A DNA stretch of 64,000 bases, from NCBI GenBank assembly GCA_041393815.1, contig JAWKJK010000006.1, forward strand, positions 103,858-167,857, written 5' to 3'. Below, piece by piece: positions 1-64,000 of this stretch; position 1 is the first letter of the stretch; each line of letters opens with the position of its first letter. The DNA comes from Candidatus Nanopelagicales bacterium. GTDB lineage: Bacteria > Actinomycetota > Actinomycetes > S36-B12 > JAWKJK01. The notes below the pieces were generated by a model. The model ran no database searches, was not told where the DNA came from, and saw only the letters and a program-made list of their open reading frames with translations. The translations under genes and the position numbers were made by a program.

Positions 1-1
1 G

Positions 2-766
2 GTCGGGACGCCGGTGATCCGCGTGTCCCACCTGCGGGGCAACCGGCTCAAGGACGTGTCCTTCACCGTGTCGGAGGGGGAGATCGTCGGGCTGGTGGGC
101 ATGCTCGGCTCCGGTCGCAGCGAGTTGGCCCGGATGCTCTTCGGGGCCCAGCGACCGACGGCGGGCAGCGTCGAGGTCACCGGTTCCTCCGCCCCGAGCT
201 CGCCCAAGCGAGCGGTGCGGGCCGGGGTCGCGCTCGTGCCGGAGAACCGTCGCCGCGACGGCGGTGTGCTTGACATGCCCATCTCCGCGAACCTGACGCT
301 GCCCACGGTGTCGACCTTCTTCACCGGCGGTCGCATCGCGACCCGCCGTGAGAGGGAGACGGTGCGCGGGCTGATCGAGCGGTTCGGCGTTAATCCGCCG
401 ATGGAGTCGCGGGCGTTCAAGTTCTTCTCCGGTGGCAACCAGCAGAAGGTCGTCATCGCGAAGTGGATGAACACCCATCCCCGCTTCGTGGTCTTCGACG
501 AGCCGGTCCAGGGCGTCGACATCGGAGCGCGGGTCGAGATCTTCGAACTGATCGGCAAGGCGGCGGAACAGGGCACCGCGGTGCTCCTCATCTCCTCCGA
601 GCTCGACCTGATGCTCAGCGTCTGCGACCGGCTCCTCGTACTCCGCGACGGGTGCCTGATCGCCGACCTACCCAACGAGGGACTCACCCGCCAGCAGCTG
701 ACCGAGCTCATCTACTTCGGGAGCGCCGGATCGCTGGCGACTCAACGCCAAGGGAGCGACGCATGA
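2..766 (+). CDS. Sugar ABC transporter ATP-binding protein (RbsA/CUT2 type), C-terminal half; 5' end lies upstream of the window
   Basis: Degenerate second-NBD Walker A GMLGSGRSE, signature FSGGNQQKVVIAKW, Walker B FDEP; frame is open to the window edge. Confidence 0.9.
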   Translation, partial: VGTPVIRVSHLRGNRLKDVSFTVSEGEIVGLVGMLGSGRSELARMLFGAQRPTAGSVEVTGSSAPSSPKRAVRAGVALVPENRRRDGGVLDMPISANLTLPTVSTFFTGGRIATRRERETVRGLIERFGVNPPMESRAFKFFSGGNQQKVVIAKWMNTHPRFVVFDEPVQGVDIGARVEIFELIGKAAEQGTAVLLISSELDLMLSVCDRLLVLRDGCLIADLPNEGLTRQQLTELIYFGSAGSLATQRQGSDA

Positions 767-1788
767 CCACTCAGGTCACGACCGAGCGCGTCTCCGTAGG
801 GGCGGACCGGGTCCGCACCGTGCGGCTACCCGGCGGCAGGACCGAGCCGGTGTCGATCTTCGCCTCCCGCATCGCGCTGCCGCTGATCCTCGTGCTCTTC
901 ATCATCGTCTTCTCGCTGCTGAGGCCCGAGACCTTCGCTACTGGGGCCAACGCGTCGACGATCCTGACGCTGCAGGCCGTGCTGACGATCCTGTGCCTCG
1001 GCCTGCTCCTCCCGCTCATCGTCGGCGAGCTCGACCTGTCGATCGCAGCCAACCTGGGTATGTCGGTCATCCTGGTGACCGGACTGACCTCCCAGAACAA
1101 CTGGCCGCTGGTGCCGGCGCTGATCGCGGCCGTCGGGGCGTCGACCCTGGTGGGAGTGGTCAACGGTCTGCTCGTCACAAGGGTGGGCGTCAACTCGTTC
1201 ATCGTCACGATCGCGATGAGCGCACTGCTCACCGGCTTCATCGGCGCGTACACCCAGGGCAACGTGTTCTACTCCAACATCCCTGAAGGGCTCGTTGCGC
1301 TCGGCCGGGGTGACTTCCTCGGCGTTCCCAAGCCGGTCGTCTACGCCGGTGTCATCGCGCTGCTGATGTGGTACCTGCTCTCGAGCACACCGCTCGGCCG
1401 CTACCTGTACGCCATCGGCGGATCCAAGGATGCGGCCCGGCTCTCCGGCATCTCGGTCAAGAACGTGACCCTGCTGGCCTTCGCAGGGGCGGGCTTCCTT
1501 GCCGGCGTGGCCGGAGTCGTTCAGGCGGGCATCCTGGGCAGCGGGAACCCCACCGTGGGTACGCCGTTCCTGCTCCCTGCGTACGCGGCCGTGTTCCTCG
1601 GCGCCACGGCCGTCCAGCCCGGGGTGTTCAACGTCTGGGGGACCGTCCTCGCGGTCATCACGGTCCAGGTCGGCACGACCGGGCTGGTGCTGCTCGGTGC
1701 GCCCTTCTGGATCGAGCCGGTGTTCCAGGGCTCGGCGCTGCTCATCGCCGTGATCGCAGCGCGGTGGCTGAAGGGGGAGGAGCTGTAG
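763..1788 (+). CDS. Sugar ABC transporter permease (RbsC type)
   Basis: ATGA overlap with previous stop; multiple TM segments; GELDLSIAA, GVNSFIVT, LGRYLYAIGGS and AAVFLGA motifs. Confidence 0.9.
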   Translation: MTTQVTTERVSVGADRVRTVRLPGGRTEPVSIFASRIALPLILVLFIIVFSLLRPETFATGANASTILTLQAVLTILCLGLLLPLIVGELDLSIAANLGMSVILVTGLTSQNNWPLVPALIAAVGASTLVGVVNGLLVTRVGVNSFIVTIAMSALLTGFIGAYTQGNVFYSNIPEGLVALGRGDFLGVPKPVVYAGVIALLMWYLLSSTPLGRYLYAIGGSKDAARLSGISVKNVTLLAFAGAGFLAGVAGVVQAGILGSGNPTVGTPFLLPAYAAVFLGATAVQPGVFNVWGTVLAVITVQVGTTGLVLLGAPFWIEPVFQGSALLIAVIAARWLKGEEL

Positions 1789-2837
1789 TGGCCACTCCGC
1801 GGCGGTTCCTCCAGTTCGGTACGGGCTGGTGGGGCGAAGGCTGGGCCCACGAGGTTGCGTCGAGCGAGCGCAGCGAGCTCGTCGGCCTCGTGGACGTGGA
1901 CCGGGTCTCGCTCGACCGGGTCGCCGACCAGATCGGTCTGCCGGCCGACCACCGCTTCACGTCCGTCGACGAGGCCCTGGCCGCGGTCGAGGCAGACTGC
2001 GCGCTCATCGTCGTCCCGCCGGCCGACCACGCGCCGGTCGCGATGGCGGCGATCGACGAGGGCCTGCACATCCTGATGGAGAAGCCGTTCGCGCCCACGC
2101 CCGCGCATGCCCGTCCGGTCGTGGCAGCGGCCGAAGCGGCGGGACGGCGTCTGATGATCTCCCAGACATTCCGGTTCCGTCGGGGTCCGCGCACGGTCCA
2201 GTCACTGATCCGACGCGGGCTCATCGGCGAGGTAGAGCAGGTCTTCGGTCGGTTCCACAAGGCCACGCCGTTTGAGCCGGACAACTTCCGCTGCCTCATG
2301 GACGAGCCGCTGATCATCGACATGGCCATCCACCACTTCGACTTCATCCGTGGTGTGTTCGGTCTCGAGCCGCACGTCGTCCGCGCCCGCAGCTGGAACC
2401 CCAGCTGGAGCTGGTACCGGGGAAACGCCAGCGCGACGGTCGAGTTCGAGACCCCCGGCGGTGCGATGGTCTCGTGGCAAGGGTCGTACTGCTCCCGAGG
2501 GCCTCTGACCACGTGGGACGGTGCGTGGGAGATCCACGGGACCCGCGGATCCCTCCACTGGGCCGACAACGAGGTCTACTTCCGGCCGACCGAGCTCGCC
2601 GACACCGTCTACACGCCGGGTGCCTTGGAGCTTCCGGGAGACCTCATGCGCGTCCCGTTGGTCGATCCGCCCACGGAGGAGCGAGCCGCGGTGCTCGAGG
2701 AGTTCCTTGATGCTCTCGACGAGGATCGTGCCCCCGAGCCCAGCGGCGCCGACAACCTCGGCAGCATCGGCCTCGTCCTCGCCGCCGCGACCTCGGCCAC
2801 CAACGGCGGCACCCCCGTCCTCGTCTCCGACATCTGA
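1788..2837 (+). CDS. Gfo/Idh/MocA family oxidoreductase
   Basis: GTG start at 1788; Rossmann-like start FGTGWWG, HILMEKPFA motif, IIDMAIHHFD catalytic motif. Confidence 0.88.
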   Translation: MATPRRFLQFGTGWWGEGWAHEVASSERSELVGLVDVDRVSLDRVADQIGLPADHRFTSVDEALAAVEADCALIVVPPADHAPVAMAAIDEGLHILMEKPFAPTPAHARPVVAAAEAAGRRLMISQTFRFRRGPRTVQSLIRRGLIGEVEQVFGRFHKATPFEPDNFRCLMDEPLIIDMAIHHFDFIRGVFGLEPHVVRARSWNPSWSWYRGNASATVEFETPGGAMVSWQGSYCSRGPLTTWDGAWEIHGTRGSLHWADNEVYFRPTELADTVYTPGALELPGDLMRVPLVDPPTEERAAVLEEFLDALDEDRAPEPSGADNLGSIGLVLAAATSATNGGTPVLVSDI

Positions 2838-2851
2838 ACCGAAGGGCAGCC

Positions 2852-3646
2852 ATGCACATCGATCTGAGTGGCACGACAGCCGTCGTGTCCGGCTCCACCC
2901 AGGGAATCGGTCTGGCCATCGTGCGCGGCCTGGCGGGCGCGGGCTCTGCCGTTGTCCTCAACGGTCGCAGCCAGGCCACCGTCGAGCGCGCCGTCGCGTC
3001 CGTCGAGAACGACGTCCCCGGCGCGTCCGTCCGCGGTGTTGCCGCGGACCTGGCCACGGTCGAGGGTGCCGAGCAGCTGCTGAGCGCGGTCCCCAGCTGC
3101 GACATCCTCGTGAACAACCTCGGGATCTTCGACCCCAAGCCGTTCCTGGAGATCGATGACGACGAGTGGCTCCGGTTCTTCCAGATCAATGTGATGAGCG
3201 GCATTCGCCTGTCCCGGGCGTACCTGCCCGGGATGATCGACAAGGGCTGGGGCCGGGTCGTGTTCGTGTCGAGCGAGTCCGCCCTCCAGATTCCTCCGGA
3301 GATGATGCATTACGGGATGACCAAGACCGCGCAACTGGCCATCTCGCGAGGGCTGGCGGAGTTCTGCGCGGGAACCGGCGTGACGGTCAACTCGATCCTC
3401 CCCGGCCCCACGGCGTCCGAGGGCGTCTCGGAGTTCGTCTGGAAGATGGGTGCCCAGGAGGGCCAGACCCAGCAAGAGGCGACGGACGAGTTCGTCCGGG
3501 TCCACCGGCCCACGCAACTGCTGCGCCGCGCTGCGACACCGGACGAGGTGGCAGCGATGGCCGTCTACCTGTGCTCCCGGCAGGCATCGGCAACAACGGG
3601 ATCCTCGGTCTCCGTGGACGGCGGCACGCGCCGCTCGATCGTCTGA
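2852..3646 (+). CDS. Short-chain dehydrogenase/reductase
   Basis: SGSTQGIG, NNLG, catalytic YGMTK, VNSILPGPT. Confidence 0.9.
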   Translation: MHIDLSGTTAVVSGSTQGIGLAIVRGLAGAGSAVVLNGRSQATVERAVASVENDVPGASVRGVAADLATVEGAEQLLSAVPSCDILVNNLGIFDPKPFLEIDDDEWLRFFQINVMSGIRLSRAYLPGMIDKGWGRVVFVSSESALQIPPEMMHYGMTKTAQLAISRGLAEFCAGTGVTVNSILPGPTASEGVSEFVWKMGAQEGQTQQEATDEFVRVHRPTQLLRRAATPDEVAAMAVYLCSRQASATTGSSVSVDGGTRRSIV

Positions 3647-3654
3647 GGATCGAC

Positions 3655-4329
3655 GTGCGTACAGCCACCGAGGTGACCGAGGCCCTGCGCGACGCGGGAT
3701 TCATGCCGGTCGTCACTGTTCACGACCCGGAGGACGCCGTCCCCCTGGGGGAGGCCCTGCTCCGCGCGGGGCTGAGGCTCGTGGAAGTGACCTTCCGGAC
3801 CGAGGCGGCCCAGCGCGCCATCATCCGGCTGCGGGCGGAGCTGCCGGAGCTGCTCGTCGCGGCGGGGACGGTGATCGACGCGGAGACCGTGGAGAGGTCC
3901 ATGGACGCCGGTGCGGCGTTCGTCGTCTCACCGGGCCTGAACCCCGAGGTCGTGGACTACTGCGTCGAACGACGCATCCCGATCGTCCCCGGCGCCAACG
4001 ACGCGTCCGAGATCGAGGTGGGGTGGACCCGCGGGGTCCGGACGTTCAACTTCTTCCCCGCGCAGCTCTCGGGTGGCCCCGCCATGCTGCAGGCGCTGGG
4101 CCGCCCGTTCACGAGCGTGGAGTTCCTGTGCTCGGGAGGGATCACCCCGCAGAACCTGGCGAGCTACCTGGCACTGCCGAACGTCGTGGCCTGTGCCGGC
4201 AGTTGGGTCGCCAGTCCCGAGTCGATCGTCGAGGGTCGCTTCCACCAGATCGAGGCCCATGCGCGGTCGACCGCGGACATCGTTCGGGCCCACCGCAGCC
4301 AGCCGACCGGCGCGGCGACGAAGGCGTAG
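3655..4329 (+). CDS. KDPG/KHG aldolase homolog lacking the Schiff-base lysine (possible pseudoenzyme)
   Basis: VEVTFRT, AGTV, SPG and GGI motifs of Eda, but FNFFPA (AAC at 4048-4050) replaces the canonical xKFFPA. Confidence 0.8.
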   Translation: MRTATEVTEALRDAGFMPVVTVHDPEDAVPLGEALLRAGLRLVEVTFRTEAAQRAIIRLRAELPELLVAAGTVIDAETVERSMDAGAAFVVSPGLNPEVVDYCVERRIPIVPGANDASEIEVGWTRGVRTFNFFPAQLSGGPAMLQALGRPFTSVEFLCSGGITPQNLASYLALPNVVACAGSWVASPESIVEGRFHQIEAHARSTADIVRAHRSQPTGAATKA

Positions 4330-4339
4330 GAGGACCGGC

Positions 4340-5023
4340 ATGGACACGCACACCCTGACTGCGGAGCTGGCCGTGCGCCGCCTGGTGCCGGTCGTCGTCA
4401 TCGATGACGCAGCGGACGCCCCCGGGCTCGGACGCGCCCTGGTCGCGGGCGGCCTGCCCCTGGCCGAGGTCACGTTCCGCACGGCGGCGGCGGCGGAGGC
4501 CATCGCGGCCCTGCGGGACTCGGTGCCCGAGATCCTCGTGGGAGCCGGAACGGTCCTCGACGTCGCCACGGTGGATGTCGCCGTCGCGTCCGGGGCGCAG
4601 TTCGTTGTCGCGCCGGGATTCAACGCCGAGGTCGTGGACCACTGTCTCGACCGAGGCGTCCCCGTCGTGCCGGGCGTGAGCACGCCGACCGAGATCGAGA
4701 TGGGTCTGTCCCGCGGCCTCACCCTGCTGAAGTTCTTCCCCGCCGAGGCCGCGGGTGGCCTCCGCCTGCTCGGCGCGATGTCCGCGCCGTACCGCACCGT
4801 GCGATTCATGCCCACCGGCGGGATCTCACCGTCGAACCTGCCCGACTACCTGCAGCACCCGGCCGTCCTGGCCTGCGGCGGGTCCTGGCTCGCGACGGCA
4901 CCGGACATCGCCGCCCACCGATTCGAGCAGATCCAGCGCAGGACTGCCGAGGCCGTCGCTGTGGCCGATTCGCTCGCCACTCCTCCCACGGCCGACCGTC
5001 CCCTCCACCCCAGCGACAAGTGA
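4340..5023 (+). CDS. eda: 2-keto-3-deoxy-6-phosphogluconate / 4-hydroxy-2-oxoglutarate aldolase
   Basis: AGGAGG RBS; AEVTFRT, GAGTV, PGVSTPTE, LKFFPAEAAGG, MPTGGI all intact. Confidence 0.9.
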   Translation: MDTHTLTAELAVRRLVPVVVIDDAADAPGLGRALVAGGLPLAEVTFRTAAAAEAIAALRDSVPEILVGAGTVLDVATVDVAVASGAQFVVAPGFNAEVVDHCLDRGVPVVPGVSTPTEIEMGLSRGLTLLKFFPAEAAGGLRLLGAMSAPYRTVRFMPTGGISPSNLPDYLQHPAVLACGGSWLATAPDIAAHRFEQIQRRTAEAVAVADSLATPPTADRPLHPSDK

Positions 5024-5033
5024 GGACTTCGAC

Positions 5034-5867
5034 ATGCCCGACTACACGCCCACCCCGGGTACTGCACTGGCCGGCAAGGTCGCCATCGTGACCGGCGGTG
5101 CCTCCGGCATCGGCGAGGCCGTCGCGCGCATCTTCGCGGCCAACCAGGCCAAGGTGACGATGGTGGACATCGACCGCGAGCGGCTGGACCGGGTCGTGGC
5201 CGAGATCGCCGCTGAGGGCGGCGACGTCGTGGGCGTGCACGCCGACGTCTGTGAGGAGGACGCCGTGCGGGCGCTCTTCGCCGACACGGTGACGCGATGG
5301 GGACACCTCGATGTGCTCGTCAACAGCGCGGGGCGAGACTCGCTGTCCCCGCCGGTGTCCGAGGTCACTCTGGACGAGTGGAACAAGACTCTCGGTCCGA
5401 ACCTCACCGCCGTCTTCCTCTGCTGTCGCGAGGCCTTCCGCATCATGGAGCAGCAGGAGTCCGGCGGCCGGATCATCAACATGGGGTCGTCCTCCGCGCG
5501 GCTGGCCAGTGGCCCGGGCCACAGCCCGTACCGCGCGTCGAAGCACGGGATGATGGGCTTCTCCAAGAACATCCTGCTCGAGGGCAAGGACAAGAACATC
5601 GGGGTCACGGTCATCAACCCGTCCCACGTGAAGACACCGATGACCGAGATCATCGACCAGGGGCTCTACGACGGGGACATCCCGGCCTACCTGGACGGGT
5701 GGCTCGACGAGAAGGAGCGCGAGGAGGGCATCCACGCCTCCTGCATCGACGTCTCCAACGTCGCCGAGGTCACGTTGTACGTCGCGACGCGGACGCCTGA
5801 CGTCACCATCCCGCAGTTCGCGCTCTACCCGACGCACAAGGCCCACCGCTATGGCATGGAGGTCTGA
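5034..5867 (+). CDS. Short-chain dehydrogenase/reductase
   Basis: TGGASGIG, NSAG, catalytic YRASK. Confidence 0.88.
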   Translation: MPDYTPTPGTALAGKVAIVTGGASGIGEAVARIFAANQAKVTMVDIDRERLDRVVAEIAAEGGDVVGVHADVCEEDAVRALFADTVTRWGHLDVLVNSAGRDSLSPPVSEVTLDEWNKTLGPNLTAVFLCCREAFRIMEQQESGGRIINMGSSSARLASGPGHSPYRASKHGMMGFSKNILLEGKDKNIGVTVINPSHVKTPMTEIIDQGLYDGDIPAYLDGWLDEKEREEGIHASCIDVSNVAEVTLYVATRTPDVTIPQFALYPTHKAHRYGMEV

Positions 5868-5873
5868 CCCGAC

Positions 5874-6980
5874 ATGAAGGCGGTCGTCCTCGAGGCCCCG
5901 AACACGTTGGCCTACAGAGACATCCCGGACCCAGCGCCGTTCGGCGCGAAACCGGTCCGGGTGCGGATCGGAGCGGTCGGCGTATGCGGGTCCGACGTAC
6001 TGCGGTACGGCAGGGGCAAGGCCTACCACTACCCCCTCGTCCTCGGACACGAGTTCTCGGGCGTGGTGGACCAGGTGCCGGAGGGATCGGGACTGCGTCC
6101 CGGTCAGAAGGTGGCGGTCTTCCCGTGCCTGCCCGACCCGGCCGACCCCCTGACCCGCGTCGGCGAGTACGTGCTGGGTTCCGGGTACGACTATTACGGC
6201 TCGCGGCGCGACGGAGCGATGGCCGAGTGGCTGTGGGTGCCGGAGGACAACCTGATCCCGGTACCGGACTCGGTGCCACTGGTGCACGCGGCCATCGTCG
6301 AGCCGGCCGCCGTCGCACTGCACGGTGTCCTGAAGCTGGACGTCCCGGCGAGCGCCAGTGCGCTCGTCATCGGGGCGGGACCGATCGGCGCCCTTGCGGC
6401 GCAGTGGCTTCGGATCCGTGGCGTCACTCGCGTGCTCGTCGCGGATGTCGACGCCCGCAAGCGGGGACTGATGGCCGACCTCGGGTTCGAGACGGTCGAC
6501 GCCTCGCCGGGCGACACCGTCGAGCAGGTGATGGAACGGACCGGGGGCAGGGGGGTCGACATCTCGGTCGAGGCGAGCGGGCTGCCCGTCACGCTTCAGC
6601 AGGCTGTCACGGTGGCTGCCACGTTCGGCCAGGTGCTGCTGCTGGGCGATGTCAGCGGGGACGTGACGCTTCCCCGTGAGCTGGTGTCGTCAGTGCTGAG
6701 GCGCGAGGTGCGAATCCTCGGCACCTGGAACTCGAAGATCGCACCCGCGGGCCACAGCGAGTGGGAGATGGTCGTCGACCACGTCGCGCGAGGCGACCTC
6801 AGAGTGGCCCCGCTGATCAGCCACGCCCCGTCCCTGGCCGAGGCCCCCGATGTCTTCGAGGACCTGCTGCAGCGGAGGACGTGGTACAACAAGGTCGTCT
6901 TCGCCGTGGCGGACCAAGCCCGCCAGGAGCTCGGCGACCCGTCCGTGGCGCCCCAGCTCGCATCGGTGGGTGCCCGGTGA
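5874..6980 (+). CDS. Zinc-dependent polyol(-phosphate) dehydrogenase (galactitol-1-phosphate 5-dehydrogenase-like)
   Basis: CGSD, LGHEFSG, GAGPIG and ILGTWNS motifs; structural-Zn Cys cluster absent. Confidence 0.85.
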   Translation: MKAVVLEAPNTLAYRDIPDPAPFGAKPVRVRIGAVGVCGSDVLRYGRGKAYHYPLVLGHEFSGVVDQVPEGSGLRPGQKVAVFPCLPDPADPLTRVGEYVLGSGYDYYGSRRDGAMAEWLWVPEDNLIPVPDSVPLVHAAIVEPAAVALHGVLKLDVPASASALVIGAGPIGALAAQWLRIRGVTRVLVADVDARKRGLMADLGFETVDASPGDTVEQVMERTGGRGVDISVEASGLPVTLQQAVTVAATFGQVLLLGDVSGDVTLPRELVSSVLRREVRILGTWNSKIAPAGHSEWEMVVDHVARGDLRVAPLISHAPSLAEAPDVFEDLLQRRTWYNKVVFAVADQARQELGDPSVAPQLASVGAR

Positions 6981-8035
6981 AGGCGGCGGTGTTCCACGCG
7001 CCTGGAGACATCCGTGTGGAGGACGTCCCCGAGCCGACGGTGCCGGACGACGGAATCCTGGTTCGAGTGCGCGCAGCGTCGATCTGCGGCACCGACCTGC
7101 GTATCTCCAAGCACGGCCACTTCAAGATCCCCCAGGGGCAGCACCGCGTCCTGGGGCACGAGATCGCGGGTGACATTGTCGCGGTCGGGCACCAGGTGGA
7201 GACCCATGCCGTGGGCGAGCGGGTGTCCGTGACCCCGAACGTCGGGTGCGGCCGTTGCGAGTTCTGCCTGGTCGGACTGAACAACATGTGTCCGGACTAC
7301 GAGGCCTTCGGCGTCAGCATGGACGGCGCGTTCGAGGAGCTCATGGCGGTGCCCGGCTTCGCCCTGCAGCGGGGCAATGTGTTCCGCATCCCCGACGGCG
7401 TCAGCTACGCCGACGCCGCCCTCACCGAGCCCTTCTCCTGCTGCTACCGGGGACAGCAGGCGCTGCACATCGGGATGGACGACTCCGTGCTGGTGGTCGG
7501 CGCCGGCCCCATCGGGATCTTCCACCTGTTGCTGAGCCGCCTCTCGGGCGCCCGACGGACCATCGTGGCCAATGCCGGCCGCCCTCGGCTCGACATCGCC
7601 GAGCGCCTGGGCGCGGACGTCACCGTGGACGTCACGACGACGGATCTGGCCGACGTGGTCGAGGCTGAGACGGGTGGCCGCGGGGTGGACGTGGCCATCA
7701 CGTGCGTCTCGGCTCCCCAGGTGCAGTCGGACACGGTGCAGCTCCTCGCCACCCACGGACGCCTCAACTTCTTCGCCGGGCTCGGTGGCGGCGAGCACCC
7801 GCCCATCGACACCAACCGGCTCCACTACAAGGGCCTGGTCCTGACCGGGACGACAGGTTCCAGCAACGCCGACTACGCGGCCTCGCTTCAGCTGGTCGCC
7901 GACGGCCGGGTACGGCCGAGCGATCTGGTGACGATGACGGTCCCCCTTGAAGGCATCGCCGACGCATTCGAGCACTCCGCTTCCGGTGCCGGGATGAAGG
8001 CCATGGTCGTGTTCGACGGAGAGGACGTGCGATGA
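6977..8035 (+). CDS. Zinc-dependent alcohol/polyol dehydrogenase (MDR family)
   Basis: GTGA overlap; CGTD, LGHE, CGRCEFC-x7-C structural Zn site, GAGPIG. Confidence 0.9.
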
Positions 8036-9531
8036 CACCCAGGTACGTGATGGCCTTCGACTCAGGCACAACGGGCATCCGAGCGATCCTGTTCGACCAT
8101 CGCGGGCACATCGTGTCCGACGCCCAGCAGGAGTTCCCCCAGATCTACCCCCAGCCCGGGTGGGTGGAGCACAACCCGCTGGACATCTGGAACACCCAGA
8201 TCACCGTGGCGAAGCGGGCGATGACCGACGCCGGTGCCGGCCCGGAGGACGTGGCCGGCATCGGCGTCACCAACCAGCGCGAGACCACCGTCGTCTGGGA
8301 TCGCCGCACGGGCCAGCCGGTGATGAACGCCATCGTCTGGCAGGACCGGCGAACCGCCGGCTTCTGCGACGAGCTGAAGGCGATGGGGTTCGAGGAGATG
8401 GTCCGTGAGAAGACCGGACTGGTCATCGACTCGTACTTCTCCGGCACCAAGGTCCGCTGGATCCTCGACAACGTGCCCGGCGCCCGTGAGCGGGCCGAGG
8501 CGGGCGACCTGCTCTTCGGCACCGTCGACACCTGGCTGATCTGGAACCTCACCGCCGGCGCGGCCCACGTCACGGACTACACGAACGCGTCGCGCACGCT
8601 GATGTTCAACATCAACACCTGCCAGTGGGACGACGAGCTGCTGGCGATGCTGGGGGTTCCCCGCGCCATGCTGCCCGAGGCGCGCCAGACCAGCGAGGTC
8701 TACGGGCACACAGCCCCGGACATCTTCCCCGGGGGCAGCATCCCGGTCGCCGCCGCCTGCGGAGACCAGCACGGAGCGCTGTTCGGGCAGGCCTGCTTCG
8801 AGCCGGGCATGGTCAAGTGCACGTACGGGACCGGCGCCTCTCTGCTCATGAACACCGGCAGAGCGCCGGTGGCCTCGCAGAGCGGTCTTCTCACGACGGT
8901 GGCCTGGGGGATCGACGGCCGGGTCGAATACGCGCTCGAGGGGTTGATCTTCGTCTCCGCCGCCATCATCCAGTGGCTGCGGGACGAGCTGAAGATCGTG
9001 TACGACGCCGAGGACAGCGAGTTGTCCGCCCGCCGGGTCAAGGACACCCACGGTGTCTACGTCGTGCCGGCTCTGACCGGGCTGGCCGCGCCGTACTGGG
9101 ACCCGTACGCGCGTGGGGCGATCCTCGGACTCACCCGAGGCGCCAACCGCAACCACATCATCCGGGCCGCCCTGGAGTCGATCGACTATCAGATCCGCGA
9201 CGTGATCGGGTGCATGGAGAGCGACTCCGGGATCGCGACGACCGAGATCCGTGTCGACGGCGGCGCCGCCCGCAACAACTTCCTCATGCAGTTCCAGGCC
9301 GACATCCTCGGGGTGCCGGTCCTCAGGCCGACCGTGATCGAGTCGTCCGCCCGTGGGGCAGCCTTCCTCGCCGGACTGGCCACCGCCTTCTGGGACAGCC
9401 AGCGCGAGCTCCAGGACTCCTTCGAACTTGACCGCCGTTTCGAACCGCAGATGACCCAGGAGACCGGCGACGCGCTGTACGCGGGCTGGCAGAAGGCGGT
9501 CTCCCGCGTTCGCGACTGGGAGGACCACTGA
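8032..9531 (+). CDS. glpK: Glycerol kinase (FGGY family); physiological substrate here may differ
   Basis: [42 protein letters not shown] motifs. Confidence 0.85.
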
Positions 9532-9532
9532 C

Positions 9533-10498
9533 ATGGTCGACCTGCCCCCGCCCGCCGACCGGCGGACCATGTACTTCGTCGGCGTCACCACGACCAAGTC
9601 GTCCATCATGAAGGTGTTCCCCGCCTGGGCGGACGCGCTCGCCCTGGACGCCGTGATACGCGGTATCGACCTACCACTGGATGACGATCCCGCGAACTAC
9701 CGCGCCGTCGTCGAGTTCATCAAGACGGACCCGCTGTCGCTCGGGGCCCTCGTCACGACCCACAAGCTGAACCTGTACAAGGCCAGCAAGGATCTGTTCG
9801 ACGGCGTCGGTCGGGAGACCGAGATCCTCGACGAGGTCAGCAGCATCAGCAAGCGTGGGAACCAGCTCTGGGGCCACGCCATGGACCCGCTCACCAGCGG
9901 GCTGTCGCTGGAGTCCATCGTCGGGCCGGGCTACTGGGGCCGCACCGGTGCGGACCTCATGCTGCTGGGCGCCGGCGGATCGTCGCTGGCCCTGACGCTG
10001 TGGCTGCACGAGAAGGCCTGCGAAGGCGCTGACGTGCCCGGTCGCATCGTGGTCACCAACCGTCGGCCGCACCGGCTCGAGGAGATGCAGCAGGTGCACG
10101 GCAGCATCGGCATGGCGATCCCGGTCGAGTACCACCAGGCGCCGACGCCGCCGGACAACGACGCGGTCCTGGCCGGCCTGGCCCCCGGGTCAGTCGTCGC
10201 GAACGCCACCGGACTGGGCAAGGACCGCCCGGGGTCCCCGCTCACCGACGCCGCCTCCTTCCCGCTGAACGGCGTCGCGTGGGACTTCAACTACCGCGGT
10301 GACCTGGTCTTCCTCGACCAGGCCCGCGCCCAGGAGCGCGACCACGGGCTCACGGTGGTCGACGGCTGGGAGTACTTCATCCACGGGTGGACCCGCGTCA
10401 TCGCCGAGGTCTTCCACATCGACATCCCCACGTCGGGGCCGGACTTCGACCGGCTCTCGACGATCGCCATCAACGCCACCAAGGGAGCATCCGCATGA
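9533..10498 (+). CDS. Shikimate-dehydrogenase-like (AroE fold) protein with divergent substrate site
   Basis: LVTTHK (TxxK), GAGG Rossmann motif, NATGLG, DFNY; lacks the canonical SxS and GxNTD motifs. Confidence 0.6.
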   Translation: MVDLPPPADRRTMYFVGVTTTKSSIMKVFPAWADALALDAVIRGIDLPLDDDPANYRAVVEFIKTDPLSLGALVTTHKLNLYKASKDLFDGVGRETEILDEVSSISKRGNQLWGHAMDPLTSGLSLESIVGPGYWGRTGADLMLLGAGGSSLALTLWLHEKACEGADVPGRIVVTNRRPHRLEEMQQVHGSIGMAIPVEYHQAPTPPDNDAVLAGLAPGSVVANATGLGKDRPGSPLTDAASFPLNGVAWDFNYRGDLVFLDQARAQERDHGLTVVDGWEYFIHGWTRVIAEVFHIDIPTSGPDFDRLSTIAINATKGASA

Positions 10499-11064
10499 CT
10501 GCCTCGACCCTCGTCGACTTCGACCTGCACACCGGCCTGTCCGCCACCAAGGAACCCCTGCGGCGCAGGCTCTCGGCGATGGCGGACATGTACGCCGACC
10601 AGGACGCCGTGCAGCGCCAGCTCGCCGAGGACGACGTCCTCGTCTACGAGTTCTTCGACATGGGCGTCCCCGAGACCTCCGGAGACGTTGCCTACGGCAC
10701 GAGCATCACCCACCCCGGGAAGGTGGGCGACGAGTACTTCATGACCAAGGGCCACTTCCACACGGTGCTCGACACCGCCGAGGTCTACTACTGCCTGCGC
10801 GGCCACGGCTACATGGTGATGGAGAGCCCGGAGGGCGAATGGGAGGCACAGGAGCTCACGCCCGGGACGGCGGTCTACGTCCCCGGCCGCTACGCCCACC
10901 GCAGCGTCAACGTGTCCGCGACCGAGCCGCTCATCACGTTCTTCGCCTTCCCCGGCCACGCCGGCCACGACTACGGGACCATCGAGACGCAGGGCTTCCG
11001 CAAGCTTGTCGTCGAACGCGACGGCGCGCCCGCCTTCGTCGACAACCCGCGATGGAAGCAGTGA
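10495..11064 (+). CDS. Cupin-type (archaeal-like) glucose-6-phosphate isomerase family protein
   Basis: GKVGDEYFMTKGHFH, EVYYCLRG, YAHRSVN, GHDYGTI motifs. Confidence 0.85.
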   Translation: MTASTLVDFDLHTGLSATKEPLRRRLSAMADMYADQDAVQRQLAEDDVLVYEFFDMGVPETSGDVAYGTSITHPGKVGDEYFMTKGHFHTVLDTAEVYYCLRGHGYMVMESPEGEWEAQELTPGTAVYVPGRYAHRSVNVSATEPLITFFAFPGHAGHDYGTIETQGFRKLVVERDGAPAFVDNPRWKQ

Positions 11065-11990
11065 CCGGACGCATCGCGGTCACACCGCGCTCCCTGTCGA
11101 CCGGAGGCCACCCGGCCCTGCAGCCGCTGGTCGAGCGGGGCTACGAGGTCGTGTTCCCGGCGCCGGGCCGACAGCCGACGAGGGCCGAGCAGGACGCGGT
11201 GCTGCCGGGGTGCGTGGGCTACCTGGCAGGGGTGGAACCGGTGCCGGGGGAGTTGCTGCGCGCCTGCCCGGAGCTGCGGGTCGTGAGCCGGAACGGCGTC
11301 GGCGTGGACAACGTCGACACCGTGACGGCTGCGGAACTCGGGATCGCCGTCGAGCGGGCGGAGGGCGCGAACGCCGAAGGCGTGGCGGAGCTGGCCATGG
11401 CCCTGATCCTGGCGTGCATCCGGTCCGTCCCCATGTCGGACGCCGCCCTGAAGGCGGGGAACTGGGAGCGCCGCCGCGGCGTGGAGCTGCGAGGCCGAAC
11501 TCTCGGGGTCGTAGGGACCGGTCAGATCGGCAGGCGGGTGGCCGAGCTCGGACTCGGGTTCGGCATGAGGGTGCTGGCCCACGACCTCGCGCCATCCCCC
11601 GAACTGGCTGCGCGGGACGAGGTGGAGTACGCCGATCTCGAGGCCGTCGTGTCCGGCTCCGACGTGGTGTCGCTGCACTGTCCACCGGGGGAGTCCCCGA
11701 TCATCGACGCAGTGGCGCTCGCCGGGTTCCGCCGCGGCAGCTACCTGGTCAACACCGCGCGCGCCGGGCTCGTGGATGAGGCCGCCGTGGAGGCCGCCCT
11801 GGATGCGGGGATCCTGGCCGGCTTCGCGACCGACGTGTTCGCCGCCGAACCGCCCGCGCGACTCTCGCTGCTGGCCCGTCCCGACGTCGTGGCGACACCG
11901 CACGTCGGTGGCTTCACCGACGAGAGCGTCGAGCGCGCGACCCGGTCCGCGGTGGAGGGCATCCTCCGCGTGCTGGACTCCGCGGGCTGA
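11061..11990 (+). CDS. D-isomer-specific 2-hydroxyacid dehydrogenase (SerA-like, no ACT domain)
   Basis: RNGVGVDNVD, GVVGTGQIG, LVNTARAGLVD, ATDVF-x2-EP, TPHVGG. Confidence 0.88.
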   Translation: MTGRIAVTPRSLSTGGHPALQPLVERGYEVVFPAPGRQPTRAEQDAVLPGCVGYLAGVEPVPGELLRACPELRVVSRNGVGVDNVDTVTAAELGIAVERAEGANAEGVAELAMALILACIRSVPMSDAALKAGNWERRRGVELRGRTLGVVGTGQIGRRVAELGLGFGMRVLAHDLAPSPELAARDEVEYADLEAVVSGSDVVSLHCPPGESPIIDAVALAGFRRGSYLVNTARAGLVDEAAVEAALDAGILAGFATDVFAAEPPARLSLLARPDVVATPHVGGFTDESVERATRSAVEGILRVLDSAG

Positions 11991-12007
11991 CGGGCGGGTC
12001 GTTCGCC

Positions 12008-12907
12008 GTGACCACGCGGGTAGGGGAAGGCGGTGCAGCACTACGGGTCGTCGCCACCAAGCTCCCGTACCTGGCCCCTGCCCTGCGGCAGGTGGGGGAG
12101 TACGTGCTGGAGGACCCGGGTCGCGCGCAGCACCTGACCATCACGGAACTGGCGGCTGCCTGCGGAGTCGCCGAGTCGACCGTGTCCCGCTTCGTACGCG
12201 AGGTGGGTCTCGCTCGCTACCAGGACCTGCGGATCGGTGCGGCCGAGACGGCCGTGCTCAACAGGCAGTCGTCCGCCGGCTCTCCCGAACCGTCGGTGTA
12301 CGCCGGCGTGGCGCCGGACGACTCCCTGGGGGAGATCGCCACGAAGATCTCCGCCAGCAGTGAGCAGGCGCTGCGGCAGACCGCCAGCCTGCTGAACCTC
12401 GACGCACTCGACCGGGCGGTCTCCCTGATCGAGGCGAGCGACGTCGTCATGTTCGCCTGCATGGGGTCGTCCAGCCTGGCCGCCGAGGACGGGGTCATGC
12501 GGCTGACCCGGGCGGGCAAGAAGTGCATGCTCTTCCGGGACCAGAGCATCCAGGTGATGAGTGCCACCATCCTCGGACCCGACGATCTCGTGATCGGCAT
12601 CAGCGACTCGGGTGAGTCGCTGCCGGTCATCGACGCCCTGCGACTGGCCCGTCGGCACGGTGCGAGCACCATCGCGATCACTGCGGGGGACGGCTCGTCG
12701 GTGATCGATCAGGCTGATGTCACGCTGTTCACCGCGCGTGGAACGTCCGTCGGCGAGCTGTACGGGGAGACGGTCACGTCGAAGTGGGGACAGGTCCTTG
12801 TCATGGACATGCTCTACGCCGCGTTCGCTGCCCGCACCTACGACCGCACCATGGCGCATCTGAAGGAGACCTACTCGGCCGGTATCCGGCACTCGAGGGC
12901 GCGTTGA
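12008..12907 (+). CDS. MurR/RpiR family transcriptional regulator
   Basis: N-terminal HTH (TITELAAACGVAESTVSRF), C-terminal SIS domain (IGISDSGES). Confidence 0.9.
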   Translation: MTTRVGEGGAALRVVATKLPYLAPALRQVGEYVLEDPGRAQHLTITELAAACGVAESTVSRFVREVGLARYQDLRIGAAETAVLNRQSSAGSPEPSVYAGVAPDDSLGEIATKISASSEQALRQTASLLNLDALDRAVSLIEASDVVMFACMGSSSLAAEDGVMRLTRAGKKCMLFRDQSIQVMSATILGPDDLVIGISDSGESLPVIDALRLARRHGASTIAITAGDGSSVIDQADVTLFTARGTSVGELYGETVTSKWGQVLVMDMLYAAFAARTYDRTMAHLKETYSAGIRHSRAR

Positions 12908-12924
12908 CCGGCTTCTCCTGGCAG

Positions 12925-13596
12925 ATGCGGAGGGCCCGACGACGTGCGGTGGCCGTCGTGTTCGACCTCGACGGCACGCTGGCGGACAGCGAGCACCTGT
13001 CCGGCGCCGCGTGGGATCGAGTGCTCGCTGGGTACGACGTCGTGCGGACGGGCGAGGACGACCGGGCGGTCACGGGACTGTCCTTCGCGGCGACACGAGA
13101 CCACTTCGCCCAGCGGACCGGGACTCTGCCTAGTGCTGCTCAGTTGTGGCCCCAGTACTCGGACCACTTGCTGGCATCCCTGCGCAAGGGTGTACAGCCG
13201 TTTCCCGACGCCGTCGCGCTTCTCCTGTCGCTGACGAAGCGCCGCATCCCGGTCGCCCTCGCCAGCTCCAGCCCGCGATCGAGGGTGACGGCGACCCTCC
13301 AAGGGATGGGCCTGTCGGCGCTGGAGCCGAGGTCCGTCGCCGGCGACGAGGTGCCCCTGGCCAAGCCAGCGCCCGACGGCTTCCTGGCGGCGGCGCGGCT
13401 GCTCGGCGTTCCGGCGTACGAGTGCATCGCGGTCGAGGACAGCACTCCCGGAGTTATCGCCGCCCGGGCGGCCGGGATGGCCGTCGTGGCGGTGAGGCGT
13501 GCGCCGTGGGCGGACCTGAGCGACGCGACGGAGGTGGTCGACGCCCTCACGCCGACGACGCTGGATCCCTACCTCCGGAACCCCGGGCAGGCATGA
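12925..13596 (+). CDS. HAD-IA family sugar phosphatase; start uncertain (12904/12925/12949)
   Basis: FDLDGT motif I, LASSS motif II, KPAPD, VEDS-x2-G motif IV. Confidence 0.85.
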   Translation: MRRARRRAVAVVFDLDGTLADSEHLSGAAWDRVLAGYDVVRTGEDDRAVTGLSFAATRDHFAQRTGTLPSAAQLWPQYSDHLLASLRKGVQPFPDAVALLLSLTKRRIPVALASSSPRSRVTATLQGMGLSALEPRSVAGDEVPLAKPAPDGFLAAARLLGVPAYECIAVEDSTPGVIAARAAGMAVVAVRRAPWADLSDATEVVDALTPTTLDPYLRNPGQA

Positions 13597-13652
13597 CACC
13601 CCCTGCCCGGGGGAGAGCCCACGATCCACGTTCGGGCTGGCGCGGCCCCGGT

Positions 13653-13723
13653 GCAAATGTGAGTCGAACGGTTGCTTCCGGGGCGGGCGAGCACGGGGTA
13701 GCGACCCGTCGGCTCACATCTGC
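13653..13723. repeat. Long imperfect inverted repeat (hairpin)
   Basis: GCAAATGTGAGTCGA at 13653 pairs 13/15 with TCGGCTCACATCTGC ending at 13723; further pairing inward. Confidence 0.7.
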
Positions 13724-13737
13724 GCAGAATCTCAGAG

Positions 13738-13769
13738 CGGAGTTGATCTTCCGCGGAAGATCAACTCCG
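13738..13769. repeat. Perfect 32-bp palindrome, probable terminator or REP-like element downstream of tRNA-His
   Basis: CGGAGTTGATCTTCCG|CGGAAGATCAACTCCG, extended by CAGAGC/GCTCTG across a bulge. Confidence 0.8.
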
Positions 13770-13783
13770 GCGCTCTGGACGCG

Positions 13784-13860
13784 TGGGGTGAGTGACGGGA
13801 CTCGAACCCGCGGCCACCTGGACCACAACCAGGTGCTCTACCAGCTGAGCTACACCCACC
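13784..13860 (-). tRNA. tRNA-His (GUG), with G-1 and encoded CCA
   Basis: Minus strand GGTGGGTGTAGCTCAGCTGGTAGAGCACCTGGTTGTGGTCCAGGTGGCCGCGGGTTCGAGTCCCGTCACTCACCCCA; anticodon stem CCTGG/CCAGG around GTG; C73 discriminator. Confidence 0.97.
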
Positions 13861-13948
13861 AAGGTGCCGCGGGATCGCCGCGGCCGCAGCAGTGTACCCG
13901 CGCGCGGGCCCACCTCCGAACCGGCGGAGGGCGGGCCGGGGCCAGGGA

Positions 13949-14578
13949 CTACTGCGCCTCGGTCCCGTGGTCGACGACGTGGCCGGCGGCGAGGGTGCGG
14001 GCGGTCGACGAGTCCGGCCCGGGCTGGGGGAGCAGGACGGCGTCGCGGTAGTAGCGCAGCTCGGCGATGGACTCGCGGATGTCGGCCAGCGCGCGGTGGT
14101 TGCCGGTCTTGGGCGGGGCCGCGAAGTAGACCCGCGGGTACCAGCGGCGGACCAGCTCCTTCACCGACGACACGTCCACCAGCCGGTAGTGCAGGTGCGC
14201 GTCCAGCTCCTGCATGTCCCGGGCCAGGAAGCCGCGGTCGACGTACACCGACGAGCCCGCCAGCGGAGCCCGCCGCGCCTCGGGGACGTGCCCCCGGACG
14301 TAGTCCAGGACGATCCGCTCGGCGTCGGCCAGCGGGATGCCGCCGGGGATGTCCTCCAGCAGGCCGGAGGACGTGTGCATCTCGCGTACGACGTCCGGCA
14401 TGCCGGCCATGGCGGCCTCGTCCGCGGGCCTGATGACGACGGACACGCCCGCGTCGAGCTCGGTCAGGTCGGCCTCGGTCACGATGCAGGCGATCTCCAC
14501 GAGCGCGTCGGACGACAGGTCCAGACCCGTCATCTCGCAGTCGATCCAGACCAGCCGGTCCTGGGAGCGGTCCGCCAT
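13949..14578 (-). CDS. orn: Oligoribonuclease
   Basis: LVWIDCEMTGL, LAGSSVYVDRGF, HYRLVDVSS, HRALADIRES; adjacent to tRNA-His. Confidence 0.95.
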   Translation of the reverse strand: MADRSQDRLVWIDCEMTGLDLSSDALVEIACIVTEADLTELDAGVSVVIRPADEAAMAGMPDVVREMHTSSGLLEDIPGGIPLADAERIVLDYVRGHVPEARRAPLAGSSVYVDRGFLARDMQELDAHLHYRLVDVSSVKELVRRWYPRVYFAAPPKTGNHRALADIRESIAELRYYRDAVLLPQPGPDSSTARTLAAGHVVDHGTEAQ

Positions 14579-14599
14579 GGGGCGAACCCTATGCGTCGG

Positions 14600-15067
14600 C
14601 TACCCGTCGGATGCGGCCAGCCACCGCACCAGGTCGATGCAGGTGAGCAATCCCACCAGCCGGCCCGCGTCGTCCAGCACCGGAGCGGCCTCTGCGCCGT
14701 ACCCGGCGAGCGTCCGGGCGGCGTCCTCCGGGGACGTGTCCGGGTGCACCGACACCAGCGGCCCGCGCAGCAGCAGTTCGCCGACGCGCCGGTGCTCGAG
14801 GTGCTCCGGGGTGAGCGGGAGCTCGGCCAGCAGGCCGCGGTCGGAGACCATCCCCAGCGGCGCGCCCTCGGGGTCGGTGACCACGAGGTGGTGCAGGCCG
14901 GAGACGAACATCAACTGCCAGGCGTCCCACAGCGTCTCGTCGGTGGACACCGTGAGCACGTGCGGGGACATCAGGGTCCGCACGGTGGGCCGGGCCGGCG
15001 CGACCCGGCGCGCGCGTGGCGTGGCCGGGTCGGCGGCGCGGTCCCCGGCGCCGGGCTCCGCGGTCAC
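14600..15067 (-). CDS. CBS-domain protein
   Basis: Tandem CBS pair (LMSPHVLTVSTDETL..., GMVSDR, APVLDDAGRLVGLLT). Confidence 0.8.
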   Translation of the reverse strand: MTAEPGAGDRAADPATPRARRVAPARPTVRTLMSPHVLTVSTDETLWDAWQLMFVSGLHHLVVTDPEGAPLGMVSDRGLLAELPLTPEHLEHRRVGELLLRGPLVSVHPDTSPEDAARTLAGYGAEAAPVLDDAGRLVGLLTCIDLVRWLAASDG

Positions 15068-15993
15068 GTGTCGTCCTCCCCGACGTGCGCCGGGCGGACG
15101 ACGGCCACCGGGCAGTCGACCTTGTGGATCACGGCGTGGCTCACCGAGCCCAGCAGCGCGCTGAGGAACTCCCCGCGCCCGTGCGACCCCACGACGACCA
15201 ACGAGGCGTCCGCCGCGGCGTCGACCAGGATCTTGGCGGCGGGGCCCTCGACGACACGCTGCTCGACCTCGACGTCGGGGTACGACTCGCGGTAGCCGGC
15301 CATCGACTCCGCCGTGAGCCGCAGCTCGTCGTCCTCCACCTCGGTGAGGGCGTCGATGGGTACGGCTCCCGGCATGGCCAGGGTGTCGTACGGCGGGACC
15401 TGCCAGGCGTGCACCGCCAGCAGCGGCAGCCCGTGCCGGCTGGCGTAGTCGAACCCGAAGCCCAGGGCCGCGCGGGCCAGCTCGGAGCCGTCGACGCCGA
15501 CGAGGACGGGGCCGTCGGGCTTCTCGGGGACCCCGCGCACGATGACGACGGGGCAGTCGGCGTGGGTCGCGGTCTGCACGCCCACCGAGCCCAGGATCAG
15601 GCCGCGGAAGCCGCCGTGACCCCGGCTGCCCACGACGACCAGGTCGGCGTCGCGGCTGGCCTCGAGCAGGACCGCGGTGGGGGATCCCACCTGCACCAAT
15701 GCCTCGACCTCCACGCCGGGGGTCCGCTCAGCCGCCTCCTGCGCCGCCTGCTGCAGGACCTCGCCCGCCGCGGACTGCAGGTCGTCGACGGCGCCGAGGT
15801 CCACGGGGACGGCGTAGCCGAGCGCGGACGTCGGTGTCGGGGGCATCACCGCGTGCAGGAGCACGACGGGCACTCGCCGAAGGGCTGCCTCGGCCATCCC
15901 CCAGTCGAGGGCGGCCTGCGCGGGTGCCGAGCCGTCGTAGCCGACGACGAGGGCGCCGGCCGGGTTGGCCGCCGGGTCCGTGGTCTCGGTCAT
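15064..15993 (-). CDS. Universal stress protein (tandem USP domains)
   Basis: LVVGYDGS and VLVGVDGS domain starts; two VVVGS(R/H)G-x-G motifs. Confidence 0.92.
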   Translation of the reverse strand: MTETTDPAANPAGALVVGYDGSAPAQAALDWGMAEAALRRVPVVLLHAVMPPTPTSALGYAVPVDLGAVDDLQSAAGEVLQQAAQEAAERTPGVEVEALVQVGSPTAVLLEASRDADLVVVGSRGHGGFRGLILGSVGVQTATHADCPVVIVRGVPEKPDGPVLVGVDGSELARAALGFGFDYASRHGLPLLAVHAWQVPPYDTLAMPGAVPIDALTEVEDDELRLTAESMAGYRESYPDVEVEQRVVEGPAAKILVDAAADASLVVVGSHGRGEFLSALLGSVSHAVIHKVDCPVAVVRPAHVGEDDT

Positions 15994-16187
15994 GGTCCCC
16001 GTGCTCCTCCCGTGCGGTCAGCCCGGTGCCGGTCGGGCCCGGGGCGACGCTTCATCGCGGCCCGGGTGTGCCGGGTCGCATCGGACGAGCCTCACCGCCG
16101 CACTCCGCGCCCAGGCAGGGCACCAGGACCCGTGCCGCCGGGACCAACGGCCCGAAACATGCGCGACCCGGTGGCTAGCCTTCGACC

Positions 16188-17375
16188 GTGGGGTCGTACG
16201 CCGTCGCGCTGCGGCTCCCGGGGGCCCGACCGCTGTTCGCGGCCGGCATGGCGGCGCGGATCGGGTTCGGTGCGCTCACCCTGCCCGCGCTGCTCGTCCT
16301 CGCCGAGCGCTACGACGGGTTCACCGTGGCCGGGATCGCGCTGGCCGGCTTCGGCCTCACCTCCGGCCTGCTGGCCCCGCTGCGCGGCCGGGTGATCGAC
16401 CACCGTGGCCGGGTCGCCCTGGTGGTCCTGACGGTCGCCTTCGTGGCGCTGCTGGCGCCGGCCCCGTGGCTGCCGTCGTCGATGCCGTGGCTGGTGGTGG
16501 CGGTGGCGACCCTGGCCGGTGCGGTGGCCCCGCCGGCGGCGGCGGTGACCCGGCGCGGCTGGACCGCGCTGCTGGGGGACTCGCCGGACCCGGTCCGGAC
16601 CGCGGCGTTCAGCGTCGACTCGGTCGGCGAGGAGTCGGCGTACGTCGCCGGGCCGGCCCTGGCCGCGCTCGGCATCGCCGTGGTGGGCCGGGAGGCCGCC
16701 TTCCTGGCCGCCGTCGGCCTGGTGGCGACGGGGTCGCTGATCCTGGCCGGCCGGACCCTGGGGCGGCGACGCCCTGACGAGACCCGTACGCGTCCGGTGC
16801 CGCTGGCCGGACCGGCTCGCGCGACCGTGGTGCGCGCGGCTCTGTCGGTGACCGGGCTCGGCGCGGTCATCGGCCTGGTCGACACGGCGGTCCCGGCCCT
16901 GACGTCCGCCGCCGGGGCGGCGGCCCTCGGCGGAGTCCTGCTCGCGGTCTACACGCTGGGGAGCGTCATCGGGGTACTCGTCGCGGGGCGGATCCCGGCG
17001 GCGGACCCGGACCGGCGCCGCGTGCTGCTCGGCCTGGTGCAGGTGGTGGCGCTGCTACCGCTGCTCGTGGTCAGGGAGCCGCTGCCGCTGGCGATCGCAC
17101 TGGTCGTGGCGGGCCTGCCGCTGGGCCCGTTGTTCGTGACCTGCTTCCTCTTGGTGGACCGGGACGTGCCACTGGCGGCGGCCACGCAGGCGTACGCCTG
17201 GGTGACCACGGCCGGCAACGCGTTCGGCGCGCTGGCGATGGCGCTCGCGGGGGTGCTGGTGGACCGGGTCGGCGCCGGCGCGGTCCTCATGCTCACGCCG
17301 CTCGCCGCCGCGTTGAGCGGGATCCCCGCCGCGCTGTGGACCCGCACCGGACGGGGAGCACCCCGTCAGGCCTGA
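16188..17375 (+). CDS. MFS transporter
   Basis: About 12 hydrophobic segments; GRVIDHRGR motif A. Confidence 0.8.
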   Translation: MGSYAVALRLPGARPLFAAGMAARIGFGALTLPALLVLAERYDGFTVAGIALAGFGLTSGLLAPLRGRVIDHRGRVALVVLTVAFVALLAPAPWLPSSMPWLVVAVATLAGAVAPPAAAVTRRGWTALLGDSPDPVRTAAFSVDSVGEESAYVAGPALAALGIAVVGREAAFLAAVGLVATGSLILAGRTLGRRRPDETRTRPVPLAGPARATVVRAALSVTGLGAVIGLVDTAVPALTSAAGAAALGGVLLAVYTLGSVIGVLVAGRIPAADPDRRRVLLGLVQVVALLPLLVVREPLPLAIALVVAGLPLGPLFVTCFLLVDRDVPLAAATQAYAWVTTAGNAFGALAMALAGVLVDRVGAGAVLMLTPLAAALSGIPAALWTRTGRGAPRQA

Positions 17376-18247
17376 GCCACCACGTGCGCCACGGCGTCGG
17401 CGACGGCGACGGGTGCCAACTCGGGGATCCAGTGACCGACGCCGGGCAGCACGTCGAGGCGGAACGGGGCGTCGACGTACCGCGGCGTCCGGTCGACTCC
17501 GGCGCGGGTGATGGCCACGTCGGCGTCGCTCCACAGCAGCGCAGTCGGGACGCGGACCGATCCGCCGCCCTCCCCGGGTCGCTGCAGAGGCAGCGCCCGG
17601 TACCACCCGAGCGCGGCGGTGAACGCCCCCGGCGTCGACAGGAAGTCGGCGTCCCGCTCGGCGCGCGCCGGATCCAGCCCGGTGTCGACGAGCATCCGGA
17701 CGAGGCGCCGTCGGCCGGACGGGTGCGCCGGGTCCAGCGCGCGCTCGGCCAGCCCGGGGAGCTGGAAGGCGCCCATGTACCAGGAGTGCCAGGCCTGCGA
17801 GGACGTGAGCGCGGCGGTGACGAAGGCCCGCGGGTGCGGGATCGACACCGACACCAGGCTGCGGACGAGGTCCGGTCGGCTCTGGGCGGTCGCCCAGGCG
17901 ACCGCGGCACCCCAGTCGTGGCCGACCAGGTGGACGCCCCGGTCGACGCCGCCTCCGGTGCGGCTGGCAGCGACGACTGCGGCCACGTCGTCAACGAGCT
18001 CGGCCATCCGGTAGTCGCGGCGTCGGGTGGGCCGGGCGCCGGGGGAGTACCCGCGCTGATCCGGGGCCAGGGTGCGCAGGCCGAGCCGGTGCAGCCGCGG
18101 GGCCACCTCGTCCCATGCCGCGGAGTGCTGCGGGAACCCGTGCAGCAGAACGGCGATCGGGCCGTCGAGCGGCCCTTCGTCGCGTACGTCGAGCACGAGT
18201 CCCGACCGCGCCACCCGGGAGATGCGTGCGGGATCCGCAGCGGTCAC
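17366..18247 (-). CDS. Alpha/beta-fold hydrolase (epoxide hydrolase-like)
   Basis: LLHGFPQ, APDQRGYS, VGHDWGA nucleophile elbow, GHWIPE. Confidence 0.88.
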   Translation of the reverse strand: MTAADPARISRVARSGLVLDVRDEGPLDGPIAVLLHGFPQHSAAWDEVAPRLHRLGLRTLAPDQRGYSPGARPTRRRDYRMAELVDDVAAVVAASRTGGGVDRGVHLVGHDWGAAVAWATAQSRPDLVRSLVSVSIPHPRAFVTAALTSSQAWHSWYMGAFQLPGLAERALDPAHPSGRRRLVRMLVDTGLDPARAERDADFLSTPGAFTAALGWYRALPLQRPGEGGGSVRVPTALLWSDADVAITRAGVDRTPRYVDAPFRLDVLPGVGHWIPELAPVAVADAVAHVVAQA

Positions 18248-19230
18248 TCGTCCGCCAGCCCGCGGGCTGCCTCGGCCAGCGCCGTGTCGTCCACGCCCGC
18301 ATCCCGCAGTGTCAGCAGTGCCGCGCCCAGCACGGGGGACCGCTGCACGACCGTGGGCACCGCGTGCGGCGCGAGGGTGATCAGGGTCCGGCGCACGGCC
18401 GCCATCAGCCGGGCGTCCCCGGAGGCGAGGATGCCGCCGCCGAGCACGACCGGGACGCGCCGGGTGGTCAGTCCCAGCCGGCCGAGCAGGGCGCCGGCGA
18501 GCAGGGCTACCTCGTGGCCCTGCCGCTCGACCAGGCTGCGGGCCACCCGGTCGCCGGCGGAGGCCAGGGCGAACACGTCCGGGATCCGGTCCCACCACGT
18601 CTCCACCGACAGTCGCCCGAGGTGCACGTCCACGGAGACGTCATGGACCGAGTCCCGTCCGGTCCATTCCAGCAGCGCCTGCCGCAGCGTCGTCTCCGGT
18701 CCGCGACCGTCCTCGGCCCGGGCGGCGTGCCACAGCACCGCGTCCGCCAGACCGCTCCCGCCGCCCCAGTCGCCCGACACGCGCCCCAGCGACAGCACGC
18801 GCTCGCGGGCTCCGTCCGCGCGCACCGCGGCGGCGTTGATCCCCGTACCGCAGACCACGACCGCGGCGTCGGCGGCGTCGGTCCCGGTGCGCAGCAGGGC
18901 GAACACGTCGTTGTCCACGGTCAGGCGCTCGCGGGCCCACTCGGTGCGGGCCAGGGCGGCGGTCAGGTCTGCGGTCTCCTCCTCCAGGTCGACCGCCGTG
19001 AGGTAGCAGCCCGCCACGGCCACGTCGCGGGGCGTGCGCGCGGTCGAGCCCAAGGCCCGCGACACCGTCTCGTCGAGGACCTGCACGGCCACCTCGATGC
19101 CGAGCTGGTGGTGGGAGCAGCCCGGTCCGCGGGCGCGGCCGAGCACGTAGCCGGACGGCAGGTCGAGGACGACCACGTCGGTCTTGCTCGCGCCCCCGTC
19201 GACGGCGAGGGCCACCCGGGCGGTGCTCAT
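18244..19230 (-). CDS. BadF/BadG/BcrA/BcrD-type sugar kinase (N-acetylglucosamine kinase-like)
   Basis: VDGGASKT, VDND, VCGTG, GDWGGG, VLGGG. Confidence 0.85.
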   Translation of the reverse strand: MSTARVALAVDGGASKTDVVVLDLPSGYVLGRARGPGCSHHQLGIEVAVQVLDETVSRALGSTARTPRDVAVAGCYLTAVDLEEETADLTAALARTEWARERLTVDNDVFALLRTGTDAADAAVVVCGTGINAAAVRADGARERVLSLGRVSGDWGGGSGLADAVLWHAARAEDGRGPETTLRQALLEWTGRDSVHDVSVDVHLGRLSVETWWDRIPDVFALASAGDRVARSLVERQGHEVALLAGALLGRLGLTTRRVPVVLGGGILASGDARLMAAVRRTLITLAPHAVPTVVQRSPVLGAALLTLRDAGVDDTALAEAARGLADE

Positions 19231-20495
19231 GCGCGGCTCCAGGGCAGGAGGTCGGCGTTGCGCGCGATCAGGTCGTCAGCGAGCCTCTCAGCCAGGTCGT
19301 ACTGGCCGACCAGCGGGTGCGCCAGCAGTGCCGTGACGACGCGGTCCCGTCCGCCCCGCAGCGCCGCCTCGACCGCGAGCCCCTCGTACGCGGCCACGTG
19401 CGCGATCAGCCCCGCCAGGTCCGGCGGCAGCGGGTCGACCGGCAGCGGGTGCGCACCCGACGGGTCGACCCTGCAGGGGACCTCGACGACGGCGGCGTCC
19501 GGGAGGAACGGCAGCGTCCCGTCGTTGCGCACGTCGACGACCTGCACCTCGGGGGTGTCCCGTCCGGACCCGACCAGTCGGGTCGCGAGGTCGAGCGCGG
19601 CGTCGGAGTAGTGCGCCCCGCCGCGCTCGGCCAGCAGCGGCGGCGGGGACGAGACTGTCGGGTCGGCGTACGTCGTCAGCAGGTCCCGCTCGATCTCGCG
19701 CACGCGCTCGGCCCGGCTCGGGGCGGTGCGCTGCTCGGCGACCACCCGGTCGTGCTCGTAGAAGTAGCGCAGGTAGTACGACGGCACGCTGCCCAGCAGC
19801 GTCAGCAGGTCCGGGGGGAGCTCGACCCGGGCGGCGATCGCATCCCGGTGGTCCGCCAGCAGGCCGGGCAGCCGGTCGCTGCCGTCGACGACGACGGACC
19901 GCTCCCAGGTCAGGTGGTTGAGGCCGACGTGCCCGAGGCGGACCGCGCCGGAGTCGACGCCGAGCAGTTCGGCGAACCAGCGGCGGAAGCCGATGGCCAC
20001 GTTGCACAGGCCCACGGCGCGGTGTCCGACGTCGAGCAGCGCGCGGGTGACGATGCCGACCGGGTTGGTGAAGTCCACGATCCAGGCGTCGGGGGCGCGT
20101 CGCCGCACGGTCTCGGCGACGTCGAGCACGACGGGGACCGTCCGCAGCGCCTTGGCCAGGCCGCCGGCGCCGGTCGTCTCCTGCCCCACGCACCCGCAGG
20201 CGAGCGGGAACTCCTCATCGGACACCCGGGCGTCCTGGCCCCCGACCCGCAGTTGCACGAGCACGGCCTGCGCGGAGTCGACCGCGGCGTCGAGGTCGGT
20301 GGTCGCGTGCAGGGCGACCCCGGAGTCGGCCGTGGCCAGCATCCGGCCCGCCATCCCGGCGAGGACGGCGAGGCGGTCGGCGTCGGTGTCGTGCAGGACC
20401 AGCTCGCCCACCGGGAGCGTGGCGTGGCGGCGGACCAGGCCGTCCACGAGCTCGGGCGTGTACGTCGAGCCGCCGCCGACGACACAGATCCGCAT
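19227..20495 (-). CDS. Family 4 glycoside hydrolase (6-phospho-beta-glucosidase-like)
   Basis: MRICVVGGGSTYTPEL, GQETTGAGG, DFTNPVG, GLCN, GLNHLTW. Confidence 0.92.
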   Translation of the reverse strand: MRICVVGGGSTYTPELVDGLVRRHATLPVGELVLHDTDADRLAVLAGMAGRMLATADSGVALHATTDLDAAVDSAQAVLVQLRVGGQDARVSDEEFPLACGCVGQETTGAGGLAKALRTVPVVLDVAETVRRRAPDAWIVDFTNPVGIVTRALLDVGHRAVGLCNVAIGFRRWFAELLGVDSGAVRLGHVGLNHLTWERSVVVDGSDRLPGLLADHRDAIAARVELPPDLLTLLGSVPSYYLRYFYEHDRVVAEQRTAPSRAERVREIERDLLTTYADPTVSSPPPLLAERGGAHYSDAALDLATRLVGSGRDTPEVQVVDVRNDGTLPFLPDAAVVEVPCRVDPSGAHPLPVDPLPPDLAGLIAHVAAYEGLAVEAALRGGRDRVVTALLAHPLVGQYDLAERLADDLIARNADLLPWSRA

Positions 20496-20975
20496 GTGGA
20501 TGATTCTGGGGACAACCTGGGTGTTGTCGCAGCCGTTCTGGGGACAACATGGGGACGACGTGTGCATGACGGGACGTTGGACCCATCTTCCGGAAAATGT
20601 TCGCCGAAACCCTTGCGCGCCAACGGATCGAGCGACTAGAACTACGCCTACGCCGACGGGGTCGGCGGGCCCCCGGGCCACAGGGAGCGAGCCGGACGGC
20701 GCAAGCCGCGAGGGGAGCGACCGGGCCGGTCGGAGGCGGAGCGCCGGGCTTGCTCGTGCGAACCGCATAGGACGACGGGGACTCCGGGCCGAGAGGCGCG
20801 GAGCGTGCCGGGACCGGGAGACCGGGACCGGGGCGGAGCTCGCGGAGCCCGACGGGGAGTGTCGCGAGCGACGTCGAGACGTGCCGGTCCGCCGGTGGCG
20901 CAGTCGCCGCACGTGACGCGAGGCGGGCCCCTCGATCTCATACATCGAGGGGCCCTTCCTCGTGTCGGGGCTGTT

Positions 20976-21032
20976 CCTCGCGGTGCGACTCCTGGCGGTG
21001 CGACTCCTGGCGGTGCGACTCCTCGCGGTGCG
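20976..21032. repeat. 15-bp tandem repeat, about 3.8 copies
   Basis: CCT(C/G)GCGGTGCGACT units at 20976, 20991, 21006 and partial at 21021. Confidence 0.85.
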
Positions 21033-21052
21033 GCCGTCGCTCCGGCTGGGGG

Positions 21053-22786
21053 CTACGCCGGGTAGCGCGCCGCGACGGCCGTGACCAGCCGGTCCCGGGC
21101 CGTGTCGGGCGGAAGATGCCCGGCTGCCACCGCCCGCTCGACCTCGGCCACCTGGTCGGCGAGCACCCGGTCGCGGAACACGCCGCGGATCCACCGGGCC
21201 AGGTCCCCGCCCTCGGCGTGGTGCCGGATCACGCTCGCCTCGCAGTCGCGCAGCACGTCGCACAGCTGGCGCATGCTCCCGGCCGTCCCGGCGGGCCGGT
21301 CCCGGCCGTCGCGGAAGTGGAAGCGCCGGTCGGTGCGGACCTGCTGGGTGGCGTACTTGTGCCGGTGCCGTACGTAGCCGCTGACCGGCTGGGGCACGGT
21401 CACGGGCACGACTCCTCCGTACTCGGGGGCTGCCGCGAGCAGCACCTGCTGCGGCGACAGCCGCGACAGCCGGCGGCCGATCTCGTCGGCGGGGGCACCG
21501 GAGACGGCGGCGGCGGCGTGGAGCGTCTCGGCGGACGCCCAGCCGGCCAGCGGCACGACCACGACGGCGTCGGTCGCGGCCAGGACCTCCGGGGCGAGGG
21601 AGCCGGGCTGCCAGGTGACCAGGCAGCAGCCGCGGTCCCCGGACAGGGCCCTGTCGGCGAGCTGCGCGCTGTGGTCGGCCAGGGACTGCGCCTCGTCCAG
21701 GAACAGCCAGTGCGGCAGCCCGGTCTCGCGTCGCGCGTCGTGGACCGCGGCGATCAGGTGCGGCAGGTAGTCGCGGGTCTCGGCCGGGCTGAGCGAGGAC
21801 AGGTCGAGCACGACGCTGGAGAAGCGGTGCGCGCAGCGCTGGACGATGCGGTCCGGGGCCGGCAGCCCGTCCCGGGCGTCGACGGCGACCACGCCGCGCA
21901 GCCGGGCCAGTCCGCCGTGGTCGCCCTCCGGGTCGACGAGCAGGACCGAGTAGTGCAGCGCGGTGAGGCGCTCCGCCAGCAGACCCGCGACCGCGCTCTT
22001 GCCGGCCCCGGACTCGCCGCACACCAGCAGGTTGACCTGCGAGGACGGCAGTTCCACGGGGGTGCCGTCGGGACCGGTCCCCAGCACCAGGCGCCACCGG
22101 CCGGAGTGCACCCGTCCCGTGCCCTGCAGCAGCGGGCCGTCGAGCAGGTCCCGGACGCCGTCGCCGGCGGGGCGGTCGAGAACGACGTCCGCGTGCCGCT
22201 TGAGCGCGGGAACCGCGTTGCCGACGGCGACACCGATCTCGCAGACGTCGAGCAGCGGGTGGTCGTTCTCGGCGTCGCCGATCCCCAGCGCACTGTGGTG
22301 CGAGATGCCCAGTTCGCCGAGGGCCTCGTAGACGCCGGTGCCCTTGGTGACCCCCGCGGGGAGGACCATGAGGGCGGCGCGGTTGTAGACCAGCTGCGCG
22401 TCCAGGCCCAGGACGCGGATCTCCCGGAGCACCGCGACGGCGTGCTCGGACCAGGTGGCCAGCAGCACCCGCCCCTGCCGGAAGGGGATGCCCGCGGTGC
22501 GCAGGGCCTCGGGCAGCACCGGGTCCAGCGGGGCGGTCAGTGGGCGGTCCTCGCCGCGGTGGCGCAGGACCGCGCCGTTCTCCGCGACGATGGCGTCGAC
22601 GTGCTCGTCCACATCCGGGAAGTCCTCGACCAGTTCGGACAGGATCCGCCCGGTGACCAGCAGGACCGTGACTCCCGCCGAGCGGACCTGGGCGCGCGCC
22701 GCCAAGACCTCGGGTTCGGGACGTCGGCCGTGGGTGCTCAGGGTGCCGTCGAAGTCGGTCGCGACGACCCGGATGAATCCCGCCAT
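21053..22786 (-). CDS. HAD-IIB (Cof-like) phosphatase fused to a P-loop NTPase domain
   Basis: DFDGTL, GVTKGTG, GDAEND; then GESGAGKS Walker A, VDPEGD, LFLDEAQ Walker B. Confidence 0.82.
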   Translation of the reverse strand: MAGFIRVVATDFDGTLSTHGRRPEPEVLAARAQVRSAGVTVLLVTGRILSELVEDFPDVDEHVDAIVAENGAVLRHRGEDRPLTAPLDPVLPEALRTAGIPFRQGRVLLATWSEHAVAVLREIRVLGLDAQLVYNRAALMVLPAGVTKGTGVYEALGELGISHHSALGIGDAENDHPLLDVCEIGVAVGNAVPALKRHADVVLDRPAGDGVRDLLDGPLLQGTGRVHSGRWRLVLGTGPDGTPVELPSSQVNLLVCGESGAGKSAVAGLLAERLTALHYSVLLVDPEGDHGGLARLRGVVAVDARDGLPAPDRIVQRCAHRFSSVVLDLSSLSPAETRDYLPHLIAAVHDARRETGLPHWLFLDEAQSLADHSAQLADRALSGDRGCCLVTWQPGSLAPEVLAATDAVVVVPLAGWASAETLHAAAAVSGAPADEIGRRLSRLSPQQVLLAAAPEYGGVVPVTVPQPVSGYVRHRHKYATQQVRTDRRFHFRDGRDRPAGTAGSMRQLCDVLRDCEASVIRHHAEGGDLARWIRGVFRDRVLADQVAEVERAVAAGHLPPDTARDRLVTAVAARYPA

Positions 22787-22928
22787 GCCTCCTCCGGCGT
22801 GGATCGCGTCCCCGTTGGCTGCAGGTGTGCCCTCTCGTGCCTACTGCCATGGTCGGTGACGGGTGGCTGCGGGGGGAGGGTCGGACGGCCGTCGCGGCGT
22901 GCGGTCGGGAGGCGTAGCGTCGACGGAC

Positions 22929-23465
22929 GTGACCGACCAGCCCGAGTCCGGGCAGACCCCGCAGCCGAATGCCCCTCAGCCGCCGCGGCCGGGCGCGCTG
23001 CAGGCCCGGCTGTTCCGGGCCCCCGTGAAGCTCTACCAGGCGCACCTCGGCTTCGTACTCGGCGGTCGGTTCCTGATGATCACCCATGTGGGGCGGAAGT
23101 CCGGCCTCACCCGGCGCACCGTGGTCGAGGTGGCCCGGCACGACCCCGACGTGCCCGAGTGGTACGTGGTGTCCGGGTTCGGTCCGCGGTCGGACTGGTT
23201 CCGCAACCTGCAGGCCAACCCGGCCCTGCGCATCGATGTCGGCACCCACCACTTCGTGCCCGAGCAGCGGTTCCTCGGCGTGGCCCAGACGGAGGAGCTG
23301 CTCCGCGACTACCAGCGCCGGCACCCGCGCGCGGCCAAGGAGCTCGGGAAGCGGCTGCTGGGAGCGGACTTCGACGCGTCGCCGGAGAGCCTGCACTCAC
23401 TGGCCGAGCGGATGCCTGCCGTGGCCTTCCGCCCGGCGCCCGACGCGGTCAGCGACGAGGAATGA
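22929..23465 (+). CDS. F420-dependent (deazaflavin) nitroreductase family protein
   Basis: LMITHVGRKSGLTRRTVV, SDWFRNLQANP. Confidence 0.88.
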   Translation: MTDQPESGQTPQPNAPQPPRPGALQARLFRAPVKLYQAHLGFVLGGRFLMITHVGRKSGLTRRTVVEVARHDPDVPEWYVVSGFGPRSDWFRNLQANPALRIDVGTHHFVPEQRFLGVAQTEELLRDYQRRHPRAAKELGKRLLGADFDASPESLHSLAERMPAVAFRPAPDAVSDEE

Positions 23466-24960
23466 CGACCTTCTTCGCCGCCGCCACCAGCGCTGCGCGG
23501 TCCTCGCGCAGCAGGTAGCCGGTCCGGACGTCGGCGGCGGTGGAGGCGCGCACCTTCGTCACGTACCGCGCGGTGGTGCCGTAGCGGGTGGCCTGCTTCT
23601 TCGCGGAGAAGGGGGTCTGGGCGCCGGTCAACCCGCAGAACAGCGCGCCCGGGCTCGTCGGTGCGTAGCGGGCCAGAGGCACGTCCATCGGGGCGATGCG
23701 GACGCCGCCACGGGCGTTGCCGTCGCGGTCGCGCAGCACCCGGTCCCCGGACAGGGCGATCCGCGGCGCGGTCGGTGGTGCCGCGCCCCCGGAGGCCCAG
23801 CGGTCGAGCCGGTCCAGGGCCGCGTGCCAGACGTAGCGCACCGGGAAGCGCGTGACGGTGGTCGGGGGGCGCCACTGGCAGTCGGTGGAGATGGACAACG
23901 GGAAGTCACGGGCGATCAGGTCCAGTGACTGCAGCGAGGCCCACTCGTCGTTGTGCGCCGAGCCGGCGACCTCCCACAGGCGGAAGCGGTCGGTGGTCGT
24001 GTCGGCGTCCGGACGTCGCACGAGGGGGCTCGAGGACACGTCGGTCTCGGTCTGCAGGTTGAGCACCGGTGTACCCCCGCCGGCGAGCCGCAGCTGGGCG
24101 TCGGTGGTGGACGTGGGGTCCGTCGACCACCCCAGGTTCGTGGCGCGGGCCGACCGGGAGACCACGAGGAACCCGTCGTACACCTGGGCCCTGGGGTGGA
24201 TCGCGTTGACGTAGGTGACGGCGTACCCGGCCATCTGGGACTGGCCGGTCAGGTACGTGCGGCCCACGTCGTACCCGCGCAGCGGGTCGCCGTCCGCGCC
24301 CGAGCCGACCAGGGCACCTACCTGGCTGACCAGGTCCCAGGCGAGCGAGGGGTCGCGGTTGCCGGTGAACCCGGCCTCCACGGCGGCGGGGGTGCGCAGG
24401 TTGAGCCCGAGCCCGGCGTAGCGGCGCGGGTCGCGCTTGAAGGCGTTGAGGGCGGACAGCCCGGTCTGCTGGACGGTGAGCCCGACGTACGCCCAGCCGT
24501 CGCGCAGCAGGTAGCCGTGCGCCTGCTGCCAGGCGACGTCGAGGTCCAGCTGCGCGGTGGTGTTGAGCATCTCGACCAGGACGCGGCCGTTGAAGTCCGC
24601 GGGGTCCTTCGGGAGCCGGACCAGCATCCGGCTGCGGTACGCGCCTTCGGGGGACGGGGGGGCCGGCGAGGCGGACACCTCGGTGCTCGTCCCCGTGTAC
24701 GCGTACACCTGCGGATCGGTGAGCGTGACGCGGTACTCACGCTCCACGTACCCGGCGGCCCTGAGGTCCTGCAGCGCAGCCCCGAACGGCGTCGTCCGGC
24801 CCGTGATGGGCTCGACCGTCGGCATCGGGGTGCCCTCGGCGCGCGGGGTGGCCGCGTCTGCGGCGGACGGCACCGCCAGCGTCGCGGACACGGTGGCGAG
24901 CGCGGTCACGGCGGCGAGCGCGGTGGCGAGCAGCGGGTGAGCGGTGCGTCGGTTCCTCAC
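23449..24960 (-). CDS. Secreted alpha/beta-hydrolase-domain protein (Abhydrolase_10-like)
   Basis: Sec signal peptide; YRSRMLVRLP, GRVLVEMLN, LTGQSQMA elbow, LWEVAGSAH. Confidence 0.72.
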   Translation of the reverse strand: MRNRRTAHPLLATALAAVTALATVSATLAVPSAADAATPRAEGTPMPTVEPITGRTTPFGAALQDLRAAGYVEREYRVTLTDPQVYAYTGTSTEVSASPAPPSPEGAYRSRMLVRLPKDPADFNGRVLVEMLNTTAQLDLDVAWQQAHGYLLRDGWAYVGLTVQQTGLSALNAFKRDPRRYAGLGLNLRTPAAVEAGFTGNRDPSLAWDLVSQVGALVGSGADGDPLRGYDVGRTYLTGQSQMAGYAVTYVNAIHPRAQVYDGFLVVSRSARATNLGWSTDPTSTTDAQLRLAGGGTPVLNLQTETDVSSSPLVRRPDADTTTDRFRLWEVAGSAHNDEWASLQSLDLIARDFPLSISTDCQWRPPTTVTRFPVRYVWHAALDRLDRWASGGAAPPTAPRIALSGDRVLRDRDGNARGGVRIAPMDVPLARYAPTSPGALFCGLTGAQTPFSAKKQATRYGTTARYVTKVRASTAADVRTGYLLREDRAALVAAAKKVVIPRR

Positions 24961-25020
24961 GAGGCACGATCCTGACCGGGAACCGCCGGTCCCGCACCCC
25001 GGAACGGCTAGCGTCCCGCC

Positions 25021-25548
25021 ATGCCCGAGACAGCCGCGGTGCGCGTCGGTGTCACCGGCCACCGGGACCTGGCGGCCCCGGACGCCGTCGCTGCGGCGGT
25101 GGACACGGTCCTGTCGGAGCTGGCCGGCGGCGCCCCGGTCACGGTGGTGACGTCGCTGGCGGAGGGCGCGGACCGGCTGGTCGCAGGACGGGCCTTGGCG
25201 CGCGCCGGCGGGGCGATCGAGGTGGTGCTGCCGTTGCCGGTCGAGGACTACCGGGCCGACTTCCCGGGGTCGGCCGAGGAGTTCGCGGGCCTGCTCGCTG
25301 TGGCCGCCTCGGTGCAGGTGGTAGCGGGTGCCGCGGCGGGCTCGCGCGAGGCCGCGTACATGGCGGCGGGGCGTGCGGTCGTCGACCGCTGCGACGTGCT
25401 GCTTGCCCTGTGGGACGAGGAGCCGGCGCGCGGCCATGGCGGCACGGCCGAGGTGGTCGCGTACGCCCGGGACCGGGGACGGCGCGTCGTGGTCGTACCG
25501 GTGGTGCGTGCGGGTCAGACTGCCTCGTCCGAGGAGGGGGCGTCATGA
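25021..25548 (+). CDS. SLOG-superfamily (YpsA/DUF1273-like) nucleotide-binding protein
   Basis: VGVTGHR, SLAEGAD, DVLLALWD, GGTAEVVAYA pattern of YpsA-like SLOG proteins. Confidence 0.7.
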   Translation: MPETAAVRVGVTGHRDLAAPDAVAAAVDTVLSELAGGAPVTVVTSLAEGADRLVAGRALARAGGAIEVVLPLPVEDYRADFPGSAEEFAGLLAVAASVQVVAGAAAGSREAAYMAAGRAVVDRCDVLLALWDEEPARGHGGTAEVVAYARDRGRRVVVVPVVRAGQTASSEEGAS

Positions 25549-27245
25549 AGCTGCTCGACTCGCCGAGGCGGCGGTGGTACCTGCTCGCCGCCGGTTGGGT
25601 GGCGCTGCTCGTCCTCGGCGTCGGCGGGTTCCTCCAGCAGTCGCAGGAGGGCGACCTCGACCGCTCGTTCCTCGACAACGTCTACCTCACCCTGCAGCTC
25701 GCGGCACTGGACTACTCCGGCGGTTCGAGCGACATGAACTGGCGGCTGCAGATCGCCCGGTTCGTGGCGCCGGTGATGGCCCTGGGCACGGTGCTGCAGG
25801 CGGCGTCGGTGGTGTTCCGGGACGAGTACGTCCGGTGGCGGATGCGCTTCCTGAAGGGGCACATCGTGGTGTGCGGGCTCGGACCGGCCGGGTCGCGGCT
25901 GGCCGAGGCGCTGGCCCGGGAGGGGCAGCGCGTCGTCGCGGTGGAGCCGAGTCCGGGAGCTCCGGGGGCGGCCACGGTCCGCGACCACGACATCCCGGTG
26001 CTGTTCGGGTCGCCGTCGGACCCCGACGTGCTGCGCGCGGTGCGCGCGGACCGGGCGGCCCGAGTGGTGGCGCTGACCGCCACCGATGCGGGCAACGTCG
26101 CGGTCGCCGCGGCCTGCCGCCAGGTGTCGCGGGACCCGCACCAGCCGGCGCTGCGGTGCTCGGTGGCACTGGCGGACTCCGATCTGGTGGAGCTGTTGCG
26201 CGGCGGGGAGCTCGGCGGGACGACGTCGGTGCGGGTGGAGTTCTTCAACCTGCATGCGCGGGCGGCGCGGGCTCTGCTCGCGGAGGCGCCGGCGTTCGGC
26301 GACGGGGCGCGGGTGCCGCACGTCGCGGTCCTGGGGCTGGGTCGGCTCGGGCGGGGCATCGTGGTCGCGGTCGCGCAGCAGTGGGCCGAGGTGGGGTCGG
26401 GTCCGCTGCGGCTGACGCTGGTGGATCGCGACGCGTCGGGTCGGCTGGAAGCGCTGCGGCTGCAGCATCCTGCGCTGTCGGCAGCCATCGATGCGCACTG
26501 CCTGGACATGGACCTGGATGCGCCGTCGGCGGAGGCGGTGGACGCGTTCACCCGCATGCTGCGGGAGGACCGACCGACGATGGTGGCGGTGGCGTTCGAC
26601 GACGAGTCGTTGGCGCTGTCGACCGGGATCTTCGTGCACCGGACCGTGGACGACCCGTCGGTGCCGGTGGTCGTGCGGACCGACGCCGACACCGGCATCA
26701 GCGCGATCGTGGCGGCGCACGGGGACGAGCCGGAGCCGTTCCCCGGGCTCGTGCTGTTCCCGTTCCTGGACCGCGCGTGCTCGCCCGAGGTCGTGGAGGG
26801 CGGGGTGCGCGAGCAGCTAGCGCGGTCGCTGCATGAGGACCACACGGCGCGAACCGGGAGCGGCGCGGGACTTCATCGGGCGTGGCGGGAGCTGAGCGAC
26901 GACGAGCGCGAGTCGAGTCGGCGGGCGGCGGACGGGGTCGTGGACGGGCTGGCGGGGCTCGGGTACGAGCTCGTGCCGCTGCGCCGCTGGGGTGTGGTGA
27001 CGGTTTCGCTGAGCGATCGCGACGTCGACCTGCTGGCGGCCGCGGAGCACGAGCGGTGGCGGTCGGAGCGGACCAGGGCCGGGTGGACGTACGGCCCGGT
27101 TCGCGACGACGCCACGCGGCAGAACCCGCTCCTCGTCCCGTGGGGGGAGCTGGAGGAGTCGGCCCGGGAGCAGAACCGGGAGGGGATCCGTGCGATGCCG
27201 GCGCTGTTGGCGCGCGCGGGTTTCGAGGTGTCCCGCGCTGCGTGA
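25545..27245 (+). CDS. Membrane protein with 2 TM helices, TrkA-N/RCK-like NAD-binding domains and C-terminal RyR repeats
   Basis: ATGA coupling to the SLOG gene; HIVVCGLGPAG and VAVLGLGRLG Rossmann motifs; HERW...GWTYGPVRDD...NPLLVPW..L RyR consensus. Confidence 0.8.
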   Translation: MKLLDSPRRRWYLLAAGWVALLVLGVGGFLQQSQEGDLDRSFLDNVYLTLQLAALDYSGGSSDMNWRLQIARFVAPVMALGTVLQAASVVFRDEYVRWRMRFLKGHIVVCGLGPAGSRLAEALAREGQRVVAVEPSPGAPGAATVRDHDIPVLFGSPSDPDVLRAVRADRAARVVALTATDAGNVAVAAACRQVSRDPHQPALRCSVALADSDLVELLRGGELGGTTSVRVEFFNLHARAARALLAEAPAFGDGARVPHVAVLGLGRLGRGIVVAVAQQWAEVGSGPLRLTLVDRDASGRLEALRLQHPALSAAIDAHCLDMDLDAPSAEAVDAFTRMLREDRPTMVAVAFDDESLALSTGIFVHRTVDDPSVPVVVRTDADTGISAIVAAHGDEPEPFPGLVLFPFLDRACSPEVVEGGVREQLARSLHEDHTARTGSGAGLHRAWRELSDDERESSRRAADGVVDGLAGLGYELVPLRRWGVVTVSLSDRDVDLLAAAEHERWRSERTRAGWTYGPVRDDATRQNPLLVPWGELEESAREQNREGIRAMPALLARAGFEVSRAA

Positions 27246-27278
27246 CCGGCTTCTTGACCGCGGTTTCGGTCCGGCCGG

Positions 27279-27449
27279 CTACGCGGTGGCGAACCGGAAG
27301 TAGAACGCCCCCGATAGCAGGACGACTCCGACGTTCGCGGCGAGTCGCTCCCAGGTCCACGTCGCGTCGCGGAAGAACAGCAGGTCCATTCCGACGATCA
27401 CGACGACCATCACCAGCACCCAGAGGACCGTGACGCCCGAGCCGCCCAT
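27279..27449 (-). CDS. Small 2-TM membrane protein (56 aa)
   Basis: MGGSGVTVLWVLVMVVVIVGMDLLFF...WERLAANVGVVLLSGAFYFRF; hydrophobic hairpin. Confidence 0.6.
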   Translation of the reverse strand: MGGSGVTVLWVLVMVVVIVGMDLLFFRDATWTWERLAANVGVVLLSGAFYFRFATA

Positions 27450-27536
27450 CCGGTGACTCCTCTCGCCCTTCCGCGAGGCCATGGCCGTCATGCTGACAGG
27501 TCCCTCGCAGCGGTCGCGAGCCGGCGAGCCGCGGCG

Positions 27537-29351
27537 TCAGGCCGCCAGGTGTGCGGTGAGCCAGGTCTCGAGTGCGCTGACCGGCGGGTCAGTAGTGCAC
27601 TCGTCGGGCGGCGGGGGTCCGGTGTCCCAGATGGGGTCCGGGGGTGTGGGGTAGGTGTGGCCGGTGGGGCTGGTCCAGCGGATCCGCCCGCTGCCCGGAT
27701 CGGGCGACGCTTCCCAGGTCGTGTGGGTCTTGATCCGGTGATGTCGCCGGCACGCGGGGTGCAGGTTCGCGGCGGTGGTATTCGCTCCGTTGAACTCGGT
27801 GGCGTGGTCGAGGTCGGTGTGCACCGAGGGGATGGTGCAGCCGGGGAACGTGCAGGTGGTGTCCCGCGCCGTGACCAGCTCGCGCAGCCGGTCCGACGGC
27901 CGGTAGCGGGTGCCGCCGGTGGCGACGAGTCGGCCGTGGTCGGTGAGGAACGCCCGCCAGGTGTCTGCGCCGGCGGCGAGTTCACGGGCCAGGGGTGCGG
28001 GGACCCAGCCGTGGCCGGGGACCCAGCCGGGGTTGTCGGCCAGCCCGAGCAGGGTGGGGGCGTCGACGATGACGACCGCGGACGACCACGACCTGCCCCG
28101 CCCGACGCCGGTCCCGGCTCCCGCGCTGCCACCGGCAGGTGTCGTCGCTGCGGCCGCACCGGCTCCGGTTCCTGCGCCGGTGCCCGATCCTGCGTTGGCA
28201 CCAACGCCCGCGTCGGCCCCGGAGCCTGCGTCCGTGGTCGTGCCGGTGTCCAGGCCGAGGTGCCGGGCCAGCAGGCGGGCGGCTTCGATGACGGCGTCGG
28301 CGCGCAGCGCTTCCAGGGTGGTGTCGGGGTGGTGCGGGCAGCCGAGCTGGTGCGTCCGGTCGGTGTCCGGCTGGGCGCTGGCACCGGTGCTGTGAACCCC
28401 GGTAGCGCGGTGTCCGCGCAGGGCGGCGAGGGTGCCGACCAGCCCGGCCGATCCGACTGAGCCGGCAGACCCGGTCCCGCCCGTGCGGGTGCCGGTGTCG
28501 CGGGGGCAGGTGCAGGGGCCGAGCAGGGCGGTCAGGTCCGCGGCGGGGTCCTTCAGCTGGTTCTGGCGGGTGCGGGCCCAGGTGTCGAACTGCCGCCACG
28601 CCCACGACGCCATCGGCTGGGAGGCCTCCAGGGTGATCTTGGCGCGGAAGTCCGGCAGCGCACTGATGCGCAGCGAGCGTTCCCGGCGCCTCTTCTTCGC
28701 CCGGTCCGCCGCGGCGGCGGCATCCATCTTGAGGATGGTGCGGCGGATGCGGTGCCGCAGCCGGCCCGGGGTCTCCTCCGCGTACCGCGACGGCTGCCCG
28801 TCCGCGTCCGGGAGGGTGTCGGCCACGACGACCTGCACGACTGTCTCGGTCAGGTCGGGGGAGAGTTCGGCGGTCTCGGACACGACCGCGGACAGGTGCC
28901 CGTACCCCCAGGCACCGGTCTCCAGCATGCCGGCGACCGGGGCCCCGGGGCCGGCGAGGAACCGGGCCGTGTGGATCCGGTCCGACGCCGCGACGGTAGA
29001 CAGTCGGCAGGCGGCGGCGACCTCGGCGTGCCGGGCCTCCTCGGCGCACTCGAACGGCCCGAAGGGCAGCGCCTCCCCGGACTCCTCGAGCTGGTCCGGG
29101 TCCGGGTCACGTGCCGGCTCGGGCCCGGCGACCGGGAGGATCGCCGCGTACGACCGGGCGGTCACCCACGCGGCCTGCGCCTGCCACGCGGTCAAGAAGG
29201 TCACTCGGTCGTGACCGCACAGCGCGTCGGGGTCGATCTGCTCCAGCAGCCCGATCGCCACCGGCCCGGGCCCCACCGCGACCGCCTGCGCGAGCAGGGC
29301 GGCGTCCCACGCGCGGGAGGTCCGCGGACCGGGAACCACGGGATCGAACAT
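27537..29351 (-). CDS. DUF222 + HNH endonuclease protein (13E12-repeat-like family)
   Basis: RDTTCTFPGC, DLDHATEF, NLHPACRRHHRIKTH, WTSPTGHTY; DUF222-like N-terminal helical region with an internal Gly/Thr/Ala-rich insert. Confidence 0.88.
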   Translation of the reverse strand: MFDPVVPGPRTSRAWDAALLAQAVAVGPGPVAIGLLEQIDPDALCGHDRVTFLTAWQAQAAWVTARSYAAILPVAGPEPARDPDPDQLEESGEALPFGPFECAEEARHAEVAAACRLSTVAASDRIHTARFLAGPGAPVAGMLETGAWGYGHLSAVVSETAELSPDLTETVVQVVVADTLPDADGQPSRYAEETPGRLRHRIRRTILKMDAAAAADRAKKRRRERSLRISALPDFRAKITLEASQPMASWAWRQFDTWARTRQNQLKDPAADLTALLGPCTCPRDTGTRTGGTGSAGSVGSAGLVGTLAALRGHRATGVHSTGASAQPDTDRTHQLGCPHHPDTTLEALRADAVIEAARLLARHLGLDTGTTTDAGSGADAGVGANAGSGTGAGTGAGAAAATTPAGGSAGAGTGVGRGRSWSSAVVIVDAPTLLGLADNPGWVPGHGWVPAPLARELAAGADTWRAFLTDHGRLVATGGTRYRPSDRLRELVTARDTTCTFPGCTIPSVHTDLDHATEFNGANTTAANLHPACRRHHRIKTHTTWEASPDPGSGRIRWTSPTGHTYPTPPDPIWDTGPPPPDECTTDPPVSALETWLTAHLAA

Positions 29352-29359
29352 GTGTACGA
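29344..29359. promoter_or_regulatory. LexA (SOS) box overlapping the DUF222-HNH start codon
   Basis: TCGAAC-ATGT-GTACGA vs actinobacterial consensus TCGAAC-N4-GTTCGA (1 mismatch). Confidence 0.7.
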
Positions 29360-29572
29360 GTCTATCGGACCGGTCCGACACCGCGCAAGACCCTGGGCAC
29401 ACGAAATCCGTTACGCTGCAGGCGAAACGCGCCCGCACCCCCGGAGGGGTGAGGCAATCCGCGAGTGCCCCCACACCGCCCCGGGCCGCCCCCGTGAACC
29501 GCTGCGCGTGCCGTCGAATCGCCACACCCCGCGCTCCGCTACCGTCCGGCACACCGACGAGAGGGGTCCCCG

Positions 29573-30709
29573 GTGACCGAGCACGACATCCCCGTGACGA
29601 CCGCCCTGCGCCAGCAGTTCGCGGACGAGGGCGCCCAGCAGTGCCGCGACCTCGGCCTGGACGAGCACCACGTCGCGCCGTGGGAGGACGGCTTCCGCAC
29701 GGCGGACGAGGCGCATGCCTTCGAGTGGTGGTACTTCGACGCCCAGTTCGACGACGGGTCCAACCTCGTCGTCACGTTCTCCACCAAGCCGCACACGCAC
29801 CCCGAGGGCCCGCTGCTGCCGCAGCTGCTGGTCATCCACCGCACCGCCGACGGCACCTCGACGAAGCGCACGATCTCCTACGCCGCCGAGGACTTCCGGG
29901 CCGCGAGCGGCCGGGACGCCACCTGCGACGTCGCGATCGGCCCCAACACCGTCACCGGTGACCTGGCGACCTACGACCTGCACGTCGAGACCGACGACCT
30001 GGCGGTCGACCTGCGGATCGAGCGCAAGGCTCCGTCCTGGCGACCGAGCTCCGGCTACAGCTACTTCACCAAGGACAACAGCAAGTACCTCGCCTGGGTC
30101 GTACCCATCCCCTACGGCACCGCTTCCGGCACCGTGACCCCCAAGGGTGCAGAACCCCAGCAGGTCAACGGGTTCGCCTACCACGACCACAACTGGGGCA
30201 ACGCCCTCATGGGCGACAACCTGGACCACTGGTACTGGGGGCGGGCGCGGGTCGGTGACTACTCGGTCATCTACGTGCAGATGACGACCGCGAAGGTGTT
30301 CGGTCTCGGCGGCATCCACCTGCCGGTGTGGTTCCTCGCCAAGGGCGACGACGTGGTCACCGACGACGGCCTCTCGCTCACCCTGGAGCTCGGTCCGACG
30401 ACGGAGGGGCCCGGAGGCCAGGACTACCCGACAGCCCTCACCTGGCGGTGGCGACGCGACGCCGCGAACGACGCCGAGGGCGACCCTGACGGCTACGGCG
30501 AGATCACGCTCACCGTCGACGATGTCACGCTCATCGAGGTCCTCGACATGACCGAGGACATGCCGGAGTGGAAGCGGCGCGTGACCCACCTGTTCAAGAA
30601 CCCGCTGTACTACGACTTCGACGCGCACGCCCGGCTGGACGTCGACTACCGCGGCGTGCGCGAGACGGTCACCGGCCGCACCCTGTTCGAGAAGATGATG
30701 TTCCGCTGA
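29573..30709 (+). CDS. AttH/CrtC-like (lipocalin-like, hydroxyneurosporene synthase-related) protein
   Basis: FEWWYFDA, YHDHNWG, WYWGR motifs. Confidence 0.65.
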   Translation: MTEHDIPVTTALRQQFADEGAQQCRDLGLDEHHVAPWEDGFRTADEAHAFEWWYFDAQFDDGSNLVVTFSTKPHTHPEGPLLPQLLVIHRTADGTSTKRTISYAAEDFRAASGRDATCDVAIGPNTVTGDLATYDLHVETDDLAVDLRIERKAPSWRPSSGYSYFTKDNSKYLAWVVPIPYGTASGTVTPKGAEPQQVNGFAYHDHNWGNALMGDNLDHWYWGRARVGDYSVIYVQMTTAKVFGLGGIHLPVWFLAKGDDVVTDDGLSLTLELGPTTEGPGGQDYPTALTWRWRRDAANDAEGDPDGYGEITLTVDDVTLIEVLDMTEDMPEWKRRVTHLFKNPLYYDFDAHARLDVDYRGVRETVTGRTLFEKMMFR

Positions 30710-30780
30710 ACCCCGGGCATCCCCGGGTCTGAGGCGAAGTCCTCCCAAGGCCCGCCGCCGGGCGGCTAGCGTCCGGACGG

Positions 30781-32169
30781 ATGACGGACTCAACGGCACC
30801 GGTCGCGACCGAGGGACGGCTGCGCCGGATCAGCATCGCGGTGTCGCTCGGGCTGTTCGCGGTCAACCTGGACTTCTTCGCGATCCAGACCGCCCTGCCG
30901 TCCGCGGCCGTTGACCTCGGCACCACGCCCACTCGGCTCCAGTGGGCGGTCAGCGGCTACCTGCTCTCCCTCGCCTGCTTCCTCATCGTCGGCGGCCGGC
31001 TCGCGGACATCTTCGGGCGCAAGACATTCCTCCTCGCCGGGGCCGTCATCTTCGGGGTGACGTCGCTGCTCGGGGGCATGGCGCCGACACCCTGGTGGCT
31101 GATCGCGATGCGGGTGCTGCAGGGCATCGGCGGGGCGCTGCTGTTCCCCGTCGGTCTCTCGGTGATCACCAACGCGTACCCCCCGCAGCGCGTCGGCCGT
31201 GCCATCGGGGTCGTGTTCGGCGTATCCGCGGTGGGCACGGCGCTCGGACCACTGCTCGGCGGCGCGATCACTCAGCTGCTCAGCTGGCGCTTCGTGCTGT
31301 GGCTCAACGTCCCAATGGCCGCGGTCGTGTTCGTCATGACCCTGCGCGACGTCTCCCAGTCGCGCGACCCGGATGCCCCCCGGAGCATCGACTGGTGGGG
31401 CCTCCTGCTGGTCGTGCTGTCCGTGGGTTCCTTCACGTACGGCATCGACGCCGCCGGCCGGGTCGGGTGGGGGTCGCCGGGGTCCTGGGTCTTCGTCGCG
31501 GCCGGCATCCTCGGCTTCGTCGTGGTCGTGCTGGTGGAGCTGCGGGTCCGCGTCCCCCTGCTCGACCTGGCCCTGTTCCGCATCCGCGAGTTCACCGTCA
31601 TGGTGCTCGCCGGGGCCGCGGCCAACATGACCGCCCTTGCCACCATCTTCGCGTCGATGACCTTCCTGCAGTCCGTACGCGACCAGAGCGCCCTGGTGGC
31701 CGGCCTGGCGTTCCTGTCCTTCTCCATCCCGTACGCCGCCGGCAACCAGCTGTCCGGCCGGCTGGAGCGGTTCCCGTCCTGGGCGGTCATGGCGGTCGTG
31801 CTCGTCATCGGCGGCGCGGGCACCGTGGTGATGGGCCTGGTCGACTCGCTGCCGCTGTTCTTCGTCGCGGCGGCCTTCAGCGGCCTGGGCCTCGGCGTCG
31901 GCTGGGCCTACTCGAGCATCGTCACCCAGGCGGTCGTGCCGCCGGGGGAAGCGGGCCTGGCCTCGGGCATGGTGCTCACGGTCCTCATCGGGCTGGGAGG
32001 TGTGGCCATCGCGGTGGCATCGACCGTGATCGAGTCGCGGTCGGGAAGCGCGGCGTCCATGACCGGCGCCATCGATGCGACGCTGATCGGATTCGGCATC
32101 CTCGCGCTGGCAGCGGCGGCCGTCGTGGCGCTGCTCGGCCGGCGCGGAGCGCAGCGACCCGCCCCCTGA
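30781..32169 (+). CDS. MFS drug:H+ antiporter (DHA2/EmrB-QacA type)
   Basis: About 14 TM; GGRLADIFGRK, LQGIGGA, GPLLGG, WRFVLWLNVP. Confidence 0.88.
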   Translation: MTDSTAPVATEGRLRRISIAVSLGLFAVNLDFFAIQTALPSAAVDLGTTPTRLQWAVSGYLLSLACFLIVGGRLADIFGRKTFLLAGAVIFGVTSLLGGMAPTPWWLIAMRVLQGIGGALLFPVGLSVITNAYPPQRVGRAIGVVFGVSAVGTALGPLLGGAITQLLSWRFVLWLNVPMAAVVFVMTLRDVSQSRDPDAPRSIDWWGLLLVVLSVGSFTYGIDAAGRVGWGSPGSWVFVAAGILGFVVVVLVELRVRVPLLDLALFRIREFTVMVLAGAAANMTALATIFASMTFLQSVRDQSALVAGLAFLSFSIPYAAGNQLSGRLERFPSWAVMAVVLVIGGAGTVVMGLVDSLPLFFVAAAFSGLGLGVGWAYSSIVTQAVVPPGEAGLASGMVLTVLIGLGGVAIAVASTVIESRSGSAASMTGAIDATLIGFGILALAAAAVVALLGRRGAQRPAP

Positions 32170-32347
32170 CCGGACGGTCTGCCCACCGGCCGTGGCGCAG
32201 GTCGCGGGCGGCCGGAACGCCCGGTGCCCCGGCCGCCGGAGCGACCGGGGACACCGAGCGCGGCGGTGCGCGAGGCGACGGCGACGACGACGCGACGTGG
32301 ACGCACGGGCCCCCCGTCCCGCGCGACCCGTCGCCGGGATGCGGGGA

Positions 32348-33100
32348 CTATCCCACCGCCACCGGCACGGGGGAGGACCCCGTGATCCGGGTGGCAGATC
32401 CCCGACCGGCCCGGGCCAGCAGCCACAGCGCGAGCCACATCTCCCCGACCATGCTCGGGAGCGCGACCATGGCCAGGAAGGCGTCGGCGTAGTCGGCGTA
32501 CGAGGTCATCAGCGCGTGGGCGAGCGTGTCGACGACGTACGCCAGGCCGGCGACGACCAGGACGATCCCGAGCGCGCGGGGGGCCAACCGCGACGCGACG
32601 AGCACGCCGCCGACGACCACCAGGTGCAGGCCGAAGGCGACCAGGCCGATGAGCCAGGTCCAGTCGAACGCCTGCAGCAGCAGCGTGACCTGCGCCTCGC
32701 GCTGGCCCTGGTCGAAGGCGGTCATGAACTCCTCGCCCCCGGTGACCGCGATCGCGCCGGCCCAGAAGACCAGCGCCACCCCGAGGAAGACCGTGTACAC
32801 GATGCGGAACCACGCGGCGAGCAGCGACAGGGCGGGGGCGACCGGGCGCAGCACCAGGTAGAGCCCCCAGGCGATCGCGACGTCGAGGACGAAGACGGCC
32901 AGGAACGCGATCAGGCCGGCGCGGAACAGCGTCTCGGACTCGGCCACGTTCGCGTACGTGGCGGCGGCGTCGTCGGGCACCACGAGGCTGCCGCGGACGA
33001 CGAAGTTGGCGACCACCGCCAGCACGAAGATCGCCAGGTAGCCGACGCCGGCGACGAGCGCGGCCCGGCGCGGCGGGGTGTCGGTCAGGGTGCGGTGCAT
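32348..33100 (-). CDS. DUF4386-family membrane protein
   Basis: AGVGYL, FVLDVAIAWGLY, LAAWFR, GEMWLALWLL pattern; divergent from a TetR gene. Confidence 0.7.
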   Translation of the reverse strand: MHRTLTDTPPRRAALVAGVGYLAIFVLAVVANFVVRGSLVVPDDAAATYANVAESETLFRAGLIAFLAVFVLDVAIAWGLYLVLRPVAPALSLLAAWFRIVYTVFLGVALVFWAGAIAVTGGEEFMTAFDQGQREAQVTLLLQAFDWTWLIGLVAFGLHLVVVGGVLVASRLAPRALGIVLVVAGLAYVVDTLAHALMTSYADYADAFLAMVALPSMVGEMWLALWLLARAGRGSATRITGSSPVPVAVG

Positions 33101-33121
33101 GGCTCCTCCTCGAACCTGCTT

Positions 33122-33168
33122 CTTACGTTGTAAGGCTGATGTCCGAGGACCGTACCGTACGTTGTAAG
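33122..33168. promoter_or_regulatory. Two putative TetR operators in the divergent promoter
   Basis: CTTAC-GTT-GTAAG (33122-33134) and CGTAC-GTT-GTAAG (33156-33168). Confidence 0.7.
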
Positions 33169-33224
33169 GTATGGCAAGGCCGTCCTCCCTGACGCCCGCT
33201 CGCAGCACCCGCCGGAGGTCCCCG

Positions 33225-33887
33225 ATGAGCACCGCCCGACGCACCCGCCCCGCCCTGGACGCGGACCGCATCTGCCGTGCGGGCGTGGCCCTGGCGGACC
33301 GGGACGGGATCGACGCGCTCACGATGCGCGCGCTGGCCAAGGACCTCGGCGTCGAGGCGATGTCGCTCTACTACCACGTCCCCAACAAGGAGCGGCTGCT
33401 CGACGGGATGGTGGACGTGGTGGTCGCCGAGATCGCGCTGCCCGACGTCCACGGCGACTGGCGGGCCGAGACCCGGCGGCGCGCCGTCTCCGCGCACGAG
33501 ATGCTCACCCGGCACCCGTGGGCCGCCGCGCTGATGGAGTCGCGCACCACCCCGGGGCCGGCGGCGCTGCGCTACTACGACGCCATGGTCGGCTGCCTGC
33601 TCAACGCCGGCTTCCCGATGGTGCTGACCGCGCATGCGCTGTCCGCGATCGACGCGTACGTCTACGGATTCGGCCTGCAGCAGATGAGCCTGCCGTTCGA
33701 GGGCGAGGAGGACATCGCCGAGGTCGCGGAGAGCGTGATGGCCCAGTTCCCGGTCGGCGACTTCCCCTACCTCGCCCGGATGATCACCGAGCACGCGCTG
33801 CAGCCGGGCTACCGCTACGCCGACGAGTTCGCCTTCGGCCTCGACCTCATCCTCGACGGGTTCGAGCGGCTGCGTGCCGACGCGTAG
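33225..33887 (+). CDS. TetR/AcrR family regulator (TetR_C type)
   Basis: GGAGG RBS; LTMRALAKDLGVEAMSLYYHV HTH; FAFGLDLILDG. Confidence 0.92.
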   Translation: MSTARRTRPALDADRICRAGVALADRDGIDALTMRALAKDLGVEAMSLYYHVPNKERLLDGMVDVVVAEIALPDVHGDWRAETRRRAVSAHEMLTRHPWAAALMESRTTPGPAALRYYDAMVGCLLNAGFPMVLTAHALSAIDAYVYGFGLQQMSLPFEGEEDIAEVAESVMAQFPVGDFPYLARMITEHALQPGYRYADEFAFGLDLILDGFERLRADA

Positions 33888-33953
33888 CCGGGGGCGGACT
33901 CCCCCCGACCAAGCGGCCGCCCGGGGGCGGCCCCGGGGTCTACCCTGCGCGCC

Positions 33954-34946
33954 ATGCACGACCCCGGGGGCCTCGCGACCGGCCCGCGCGCGACGCTGTC
34001 CGCCGCGGTAGCCGAGCGCGTCGCCTTCGACTTCGACGAGGAGTCGTTCACCTGGGCCGACGTCGCCGAGGCCGCGGCGATCCGCGGCGAGTGGGACCGG
34101 CTGGTCGCGCGCGTCCGGGCCGGGCTGGCCGCCGAGGCGGCGGTGCCGCCCGATCGGCAGGACGCCGTACGAGAGGAGGCCCGCGCGGCGGGCATCGCCT
34201 TCCGTCAGCAGCGCAACCTGCTCACCGCGGACGGATTCACGGCCTGGCTGGAGCGGTGGGACATCACCGTCGACGGGTGGCGGGCCTACCTGCGCCGCGA
34301 GCTCGCACTCGCGGCGGGCACGCCGGACGCGGCGCACGTCGACCAGCCGGGTCCCGCCACCGAGCAGGTCCACGCGGCCGCGGTCCTCTCCGGCCTGCTG
34401 GCTGACCAGTCCGCGCTGCTGGCCGAGGACCTAGCGCTGCTCGGCGGCGTCCCGGACGCGGAGGACCGCAGCGCCGCGCTGGCAGCGATCGTCGCGGACG
34501 GGACCGCCGCGCGTGCCGCGGCGGTGGATGACCCCGAGGCGCTTGAGGCGATCGTCACCCGTCACCGGATGGACTGGTCCCGCGCCGCGGTCGACCTGGT
34601 CACCCTGCCGGACGAGGCCGCCGCGGACGAGGCGGCCCTGTGCGTGCGGCTGGACGGCCAGTCGCTCGCGGACGTGGCCGCGCTGGTCGGCACGCGGGTC
34701 GACTCCGTCGACGGGACCCTGTCCGACCTGCCCGAGCCGCTGCGGGGACCGGCGGTGGGCTCGCAGCCCGGCGACCTGCTCGGCCCGGTCGAGGACGACG
34801 GGGTCTACCGCCTCGCCGTGGTCGTCTCCCGGGTGGAGCCCGCGGCCGACGACCCGGAGGCGCTGGACCGGGCTCGCTCGCTGCTGCTCGCCCGGGTCGT
34901 CGAGGAGCGCACCCGCGGCCGAGTGAGGTGGGGTCGCGATGGCTGA
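33954..34946 (+). CDS. Parvulin/PpiC-like protein without signal peptide, putative peptide-maturation factor
   Basis: C-terminal QPGDLLGPVEDDGVYRLAVV resembles the parvulin C-terminus; N-terminal helical region (FRQQRNLLTADGFTAWLERW); overlaps the PCAT start. Confidence 0.5.
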   Translation: MHDPGGLATGPRATLSAAVAERVAFDFDEESFTWADVAEAAAIRGEWDRLVARVRAGLAAEAAVPPDRQDAVREEARAAGIAFRQQRNLLTADGFTAWLERWDITVDGWRAYLRRELALAAGTPDAAHVDQPGPATEQVHAAAVLSGLLADQSALLAEDLALLGGVPDAEDRSAALAAIVADGTAARAAAVDDPEALEAIVTRHRMDWSRAAVDLVTLPDEAAADEAALCVRLDGQSLADVAALVGTRVDSVDGTLSDLPEPLRGPAVGSQPGDLLGPVEDDGVYRLAVVVSRVEPAADDPEALDRARSLLLARVVEERTRGRVRWGRDG

Positions 34947-37900
34947 CGCGCTCGATCTGGACCCGCTGGCCCGGCAGCCGGCCTTCGCGCTCCTGGACGA
35001 CGACACCCGTGCGCTGCTGGTGGCCAGCATGGAGCCGGTCGACTTCCGCTTCGGCGAGGTGCTGGTGCGCGAGGGCGACGACCTCGAGTACTTCTACGTC
35101 GTCGTCGAGGGGGCTGCGCGTGTCCTCAAGCGCGGCGAGAACGACGACGAGGTCCCGCTGCGCACCCTGCGGCCCGGGGACGCGTTCGGCGAGTCCGACC
35201 TGCTGGCCGAGCGGCCGAGCTCGGCGACCCTGCGGGCCAGCGGGCGCGGTCGCGCGATGCGACTGCACCACACCGTGTTCGTCGGGATGCTCGAGAGCCA
35301 GCCAGGGGTGCGCGAGTCCTTCGAGGGCATGACCCGGCTGCGCGACCTGTGGGACTTCTTCCGCGTGCACGACGAGTTCGACGCCCTGTCCGACGCGGGG
35401 CTGGCCCTGCTCGCCCAGCGACTGGAGCCGGTCGACGTCGCCGACGACGAGGTCGTGGTCCGCCAGGGCGACCCGGTCGGGCCGATGTACGTGGTGCGGG
35501 AGGGCAAGCTGCGTGCCAGCGTGGACGGCGTCGGCGACGTGGACTTCCTGCGCAGCGGCGACTTCTTCGGAGAGACCGCCCTGTTCCGCGGCACCCCGCA
35601 GCCGGCGACCGTCCAGGCCGTCACCGAGGCAGAGGTGCTGCGGCTGCCCGTCGACGTGTTCCACCAGCTGCTGGAGTCCGAGCCCGGCTTCCGCGAGGCG
35701 CTGGCGGAGCGCAGCGAGCAGGCGTCGTACCGCACCCGGGCCCGGGTGCCGCTGGACTTCGCCGACGAGATCCTGCCGGTCGAGGCCCTGGCCACGGCGG
35801 CGCGCGTGTCGGCCCCGCCCCCCGTGATGGACGCCGACGTGGAGACCACGCCGCCGGAGAAGCGCGGCCGCCGGCCAGGGCGGCGCTTCCCGTTCGTCTT
35901 CCAGGTCGATGCCGCCGACTGCGGGGCCGCCTGCCTGGCGATGGTCTGCCGGTTCTTCGGCCGCAACGTCTCCCTGACGCACATCCGCAACCTGGCCCGG
36001 ACTGCCACCGACGGGACCACCCTGGCCGGCATCACCCGGGCCGCCGAGGACCTCGGCCTGACCGCCCGCTCCATCCGGGTCTCGGCCAGCCGGCTCGACC
36101 AGTTGCCGCTGCCCGCGGTCGTGCACTGGGAGGGCAACCACTGGATCGTGCTCTACCGGGTCGAGCGCACCCACGTCCGTGTCGCCGACCCCGCGAAGGG
36201 CCTGCGCCGGCTCCCGCGCGAGGAGTTCCTGTCGAAGTGGTCCGGCTTCGCGTCCACGATCGGCTACGACCCCGCGTTCGAGGATGCGCCGGAGGAGCGG
36301 ACCAACGCGGCCTGGATGTGGCCGATGGTCCGGCCGCACCGGGTCATGGTGGTCTGGGCGATCGTGCTGGCGTTCGTCGCCGCGGGCCTGGAGCTGCTGC
36401 TGCCCCTGCTCACCCAGTACGTCGTGGACAGCCTCGCCGAGTCCACCGAGCTCGACCTACTCCGCACGGTGGTGCCGGCCCTGTTGGTCACGATGCTGGG
36501 CATCGTCGCGGCCGGGACCCTCCAGCGGTACCTGCTCGCCAAGGTGGCCGTCCGCTTCGACGTGTCCACGCTGGACTTCCTCACCGGCCGGCTGCTGAAC
36601 CTGCCGGCCACGTACTTCGCCACCCGCCGCACCGGTGACATCGAGCGACGCCTCGGCGGGGCGCAGCAGGTCCGGCAGTTCTTCGTCGACAGCTCGGTCC
36701 AGGTGCTCACCGCGGGCGCGACCCTGGTGGCGGCGGTCGTGCTGATGTTCGTCTACAACGTCCCGCTGGCACTGCTCTTCCTGCTCACGTCCTCGACCTA
36801 CGTCTGGCTCATGCGGTTCTCCGCCACCCGGCTGCGGCCGATGTACGACAGCCTGGAGGAGTCGTACGGCAAGTACACCTCCGCGCAGATCGACGCGATC
36901 CGCGGGATCGAGACCGTCAAGGCGCTCGCGGTGGAGGACCGGCTGCAGCAACTGATGCTGGCGCGCTTCCAGACCCTGTCGGACCGGATCTTCCGCGGCC
37001 AGTTCCTCGGGCTGGTGTACGACTCCGGGCTGCAGCTGGTGACCTTCGCGACCTTCGGCGTCTTCCTGGTGGCCGGCTCGTACCAGGTCGTCAACGGCAA
37101 CCTGACGATCGGCCAGTTCGTGGCGTTCAACTCCCTGATCGCCCTGGCGACCGGTCCGTTGCTGATCGTGCTCGGGCTGTGGGACCGGTTCCAGCTGATG
37201 CGGGTCCTGCTGAACCGCCTCGACGACGTGCTGCTGAGCGAGCCTGAGCAGGGCAGCGACCGGACCGGGCTGCGCCAGGTCCCGTCGCTGGAGGGCCACA
37301 TCCGGGTCAGCGAGGTCGGCTTCCGGCTCGGTGGTCCAGAGGTGCCGCCGATCATCGACGACGTCTCCTTCGTGATCGAGCCGGGGGAGACCGTCGCCGT
37401 GGTCGGGCGCAGCGGGTCAGGCAAGACCACGCTGGTGAAGATGCTGGCCGGCCTGCTCGTACCGACGGAGGGGACCGTCGAGTTCGACGGCATCGACCTG
37501 ACCACGCTGGACTTCCGCTCGCTGCGGCGCCGGATCGGCGTGGTGCTCCAGGAGACGTACCTGTTCGACGACTCCATCGCCGGCAACATCGCCTTCGGCG
37601 AGCCGAACCCCGACCCGGAGCGGCTGCGCTGGGCCGCCGGGACCGCCGACGCGCTCGGCTTCATCGAGCGGCTGCCGCTGGGCTTCGACACCCGCATCGG
37701 GGAGTCGGGGATCGCGCTGTCCGGCGGGCAGAAGCAGCGGATCTCGATCGCCCGCGCGTTGTACAACCAGCCGCCGGTCCTGCTGTTCGACGAGGCCACC
37801 AGCGCCCTGGACTCCGAGTCCGAGCGCGCCGTCACGCAGGGCCTGGACGAGCTGCTGGTGGGCCGTACGTCCGTGGTGATCGCGCACCGGCTCTCGACGA

Positions 37901-38025
37901 TCCGCAACGCGGACCGCATCCTGGTCCTCGAACGTGGCCGCCTCGTCGAGCAGGGAACCCACGCCGAACTGCTCGCCCGGCGCGGCCTGTACTTCCACCT
38001 CGCCAGCCAGCAACTCCCCGGCTAG
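34939..38025 (+). CDS. Peptidase-containing ABC transporter (PCAT): 2 cNMP-binding-like domains + C39 peptidase + TM + NBD
   Basis: Two FGE cNMP folds; C39 QVDAADCGAACL, HW..NHWIVLY, VADP; GRSGSGKT, LSGGQKQR, LFDEATSALD, IAHRLST. Confidence 0.92.
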   Translation: MADALDLDPLARQPAFALLDDDTRALLVASMEPVDFRFGEVLVREGDDLEYFYVVVEGAARVLKRGENDDEVPLRTLRPGDAFGESDLLAERPSSATLRASGRGRAMRLHHTVFVGMLESQPGVRESFEGMTRLRDLWDFFRVHDEFDALSDAGLALLAQRLEPVDVADDEVVVRQGDPVGPMYVVREGKLRASVDGVGDVDFLRSGDFFGETALFRGTPQPATVQAVTEAEVLRLPVDVFHQLLESEPGFREALAERSEQASYRTRARVPLDFADEILPVEALATAARVSAPPPVMDADVETTPPEKRGRRPGRRFPFVFQVDAADCGAACLAMVCRFFGRNVSLTHIRNLARTATDGTTLAGITRAAEDLGLTARSIRVSASRLDQLPLPAVVHWEGNHWIVLYRVERTHVRVADPAKGLRRLPREEFLSKWSGFASTIGYDPAFEDAPEERTNAAWMWPMVRPHRVMVVWAIVLAFVAAGLELLLPLLTQYVVDSLAESTELDLLRTVVPALLVTMLGIVAAGTLQRYLLAKVAVRFDVSTLDFLTGRLLNLPATYFATRRTGDIERRLGGAQQVRQFFVDSSVQVLTAGATLVAAVVLMFVYNVPLALLFLLTSSTYVWLMRFSATRLRPMYDSLEESYGKYTSAQIDAIRGIETVKALAVEDRLQQLMLARFQTLSDRIFRGQFLGLVYDSGLQLVTFATFGVFLVAGSYQVVNGNLTIGQFVAFNSLIALATGPLLIVLGLWDRFQLMRVLLNRLDDVLLSEPEQGSDRTGLRQVPSLEGHIRVSEVGFRLGGPEVPPIIDDVSFVIEPGETVAVVGRSGSGKTTLVKMLAGLLVPTEGTVEFDGIDLTTLDFRSLRRRIGVVLQETYLFDDSIAGNIAFGEPNPDPERLRWAAGTADALGFIERLPLGFDTRIGESGIALSGGQKQRISIARALYNQPPVLLFDEATSALDSESERAVTQGLDELLVGRTSVVIAHRLSTIRNADRILVLERGRLVEQGTHAELLARRGLYFHLASQQLPG

Positions 38026-38060
38026 CAGTCCGCGGCCGGGTCGACCACAGGAGGAACCAG

Positions 38061-38201
38061 ATGACCGACGACACGCAGCGCGGCCCCGAGGACGAGATCG
38101 AGGACCTCGACGTGCGCGCCGAGGAGGCCGACGCCGTCGCCGGCGGTGCCCGCCTCAACACCGGCGACGAGGACCTGGAGGACCTCGAGGTCCAGCGCTG
38201 A
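38061..38201 (+). CDS. Putative RiPP precursor peptide 1 (46 aa, double-glycine leader)
   Basis: AGGAGG RBS; MTDDTQRGPEDEIEDLDVRAEEADAVAGG-ARLNTGDEDLEDLEVQR; directly after the PCAT; absent from the ORF track. Confidence 0.8.
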   Translation: MTDDTQRGPEDEIEDLDVRAEEADAVAGGARLNTGDEDLEDLEVQR

Positions 38202-38230
38202 CGCGGCGGTCCGTCCCCCCGAGACCGGGG

Positions 38231-38356
38231 CTACATGCCGTCGATCCGGCGCTTGGCCATCCCCCCTCCGCCGGCGATGTCGTCCGCCGAGTCGTCGGGA
38301 ACCTGGAGGTCGTCGAGCTCCTCGTCGGGGATGGGCTCGTCGTCGGGTCCGTACAT
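38231..38356 (-). CDS. Putative RiPP precursor peptide 2 (41 aa, double-glycine leader)
   Basis: GGGGGAG RBS; MYGPDDEPIPDEELDDLQVPDDSADDIAGG-GGMAKRRIDGM; same leader motif as precursors 1 and 3. Confidence 0.72.
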   Translation of the reverse strand: MYGPDDEPIPDEELDDLQVPDDSADDIAGGGGMAKRRIDGM

Positions 38357-38440
38357 GGCTCCCCCTGCGGGAGTGGGTGACGCGCGCCGGCGTCGTGCCG
38401 GAGCACCTACTGTCGGTCCTCCGCGCTGGCGGGGCAAGGG

Positions 38441-39574
38441 GTGACGCCGATGGAACCTGGACGCGAGCGCAAGCGCGTCCTGCGCGGCACCCACCGGACC
38501 CGTGCCCCGGAGGACACCTGGGAGCTGGTCCGGCCGCTGCTCCGGGACCTCGGCATCAGCCGGGTCGCCGACGTGACCTGGCTGGACGACCTGGGTATCC
38601 CGGTCTTCCAGGCGATCCACCCGCGCGGCCGGTCGTTCGCGGTGTCCCAGGGGAAGGGCCTCACCCGCGACCTGGCGCGCGTGTCCGCCGTCATGGAGGG
38701 CATCGAGGGCCTGGCGGCGGAGCGGCCGCCGGTCGCCCTGCGGAGCGCCACCGCCGTCGAGCTCACCCTCGACTACGACGTCGGGAACCTGGCCCTGCCC
38801 GGTCATGCCGGGACCGCACGCCGGGCCCGGCTGGACTGGTGCGACGCTCGCGACCTGCTGGGGGGCGGGACCTCGTACGTCCCCGCGCCCGTGGTGTCAC
38901 TGGACTGGACCGTGCATGCCCGGTGGGCACCGCGGCTGTTCCCCTCCACCAGCGATGGGCTCGCCAGCGGCAACACGTACGCGGAGGCCGCGCTGCACGG
39001 ACTGCTGGAGCTGGTGGAGCGGCACGCGGTCGCGGTGTCGCCGGGGATCCGGGTCGACATGACGGCGCCCCTCCCCCCGGATGCCGTGGCCCTGGCCCGG
39101 CTGGTCGCGGCCGCGGGCGGGGTGGTGGACGTGTGGTTCCATCCCCATCCGTCCCGGCTTCCGGTGTTCTCCGCGTTGCTGCGTGACGATCGGCATCCGG
39201 TCCCGTACGGAGGCAGTGGCTGCCACCTCGACCCGCAGGTGGCACTGTGCCGGGCGATCACCGAGGCCGCACAGTCCAGGGCCACCGTGATCGCCGGATC
39301 GCGCGACGACCTGGGGCCCGCCGTCTACCGCTGGCGACGGGCGCGTCCCCTCGCCGCCGCACCCGGGACTCCTGATCGCCGAGTCAGCGTGGGGAATGTG
39401 CTGACCGCGGCAACCGTCACGGCGTCGGACGACGTCGCCACCGACCTCCACCGGGTCCTCGGCGCGCTCGGCCCGGACCATCCCCACGTGCTGGCGACCG
39501 ACCTGTCGGTGGCGGACGGCGTGCACGTGGTCAAGGTCGTCGTCCCCACACTCTCCCTTCCGGCGGGGCACTGA
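38441..39574 (+). CDS. YcaO-family protein (TfuA-associated, thioamide-forming type)
   Basis: GISRVADVTWLDDLGIPVF, SQGKG, AVMEGIE, TSDGLASGNT, EAALHGLLELVER, GSGCH, AITEAAQSR, VVKVVVP. Confidence 0.9.
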   Translation: MTPMEPGRERKRVLRGTHRTRAPEDTWELVRPLLRDLGISRVADVTWLDDLGIPVFQAIHPRGRSFAVSQGKGLTRDLARVSAVMEGIEGLAAERPPVALRSATAVELTLDYDVGNLALPGHAGTARRARLDWCDARDLLGGGTSYVPAPVVSLDWTVHARWAPRLFPSTSDGLASGNTYAEAALHGLLELVERHAVAVSPGIRVDMTAPLPPDAVALARLVAAAGGVVDVWFHPHPSRLPVFSALLRDDRHPVPYGGSGCHLDPQVALCRAITEAAQSRATVIAGSRDDLGPAVYRWRRARPLAAAPGTPDRRVSVGNVLTAATVTASDDVATDLHRVLGALGPDHPHVLATDLSVADGVHVVKVVVPTLSLPAGH

Positions 39575-39575
39575 C

Positions 39576-40973
39576 GTGCCGGGACGACACACGTACGTCT
39601 TCGTCGGTCCCACGCTGCCCGCCGACGAGGTGCGCCGGCTGGTGCCGGGTGCCGCGGTGCTCCCGCCCATCGCAGCCGGGGACCTGTGGTCCGTCCCCGT
39701 CCGGGCCGGTGACGTCGTCGTGGTGCTGGACGGGTACTTCCGCGAGCAGCGGGCCGTGCGGCACAAGGAACTGGTCGCCCTCCTCGACGCGGGGGTGACC
39801 GTCGTCGGCGCGGCCAGCATGGGCGCGCTGCGCGCCGCCGAGCTCGCCGATGTGGGGATGCGCGGCTCGGGCCAGGTGTTCGCGTGGTACCGGGACGGCG
39901 TCATCGAGGGCGATGACGAGGTCGCCGTGGTCCACGGCGACGCGGTGCACGAGTACCCCGTGCACACCCGCGCCCTGGTGGACGTGCGCGCGGGCCTCGA
40001 CCGCGCCCGCGGCCGGGGCCTGGTCGAGGACACCGTGGCGGCGGCCGTGATCGCAGCGCTGGTCCCGATGCCGTTCGTGGAGCGCGACGACGAGACCCTG
40101 CGACGCCGTGTGGCCGCGGGGGTCGGGCCGCCCGGGAAGGCCGCGCTGGACCTGGCCCTCGGCACGTGCTCCGTCGACATCAAGCGGGCCGACGCGGTCG
40201 CGCTCCTGCGGGCCGTGGCAGCGGAGGACCTGCCCTCGCCCCCGCCGCCGCACCCGGACCCGTTCGTGCGCGACGCCGATCCGCGCCGGTCCGCCGTGTA
40301 CCTGTCGTGGCGGACGGCGGAGGCGCCGGCGGCCACCGCCTCCCCGCTGAGTGAGTCGGACGTGCTGGCGTGCGCGCGGATCCTGGCCCGCGACTACCCC
40401 GCTTTCCACGAGCGGGTCGCGCTCCGTGCCGCGGCGGCCGATACCCGGGCGCTGGGCCTGCCACCGCCGGCCGGGGCCGGACGTGCCGCGGCTCTGCGGC
40501 AGCTGTTGTCGGCGCGCGGCCTGCTGCCGCACCCGGACGCGGACCCGTCGGAGCTGACCGGGGACTGGCTCGGCGAGGTCGAACGCAGCCGGCTCACAGA
40601 GGAGGGCGCCCTAGTGGCGTACCTGCGCCGTACCCACACGGCGTCGTGGCAGGCCGGGGACGCGGTCCACGCGCTGCGCCGCGAGGGAGCGTACGACCGG
40701 TGGCTGGCTGTCGCGGAGCGCGTGAGCGCGTTCAACGACCGCATTGCCGAGCAGCGGCCGTCGTTCGACCACGACCGGATCCCGGTCGACGCCATGCGGT
40801 CCGCCTGCGCGCAGCGGTGGGGCCTGGACGCACCGACGGCGGGTCACGAGTGGCTGCTCGCGCTGGCCGATCGCGGCTACGACGGCGAGGCCCGGTGGTT
40901 GCGCGACGCGCGGGTGGTCCATCCGTACCTGGCGCTTCGGGCGTCCCGTCACAGCGACACCGACCGGGTGTGA
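39576..40973 (+). CDS. TfuA-like protein with C-terminal extension
   Basis: YVFVGPTL, PPIAAGDL, LDGYF, VRHKE, GAASMGALRAAEL, GSGQVF..YRDG.IEGDDEVAV. Confidence 0.9.
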   Translation: MPGRHTYVFVGPTLPADEVRRLVPGAAVLPPIAAGDLWSVPVRAGDVVVVLDGYFREQRAVRHKELVALLDAGVTVVGAASMGALRAAELADVGMRGSGQVFAWYRDGVIEGDDEVAVVHGDAVHEYPVHTRALVDVRAGLDRARGRGLVEDTVAAAVIAALVPMPFVERDDETLRRRVAAGVGPPGKAALDLALGTCSVDIKRADAVALLRAVAAEDLPSPPPPHPDPFVRDADPRRSAVYLSWRTAEAPAATASPLSESDVLACARILARDYPAFHERVALRAAAADTRALGLPPPAGAGRAAALRQLLSARGLLPHPDADPSELTGDWLGEVERSRLTEEGALVAYLRRTHTASWQAGDAVHALRREGAYDRWLAVAERVSAFNDRIAEQRPSFDHDRIPVDAMRSACAQRWGLDAPTAGHEWLLALADRGYDGEARWLRDARVVHPYLALRASRHSDTDRV

Positions 40974-41086
40974 CCGCGTCGACCGAGCGCCATCACGGGT
41001 CTTGTCCGCGGCGGTGGCCCGGCGTACCGTCGCGCCACGCCGATCCGCGGGGGACCGGCCGAGCAGCCAGCAGCCGAGGAGTGGTC

Positions 41087-41221
41087 ATGACGGATCCGCA
41101 GCGCGAGGACGATGAGGTCGAGGACCTGCCGGTCCCGGCGGACTCGGCGGACGAGGTGGCCGGAGGCGCTCGCCGTACCGGCCCCGGGACGCAGACGGAG
41201 GACGAGCTCTACATCGGCTGA
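41087..41221 (+). CDS. Putative RiPP precursor peptide 3 (44 aa, double-glycine leader)
   Basis: GAGGAG RBS; MTDPQREDDEVEDLPVPADSADEVAGG-ARRTGPGTQTEDELYIG. Confidence 0.8.
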   Translation: MTDPQREDDEVEDLPVPADSADEVAGGARRTGPGTQTEDELYIG

Positions 41222-41595
41222 CCGGCGGGCGAGGCACCTCCCTCACCGCCGGACCGGCGCGCATCCAGCAGGACGAGCAGCAGGCGGGCCGGCTCGGGGG
41301 CGACCACCGAGTGCGGGACCCGCGCGGCGAGGTGGATCAGCCCTCCGGGTCGCAGGTGGACGGTGCGCCCGTCCGCGGTGACGTCCAGCGCTCCCGACAG
41401 CGCCTGCAGGAGTACGGGCACCGCTGCGGTGTGCTCGCTGAGCTCCTCGCCGGTGTCGAAGGCGAACAGGACGACCTTCGCCCCCGCGCCGCGCAGCACG
41501 GTGCGCGAGACGATGCTGCCCTCGGCCACGTCCACCAGTTGCGCCAGGTCGGCCAGGTCGGTCATTCCCGGATCGCGGGTCTCTGACTCGCTCAT
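41209..41595 (-). CDS. Cupin domain protein
   Basis: VVLFAFDTGEELSEHTA, IHLAARVPHSV. Confidence 0.85.
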   Translation of the reverse strand: MSESETRDPGMTDLADLAQLVDVAEGSIVSRTVLRGAGAKVVLFAFDTGEELSEHTAAVPVLLQALSGALDVTADGRTVHLRPGGLIHLAARVPHSVVAPEPARLLLVLLDARRSGGEGGASPAGQPM

Positions 41596-41755
41596 GCCCC
41601 AGTCCTACCGGGTTCGCGCTGCCGGTGGGGGGCGACCGCGCCTCCTCGATCCGCGCGCCACCGGCGGCGCGGCAGGGGTAGCGTCGCTCTCGGGCATCGC
41701 GGGCCGGCGGTGCACGCGCCACGCGTGACGACGCCGTCGACCGTCAGGGGGCGAC

Positions 41756-43999
41756 ATGACCGGGCCCGGGGCTGCCGCGCCGGTGGCGCGCACCACGCAG
41801 CGGGTCGATCCGCGCCTGCGTCGCATCCTCCTGTGGCTGCTCGTCGTCGCGTTCGTCGTCGCCGGGGCCGCCGTGGGCGTCGACCTGCTGCAGCGGCTCG
41901 ACGTCCTGCCGGGCACGGGGATCGTGCCGCGGATCCTGGCCGCCGGGTCGATGGCCCTCGGGGGCGTGGTGGCGGTCTGGGCCACCCTGGAGCGCCGGAC
42001 CCGTGCGGTCCCGCGCCGCCGGCTCGCCCTGTTGCTGCTGGCCACCGGGTTGGCCGTGGTCTTCGGTGGTCAGAGCCTGGGCTACGTCGCCACGGCCAGC
42101 TGGCCCGGCGCCTTCCCCGTCTGGGTCGAGGCGGCTCCGGTCGCCGTCGGCCTCCCCCTGGTGGCGGCGTCCGTGGTGTGGCTCACCTGGCCGCCGGCCA
42201 CCACGCGCCGGGACGTCGTGCTCATCGCGGCGGACGGAGCGGTGGCCGCCACCTCGCTGGCCCTGGTGTGGTGGATGCTGATCCTGCCGGCCTGGCAGCC
42301 GGGCGACTCCGGTCTGGAGGACGCCTTCGTCGCCATCGATCCGTGGGTCCAGTACGTCGCGGTCCTCGGGGTCATCCTGGCGGCGGCGGCGAGTAGGCGC
42401 AGCGGGTCGCTGCCGTTCCGTCAACTGGTCGCGCTGCAGGCCGCCGTCCTGGTCTACGTCACGTCCGACGTCGCCGGCGACGTGATCGCGGAGGCGGACC
42501 GCAGGTCCGTGATCACCTGGTCGATCCTGGGCTATCTGGTGGCCGTGGGCCTGCTCGTCTCCTTCACCTTCCGGCGGGCGCTGGAGGCGGACTCCCCGGT
42601 CGCGGCCTTCCGTCGCGACCTCTGGTCGCTGGTGGTGCCGTTCATCCCGGTCGTGATCGCCGCCATCGGTGTCGTGGTGCTGCGGGTGCGCGGCCAGTTG
42701 ATCTCCGTGGTGGCCCTGGGCTGGCTGGTCCTGGCCGTCGTCGTCGCGCTCCTGTCGACGCTGGTGGCCCGCCTGCTCGCGGTGCTGGTGATCGACTTGC
42801 GCGGCTTCCGCGGGGTCAACGACGGGCACGGCCACGAGGTCGGTGACGAAGTGCTGCGGCGGGTCGCGGCCGCGCTCGATCGGCTGCCGGACTCCGTCCG
42901 CGCGGTCGCCCGTGTCGGCGGGGACGAGTTCGCCGCCGCTGTCGCCGACGAACGCGTCGAGGCCGAGGTCGCCGACATCGAACGCGAGTTGCGGGCCGGG
43001 CTCGCCGACCTCCTTCTGCCCGGAGGATCCCGCCTGACGCAGGCGTTCGACCTCGGCTACAGCGTGTACGACCGGCCGGGTATCGGTGCCGCAGAGCTGC
43101 TGGAGGATGCCGACCTCGCCCTCGGCGCCGCCGGTCAGGCCGCCGCGGTCGGCACCCTGCGGTACGAGCCGCAGATGCGCTCGACCCTGGTGCGCCGGCT
43201 GCGCGCGGAGGCGGACCTGCGCGAGGCCCTCGACGAGGGGCGCCTGGCCGTGCACTACCAGCCGATCGTGGCGTTGTCCTCCGGCCGGACGGTGGGCCTC
43301 GAGGCGCTGGTCCGGCTGCGCAACTCCGCCGGCGGGCTGGTGCCGCCGGCGGACTTCCTCCCCTCCGCCGAGGACCTGGGGCTGATGCCGCGGATCGGTC
43401 GAGAGGTGCTGCGAACGGCCCTGAGCGATCTGAAGGCGGTCCGCGCCGCAACCAGGCGTCCCCTGTCGGTGTCGGTCAACGTCAGTGCGCGCGAGCTGGA
43501 CGAGACGTTCGTCGCCGGCATCGCCGACGCGCTGGCCGCCGCCGAGGTGGAGCCGCAGTCCCTGGTGCTGGAGCTGACCGAGACCTCCGTGGTCGAGAAC
43601 CGGGACCTCGCGACCGTGCTGCTCGCGGAGCTGCGCGAGCTCGGCTGCCGGGTGGCGCTGGACGACTTCGGCACCGGCTACTCGTCGCTGTCGTACGTGG
43701 CCACGCTGCCGCTGGACTTCCTCAAGATCGACGCGTCCTTCATCCGCGACCTCGGGACGTCGCGCACGTCCCAGGCGCTGGTGCGCACCGTGGTCCAGCT
43801 CGGGCTCAACCTGGGGCTGCACACCGTGGCCGAGGGCCTGGAGACGATGGAGCAGGTCGACCTGGTCCGTGGCATGGGTTGCGACCGGGGCCAGGGCTTC
43901 GTGTTCGCCCGCCCCGTGCCGCTCGACGCCCTCGTGGAGTTCCTCCAGGGGATGCCCGGGGTGGTGTCGGTCGACCCGGTCAGGCCCCCGATCGGCTGA
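41756..43999 (+). CDS. Membrane-anchored GGDEF-EAL protein (c-di-GMP metabolism); GGDEF N-terminus appears truncated
   Basis: About 9 TM; IDLRGFRGVNDGHGHEVGD, RVGGDEF; HYQPIV, LEALVR, DDFGTGYSSL, LKID, VAEG, QGF. Confidence 0.88.
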   Translation: MTGPGAAAPVARTTQRVDPRLRRILLWLLVVAFVVAGAAVGVDLLQRLDVLPGTGIVPRILAAGSMALGGVVAVWATLERRTRAVPRRRLALLLLATGLAVVFGGQSLGYVATASWPGAFPVWVEAAPVAVGLPLVAASVVWLTWPPATTRRDVVLIAADGAVAATSLALVWWMLILPAWQPGDSGLEDAFVAIDPWVQYVAVLGVILAAAASRRSGSLPFRQLVALQAAVLVYVTSDVAGDVIAEADRRSVITWSILGYLVAVGLLVSFTFRRALEADSPVAAFRRDLWSLVVPFIPVVIAAIGVVVLRVRGQLISVVALGWLVLAVVVALLSTLVARLLAVLVIDLRGFRGVNDGHGHEVGDEVLRRVAAALDRLPDSVRAVARVGGDEFAAAVADERVEAEVADIERELRAGLADLLLPGGSRLTQAFDLGYSVYDRPGIGAAELLEDADLALGAAGQAAAVGTLRYEPQMRSTLVRRLRAEADLREALDEGRLAVHYQPIVALSSGRTVGLEALVRLRNSAGGLVPPADFLPSAEDLGLMPRIGREVLRTALSDLKAVRAATRRPLSVSVNVSARELDETFVAGIADALAAAEVEPQSLVLELTETSVVENRDLATVLLAELRELGCRVALDDFGTGYSSLSYVATLPLDFLKIDASFIRDLGTSRTSQALVRTVVQLGLNLGLHTVAEGLETMEQVDLVRGMGCDRGQGFVFARPVPLDALVEFLQGMPGVVSVDPVRPPIG

Positions 44000-44079
44000 T
44001 TCGTCCCCCGACACGGGGCGAGGTGCCTACCGTGGCACTCGTCGCGGCGCTGCGCCGCGTACCGCGAGGAGGGGTGCAC

Positions 44080-44538
44080 ATGCGCAAGGTGACGGCGGGG
44101 GTGGCGGCGACGATCCTGGCCGCGGCGGTCCTGGCCCCGGTGCCAGCGATCGCCGGGGACAACTCGACCACCTGGGAGCCGCTGGCGGGTGAGTGGCAGT
44201 CGCAGTCGCTGAAGCTGGACGGGGTGGGTTACAGCCTCGGCCTCGCCGCGACGTCGGGGCAGCCCTTCGCCAACTACGTCAAGTACGGCGGCTTCTTCCA
44301 GTTCCAGTTCCAGGACGGCAGGCGCGGCCGCGAGATCCCGGTGTGGATGTTCCAGGCCCGCGACAACACGCTGTACGTGGTGTTCTCCGGAGGGTCCTTC
44401 TCGTCGGGCCGGAAGGTCATCAAGGGCTCGGTCGAGCAGGACGGGTCCATCTGGCTGCCGACCTGCTACAACCGCCTCTTCTGGGCGCAGAAGTCGACCG
44501 CCGACATGGACTGCTCGTTCGCGGAGGAGCCGCTGTAG
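44080..44538 (+). CDS. Secreted hypothetical protein
   Basis: GGAGG RBS; Sec signal peptide MRKVTAGVAATILAAAVLAPVPAIA; two C-terminal Cys. Confidence 0.65.
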   Translation: MRKVTAGVAATILAAAVLAPVPAIAGDNSTTWEPLAGEWQSQSLKLDGVGYSLGLAATSGQPFANYVKYGGFFQFQFQDGRRGREIPVWMFQARDNTLYVVFSGGSFSSGRKVIKGSVEQDGSIWLPTCYNRLFWAQKSTADMDCSFAEEPL

Positions 44539-44647
44539 GAAGGCGGGCACGCGTGCGGCCGGTGCCGGGACCGATGTCCCGGCACCGGCCTGCGCGCCGC
44601 GACCTTCGCCCGCGCGGGGTGGGCCCGCGCCCGTACAGTCGCCACCC

Positions 44648-45844
44648 GTGACGCTCCTGCTGACGTTCAGCATCCTGCTGCTGGTCGGCGTCCTGCTGTC
44701 CGGACTGGCGCATCGCACGATCCTGTCGACGGCGGTCCTCTTCCTCGCTGCCGGCTTCCTGCTCGGCGACGGGATGGCCGGGGTCCTGTCCTTCGAGCCG
44801 GGGGACCCGCTGGTGTCCGGGCTGGCGTCGCTGGCGCTGTTCGCGGTGCTGTTCACCGACGGCCAGAAGGTCGGCTGGGTGGACCTGCGCCGGGCCTGGC
44901 GACTGCCCGGTCGCGCGCTGCTGCTCGGGATGCCGCTGACGATGGTGGTCACCGCGGTGCTCGCCTGGTGGCTCGTCGGGCTGTCCTGGCCCGAGGCCTT
45001 CCTCATCGGAGCGATCCTCGCCCCGACCGACCCGGTGTTCGCCGCCGCGCTGGTGGGCAACGACAAGGTCCCGTACCGGCTGCGGCACCTGCTCAACGTG
45101 GAGTCGGGTCTCAACGACGGGCTGGCCCTGCCGTTCGTCATCGTCTTCCTGGCGCTGTCATCGTCCGAGCAGGTCGAGGTCGTCCCCCTCGTCACCGAGC
45201 TGCTGTTCGGCGTCGCGCTCGGCATCGCGATCCCGTGGGCCGCGATCAGGCTGGAGCAGACCCGGTACTTCGACGCGGTGCACGTGTACGCCCCGCTCAA
45301 CGGCGTCGCGATCGGGCTGCTGGTCTTCTCGGTCGCGTCGGTGACGCACGCCAACCTGTACCTCGCCGCGTTCGCCGCGGGCATCACGATCGCGACCATC
45401 GGACCCAAGCAGCGCCGCGCCTTCGAGCCGATCGGCGAGCTCGTCGCCGAGCTGCTCAAGCTGGCCGCGCTGCTGGTCTTCGGCGCGCTGATGTCCCCGC
45501 AGTTCCTCGGCGAGATCCCGTTCAGCGGCTGGGTCTTCGTGGTGCTGGCGCTGGTCCTGGCCAGACCGGTGGCCCTGGCGCTGTCGCTGTGGGGCTCGGA
45601 CCTGTCCCGCCGGGAGTGGGCGGCGGCGGCGTGGTTCGGGCCGAAGGGCTTCGCGTCGGTCGTCTACGCGCTGCTGGTGCTCGAGGCCGCGATCCCGACC
45701 AGCGACCTGATCTTCCACCTGGTCGCCGCCACCATCGGGCTCAGCATCGTGCTGCACGCCTCCAGCGACGTCCTGGTGGCCAACGCCTTCCAGCGCGCCG
45801 CCGAGCGCTCCGGGCCTACGCCGGCGGCGACGACCACGGGCTGA
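44648..45844 (+). CDS. Cation:proton antiporter (CPA1/NhaP type)
   Basis: LFTDG, ILAPTDP, LNVESGLNDG, WFGPKG. Confidence 0.9.
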   Translation: MTLLLTFSILLLVGVLLSGLAHRTILSTAVLFLAAGFLLGDGMAGVLSFEPGDPLVSGLASLALFAVLFTDGQKVGWVDLRRAWRLPGRALLLGMPLTMVVTAVLAWWLVGLSWPEAFLIGAILAPTDPVFAAALVGNDKVPYRLRHLLNVESGLNDGLALPFVIVFLALSSSEQVEVVPLVTELLFGVALGIAIPWAAIRLEQTRYFDAVHVYAPLNGVAIGLLVFSVASVTHANLYLAAFAAGITIATIGPKQRRAFEPIGELVAELLKLAALLVFGALMSPQFLGEIPFSGWVFVVLALVLARPVALALSLWGSDLSRREWAAAAWFGPKGFASVVYALLVLEAAIPTSDLIFHLVAATIGLSIVLHASSDVLVANAFQRAAERSGPTPAATTTG

Positions 45845-46169
45845 GCCGGTCGCCCGCGGCCAGGTCGTCGGCCGTGATGCGCACGGTCGGCGACTGCGGC
45901 AGCGAGTAGTACCCGACCGCCGCCGTGACCCGACCCGGGACGGCCTCCTGCAGGACGACGACCTCCCACCGGCCGGTGCGGCGGGAGTACCAGTGCCACC
46001 GCTCGGCCAGGCTGGCCAGTCCCCGCGCGCGGACGACGTCGTACGCCTCCTCGCGCGACGCGCCCCGGGCCAGCTCACCGTGGAACACGGTGCGTGCGGA
46101 CCACCCCTCCGCGTCCCGGGCCACGAAGCCCAGCAGCTCCCCGTCGTCGGGCCGTCGCACCTGCTCCAT
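45816..46169 (-). CDS. Hypothetical protein (117 aa)
   Basis: MEQVRRPDDGELLGFV...; protein-like composition, convergent with the antiporter. Confidence 0.55.
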   Translation of the reverse strand: MEQVRRPDDGELLGFVARDAEGWSARTVFHGELARGASREEAYDVVRARGLASLAERWHWYSRRTGRWEVVVLQEAVPGRVTAAVGYYSLPQSPTVRITADDLAAGDRLSPWSSPPA

Positions 46170-46286
46170 GCGCCCAGCCTGACGCGGACCGGGGGCCGTG
46201 GTCACCCCGGTTTCCCGGCGAGGATCACACCCCGGTCGGGACCTTCGCATGGGGCGGGCCCGCAAACCCGGTGCGACACTGCGGTC

Positions 46287-47402
46287 GTGGGCCCCGGGCC
46301 ACGCACCTCCTCGTGGCGCCCGGCCGACGCGGTCGTCGGGGGGAGCGCCCGATCGGCTGCGACGCCGTACTGGACCCTGGCCGCGTTCCTGCTCTTCGGG
46401 GGCCTGGTCGGGATCTCCCAGCTGTGGGTGTTCGAGGACCTGAACCCGGACCGGGTGCAGGCCCCGTTCGTCGGCGTCGTGGCGGTCCTCCTCGCCGTCC
46501 TGACCGTCGCCGTGCTCCCCCGGCTGCCGGGGTGGTGGCTCACCATCGTGGTCGGCGTGCTCGAGTTGCTGCTGTGCCACCTCGCGGCCACGTCCACCGA
46601 TCCGGAGATCCTGCAGGTCGTCCCGATCCTGATCGCCTGGGTGATGGTCTGGAACGGGTACTTCCTCTCGCGCCAGGCCCTGCTGGTCCACCTCGTGCTG
46701 GTCTCGGCCGTCTACCTGGTGGCGATCCAGGTGAACCCGCAGTGGATCGGGTGGTTCGGCTATGCGGTGACAGTCGTCAGCTTCACCGCGCTCGCGTTGC
46801 TCATCCACCACCTGGCCGCCACCCTGCGGGACAACGCGACCCACGACCCGCTGACCGGGTGCCTCAACCGCGCCGGGCTCGGGGTGGCGGCCGACCGCGC
46901 CCGGGCGTCCGCCGCCCGGGAGGGTCAGGACATCCACGTCGCCGTCCTCGACATCGACGCGTTCAAGGAGTTCAACGATCGGCACGGCCACGTGGCCGGG
47001 GACCGGCTGCTGCGGCACGCGGCGACCCAGTGGCGGGCGGAGCTGCGGCCGCAGGACCTGTTGGCCCGGGTGGGCGGCGACGAGTTCGTGGTCGTACTGC
47101 CCGGCGCCACCCGGACCGGCGTCGACGCCGTCCGGACCCGCCTGCACGCCAGCCGCGACCTGCGCTGGTCCTGGGGGGCCGTGCGCTGGCGGCCGGACGA
47201 GAGCCTCCAGGCGGCCCTGGACCGGGCCGACCGGGAGATGTACGCGATGAAGCGGCGGCGGGCGGTGGCACCGATGCATCCCCTGGCCGACGTCCCGTGC
47301 TCGGGGTGGCTGCCGGGGTCGCGATCGTCCCGTTCCTCAGGAGGCGAGTACGACGGAGGCGACGTGCTCGCCGACGGCGAGGGCGCTGGTCCATCCGGGT
47401 GA
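46287..47402 (+). CDS. Membrane-bound diguanylate cyclase (GGDEF); start approximate
   Basis: About 6 TM; HDPLTGCLNR, LDIDAFKEFNDRHGH..GD, RVGGDEF. Confidence 0.88.
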   Translation: MGPGPRTSSWRPADAVVGGSARSAATPYWTLAAFLLFGGLVGISQLWVFEDLNPDRVQAPFVGVVAVLLAVLTVAVLPRLPGWWLTIVVGVLELLLCHLAATSTDPEILQVVPILIAWVMVWNGYFLSRQALLVHLVLVSAVYLVAIQVNPQWIGWFGYAVTVVSFTALALLIHHLAATLRDNATHDPLTGCLNRAGLGVAADRARASAAREGQDIHVAVLDIDAFKEFNDRHGHVAGDRLLRHAATQWRAELRPQDLLARVGGDEFVVVLPGATRTGVDAVRTRLHASRDLRWSWGAVRWRPDESLQAALDRADREMYAMKRRRAVAPMHPLADVPCSGWLPGSRSSRSSGGEYDGGDVLADGEGAGPSG

Positions 47403-48548
47403 GACCGCGTTGAGCACGTGGGTGGACCGGTCGTCGCCCCGCACCACGAAGTCCATCTCCAGCCGGCCGGACTCCCGGTGCAGCAGCTGGGCGCGCACGC
47501 CGGGGCGGCCGCGGACCCGGAAGGCGCGCTCCGGCAGGTCGTCCACGAGCGCGCAGGCGCGGTGCACCAGCCAGCGGCGGGAGTACTTCGGCACCTCGCT
47601 GCGCAGGAGTGCGGGCACGTCATGGTGGGGGCTTCGCAGGAAGCGCGGCAGCGCCCGCGCGATCTCGCCGCTCTCGTGCCGGGCCAGCCCGGGGACGCGG
47701 CCGTAGTCCTCGCGACGCAGCGCCGGGATCGCGGTCGGGCCGACCTTGACCCGGCCGTCGACGGTCACCGTCAGGTGGACGCCCAGGAACGGGTTGCGCG
47801 GGTCCGGCACCGGGTAGACGTGCCGGGTGAGCCAGCCGGGCGGCAGGTCCGCGTACCAGTACAGGCCCTTGAACGGCAGCATCACGTAGTCGTCGCACTG
47901 GCCGAACCAGCTCGCCAACCGGTCGGCGTACAGCCCGGCGGTGTTCACGACGTGACCGGCGGCGATGGTGCCGGTCGTGGTCCGGACCAGCCCCGGTGCG
48001 GCGCCGACGACCGCCACGCCGAGGCGTACGTCCCCGCCGCGCGCGCGGACCCGTGCCGCCAGGGCCTCCACCACGGCGGCGGGATCCGCGACCGAGGTCG
48101 TGGGGGACCAGATCGCCGCCCGGTGAGTGACGGCGCGGGGCTCCAGCTCGCGCAGCCCCTGCTCGTCCACCCGCTCCAGCGGGACCCCGTTGGCCTCGCC
48201 GCGGCGGAGCAGCTGCGCCAGTGCGGGCAGCTCGTCCTCGCTGCGTGCCACGACGACCTTGCCGCAGCGGCGGACCGCGACCCCCGCCTCCTCGCAGAAG
48301 GCGTGCAGCAGGACGTTGCCGCGCCGGGTGAGCCGGGCCTTGAGGCTGTCCGGGGAGTAGTAGAAGCCGGCGTGCAGCACGCCGCTGTTGCGGCCGGAGG
48401 CGTGCGCGGCCAGCCGCGGCTCCTTCTCGAGCACCCGTACGGTGAGGTCGGGGTCGCGGGCCAGCAGCGCGTCGGCGACCGCCAGGCCGACGATGCCGCC
48501 GCCGACCACGACCACGTCGCCGGACCCGCTCGCGCTCCTCGGGCTCAC
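47337..48548 (-). CDS. lhgO: L-2-hydroxyglutarate oxidase-like FAD oxidoreductase
   Basis: VVVVGGGIVG, HASGRNSGVLHAGFYY, YPVPDP..PFLGVH, GVRAQ, LNAVSPGWTS. Confidence 0.85.
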   Translation of the reverse strand: MSPRSASGSGDVVVVGGGIVGLAVADALLARDPDLTVRVLEKEPRLAAHASGRNSGVLHAGFYYSPDSLKARLTRRGNVLLHAFCEEAGVAVRRCGKVVVARSEDELPALAQLLRRGEANGVPLERVDEQGLRELEPRAVTHRAAIWSPTTSVADPAAVVEALAARVRARGGDVRLGVAVVGAAPGLVRTTTGTIAAGHVVNTAGLYADRLASWFGQCDDYVMLPFKGLYWYADLPPGWLTRHVYPVPDPRNPFLGVHLTVTVDGRVKVGPTAIPALRREDYGRVPGLARHESGEIARALPRFLRSPHHDVPALLRSEVPKYSRRWLVHRACALVDDLPERAFRVRGRPGVRAQLLHRESGRLEMDFVVRGDDRSTHVLNAVSPGWTSALAVGEHVASVVLAS

Positions 48549-48583
48549 CGCGGACCACCTCCGCCCTCCGCGCCATCCCACCA

Positions 48584-48636
48584 CGCGCCGTCTCTCGGCC
48601 GCGCGCCGTCTTTCGGCCGCGCGCCGTCTGGGGCCG
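48584..48636. repeat. 18-bp tandem repeat, about 3 copies
   Basis: CGCGCCGTCT(C/T)TCGGCCG at 48584 and 48602; degenerate copy at 48620. Confidence 0.75.
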
Positions 48637-48648
48637 CCCGCTCTCCCA

Positions 48649-48707
48649 CGAGTGCTGCCCCGTGGGGGTTGCGGGACCGTCCCGAAACCCCCACGCGCGA
48701 GCACTCG
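48649..48707. repeat. REP-like palindromic element, copy 1
   Basis: CGAGTGCTGCCCCGTGGGGGTT...AACCCCCACGCGCGAGCACTCG 22-bp arms with inner CGGGAC/GTCCCG pairing. Confidence 0.8.
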
Positions 48708-48752
48708 ACGGGGTTGGGGGGTGAGGAATGCAGGGGCGGGCGCGGGTGTTTA

Positions 48753-48772
48753 ATATCGACAGACATCTATGT
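48753..48772. promoter_or_regulatory. Imperfect palindrome resembling an ArsR/SmtB-type operator
   Basis: ATATCGA-N6-TCTATGT in an AT-rich patch just before the Cys-rich mini-ORF. Confidence 0.4.
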
Positions 48773-48789
48773 ATGTGGAGGCGAGCGAG

Positions 48790-48885
48790 ATGCTGCACAC
48801 CCCGGACGCGCTGAGCAGGTCCCTACTCACCCTGCGGGTCGAGGACCTGCGCGACGCGGCCACCTGCTGCCGCACCTGCTGCTGA
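48790..48885 (+). CDS. Small Cys-rich peptide (31 aa; 38 aa if the in-frame ATG at 48769 is used)
   Basis: GGAGG RBS 9 nt upstream; MLHTPDALSRSLLTLRVEDLRDAATCCRTCC. Confidence 0.55.
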   Translation: MLHTPDALSRSLLTLRVEDLRDAATCCRTCC

Positions 48886-48924
48886 GGCACCGAGCGCGCA
48901 CCCCCGCGGAACCGCCCGCCCCAT

Positions 48925-48989
48925 CGTCGAGTGCTCGCGCGTGGGGGTTCCAGGCCCGTCCCGAAACCCCCACGGGCGAGCACTCGACG
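48925..48989. repeat. REP-like palindromic element, copy 2
   Basis: CGTCGAGTGCTCGCGCGTGGGGGTT...AACCCCCACGGGCGAGCACTCGACG, 25-bp arms with 1 mismatch; shares GTCCCGAAACCCCCACG.GCGAGCACTCGACGG with copy 1. Confidence 0.85.
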
Positions 48990-49003
48990 GAGGGGCGGCG
49001 GGG

Positions 49004-49696
49004 CTAGCTGGCAGGGGTGGGGCCGTTGGCCACCCGGGAGCCGTCGGGACCCGGGACCAGCCGGACGACCCGATCGGCGACCAGCGCCGCCTCGTGCGGG
49101 TCGTGCGTGACGTGCACCGCCGGGATGCCGAGCGCGCGCAGCAGGTCCCGGACCTCCTGCCCGAGCCGGTCCCGCAGGTCCCGGTCGAGCGCGCCGAACG
49201 GCTCGTCCAGCAGCAGCAGGCGGGGTCGGGGGGCCAGCGCGCGCGCGAGCGCCACCCGCTGGGCCTGGCCTCCCGACAGCGTGTCGACGTGCCGGCGTCC
49301 GTACCCGTCGAGGTCGACCAGGCTCAGCAGTTCGGCCACCCGCGTCCGCCGCTGCTCGGCGGGCAGGCCGAGGGACTCCAGGCCGTAGCCGACGTTGCCG
49401 GCCACGTCCCGGTGCGGGAACAGCACCGCGTCCTGGAACACCAACCCGATCCGTCGCAGGTGCGCGGGGATGGGGCCGAGATCCGTTCCGTCCCAGCGCA
49501 CTTCGCCCGCATCGGGCTCGAGCAGTCCGGCCACGACCCGCAGCAGCGTCGACTTCCCCGAGCCGCTGGGGCCGAGCAGCGCCACCGACTCCTCCGGCCG
49601 GACCCGCAGGTCCACCCCGTCGAGCACCGGCTCGCCGTCCAGCACCACCCGCAGCCCCGAGACGGCGAGGCCGGCGTCCGGGCCGAACGCAGTCAT
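49004..49696 (-). CDS. thiQ: Thiamine ABC transporter ATP-binding subunit
   Basis: GPSGSGKS, LSGGQAQR, LLDEPF; last gene of a TPP-riboswitch operon. Confidence 0.82.
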   Translation of the reverse strand: MTAFGPDAGLAVSGLRVVLDGEPVLDGVDLRVRPEESVALLGPSGSGKSTLLRVVAGLLEPDAGEVRWDGTDLGPIPAHLRRIGLVFQDAVLFPHRDVAGNVGYGLESLGLPAEQRRTRVAELLSLVDLDGYGRRHVDTLSGGQAQRVALARALAPRPRLLLLDEPFGALDRDLRDRLGQEVRDLLRALGIPAVHVTHDPHEAALVADRVVRLVPGPDGSRVANGPTPAS

Positions 49697-51387
49697 CACA
49701 GCCCGCCGCTGGGCCGGCCGCGCAGCCGCTCGGTGGCCAGCACCAGCGCCGCTGTGACGAGCACCAGGACCACCGCCAGCGCGGCAGCCTGGCCGGCGTT
49801 GGCCTCGCCGGGCCGCGACAGCAGCGCCCCGATCTGGACCGGCAGGGTCGGGGTGTCCGACCGCGCCAGGAAGGAGGTCGCCCCGAACTCCCCGAGGGAC
49901 ACCGCGGTGGCGAACCCGGCGCCGATGCCGAGCGCGCGCGCCAGCGCGGGCAGGTCGACCGTGCGCCAGGTCCGTCCGGGCGGGGCGCCCAGTGTGGCCG
50001 CGACCTCCCGCAGCCGCGGGTCCACCGAGCGCAGTACCGGCAGCACCGTGGCGACCACCAGGGGGACCGCGATCAGCGCATGACCGATCGGGACGATCAG
50101 CGCCGACCCGCGCAGGTCGACGGGGGCGCGCGAGAACGTGATCAGCAGCCCGAAGCCGAGCGTGACCGCGCTGGTCCCCAGCGGCAGAAGCACCGCGGAG
50201 CCCAGGGCGTCGCTCCCCCTCCGGGCGTACGCGATCGCGCTGGCCGCCGCGCCCCCGATGACGACCGCCAGCACGACCGTCACCAGGGCATACGTCAGCG
50301 AGACGCGCGCGGAGTCCCAGGCCGCCACGTCCCGCGTGGTGGGCCCGGCGGTCGTCAGCGCGGCCCACCAGTCCAGACCCCAGCCGTCGCCGACCCGCAG
50401 CGACCGCACGGCCAGCGCGACCATCGGCGCGACCACGTACGCCGCCTCGAGCAGCACCAGCAGCACCAGCAGCCGGTCGCCCCACGTCCGTGGCCGGTGC
50501 AGGACCGCGTCCGCGCGGGCCCAGCGCTGCCGCACGGACAGCCGGCGCTGCAGGACCGCGGCGACGACCAGCACGAGGCCGACCGCGAGCACCTGCAGCA
50601 GGCACAGCGCGGCGGCTCCGGGCAGGTCGAACAGCTGCACGGTGCGCCGGTAGATCTCCACCTCCAGCGTCGCCGTGGTGGGACCGCCGAGGGTGAGCAC
50701 CACCCCGAACGAGGTGAACGTGAAGAGGAACACCAGCGCGGCGGACGCGAGCACCGCCGGTCGCAGCAGCGGCCAGGTCACGGTGCGGAACACCCGCACC
50801 GGTCCCGCCCCGAGGGTCCGCGCGGCCTCCTCCTGCCGCGGGTCCAGGTGCGCCCACAGCCCGCCGACCACCCGGATCACGACGGCGAGGTTGAAGAACA
50901 CGTGGGCGGCCAGGATGGCGGCCAGCGTCCCGGTCCAGCCGGACGGGAGCAGGGCCCGGAACGCCGCGCCGACGACGATGGTCGGCAGCACGAACGGCAC
51001 GGTCATCAACGCCAGCAGCCCGCGGCGCCCCGGGATGCGCATGCGGTGCAGCACGTACGCCGCCGGGATCCCCAGGAGCAGCGTGAGAGCGGTGCTCAGC
51101 ACCGCCTGGACCGCCGTGAAGCCGGCGACCCGCCAGGTCTGCGCCGACGTGAGGACGTCCAGCGCGGACGGGTCGACGCTGCGCGCCAGGACGGTCACCA
51201 GCGGCCAGGCGAAGAACACCCCCAGGAACGCCAGCGGAAGCAGCCCGAACCACAGTGCCCGCGGCGGTGTGACCCGGCGGCGGTCATGCGGCCGCGCACC
51301 GCGGACGGGTGGCGCGGCGGTCGCGGTCGGGGGCAGCCCCGCGGTCGTGGTCAGCGCAGCACCACCTGGGTCCAGGCGTCGACCCAT
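49696..51387 (-). CDS. thiP: Thiamine ABC transporter permease (two BPD_transp_1 halves); true start probably near 51354
   Basis: VPFVLPTIVVG, EEAARTLGA, EVAATLGA EAA loops; SLGEFGAT. Confidence 0.85.
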   Translation of the reverse strand: MGRRLDPGGAALTTTAGLPPTATAAPPVRGARPHDRRRVTPPRALWFGLLPLAFLGVFFAWPLVTVLARSVDPSALDVLTSAQTWRVAGFTAVQAVLSTALTLLLGIPAAYVLHRMRIPGRRGLLALMTVPFVLPTIVVGAAFRALLPSGWTGTLAAILAAHVFFNLAVVIRVVGGLWAHLDPRQEEAARTLGAGPVRVFRTVTWPLLRPAVLASAALVFLFTFTSFGVVLTLGGPTTATLEVEIYRRTVQLFDLPGAAALCLLQVLAVGLVLVVAAVLQRRLSVRQRWARADAVLHRPRTWGDRLLVLLVLLEAAYVVAPMVALAVRSLRVGDGWGLDWWAALTTAGPTTRDVAAWDSARVSLTYALVTVVLAVVIGGAAASAIAYARRGSDALGSAVLLPLGTSAVTLGFGLLITFSRAPVDLRGSALIVPIGHALIAVPLVVATVLPVLRSVDPRLREVAATLGAPPGRTWRTVDLPALARALGIGAGFATAVSLGEFGATSFLARSDTPTLPVQIGALLSRPGEANAGQAAALAVVLVLVTAALVLATERLRGRPSGGL

Positions 51388-52469
51388 GCGGTGCGGCCGG
51401 CGTCGACCTGCGCGGGGTCCAGCGTCAGCGGGTCCGCGGGGACCGCGGCGAAGTCGGTGAACACCTGCGGCAGTGGCGTCCCGCTGACGGCCGGGAAGAC
51501 GAACATGGACAGCGGCACGTCGGCCTGGACCGCCGGCGACAGCAGCCAGTCGACGACCAGCCGGGCCGCCTCGGGCTGCTCGGTGCCCGCGAGCACCCCG
51601 GCGTACTCGATCTGCCGGTAGCAGCCGTCGGTCAGCACCGACGTCGAGGGCTTCGTCGGCTTGGGGTCGGCGGCGTACACGATCTCCGCCGGCGGGCTGG
51701 ACGCGTACGACACCACCAGCGGCCGGGTCCCGTCGCCACCACCCGCGGTGAACTCGCCCTGGTAGGCCTCGGTCCAGCCGTTCGCCACCGTCACGCCGTT
51801 GTCGCGCAACCGGGCCCAGTAGTCCTCGAACCCGTCCTCGCCGTACCGCGCGACCGTGGCGAGCAGGAACGCCAGGCCCGGCGAGGACGTGGCCGGATTC
51901 TCCACGACCAGCAGGTCCCGATAGCGCGGGTCGGCGAGGTCCTCCAGCGTGGCCGGTGGCGCCAGGTCGGCGTCGGCGAACCAGGCGTCGTCGATGTTGA
52001 CGCAGACGTCGCCGTAGTCGACGGGGGTGACGACGCCGGCGCCGGAGTCCACCAGATCCGCGGGCACGCCGGCCGCGGCGGGAGACACGTACGCGTCGAA
52101 CACGCCCGCGTCGACCGCGCGCGACAGCAGGGTGTTGTCGACCCCGAACAGCACGTCGCCCTCGGGGTTGCCGGCCGTGAGGGCGGCCTTGTTGACCAGC
52201 TCACCCGCGTCGCCGGCCTGCGCGATCCGCAGGGTCACGCCGGTGCTGCGCTCCAGCTCGTCCAGCAGGTCCGTCGAGAGGGCGAACGAGTCGTGGGTGA
52301 GCAGCGTGACCGTCGTCGGGGCGACCGAGGTGACCGGAGTGGCGCTGGTATCCGCGGCTGCCGTCGCGCCGCCGGAGTCCGACGACGTCGGGCCCGCGCC
52401 GGCCGAGCAGGCGGCGAGGGCGACGCTCACGGTCGCCGCGGCCACCAGGTGGGAGAAGGGGATTCGCAC
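51351..52469 (-). CDS. thiB: Thiamine ABC transporter substrate-binding lipoprotein
   Basis: Lipobox LAAC; LLTHDSF, GDVLFGVDN, ATSSPGLAF, VVSYASSP, CYRQIEYAG; downstream of a TPP riboswitch. Confidence 0.88.
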   Translation of the reverse strand: MRIPFSHLVAAATVSVALAACSAGAGPTSSDSGGATAAADTSATPVTSVAPTTVTLLTHDSFALSTDLLDELERSTGVTLRIAQAGDAGELVNKAALTAGNPEGDVLFGVDNTLLSRAVDAGVFDAYVSPAAAGVPADLVDSGAGVVTPVDYGDVCVNIDDAWFADADLAPPATLEDLADPRYRDLLVVENPATSSPGLAFLLATVARYGEDGFEDYWARLRDNGVTVANGWTEAYQGEFTAGGGDGTRPLVVSYASSPPAEIVYAADPKPTKPSTSVLTDGCYRQIEYAGVLAGTEQPEAARLVVDWLLSPAVQADVPLSMFVFPAVSGTPLPQVFTDFAAVPADPLTLDPAQVDAGRTAWVDAWTQVVLR

Positions 52470-52477
52470 GGGGTCCG

Positions 52478-52567
52478 TCCCTCCGCTGGCATTACCCAGT
52501 TCAGGTTCGAGGGTCGGTGGCGGGCGGCCACCCTCTCAGCCCGGCGATCCCCCGAGCTCCCCTGGTG
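52478..52567 (-). ncRNA. TPP riboswitch
   Basis: Minus strand CAGGGGAGC...GGCTGAGAG...GACCCTCGAACCTGAACTGGGTAATGCCAGCGGAGGGA. Confidence 0.95.
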
Positions 52568-52589
52568 TGCAGTTGTGCGCACCAGGCTA

Positions 52590-52845
52590 CCCCGTTCTGG
52601 TTCATTGCCTCGATGTCGCTGCTGGCCGGCTTCGTGTGCGCCTACCCGATGAACTGGTGGCTGGTGTCTCACGGCATGAAGCACGGGATGATCACCGTGC
52701 TGGCGAAGGAGCGCGAGCCGGGTCGGCCGAGCACTCCGGCGGGGAGCAGCCCTCCCCGGGGCAGAAGGCCGCGATGGCCGCGCTGTCCGTGGTGATCCTG
52801 GCCGCGGCGCTCGTGGTCGTGCAGGTGTCCGCACCCGCGATGTGA
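52590..52845 (+). pseudogene. 5'-truncated, frameshifted remnant of a DUF4396-like membrane protein
   Basis: FWFIASMSLLAGFVCAYPMNWWLVSHGMKHGM in one frame; continuation ...KAAMAALSVVILAAALVVV in another frame; no N-terminal part. Confidence 0.6.
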
Positions 52846-52883
52846 CGGCTGGGTCGATGTGACGGCGGGGTCGACGAGCGGGC

Positions 52884-53210
52884 TCAGCCGGCGGCGGAGA
52901 GCACCGCGGTGCGCGCGTCCCCGCTGGCGTCGAGGACGACCCGCAGCCCCATGCTGTCGAGCATCCGGGCCATCCCGGCGCCGAACCGCTGCGCCACCAC
53001 CGTGTCGACGTCGTGGTCCTTGAGGAACCGCACGACGCGGGCGTGGTGGGCCCCCTCCGTCCCCTCGTCGTGCAGGACGTCCCAGCCGACGTCGACCCGC
53101 TCGTAGTCGGTCACCGCACCGTCGGCCACGGTGACCAGGGCCACGGTGGCGGCGCGGCCGAGCCCCGGCTCCACGGTGTCCTCGGGCGTGACCGGGACGA
53201 GCGCAATCAT
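52884..53210 (-). CDS. NifB/NifX-family (FeMo-co biosynthesis domain) protein
   Basis: 108 aa; GRAATVALV, HHARVVRFLKDHDVDTVVAQRFGAGM. Confidence 0.7.
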   Translation of the reverse strand: MIALVPVTPEDTVEPGLGRAATVALVTVADGAVTDYERVDVGWDVLHDEGTEGAHHARVVRFLKDHDVDTVVAQRFGAGMARMLDSMGLRVVLDASGDARTAVLSAAG

Positions 53211-53791
53211 GACGGAACCTCCTTGCGGGAGTAGAAGAACGCCGCGACGACGCCACCCAGGGCGCCGCCGAGGTGGCCGAGCCAGGAGACGCCCGCGGGC
53301 ACCATGAACGGCACGGCGCCGAGCAGCAGACCCCCGTACATCAGCAGCACGCCCACGGCGACGAGGACGTCGAGCCAGTGCCGGGTCAGCGCCCCCGCGG
53401 TGATCAGGTACGTCAGCAGGCCGAAGACCAGCCCGCTGGCGCCGATCGTGACGGTGCCGCTCGACCCGAACAGCCAGACGACGGACCCGCCCACGAGCAC
53501 GATCGTGACGACGACGGACCAGAAGCGGCTCGCCGCCCGCCAGGACACGATGATCCCCAGGACCAGCAGCGGGATCGTGTTGGCCAGCAGGTGGCCGAAC
53601 CCGTTGTGCAGGAACGGCGACAGCGGGATCCCGACGAGACCGCCGAGGGTTCGGCTGCGGATCCCCCAGCTGTCGGCATCGACCGGCAGCAGCCAGTCCA
53701 GCGCCTCGGCGACCCACATGGCGGCTACCAGCACGACGACGGGGAGCACGACGCTGCGCCGCCCCTCGCGCGTCGCGACCTCGGATCCCAT
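53207..53791 (-). CDS. Rhomboid-family intramembrane serine protease
   Basis: SPFLHNGFGHLLANT, IGASG (Ser), SWLGHLGG (His). Confidence 0.88.
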   Translation of the reverse strand: MGSEVATREGRRSVVLPVVVLVAAMWVAEALDWLLPVDADSWGIRSRTLGGLVGIPLSPFLHNGFGHLLANTIPLLVLGIIVSWRAASRFWSVVVTIVLVGGSVVWLFGSSGTVTIGASGLVFGLLTYLITAGALTRHWLDVLVAVGVLLMYGGLLLGAVPFMVPAGVSWLGHLGGALGGVVAAFFYSRKEVPS

Positions 53792-53900
53792 GCCCGCCAG
53801 TATCGCCCGCGCGCCTCAGGGACCGCCTCAGGGTCGGGTCAGGGACGGTCCGGGGTGGATCCCCGATGTGCTGGCGCCCGCCGGTGACGACGCTGGAGCC

Positions 53901-54251
53901 ATGACGAACTCCCCCTATGACACGTACGCATCCCAGGGCCCCGCCGCGCCGTTGGCCGGCCCCTACCGCCCGCTGCGCCGTTCCTCGACCGACCGGGTCC
54001 TCGGCGGCGTCTGCGGCGGGCTGGCGGAGTACCTGCGGGTCGACCCCGTCGTGGTCCGCATCCTGGCCGTGGTGCTCGCCGTGTTCGGCGGCAGCGGCGT
54101 CCTGCTCTACCTGGTCGGCTGGCTGGTCATCCCCGAGCAGGGGCACCAGCAGTCGGTGGCCGAGCGGGTCCTCCGCCCGCAGCCCCCCGCCGCCGGGTAC
54201 CCGCAGCCCCCTGCCGCCGGGTATGGGCAGGAGCCACCCCAGCAGGCATGA
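53901..54251 (+). CDS. PspC domain protein
   Basis: LRRSSTDRVLGGVCGGLAEYLRVDPVVVRI...LYLVGWLVIP. Confidence 0.9.
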   Translation: MTNSPYDTYASQGPAAPLAGPYRPLRRSSTDRVLGGVCGGLAEYLRVDPVVVRILAVVLAVFGGSGVLLYLVGWLVIPEQGHQQSVAERVLRPQPPAAGYPQPPAAGYGQEPPQQA

Positions 54252-54258
54252 TGCGCGG

Positions 54259-54588
54259 GTGCGCACCCTGCGGATCATCGGCCTGCTCATGTTCGCGTAC
54301 GGCGCGGTCATGCTCGTCCTGCTGGCCACGCCGGCGCGCGACTGGGCGCTGGACCACAGCATCGCCCGCTACGTCAGCCTCACCGACCGGCGGGTGAACA
54401 ACGTCGTCGACACCGCGGACCTGCCGATGGCCATCGCGGGCAGCGCGGTGGTGATGTTCGCGGGAGCCTGGATCGGCCTGCTGGTGCCGTGGGTGATGAA
54501 GCGGAACACCGGCCGGATGCGAGCGCAGATCGAGGCCGACCTGCAGACGCCGTCGGCAGGGACGCCGCGCCCCGACCAGCCCGCCTGA
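54259..54588 (+). CDS. Small 2-TM membrane protein
   Basis: Two hydrophobic helices; follows pspC. Confidence 0.55.
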   Translation: MRTLRIIGLLMFAYGAVMLVLLATPARDWALDHSIARYVSLTDRRVNNVVDTADLPMAIAGSAVVMFAGAWIGLLVPWVMKRNTGRMRAQIEADLQTPSAGTPRPDQPA

Positions 54589-54622
54589 CACGGCTGCCAG
54601 CGCCGTCCCCGCGCCCCGCGCC

Positions 54623-54928
54623 TCAGGCGTCGGGCGCCCGGTAGCCGGGGTCGACCAGGTCGGCGTATTGCGGGTGCCGCTCCAGGTAGCCGCGCACGAA
54701 CGGGCACAGCGGGCGGATGGTCAGCCCGCGGGATCGAACGTCGTCCAGCGCGGTGGACACCAGCAGCCCCCCGAGCCCACGGCCCTCGTACGCGCCGTCG
54801 ATCTCGGTGTGGGTGAAGACCCGGATGTCGCCGGGCCGGTCCCGGTAGGCCGCGAAGCCCGCGAGTGCACCGTCGACGGTGACCTCGTACCGCGCCCTCT
54901 CGGACGAGTCCTCGACCGAGGTCGTCAC
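54623..54928 (-). CDS. Small GNAT-like acetyltransferase (YjdJ/Acetyltransf_CG type)
   Basis: FTHTEID..YEGRGLG, IRPLCPFV. Confidence 0.88.
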   Translation of the reverse strand: MTTSVEDSSERARYEVTVDGALAGFAAYRDRPGDIRVFTHTEIDGAYEGRGLGGLLVSTALDDVRSRGLTIRPLCPFVRGYLERHPQYADLVDPGYRAPDA

Positions 54929-54941
54929 GGGGATCGCAGGG

Positions 54942-56123
54942 TCAGGGCCGGCCGGCGAAGCTGAAGTGCGCGCTGCTCCAGCTGTTCCACAGGCTCGTCA
55001 CGCGCACGCCGGTGCGGGGGCTGGAGGCCTCCACGATCTGACCGCCGCCGATGTACATCGCCACGTGGTGGGCGCCGTTGAAGTAGAACAGGATGTCGCC
55101 GGGCTGCAGCTCGCTGGTCGAGATGCGGCGCACCTGGCCGGCCATCGCGTACGAGTAGGCGGTCAGCGAGACCCCCGCGGCGCCCCAGGCGTAGGCCACG
55201 AGCTTGGAGCAGTCCCAGGAGTTCGGCGGGCTGGCGCTGTAGCTGTACGGCTCGCCGAGCTGGGCCAGCGCGGTCGACACTGCGACGCCCGCACGGCTGG
55301 ACACCGGAACGCTGCCGCCGTCACCTGAGGAGCCGGAGTCCGACGACGAGCTCGAGGAGCTGCTGGTCGACGACGAGGAAGAGTCGGACGAGGAGCTCGA
55401 GGACGAGGAGGACGTCGACGGCGACACGTCGGCGCGCGAACCGCGGGCCGCCTCGGCGGCGCGGGCGGCGGCCTGACGGGCGGCCTCGGCCGCGGCGGCG
55501 GCGCGCTGGCGGGCCAGCTCCTCCAGCCGGCGGCGCTCCTCCTCCTGCAGCTTCGCGAGCAGGTCCTTCTGGTCCTGGACCGCCGCGTCGATCTCCTTCT
55601 TGGCCGCGGCCATCTCGTCGACGGCGGCCTGCGCGGCCTTCTCCATCTCGGTCAGCTTGGCGGTGGCCTGCGCGAGCTGGAGACGGTCGGTCTGGGTGCG
55701 GCGCAGCACGGTGTTCTGGGAGGCCACCACCTGGTCGAGCGCGGCGGCCTGCTGGAGGAACTCGTCCGGGTCGTCGACCAGCAGCAGCTGCAGCGAGGAG
55801 TCCAGGCCGCCGGACCGGTAGGCACTGGCCGCGATCTGGCCGACGGCCTGCTGGGTGCTGCGCAGCTTGGCCTTGGCCTTGCCGACCTGCTTCTTGACCG
55901 CCTCGACCTTGCGCTGGATCTCGTCGTGCTTGACCTGGGCGCCGTTGAACGCCTCGGAGGCGGACTCCGCCCGGTGCTCCAGGACCTCGAGCTCGGCCTC
56001 GACCTGCTCGATCGTCTTGTTGGGCTCGGCGGTCGCCTGAGGGACGACCACACCGACACCGAGGAGAGCAGCAGCGACACCGACGGCGGTCGCGCGGACC
56101 AGCCGTGCTCGAGCCTGCGCCAC
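54942..56123 (-). CDS. Secreted NlpC/P60 peptidoglycan endopeptidase with coiled-coil N-terminus (RipA/CwlO-like)
   Basis: Signal peptide; coiled coil; Ser-rich linker; WDCSKL (Cys), HHVAMYIG. Confidence 0.9.
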   Translation of the reverse strand: MAQARARLVRATAVGVAAALLGVGVVVPQATAEPNKTIEQVEAELEVLEHRAESASEAFNGAQVKHDEIQRKVEAVKKQVGKAKAKLRSTQQAVGQIAASAYRSGGLDSSLQLLLVDDPDEFLQQAAALDQVVASQNTVLRRTQTDRLQLAQATAKLTEMEKAAQAAVDEMAAAKKEIDAAVQDQKDLLAKLQEEERRRLEELARQRAAAAAEAARQAAARAAEAARGSRADVSPSTSSSSSSSSSDSSSSSTSSSSSSSSDSGSSGDGGSVPVSSRAGVAVSTALAQLGEPYSYSASPPNSWDCSKLVAYAWGAAGVSLTAYSYAMAGQVRRISTSELQPGDILFYFNGAHHVAMYIGGGQIVEASSPRTGVRVTSLWNSWSSAHFSFAGRP

Positions 56124-56144
56124 GAGGCGTACGTCCTTTCCCCT

Positions 56145-56288
56145 GCCGCCTACCGGGTGAGCTGACGGGCTCGGGCCGGGGAGGCCCTACGACACGACGA
56201 CCCCCTCGGTCGTCGCCCCGATTCGCCCCGGGAACGTGGGTCCCCGGCTCCGCTGCGGGCCTGGTGGGCCCCGGACGGACTCGGCGGT
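56145..56288 (-). ncRNA. Cyclic di-AMP (ydaO-yuaA) riboswitch
   Basis: Minus strand CGCCGAGTCC...GGAGCCGGGGACCCA...GGGGCGAATC...GTAGGGC...GCCCGAGCCCGTCAGCTCACCCGGTAGGCGG upstream of a cell-wall hydrolase. Confidence 0.92.
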
Positions 56289-56515
56289 GCGTGTGCACGT
56301 CACGCCGGTCGACGTGACGGCACGCCCCGCCTCTCGTCTCGCCGGTGGGCCCGGTGGGGTCCATCAGCGGGTCGATCAACTCGGGCGTGCGCGGGAAGAG
56401 TAGCAACGTTTCGGTCACGCGCTAGACCGTCGGAGGTCCCCACCTCGTCCTTTCGGAGGATCTCCGCTGAGACGTGACGAGGATCACGCGAAAGCCATTG
56501 GGGCAGAAGTGATCT

Positions 56516-56540
56516 CTGTGACGCCTGTGACTGCTGTGAC
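56516..56540 (-). promoter_or_regulatory. Three 9-bp-spaced GTCACAG direct repeats (MtrA-box-like)
   Basis: CTGTGAC at 56516, 56525 and 56534, i.e. GTCACAG on the strand of the NlpC/P60 gene. Confidence 0.5.
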
Positions 56541-56604
56541 ATCACGGGACGGTAACCGCCGGACCCCTCGGAGCGGTCGCCGACGCGGTCGGTCCCGCGA
56601 CCCG

Positions 56605-57111
56605 TCAGGAGGCCGGCCGGGGCCGTCGCTCGAGGTCGTTCTTCAGCCGGCGCAGCGTCTCGCGCATGGTCGCCTCGTTGCGCCGGCTCGCGTCCAGGCC
56701 GCGGCCCACGAACAGCCCGGCCGGGCGCATCACCGTCCCGCGCGCGCCGGTGCGGTGGTCCTCCCAGACCTGGGTCACCCCGGTCGCGCCGTCGGGCCGC
56801 GGCTGCAGCTCGAACGACCAGCGCGCGATCGGCAGCCCCGCGAGGGAGGCGTCGTACGCGAAGCGCCGCTCCTCGTCGACCGCGACGACCTCGCAGCGGG
56901 TGGCCCAGGGCAGCCAGACCCGGTTGCGGCCGGTGAACACGTCGCCCACGCGCAGCGGGCCGGCGTCCCGACCGCGGCCGCGGACCCGGGCGCCGGTGGC
57001 CTCGGGGGACCAGCGGCCGTACGCCGTCGGGTCGCTCACCGCGGACCACACCAGGGCGGGCGGGACGGCGATGACGACGGACTGCTCGACGCGGATCGGT
57101 GCGGGGGACAC
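56605..57111 (-). CDS. SRPBCC / polyketide cyclase-dehydrase family protein
   Basis: VIAVPPALVWSAVSD..YGRWSPE, FTGRN, CEVV, WEDHR. Confidence 0.82.
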   Translation of the reverse strand: MSPAPIRVEQSVVIAVPPALVWSAVSDPTAYGRWSPEATGARVRGRGRDAGPLRVGDVFTGRNRVWLPWATRCEVVAVDEERRFAYDASLAGLPIARWSFELQPRPDGATGVTQVWEDHRTGARGTVMRPAGLFVGRGLDASRRNEATMRETLRRLKNDLERRPRPAS

Positions 57112-57249
57112 GGCGGCGACGCTACCGCGAGGGGGCACATGCGACGGGACCCCGGCCACCCACCGGGGTCCCGTCGTCGCGGGGGAGCGAGGAGAAGGGG
57201 TACTCGCTTCGCGCTGGATATGAGGTATGCGGTTGTGGCGGAACGACTC

Positions 57250-57705
57250 TCACTCGCCGCCGAGGTCCACCAGGTAGGCGTCGTAGACGATCTCGCGGGC
57301 GCGGCGCTGGTGCGAGCGGAGCCGGGCGAGCAGGTCGGCGACGGCGGTCACGACGGTGGCGGCGCGGCGGGGGTCGCCGGCGTGCCGACCGACGAGCAGC
57401 CGGGTCGCCAGCAGCCGGTCGGCGAGGTCGGAGTGCTCGCGCTCGAGGCGGTCGATCTGGGCGGCGAGCCGGGGCTCGTCGGCGAGGATCTGGCTGTGCA
57501 GGCCGCCGGGGCCCTCCACCGCGGCGCGGTGCTCCCACATCCGGTCGGACAGGCCGTCGAGGCGGTGCGCCAGCTCCGCCCACCACACGCCGGTGGGCTT
57601 GGTCACCTGCAGCAGCTGCTGCACGCGGGCGAGCTCGATCTCGTCGGCGGACTTGGGAGCCAGGGTGGACGCGGCGGCGGCGGTGGCGGGGGTCATCGTC
57701 GTCAT
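57250..57705 (-). CDS. Hypothetical helical protein, hemerythrin-like His pattern
   Basis: EHRAAVEG, LEREHSDL, LRSHQRR, C-terminal YLVDLGGE. Confidence 0.55.
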   Translation of the reverse strand: MTTMTPATAAAASTLAPKSADEIELARVQQLLQVTKPTGVWWAELAHRLDGLSDRMWEHRAAVEGPGGLHSQILADEPRLAAQIDRLEREHSDLADRLLATRLLVGRHAGDPRRAATVVTAVADLLARLRSHQRRAREIVYDAYLVDLGGE

Positions 57706-57918
57706 CGCAGGTCTCCTTCGGATCGGGAAGGCGCGGGGGGAGCGCCCAGTTCGACTATCCGTCGGGGCCCGCGACCGGTCCATGGAGCGGTCGTCGCACC
57801 TTTGTCGCAGTCGTGTCGCACGGGCCGGCCGCCCTCGTGGAAACCGTTCGCAGCCGGTGTGATCCGGCCCACACCAGCGCCGCGACGGCCCGGCTCAGCC
57901 CGCGGAGCTACCCGCGGA

Positions 57919-59460
57919 TCAGCCCGCCGAATCGGTCAGCGTGCGCACGATCTCGCGCTTGAGGATCTTCCCGGACGGCCCGAGCGGGAGGGTGTCGACG
58001 AAGCGCACCTCGCGCGGGTACTTGTGCTTCCCCAGGTGCTGCTGGGACCACTCGCGCAGGCCCTCCGCGGTCACGGTGGCGCCCTCGCGCAGCACCACCA
58101 CGGCGCAGATCTCCTCGCCGTAGGTGTCGTCGGGCAGGCCCACGACGGCGACCTGGACGACGTCCTCGTGCCGGGCCAGGGCCTCCTCCACCTCGCGCGG
58201 GTAGACGTTGAACCCGCCCCGGATGATCAGGTCCTTCTTCCGGTCGACGATGAACACGAACCCGTCGGTGTCCTTGGTGCCGAGGTCCCCGGTGCGGAAC
58301 CAGCCGTCCACCATGACGGCCGCGGTCGCGTCGGGCTTGTTCAGGTAGCCGGCGAACACGTTGTGGCCGCGGATGACGATCTCGCCCACCTCGTCCGGGC
58401 CGAGCAGTTCGATCGCCCCCTCGAGGTCCGCCTTGGCGACCTCGACCTCGACGCCCCAGATCGCGCGGCCGACCGAGCCCGGCTTGCGGCCGTACCAGGC
58501 CTGGTTGAACGACGCGACCGGGGACGTCTCCGACAGGCCGTAGCCCTCGTAGATGTCGACCCCGAAGACCTCCTTCACCTTGTCGATGACGGCGACCGGG
58601 ATGGAGGCCCCGCCGGAGACCGCCAGCCGCAGGTTCGGGCGCGTGTCGGACGCGGCTGCGGCCTGCAGCAGGGCGACGTACATCGTGGGCACGCCGGCGA
58701 AGACGGTGACCCCCTCGTCGGCCAGCAGTTGCAGCGCGGCGGCCGGCTCGAAGCGCGGCATCAGCACCAGCGTGGCGCCGACCCGGAAGCCGGCGTTCAG
58801 CACGACCGTCTGGCCGAAGGAGTGGAACAGCGGCAGGACCGCCAGCATTACGTCGTCCGGCTCCAGTCGCACCGTGTCGAAGGCGGAGACGGTCGCGTTC
58901 CAGACCATGTTGTCGTGGGTGAGCACCGCGCCCTTGGGCCGGCCGGTGGTGCCGGAGGTGTAGAGGATCACCGCCTCGTCCTCGGGCCGGCGGGGCACGG
59001 CGGCCGCGATCGGGTCGGCGGACTGGGCCAGCACGTCGATGCGGTCCACCTCCGCGTCCCCGCCGTCAAGCACCGACAGCAGCGGCACGCCGGCCAGCTC
59101 GGCGCCCTTCGCCGCCTCGCCGAGCAGCGGGGCCGCGGTGACCAGGACCTTCGCGGCGGAGTCCTCCAGCACGTAGCGGATCTCCTCCGCGACCAGCAGG
59201 GCGTGCACCGGGACGACGGCCGCGCCCAGGCTGAGGGCGCCGTAGTAGGCGAACGCGAAGTGGGGGACGTTGGGCAGCAGCAGGGCGACCCGGTCGCCGG
59301 GGCCGACTCCGCGGTCGCGCAGCACGGCGGCATAGCGGCGGGCCTGGTCCCAGACGGCGGCGTACGGCAGCCGGGTGTCGCCGAGGACGAGCGCGGTCCG
59401 GTCGGGGAAGCGGTCGGCGGACTCGGACAGCAGGCTGGTCAGGCTCAGGCGGGCGCTCAC
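57919..59460 (-). CDS. Long-chain fatty acid-CoA ligase (AMP-binding)
   Basis: YTSGTTGRPKG, YGLSET, FRTGD, RKKDLIIRGG, GPSGKILK. Confidence 0.93.
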   Translation of the reverse strand: MSARLSLTSLLSESADRFPDRTALVLGDTRLPYAAVWDQARRYAAVLRDRGVGPGDRVALLLPNVPHFAFAYYGALSLGAAVVPVHALLVAEEIRYVLEDSAAKVLVTAAPLLGEAAKGAELAGVPLLSVLDGGDAEVDRIDVLAQSADPIAAAVPRRPEDEAVILYTSGTTGRPKGAVLTHDNMVWNATVSAFDTVRLEPDDVMLAVLPLFHSFGQTVVLNAGFRVGATLVLMPRFEPAAALQLLADEGVTVFAGVPTMYVALLQAAAASDTRPNLRLAVSGGASIPVAVIDKVKEVFGVDIYEGYGLSETSPVASFNQAWYGRKPGSVGRAIWGVEVEVAKADLEGAIELLGPDEVGEIVIRGHNVFAGYLNKPDATAAVMVDGWFRTGDLGTKDTDGFVFIVDRKKDLIIRGGFNVYPREVEEALARHEDVVQVAVVGLPDDTYGEEICAVVVLREGATVTAEGLREWSQQHLGKHKYPREVRFVDTLPLGPSGKILKREIVRTLTDSAG

Positions 59461-59737
59461 GGGTGTCCCCTCGGGTCGCGGGTGTCCGGTGGTCTCCGGG
59501 CGGTGGCCGCGACGCTAACCCGCGAGCCGTCAGGATCGGCCCGGAACCCGAAGATCCCCGCGAGACACCAGAACGGGCCGCCCGTGACCCGCGGAACCCG
59601 GCCCCTTCTGGTGTCTCGCGGCGATCATGAGGTGGCGGGGGCTGGGACGTGCGTTGACGACTGAATCGAATGTCGATACGGTCTACTCCGTTCGTTTCTG
59701 AAGTACGAGCCCGGGATGGGCGATCGAAGGAGGATCC

Positions 59738-61096
59738 GTGGCCGAGATCGACCGGACCCGGTTGGTGTCCCTGCTGGAGGCGGAGCGGGCCACGTACGCG
59801 ACCCGCAGCGCGGCCTCCAAGGCCCTCTTCGACGAGGCGGACCACCTGTTCGGCCGGGTCCCCATGACCTGGATGAACAAGTGGGCCGGCGGCCACCCGC
59901 TGTACCTCGCCACGGCCCGCGGCAACTCCATCACTGACGTCGACGGCAACGCGTACGTCGACTTCGCCCTCGGCGACACCGGCTCGATGGCCGGGCACTC
60001 GCCGGCGGCCACGGTGGCCGCCGTGCAGCAGCGCATCGGGGTCGACGGCGGCATCACCACGATGATGCCCAGCGCCGACGCGGAGTGGGTCGCCGCCGAG
60101 CTGACCCGCCGCTTCGGCCTGCCGCTGTGGTCATTCAGCCTCACCGCCACCGACGCCAACCGGTGGGCGATCCGGCTGGCGCGCATGCTCACCGGCCGAC
60201 CCAAGGTGCTGGCGTTCTCGTACTGCTACCACGGCTCCGTCGACGAGACCTTCGCGGTCCTCGACGCCGACGGGCAGACCGCGCTGCGCCCCGGCAACGT
60301 CGGCGCCCCCTTCGACATCACCGAGACCACCCGCGCGGCGGAGTGGAACGACCTGGAGTCGGTCGAGCGCGCCCTCGCCCACGGCGACGTGGCCGTGGTC
60401 GTCACCGAGCCGGCCCTGACCAACATCGGCATCGTGCTGCCCGAGCCCGGCTTCCTCGAGGGCGTGCGCGAGCTGTGCGACAGGTACGGCACCCTGCTGC
60501 TGATCGACGAGACGCACACCATCTCCGCTGGCCCGGGCGGGTGCACCGCTGCATGGGGCCTGCGCCCGGACATCTTCGTCATCGGCAAGAGCATCGGCGG
60601 CGGCATCCCGTCCGGCGCCTACGGCATCACCGAGGCCGTCGCGGACCGCATCCGCGCGCACGCCGAGGCGGACCTGGTCGACGTGGGCGGCGTCGGCGGC
60701 ACCCTGGCCGGCAACGTGCTGTCCACCGCCGCCATGCGCGCCACCCTCGGCGAGGTGCTCACCGACGACGTCTTCCTCGGCATGATCGACCTGGCCACCG
60801 AGTTCACCGCGGGCGTGCAGGGCGTCATCGACGAGTACGACCTGCCCTGGTCGGTCTCGCAGCTCGGGGCGCGGTCGGAGTACCGGTTCGCCTCCCCCGC
60901 GCCGCGCAACGGCACCGAGTCCGCCGCCGCGGCCGACGACGAGCTCGAGGAGTACCTGCACCTCTACTGCGCCAACCGGGGGGTGCTCATCACCCCGTTC
61001 CACAACATGGCGCTGATGTGCCCGACCACGACCCGGGACGACGTCGACCTGCACACGCGGACGTTCCGCGACGCGGTGGCGGCGCTGGTCGGCTGA
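59738..61096 (+). CDS. Class-III PLP aminotransferase (GSA-aminomutase-like)
   Basis: DVDGNAYVDF, YHGS, LLIDETHT, GKSIGGG (PLP Lys), GGTLAGN. Confidence 0.88.
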   Translation: MAEIDRTRLVSLLEAERATYATRSAASKALFDEADHLFGRVPMTWMNKWAGGHPLYLATARGNSITDVDGNAYVDFALGDTGSMAGHSPAATVAAVQQRIGVDGGITTMMPSADAEWVAAELTRRFGLPLWSFSLTATDANRWAIRLARMLTGRPKVLAFSYCYHGSVDETFAVLDADGQTALRPGNVGAPFDITETTRAAEWNDLESVERALAHGDVAVVVTEPALTNIGIVLPEPGFLEGVRELCDRYGTLLLIDETHTISAGPGGCTAAWGLRPDIFVIGKSIGGGIPSGAYGITEAVADRIRAHAEADLVDVGGVGGTLAGNVLSTAAMRATLGEVLTDDVFLGMIDLATEFTAGVQGVIDEYDLPWSVSQLGARSEYRFASPAPRNGTESAAAADDELEEYLHLYCANRGVLITPFHNMALMCPTTTRDDVDLHTRTFRDAVAALVG

Positions 61097-61128
61097 CGTC
61101 ACGGACCCGGACGCGGTGGAATAGCGGC

Positions 61129-61947
61129 ATGACCCCGCCCGCGGGCGACCCGCCCCGACTCCCCGCCGCGTTCGACCTCACCGGGCGGGTGGCCCTGGTC
61201 ACGGGCTCCGGCGGCCCGACCGGCATCGGCTTCGCCAGCGCCCGGATGCTGGCGCAGCTCGGCGCCGCGGTGCTGCTGACGTCGCTGAGCCCGCGGTGCG
61301 CCGAGCGGGCCGAGGAGCTGCGGGCGGCCGGGGCGGACGCACACGCCGTGCCCGCCGACCTGACCGTCCCGGCGGACGCGGACCTGCTCGTCGGCACCGC
61401 GCTGGAGCGGTGGGGCCGCGTGGACGTCGTGGTCAACAACGCCGGCATGGTCAGCGTGGCGGACCCCGACGGCTGGTCGGAGTCCGGCTCGTTCACCGAG
61501 CTGGACGTGGACGTGTGGCGCGCGTCGCTGGCACGCAACCTCGACAGCGCCTACCTGGTGTCCCGTGCCGCGCTGCCGCCGATGGTCGACGCCGGTTTCG
61601 GCCGCGTCGTCATGGTGGCCAGCGTGACCGGCCCGGTGATGGCGATGCGTGCGGAGCCGGCGTACGCCGCCGCCAAGGCCGGCATGGTCGGCCTGGCACG
61701 GGCGCTGGCCGTCGACACCGCGGCCCACGGGGTCACCGTCAACGCGGTGGCGCCGGGGTGGATCGCCACCGGGTCGCAGACCGAGCACGAGCGCGAGCAG
61801 GGCCTGGTGACGCCGGTCGGCCGCAGCGCCACCCCGGACGAGGTGGCCGCCGCCGTCGCGTGGCTGGCGACACCGGGCGCCGCGTACGTCACCGGGCAGT
61901 GCCTGGTCGTCGACGGCGGCAACTCGGTGGCGGAGGAGCGGTCATGA
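61129..61947 (+). CDS. Short-chain dehydrogenase/reductase
   Basis: TGSGGPTGIG, NNAG, YAAAK, VNAVAPG. Confidence 0.88.
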   Translation: MTPPAGDPPRLPAAFDLTGRVALVTGSGGPTGIGFASARMLAQLGAAVLLTSLSPRCAERAEELRAAGADAHAVPADLTVPADADLLVGTALERWGRVDVVVNNAGMVSVADPDGWSESGSFTELDVDVWRASLARNLDSAYLVSRAALPPMVDAGFGRVVMVASVTGPVMAMRAEPAYAAAKAGMVGLARALAVDTAAHGVTVNAVAPGWIATGSQTEHEREQGLVTPVGRSATPDEVAAAVAWLATPGAAYVTGQCLVVDGGNSVAEERS

Positions 61948-62798
61948 GCACCGGCTACGGCAGCGGGTTCAGCGCCGGTGTCGGTGGCGGCTTCGCAGCC
62001 GGCGGTCCGGCAACCACCGGCAAGGTCGTCCTGGTCACCGGCGCGACCGGAGGCATCGGGTCGTCGGTGGCGCGGAGGTTCGCCGCCGGCGGCTGGCGGG
62101 TCGCGGTGTCGGACCTGAGCCCGGAGCGGCTGACCGCGATGGTCGACCAGGAGGGCGACGGGTTCGTCTCCGGCAGCGGCATCGAGATGGGCGTCGCGGG
62201 TGACGTGCGCGACGTGGCGTTCTGCCGGCGCGCCGTGGACGAGGTGGCCGCCGCGTTCGGCCGGCTCGACGCTCTCGTGAATGCCGCCGGGGTCTGGGTC
62301 GAGGGCCCGGCGGAGGACACCACCGAGGACGAGTGGGACCAGGTGCTCGACGTCAATGCCAAGGGCACCTACTTCCTCACCTCGGCCGCGATCCCGCACC
62401 TGGAGGCCACCGAGGGCTGCGTGGTCAACCTGAGCAGCGACGCGGGCGTGCAGGGCAACGCGGGCGCCGCGGTCTACTCCGCGAGCAAGGGTGCGGTCAC
62501 CAACATGACCCGCGCGCTGGCGCTGGAGCTCGCCCCGCGGGGCATCCGGGTCAACGCCGTGTGCCCCGGCGACGTGGACACCCCGATGCTGCGGCTGCAG
62601 GCGCAGCGCTACGGCCAGGGGATGCCGGACCGCTACCTGGCCGACCTGCTGGACCAGTACCCGCAGGGCCCGAGCCGCGCCCGCTTCCTGCGTGCGGACG
62701 AGATCGCCGAGGTCGTGTGGTTCCTGGCGCAGCCCGCCGCCGCCGGCGTCACCGGCGCGAACTGGTCCGTCGACTTCGGCCTGTCGGCCGGGATCTGA
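61944..62798 (+). CDS. Short-chain dehydrogenase/reductase
   Basis: TGATGGIG, NAAG, YSASK, VNAVCPG. Confidence 0.88.
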   Translation: MSTGYGSGFSAGVGGGFAAGGPATTGKVVLVTGATGGIGSSVARRFAAGGWRVAVSDLSPERLTAMVDQEGDGFVSGSGIEMGVAGDVRDVAFCRRAVDEVAAAFGRLDALVNAAGVWVEGPAEDTTEDEWDQVLDVNAKGTYFLTSAAIPHLEATEGCVVNLSSDAGVQGNAGAAVYSASKGAVTNMTRALALELAPRGIRVNAVCPGDVDTPMLRLQAQRYGQGMPDRYLADLLDQYPQGPSRARFLRADEIAEVVWFLAQPAAAGVTGANWSVDFGLSAGI

Positions 62799-62813
62799 GC
62801 GGGTGCCGGCCGG

Positions 62814-63275
62814 ATGACCCCTCCCGTGTCGCTGGACGACGTCGACAAGGCGCTGATCCGGCTGCTGCAGTCCGACGGCCGCGCGTCGTACGCGGACCTG
62901 GCCCCGCAGGTCGGCCTGTCCGCGCCGGCGGTGCGCCAGCGGGTGCAGCGGCTGGTCGACGCGGGCGTCCTGCAGATCGTGGGCGTCACCGACCCGCTGG
63001 CCCTGGGGCTTCCGGTGATGGCCCTGGTCGGGGTCCGCGTGCAGGGCGACGCGCGGGCGGTCGCGGACGCACTGGCGGAGATCGACAACGTGGTCTACCT
63101 GGTCACGACGGCGGGCTCCTTCGACCTGTTCGCCGAGGTCGTGTGCCGCGACATGGACGAGCTGTTCGCGGTGGTCAACGACCGGATCCGCGTCGTGCCC
63201 GGAGTCAGCGCGGCGGAGTCGTTCCCGTACTTCGGCATCCACACCCACCGGTTCACCTGGGGCGTCCCGGAGTGA
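62814..63275 (+). CDS. Lrp/AsnC family transcriptional regulator
   Basis: LDDVDKALIRLLQSDGRASY...VGLSAPAVRQRV HTH; TAGSFDL. Confidence 0.92.
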   Translation: MTPPVSLDDVDKALIRLLQSDGRASYADLAPQVGLSAPAVRQRVQRLVDAGVLQIVGVTDPLALGLPVMALVGVRVQGDARAVADALAEIDNVVYLVTTAGSFDLFAEVVCRDMDELFAVVNDRIRVVPGVSAAESFPYFGIHTHRFTWGVPE

Positions 63276-63300
63276 CGCGCCTCCCCCGGCGGGCGGCGGG

Positions 63301-63996
63301 CTACGAGGTCGCGGCCGTCCAGTAGGCGGCCGACAGCGAGCGCAGCGCCGCCTTGGCGCGCGCGACCGTCGCCGTCGTCAGCGTCGCCCGGGTCGAGTCG
63401 AACACCCGGACCACAACCCAGGCCGGCCCGACCAGCCGCATCAGCACCAACTCCGCCGACACCGGGCCGGGCGTATAGCCCTCGGCGTACGCGACCCGCC
63501 ACCGCACGTCCTGCCGGATCCCGGCGGCCCCGTACTGGCGCGCCAGGGTGCGTACCCGGACCGTGGCGGTGCCGCCGATGGCGTCCAGGTTCGCGGTGCG
63601 GGTCCCCGCGCAGCGCGTCGTCATCGCGGCGAGGCGCATGTTCCACACCGCCTTCGCCTTCGCGACGGAGGTGAACTGCACGACCGCGTACGAGACTGAG
63701 GGGGCCGGCCCGAAGCTGGCGGCGTCCTCCCAGAAGGCCGTGGTCCGTACCCCGTTGCTGCCGTAGGCCTGGGCGAACCCGGTCGGGCACAGCGTCACCC
63801 GGCGCCAGCCGAACCGCTGGGTGTCGGGGCTCCCGGCGGCGTACCCGGACGGCAGCGGCACCAGCGCCCGCAGCTCGGCCCGTGGCAGCGGCGTGGGCGC
63901 GGCGGCGCCGGCGGGGGCGGCGGCTCCGAGCGTCCCGGCGAGGAGCCCGACGAGGAGTGCGAGCGCGAGCAGGGGGCGGCGGGGGGTCGCGGTCAT
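63301..63996 (-). CDS. Secreted hypothetical protein
   Basis: Signal peptide MTATPRRPLLALALLVGLLAG...AxA; two Cys. Confidence 0.6.
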   Translation of the reverse strand: MTATPRRPLLALALLVGLLAGTLGAAAPAGAAAPTPLPRAELRALVPLPSGYAAGSPDTQRFGWRRVTLCPTGFAQAYGSNGVRTTAFWEDAASFGPAPSVSYAVVQFTSVAKAKAVWNMRLAAMTTRCAGTRTANLDAIGGTATVRVRTLARQYGAAGIRQDVRWRVAYAEGYTPGPVSAELVLMRLVGPAWVVVRVFDSTRATLTTATVARAKAALRSLSAAYWTAATS

Positions 63997-64000
63997 GTCC

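What the first reader, a model, noticed from the sequence alone, without database searches (positions are those of the whole stretch)
48753..48885. Unannotated Cys-rich mini-protein ending CCRTCC behind an ArsR-like palindrome
The ORF has a GGAGG RBS, an AT-rich promoter patch and an imperfect ATATCGA-N6-TCTATGT palindrome; an alternative in-frame ATG at 48769 could be leaderless. Two vicinal Cys pairs suggest As(III) or soft-metal binding, as in a minimal metallothionein or metallochaperone. No same-strand gene follows, so it is unlikely to be an attenuator leader (inference).
Basis: partly seen in the sequence, partly recalled or inferred. Interest (0 to 1): 0.65.

Follow-up and report, generated by a model that had tools for sequence, protein, structure and literature searches.

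The report
Arsenic-repressor-controlled tetracysteine mini-protein gene
An unannotated 31-codon gene whose product ends in CCRTCC, the CCxxCC pattern used in the laboratory to capture arsenic dyes, lies directly behind a DNA site that otherwise occurs in this genome only at the arsenic-resistance promoters, so it is probably an arsenic-induced, arsenic-binding mini-protein of a kind I found described in no paper.

Summary
Window 48790-48885 (+) encodes MLHTPDALSRSLLTLRVEDLRDAATCCRTCC, with GGAGG 8 nt upstream, an in-frame ATG at 48769, and one of only 22 AT-rich patches in a 4.04 Mb, 73.5% GC genome.

The "ArsR-like palindrome" is real. It is better read as ATATCGAC-N4-ATCTATGT (48753-48772). 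A weight matrix built only from the four sites in this genome's arsR/arsC-acr3 and arsM promoters scores it 23.8 bits. The training sites score 24.3-30.2, and the next genome-wide hit scores 17.7. The same motif clusters in arsR/arsI promoters of same-order relatives.

Independently, this is the only one of 30,767 six-frame ORFs that ends in CC..CC, and none of about 3,540 called proteins contains that motif. Codon statistics favour coding (GC3 97%; rank 33 of 2,551 unassigned sORFs).

No homologue was found anywhere, so the gene is an orphan. It is bracketed by two copies of a REP-like hairpin.

Best reading: an ArsR-repressed gene for a tetracysteine peptide that binds As(III) or trivalent organoarsenicals. 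The main rivals are a decayed relic of an ars promoter and an ArsR-controlled non-coding RNA.

The parts
48790..48885 (+). sORF, 31 codons plus stop: MLHTPDALSRSLLTLRVEDLRDAATCCRTCC*. Favoured start.
   Evidence: GC1/2/3 = 61/58/97%. Codon log-odds +10.5 bits. The only ORF in the genome ending in CC..CC. AF2 single-sequence model: helices 6-12 and 17-30, mean pLDDT 62, so low confidence.
48769..48789 (+). In-frame upstream extension (MYVEASE) from the alternative ATG at 48769. It lies inside the operator's right half and has no SD. Less likely start.
   Evidence: It adds +8.75 bits of codon score, but the stretch also contains the SD block TGGAGGCG shared with the arsM and arsC leaders.
48776..48783 (+). 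Shine-Dalgarno block TGGAGGCG (GGAGG at 48777-48781), 8 nt before ATG 48790.
   Evidence: The same 8-mer lies between operator and start codon in the arsM leader and in the arsC leader, where it reads GTGGAGGCG.
48753..48772 (.). Predicted ArsR operator, 8-4-8: ATATCGAC-agac-ATCTATGT.
   Evidence: PWM from the four ars-promoter sites gives 23.8 bits, rank 5 in the genome behind the four training sites (24.3-30.2); the next hit scores 17.7. It is the only strong site in the window. ATATCGA occurs only 13 times in the genome. The same motif clusters at arsR/arsI promoters of relatives.
48751..48756 (+). Candidate -10 hexamer TAATAT (TANNNT type), overlapped by the operator's left half. Inferred transcription start near 48763.
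   Evidence: Read from the sequence. The consensus sigma-70 scan found no full -35/-10 promoter. This is inference only. No TANNNT hexamer is present on the minus strand of the patch.
48745..48779 (.). AT-rich patch, one of 22 in the 4.04 Mb genome with at most 33% GC in 30 nt.
48861..48882 (+). 12-nt tandem duplication, CACCTGCTGC-CG-CACCTGCTGC, encoding TCCR|TCC. It creates the second Cys pair.
   Evidence: family D6: two 10-nt exact copies spaced 12 nt apart.
48649..48711 (.). REP-like palindromic hairpin, copy 1, upstream of the sORF promoter.
   Evidence: (D1, I3). Member of a 23-locus family.
48916..48998 (.). REP-like palindromic hairpin, copy 2, 31 nt after the sORF stop and 6 nt before the stop of the convergent ABC ATPase gene. 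Probable bidirectional terminator.
   Evidence: I2: 39-nt arms, 87% complementary; the modelled transcript 48760-49003 folds with z = -5.5, dominated by this hairpin. It has no U-tail.

Best explanation
The locus is a small, separate transcription unit of the ArsR (arsenic) regulon.

Without arsenic, the genome's single CC-arm ArsR (G000:C2:823813-824181) would bind the 8-4-8 operator at 48753-48772. That operator overlaps the -10 element and the transcription start, so binding would block transcription. As(III) or a trivalent organoarsenical would release ArsR. A roughly 230-nt mRNA would then run from about 48763 to the REP hairpin at 48916-48998 and be translated from ATG 48790 into a 31-residue peptide.

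The peptide's probably helical body ends in CCRTCC. These four thiols fall at positions i, i+1, i+4 and i+5, the arrangement that binds arsenic in the synthetic tetracysteine tag. They would chelate As(III), or two R-As(III) units.

The peptide would thus act as an inducible cytoplasmic arsenic buffer, or as a hand-off carrier for ACR3 or ArsM. That is the role of a metallothionein or of ArsD, without membership of either family.

Shown here: the ORF, its coding-type composition, the operator match, the motif's link to ars genes, and the uniqueness of CCxxCC.

Inferred: ArsR binding, promoter position, transcription, translation, arsenic binding and physiological role.
For: 1. Operator. A PWM was trained only on the four sites in the arsR<->arsC-acr3 promoter (C2:824205, C2:824243) and the arsM promoter (C2:162970, C2:162986). 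It ranks the sORF site first among all non-training positions of the genome: 23.8 bits against 24.3-30.2 for the training sites and 17.7 for the next hit. The other 21 AT-rich patches score below 13.

2. The anchoring genes are real ars genes. ArsR/SmtB scores 98.4 bits (cut-off 55), ACR3 437.8 (cut-off 282.8) and ArsM 303.8 (cut-off 263).

3. In same-order relatives the same motif sits in clusters between ArsR and ArsI/CadI genes (L185, L211, L183, L212). One relative's site, TTCGACAGACGTCAATGT, even shares the AGAC spacer.

4. The three own promoters share one architecture: operator, a few nt, TGGAGGCG, 3-8 nt, ATG.

5. CC..CC is absent from about 3,540 called proteins, and no called protein has CC in its last 8 residues. 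This is the only one of 30,767 six-frame ORFs ending in CC..CC. The rarest Cys motif and the only extra ArsR box lie 17 nt apart.

6. Coding signature: GC3 97%, and rank 33 of 2,551 among unassigned sORFs, next to known small genes.

7. Chemistry from the literature. Vicinal Cys pairs are As(III) ligands in ArsD (Cys12/13/18; pairs at 112/113 and 119/120; PMC4562236). They are also As(III) ligands in AfArsR and CgArsR (PMC11868830). CCXXCC is the biarsenical-binding tetracysteine motif (PMC3665623).
Against: - No homologue exists anywhere, so there is no evolutionary proof of selection. phmmer against 1.84 billion representatives gave 0 hits. The word search found none. 60 same-order genomes gave only noise, as did 160 lhgO-syntenic loci.
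- The codon score of the 31-aa form is only at the 10th percentile of true genes, and 2.5% of off-frame windows exceed it.
- There is only one strong operator here, whereas the ars promoters carry pairs.
- No canonical -35 element was found, and the promoter scan found nothing.
- The peptide is not called as a gene in any public assembly.
- With 4 Cys in 31 residues the peptide is far less Cys-rich than metallothioneins.
- Because REP copies bracket the unit, it could be a recently shuffled fragment.
Confidence: 0.55

Rival explanations
1. Relic or decoy. The unit is a decaying leftover of a duplicated ars promoter plus the first codons of an ars gene (for example an arsR N-terminal CC arm), trapped between REP copies. 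ArsR may still bind, but the ORF has no function of its own.
For: - It is an orphan with no homologues.
- It lies between two REP copies, the only such pair within 300 nt among the 23 loci.
- The C-terminus was made by a 12-nt slippage duplication.
- By eye it resembles ArsR N-arms: own ArsR LQVLDPVDGPACCPT against sORF LRVEDLRDAATCCRT.
- It has a single operator rather than a pair.
Against: - The ArsR-arm resemblance is not significant. The best local score is 34; shuffles with the Cys tail held fixed average 35.4 (p = 0.66).
- A 20-nt AT-rich operator that scores like functional sites has survived in a 73.5% GC genome. So have an intact SD, ATG, open frame and 97% GC3.
- The duplication added a second Cys pair and kept the frame and the stop, rather than breaking them.
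Confidence: 0.2
2. ArsR-controlled non-coding or antisense function. The promoter drives a short RNA that acts as RNA, or reads through REP2 as antisense to the convergent ABC-transporter operon. Alternatively the operator controls the divergent lhgO gene. In each case the ORF is incidental.
For: - The modelled transcript is strongly structured (z = -5.5).
- REP2 lacks a U-tail, so read-through into 49004-52469 is conceivable.
- lhgO (47337-48548, minus strand) is the nearest divergent gene.
Against: - The coding-type GC3 pattern and the SD at ideal spacing are unexplained by an RNA-only role.
- The genome-unique CCxxCC ending directly behind the only extra ArsR box would be a coincidence.
- The lhgO start is more than 200 nt away, behind REP1 and three 18-nt repeats.
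- The minus strand of the patch has no TANNNT hexamer.
Confidence: 0.12
3. RiPP precursor. The peptide is a substrate of the YcaO-TfuA/PCAT cluster 7.5 kb upstream (33954-41221), or of another azole- or thioamide-forming enzyme, with TCCRTCC as the core.
For: - A Cys/Thr-rich C-terminal core follows a helical 'leader'.
- A YcaO-TfuA cluster with three precursors lies in the same window (notes).
- The tetrapeptide VEDL is shared with precursor 3.
Against: - Similarity to the four double-glycine precursors is not significant (observed 21, null 18.4 +/- 3.1, p = 0.21).
- There is no GG cleavage motif.
- Unrelated genes (cupin, antiporter, GGDEF, lhgO) lie in between.
- The ArsR operator is unexplained by this reading.
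Confidence: 0.04
4. Chance ORF, or a cysteine-sensing leader peptide.
For: - In 73% GC DNA, open frames of 30-60 codons are common (2,551 in unassigned sequence).
- Poly-Cys leader sORFs are known in mycobacteria (my own knowledge).
Against: - The joint occurrence of the best non-training ArsR site and the only CC..CC-ending ORF.
- The GC3 pattern.
- There is no same-strand gene downstream to attenuate.
Confidence: 0.05

Closest known systems
SmtB-SmtA (also AzuR-NmtA): an ArsR/SmtB-family repressor controlling a small Cys-rich metal-sequestering protein (PMC4353254, PMC8790569)
   Same: The logic is the same. A thiolate-sensing ArsR/SmtB repressor occludes the promoter of a small Cys-bearing binder of the same toxic element.
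   Different: - There is no sequence or family relation (no Pfam or NCBIfam hit).
- The peptide has 31 aa with 4 Cys, against about 56 aa with 9-10 Cys.
- The inferred ligand is arsenic, not Zn or Cd.
- The gene is unlinked to its repressor (a different contig) rather than divergent from it.
ArsD arsenic metallochaperone (vicinal pairs Cys12-13, Cys112-113, Cys119-120; PMC4562236)
   Same: Both belong to an ars regulon and use vicinal cysteine pairs near a terminus. A hand-off role to a pump is plausible for both.
   Different: - ArsD is a thioredoxin-fold protein of about 120 aa that partners the ArsA ATPase.
- Here there is no fold domain, I looked for no arsA, and the pump in this genome's ars operon is ACR3.
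Synthetic tetracysteine tag CCXXCC for biarsenical dyes (PMC3665623, PMC3157907)
   Same: The Cys spacing is identical (CCRTCC), at the end of a probably helical segment.
   Different: The tag is an engineered sequence optimised as CCPGCC. No natural arsenic-regulated counterpart is described in the papers I searched.
Cys-pair micro-ORFs beside arsR genes reported by earlier agents of this scan in other genomes (e1-4130109, e1-2874240, e1-4327006, e1-4495752, e1-2241702). These are AI notes and I did not check them.
   Same: Both are unannotated tiny genes with paired cysteines under presumed ArsR control, several of them in Actinomycetota.
   Different: - Those are 16-24 codons, almost all Cys pairs, and adjacent to arsR.
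- This one has a 24-residue non-Cys body and a single CCxxCC ending.
- It lies far from arsR and has no detectable relatives (one search found no look-alike).

Membership tests
ArsR regulon of this genome | Operator matching the sites in the autoregulated arsR promoter and other ars promoters | tested here: met
   PWM score 23.8 bits, within 0.5 bit of the weakest training site and 6 bits above any other genomic position. The motif-ArsR link is conserved in relatives.
ArsR regulon of this genome | Operator placed so that it occludes the promoter of the target gene | tested here: inconclusive
   The operator overlaps the only TANNNT hexamer (TAATAT, 48751-48756) and ends 17 nt before the ATG. 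The operator-TGGAGGCG-ATG layout matches arsM and arsC. No transcription-start data exist, and the consensus scan found no promoter.
ArsR regulon of this genome | Derepression by As(III) or organoarsenicals; binding by ArsR protein | not testable with these tools
EMSA and RT-qPCR are needed.
Bacterial metallothionein (SmtA/BmtA type) | Match to the family profile and a high Cys density forming a metal-thiolate cluster | tested here: not met
   No Pfam family at E <= 0.1 and no meaningful NCBIfam hit. The peptide has 4 Cys in 31 residues (13%).
ArsD metallochaperone | ArsD thioredoxin-like domain with the Cys12-Cys13-Cys18 site | tested here: not met
   No Pfam or NCBIfam match. Only the vicinal-pair feature is shared.
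Tetracysteine (CCXXCC) arsenical-binding motif | Cys at positions i, i+1, i+4 and i+5 | tested here: met
   CCRTCC at residues 26-31. It is unique in the genome. Binding itself is untested.
RiPP precursor of the neighbouring YcaO-TfuA/PCAT cluster | Shared acidic leader ending in a double-glycine motif, and linkage to the cluster | tested here: not met
   Similarity p = 0.21, and no GG motif. The sORF lies 7.5 kb away with unrelated genes between.
Cys-responsive attenuator leader sORF | A same-strand regulated gene directly downstream | tested here: not met
   Downstream lie the REP hairpin and three convergent minus-strand genes.
ArsR N-terminal arm fragment (truncated arsR paralogue) | Significant sequence similarity to ArsR N-arms beyond the CC pair | tested here: not met
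   Best local score 34 against 121 arms; the shuffle null is 35.4 +/- 3.9 (p = 0.66).

The most novel reading that the evidence does not exclude
The peptide is a natural 'FlAsH tag': a gene-encoded tetracysteine trap tuned for trivalent organoarsenicals such as methylarsenite. Each such arsenical needs only two thiols, so each vicinal pair would hold one R-As(III).

Under ArsR control it would protect the cell from the MAs(III) that its own ArsM makes, or that competitors release as an antibiotic. It might hand the arsenical on to ACR3 or ArsM.

Together with the Cys-pair micro-ORFs noted elsewhere in this scan, it would establish gene-encoded arsenic chelation in bacteria. A recent paper lists intracellular chelation only for eukaryotes (PMC11868830).
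Probability: 0.2. Interest if true: 0.8.

Novelty: new variant of a known kind. Interest (0 to 1): 0.62.

Why it matters
Bacterial arsenic resistance is described as efflux, reduction and methylation. One recent paper lists intracellular chelation only for eukaryotes (PMC11868830).

An ArsR-controlled 31-residue peptide with a CCxxCC ending would add a gene-encoded chelator or carrier to the bacterial ars toolbox. It would also be a natural counterpart of the tetracysteine tag, and a very small part for arsenic biosensing or capture.

It shows as well that regulon-guided searches, going from an operator matrix to nearby sORFs, can find micro-genes that homology and gene callers miss. The peptide is an orphan assembled partly by a 12-nt duplication, so it may also be a case of very recent gene birth inside a stress regulon.

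Tried and rejected
**Homology searches, all empty**
- Pfam and NCBIfam.
- The word-index search with the 43-aa open frame. The 38-aa query itself was too short for that tool and for the search for related loci.
- phmmer against 1.84 billion representatives.
- tblastn-type search of 60 same-order genomes, best E = 0.03, noise on inspection.

**Synteny**
- 160 lhgO loci from genomes and metagenomes, at most 72% identical, contain no related sORF. The window's family is represented by a single genome in the held set.

**A family of CCxxCC-ending peptides in the order**
- I scanned 390 genomes for the pattern TGYTGYN6TGYTGYTRA.
- The striking clusters (7 copies in G108, also G085, reading DPRCCRNCC*) are REP-like hairpins with low GC3, not genes.

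**Descent from an ArsR N-terminal arm**
- It is attractive by eye but not significant (p = 0.66).

**Link to the thioamide RiPP cluster**
- Not significant (p = 0.21), and there is no GG motif.

**Rfam**
- Only sub-threshold miRNA models matched the REP hairpin.

**Strain-level variation**
- Logan contigs that carry lhgO or the ABC ATPase break at the REP copies (L238, L239).
- The peptide is not a called gene anywhere.

**Other**
- A genome-wide search for ATCGAC-N4-GTCGAT with up to 2 mismatches is unspecific: 67 hits, mostly GC-substituted and in coding sequence. The composition-aware PWM was needed.
- The pattern scan over 100 relatives was noisy and useful only for picking loci.

Full report
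**What is there.** The window comes from a 4.04 Mb, 73.5% GC actinobacterial genome. Its family is represented by this one genome in the held set, and all "relatives" are only same-order. LhgO relatives are mostly labelled Nanopelagicales or Actinomycetota MAGs.

Two minus-strand genes bound a 455-nt gap:
- an L-2-hydroxyglutarate-oxidase-like gene at 47337-48548 (NF008726, 329 bits; this start matches a public gene call);
- the last gene of an ABC-transporter operon at 49004-49696.

Read left to right, the gap holds:
- three 18-nt tandem repeats (48581-48634);
- a REP-like palindromic hairpin (48649-48711);
- an AT-rich patch (48745-48779);
- GGAGG (48777-48781);
- the ORF 48790-48885, MLHTPDALSRSLLTLRVEDLRDAATCCRTCC;
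- a second copy of the hairpin (48916-48998).

Its start coordinate, 48753, marks the palindrome rather than the reading frame.

**Is the ORF more than chance?** Open frames of this length are trivial in 73% GC DNA, so I tested composition instead.
- GC at codon positions 1/2/3 is 61/58/97%, the signature of real genes in this genome.
- I trained a codon log-odds model on long genes. It gives +10.5 bits for the 31-codon form and +19.2 for the 38-codon form. True-frame 31-codon windows average +22.9, and off-frame windows average -30.3.
- The 31-codon score lies at the 10th percentile of true frames, and 2.5% of off-frames exceed it.
- I then called about 3,540 genes, covering 90% of the genome. 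The ORF ranks 33rd of 2,551 sORFs in the remaining 409 kb. Its neighbours in the ranking include L36, L34, a KdpF-like peptide and the known thioamide precursors.

This is moderate support for coding, not proof.

**The AT-rich patch and the operator.** Only 22 places in the genome have at most 33% GC over 30 nt, and all are intergenic.

One other patch, upstream of an arsenite methyltransferase gene (ArsM, 303.8 bits), shares the heptamer ATATCGA with the sORF patch. ATATCGA occurs only 13 times in the genome. Two copies are in the arsM promoter and one is in the divergent promoter between arsR and arsC-acr3 (ArsR 98.4 bits, ACR3 437.8 bits).

These promoters carry four 8-4-8 sites of the form ATATCGAC-N4-GTCGATAT. 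I built a weight matrix from those four sites only, using the genome's own base composition as background, and scanned both strands of the whole genome.
- The four training sites score 24.3-30.2 bits.
- The sORF site, ATATCGACagacATCTATGT (48753-48772), scores 23.8.
- The next hit scores 17.7 and lies inside a gene.

None of the other AT-rich patches comes close, so the score is not an AT-richness artefact.

In same-order relatives the motif occurs in clusters of two or three, between ArsR genes (98-99 bits) and ArsI/CadI genes (186-193 bits). I therefore regard it as the ArsR operator of this clade. That is an inference from co-occurrence, not from a binding assay.

The three promoters of this genome also share a layout: operator, a few bases, TGGAGGCG, then ATG 3-8 nt later. 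This points to ATG 48790 as the start. The operator overlaps the only TANNNT hexamer of the patch (TAATAT, 48751-48756). The ATG at 48769 lies 12 nt after that hexamer, which is too far for a leaderless start. This last step is inference.

**The cysteine ending.** Cys makes up 0.7% of the called proteome.
- No called protein contains CC..CC.
- None has CC in its last eight residues.
- Among 30,767 six-frame ORFs of at least 20 codons, only this one ends in CC..CC.

The genome's only extra ArsR box and its only CCxxCC-ending ORF are 17 nt apart. The two observations were made independently of each other, and I take the coincidence as the main argument that this is a functional unit.

The second Cys pair arose by a 12-nt tandem duplication, ACC TGC TGC CGC | ACC TGC TGC TGA.

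Vicinal cysteines are the recurrent arsenic ligands of ArsD and of the three ArsR site types (PMC4562236, PMC11868830). CCXXCC is the motif engineered to bind biarsenical dyes (PMC3665623). A single-sequence AF2 model puts residues 17-30 in a helix, but at mean pLDDT 62 it carries little weight.

**Relatives.** I found none (see Tried and rejected for the searches). A scan of 390 same-order genomes for DNA that can encode CCxxCC-stop gave intriguing clusters. These proved to be REP-type hairpins that read as ...DPRCCRNCC* in one frame. That is a useful warning for searches of this kind.

The idea that the peptide descends from the CC-bearing N-terminal arm of an ArsR failed a shuffle test (p = 0.66). 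Similarity to the double-glycine precursors of the YcaO-TfuA cluster 7.5 kb upstream is also insignificant (p = 0.21).

The gene is thus an orphan. It lies between two copies of a hairpin that occurs at 23 loci, usually singly and downstream of convergent genes. This fits recent insertion or assembly of the unit. Public short-read assemblies break at these hairpins, so no strain-level variation could be read.

**Mechanism proposed.**
1. ArsR occupies 48753-48772 and blocks the promoter.
2. Arsenicals release ArsR.
3. A short mRNA ending at the second hairpin is translated into the 31-mer.
4. Its four thiols chelate As(III), or two R-As(III) units.
5. The peptide buffers the cytoplasm or feeds ACR3 or ArsM.

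Only the sequence-level parts are shown. ArsR binding, induction, translation and chemistry are inferred. I put this reading at about 0.55.

The main rival, at about 0.2, is a still ArsR-bound but functionless relic. Next, at about 0.12, is an RNA-level or divergent-gene role for the operator. RiPP-precursor, attenuator and pure-chance readings are each unlikely.

**Comparison and novelty.** The unit works like SmtB-SmtA (a repressor plus an inducible thiol-rich binder) or like ArsD (vicinal pairs within an ars regulon), but it fails the family tests for both.

I found no paper describing an ArsR-controlled tetracysteine mini-protein. Earlier AI notes of this scan report Cys-pair micro-ORFs next to arsR in other genomes. 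I did not verify them, and this peptide shares no sequence with them. If they hold, this would be a distinct, unlinked variant of an emerging class.

I rate it a new variant of a known kind, interest 0.62.

Noticed in passing
window 48649-48711 and 48916-48998; 21 further loci in G000 (e.g. C5:3695-3765, C1:340648-340719): A family of 55-83-nt GC-rich palindromic REP-like hairpins (core CGAGTGCTCGCGCGTGGGGGTT...AACCCCCACGCGCGAGCACTCG) occurs at 23 loci, mostly just downstream of convergent genes. Only here do two copies lie within 300 nt of each other. In two frames they read as MLARGGFGT..PPRASTRR and inflate spurious ORFs.
   Followed up: partly
window 48581-48634: Three tandem 18-nt repeats (CCRCGCGCCGTCTNNNGG) lie between the lhgO start and the first hairpin. 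They may be a regulatory array for lhgO. Unexplained.
   Followed up: no
G000:C2:166198-166341 (-), outside the window: An unassigned 47-codon sORF, VGADVTDQKQPQTDQQADQVEDIEVPEDQAEGVAGGKPLMPTGPLPT, has the same acidic leader ending in AGG as the three precursors of the window's YcaO-TfuA cluster. It may be a fourth, unlinked precursor.
   Followed up: no
L185:992-1483 (-), L211:1533-2048 (-): ArsI/CadI-family proteins of same-order relatives carry C-terminal tails with two vicinal Cys pairs, the last at the very end (...EQAACCGAG...KSAACC*). A terminal CC tail recurs in arsenic proteins of this clade.
   Followed up: no
L213-L219 (G108, G085): REP-like hairpins of another genus (GGACCCGCG-TGCTGCCGCAACTGCTGCTGA ... 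TCAGCAGCAGTTGCGGCAGCA-CGCGGGTCC) read as ...DPRCCRNCC-stop in one frame, with seven copies in one genome. They mimic a Cys-rich peptide family but have no coding signature.
   Followed up: yes
G000:C1:449790-449951, C2:519209-519373, C3:490517-490690 (outside the window): Three paralogous 53-57-codon sORFs with CxxxxxP...C..CG zinc-ribbon-like cysteines (VTAPDLHHRP.C....) remain in sequence not covered by my gene calls.
   Followed up: no
G000:C4:278139-278195 (outside the window): An AT-rich patch with TCGATATCTAGGGTGGAG resembles part of the arsM leader (TCGATATCTAGGGCTGGAGG). It lies between a MerR-like gene and a WhiB-like gene, and it scores low with the full ArsR matrix.
   Followed up: no
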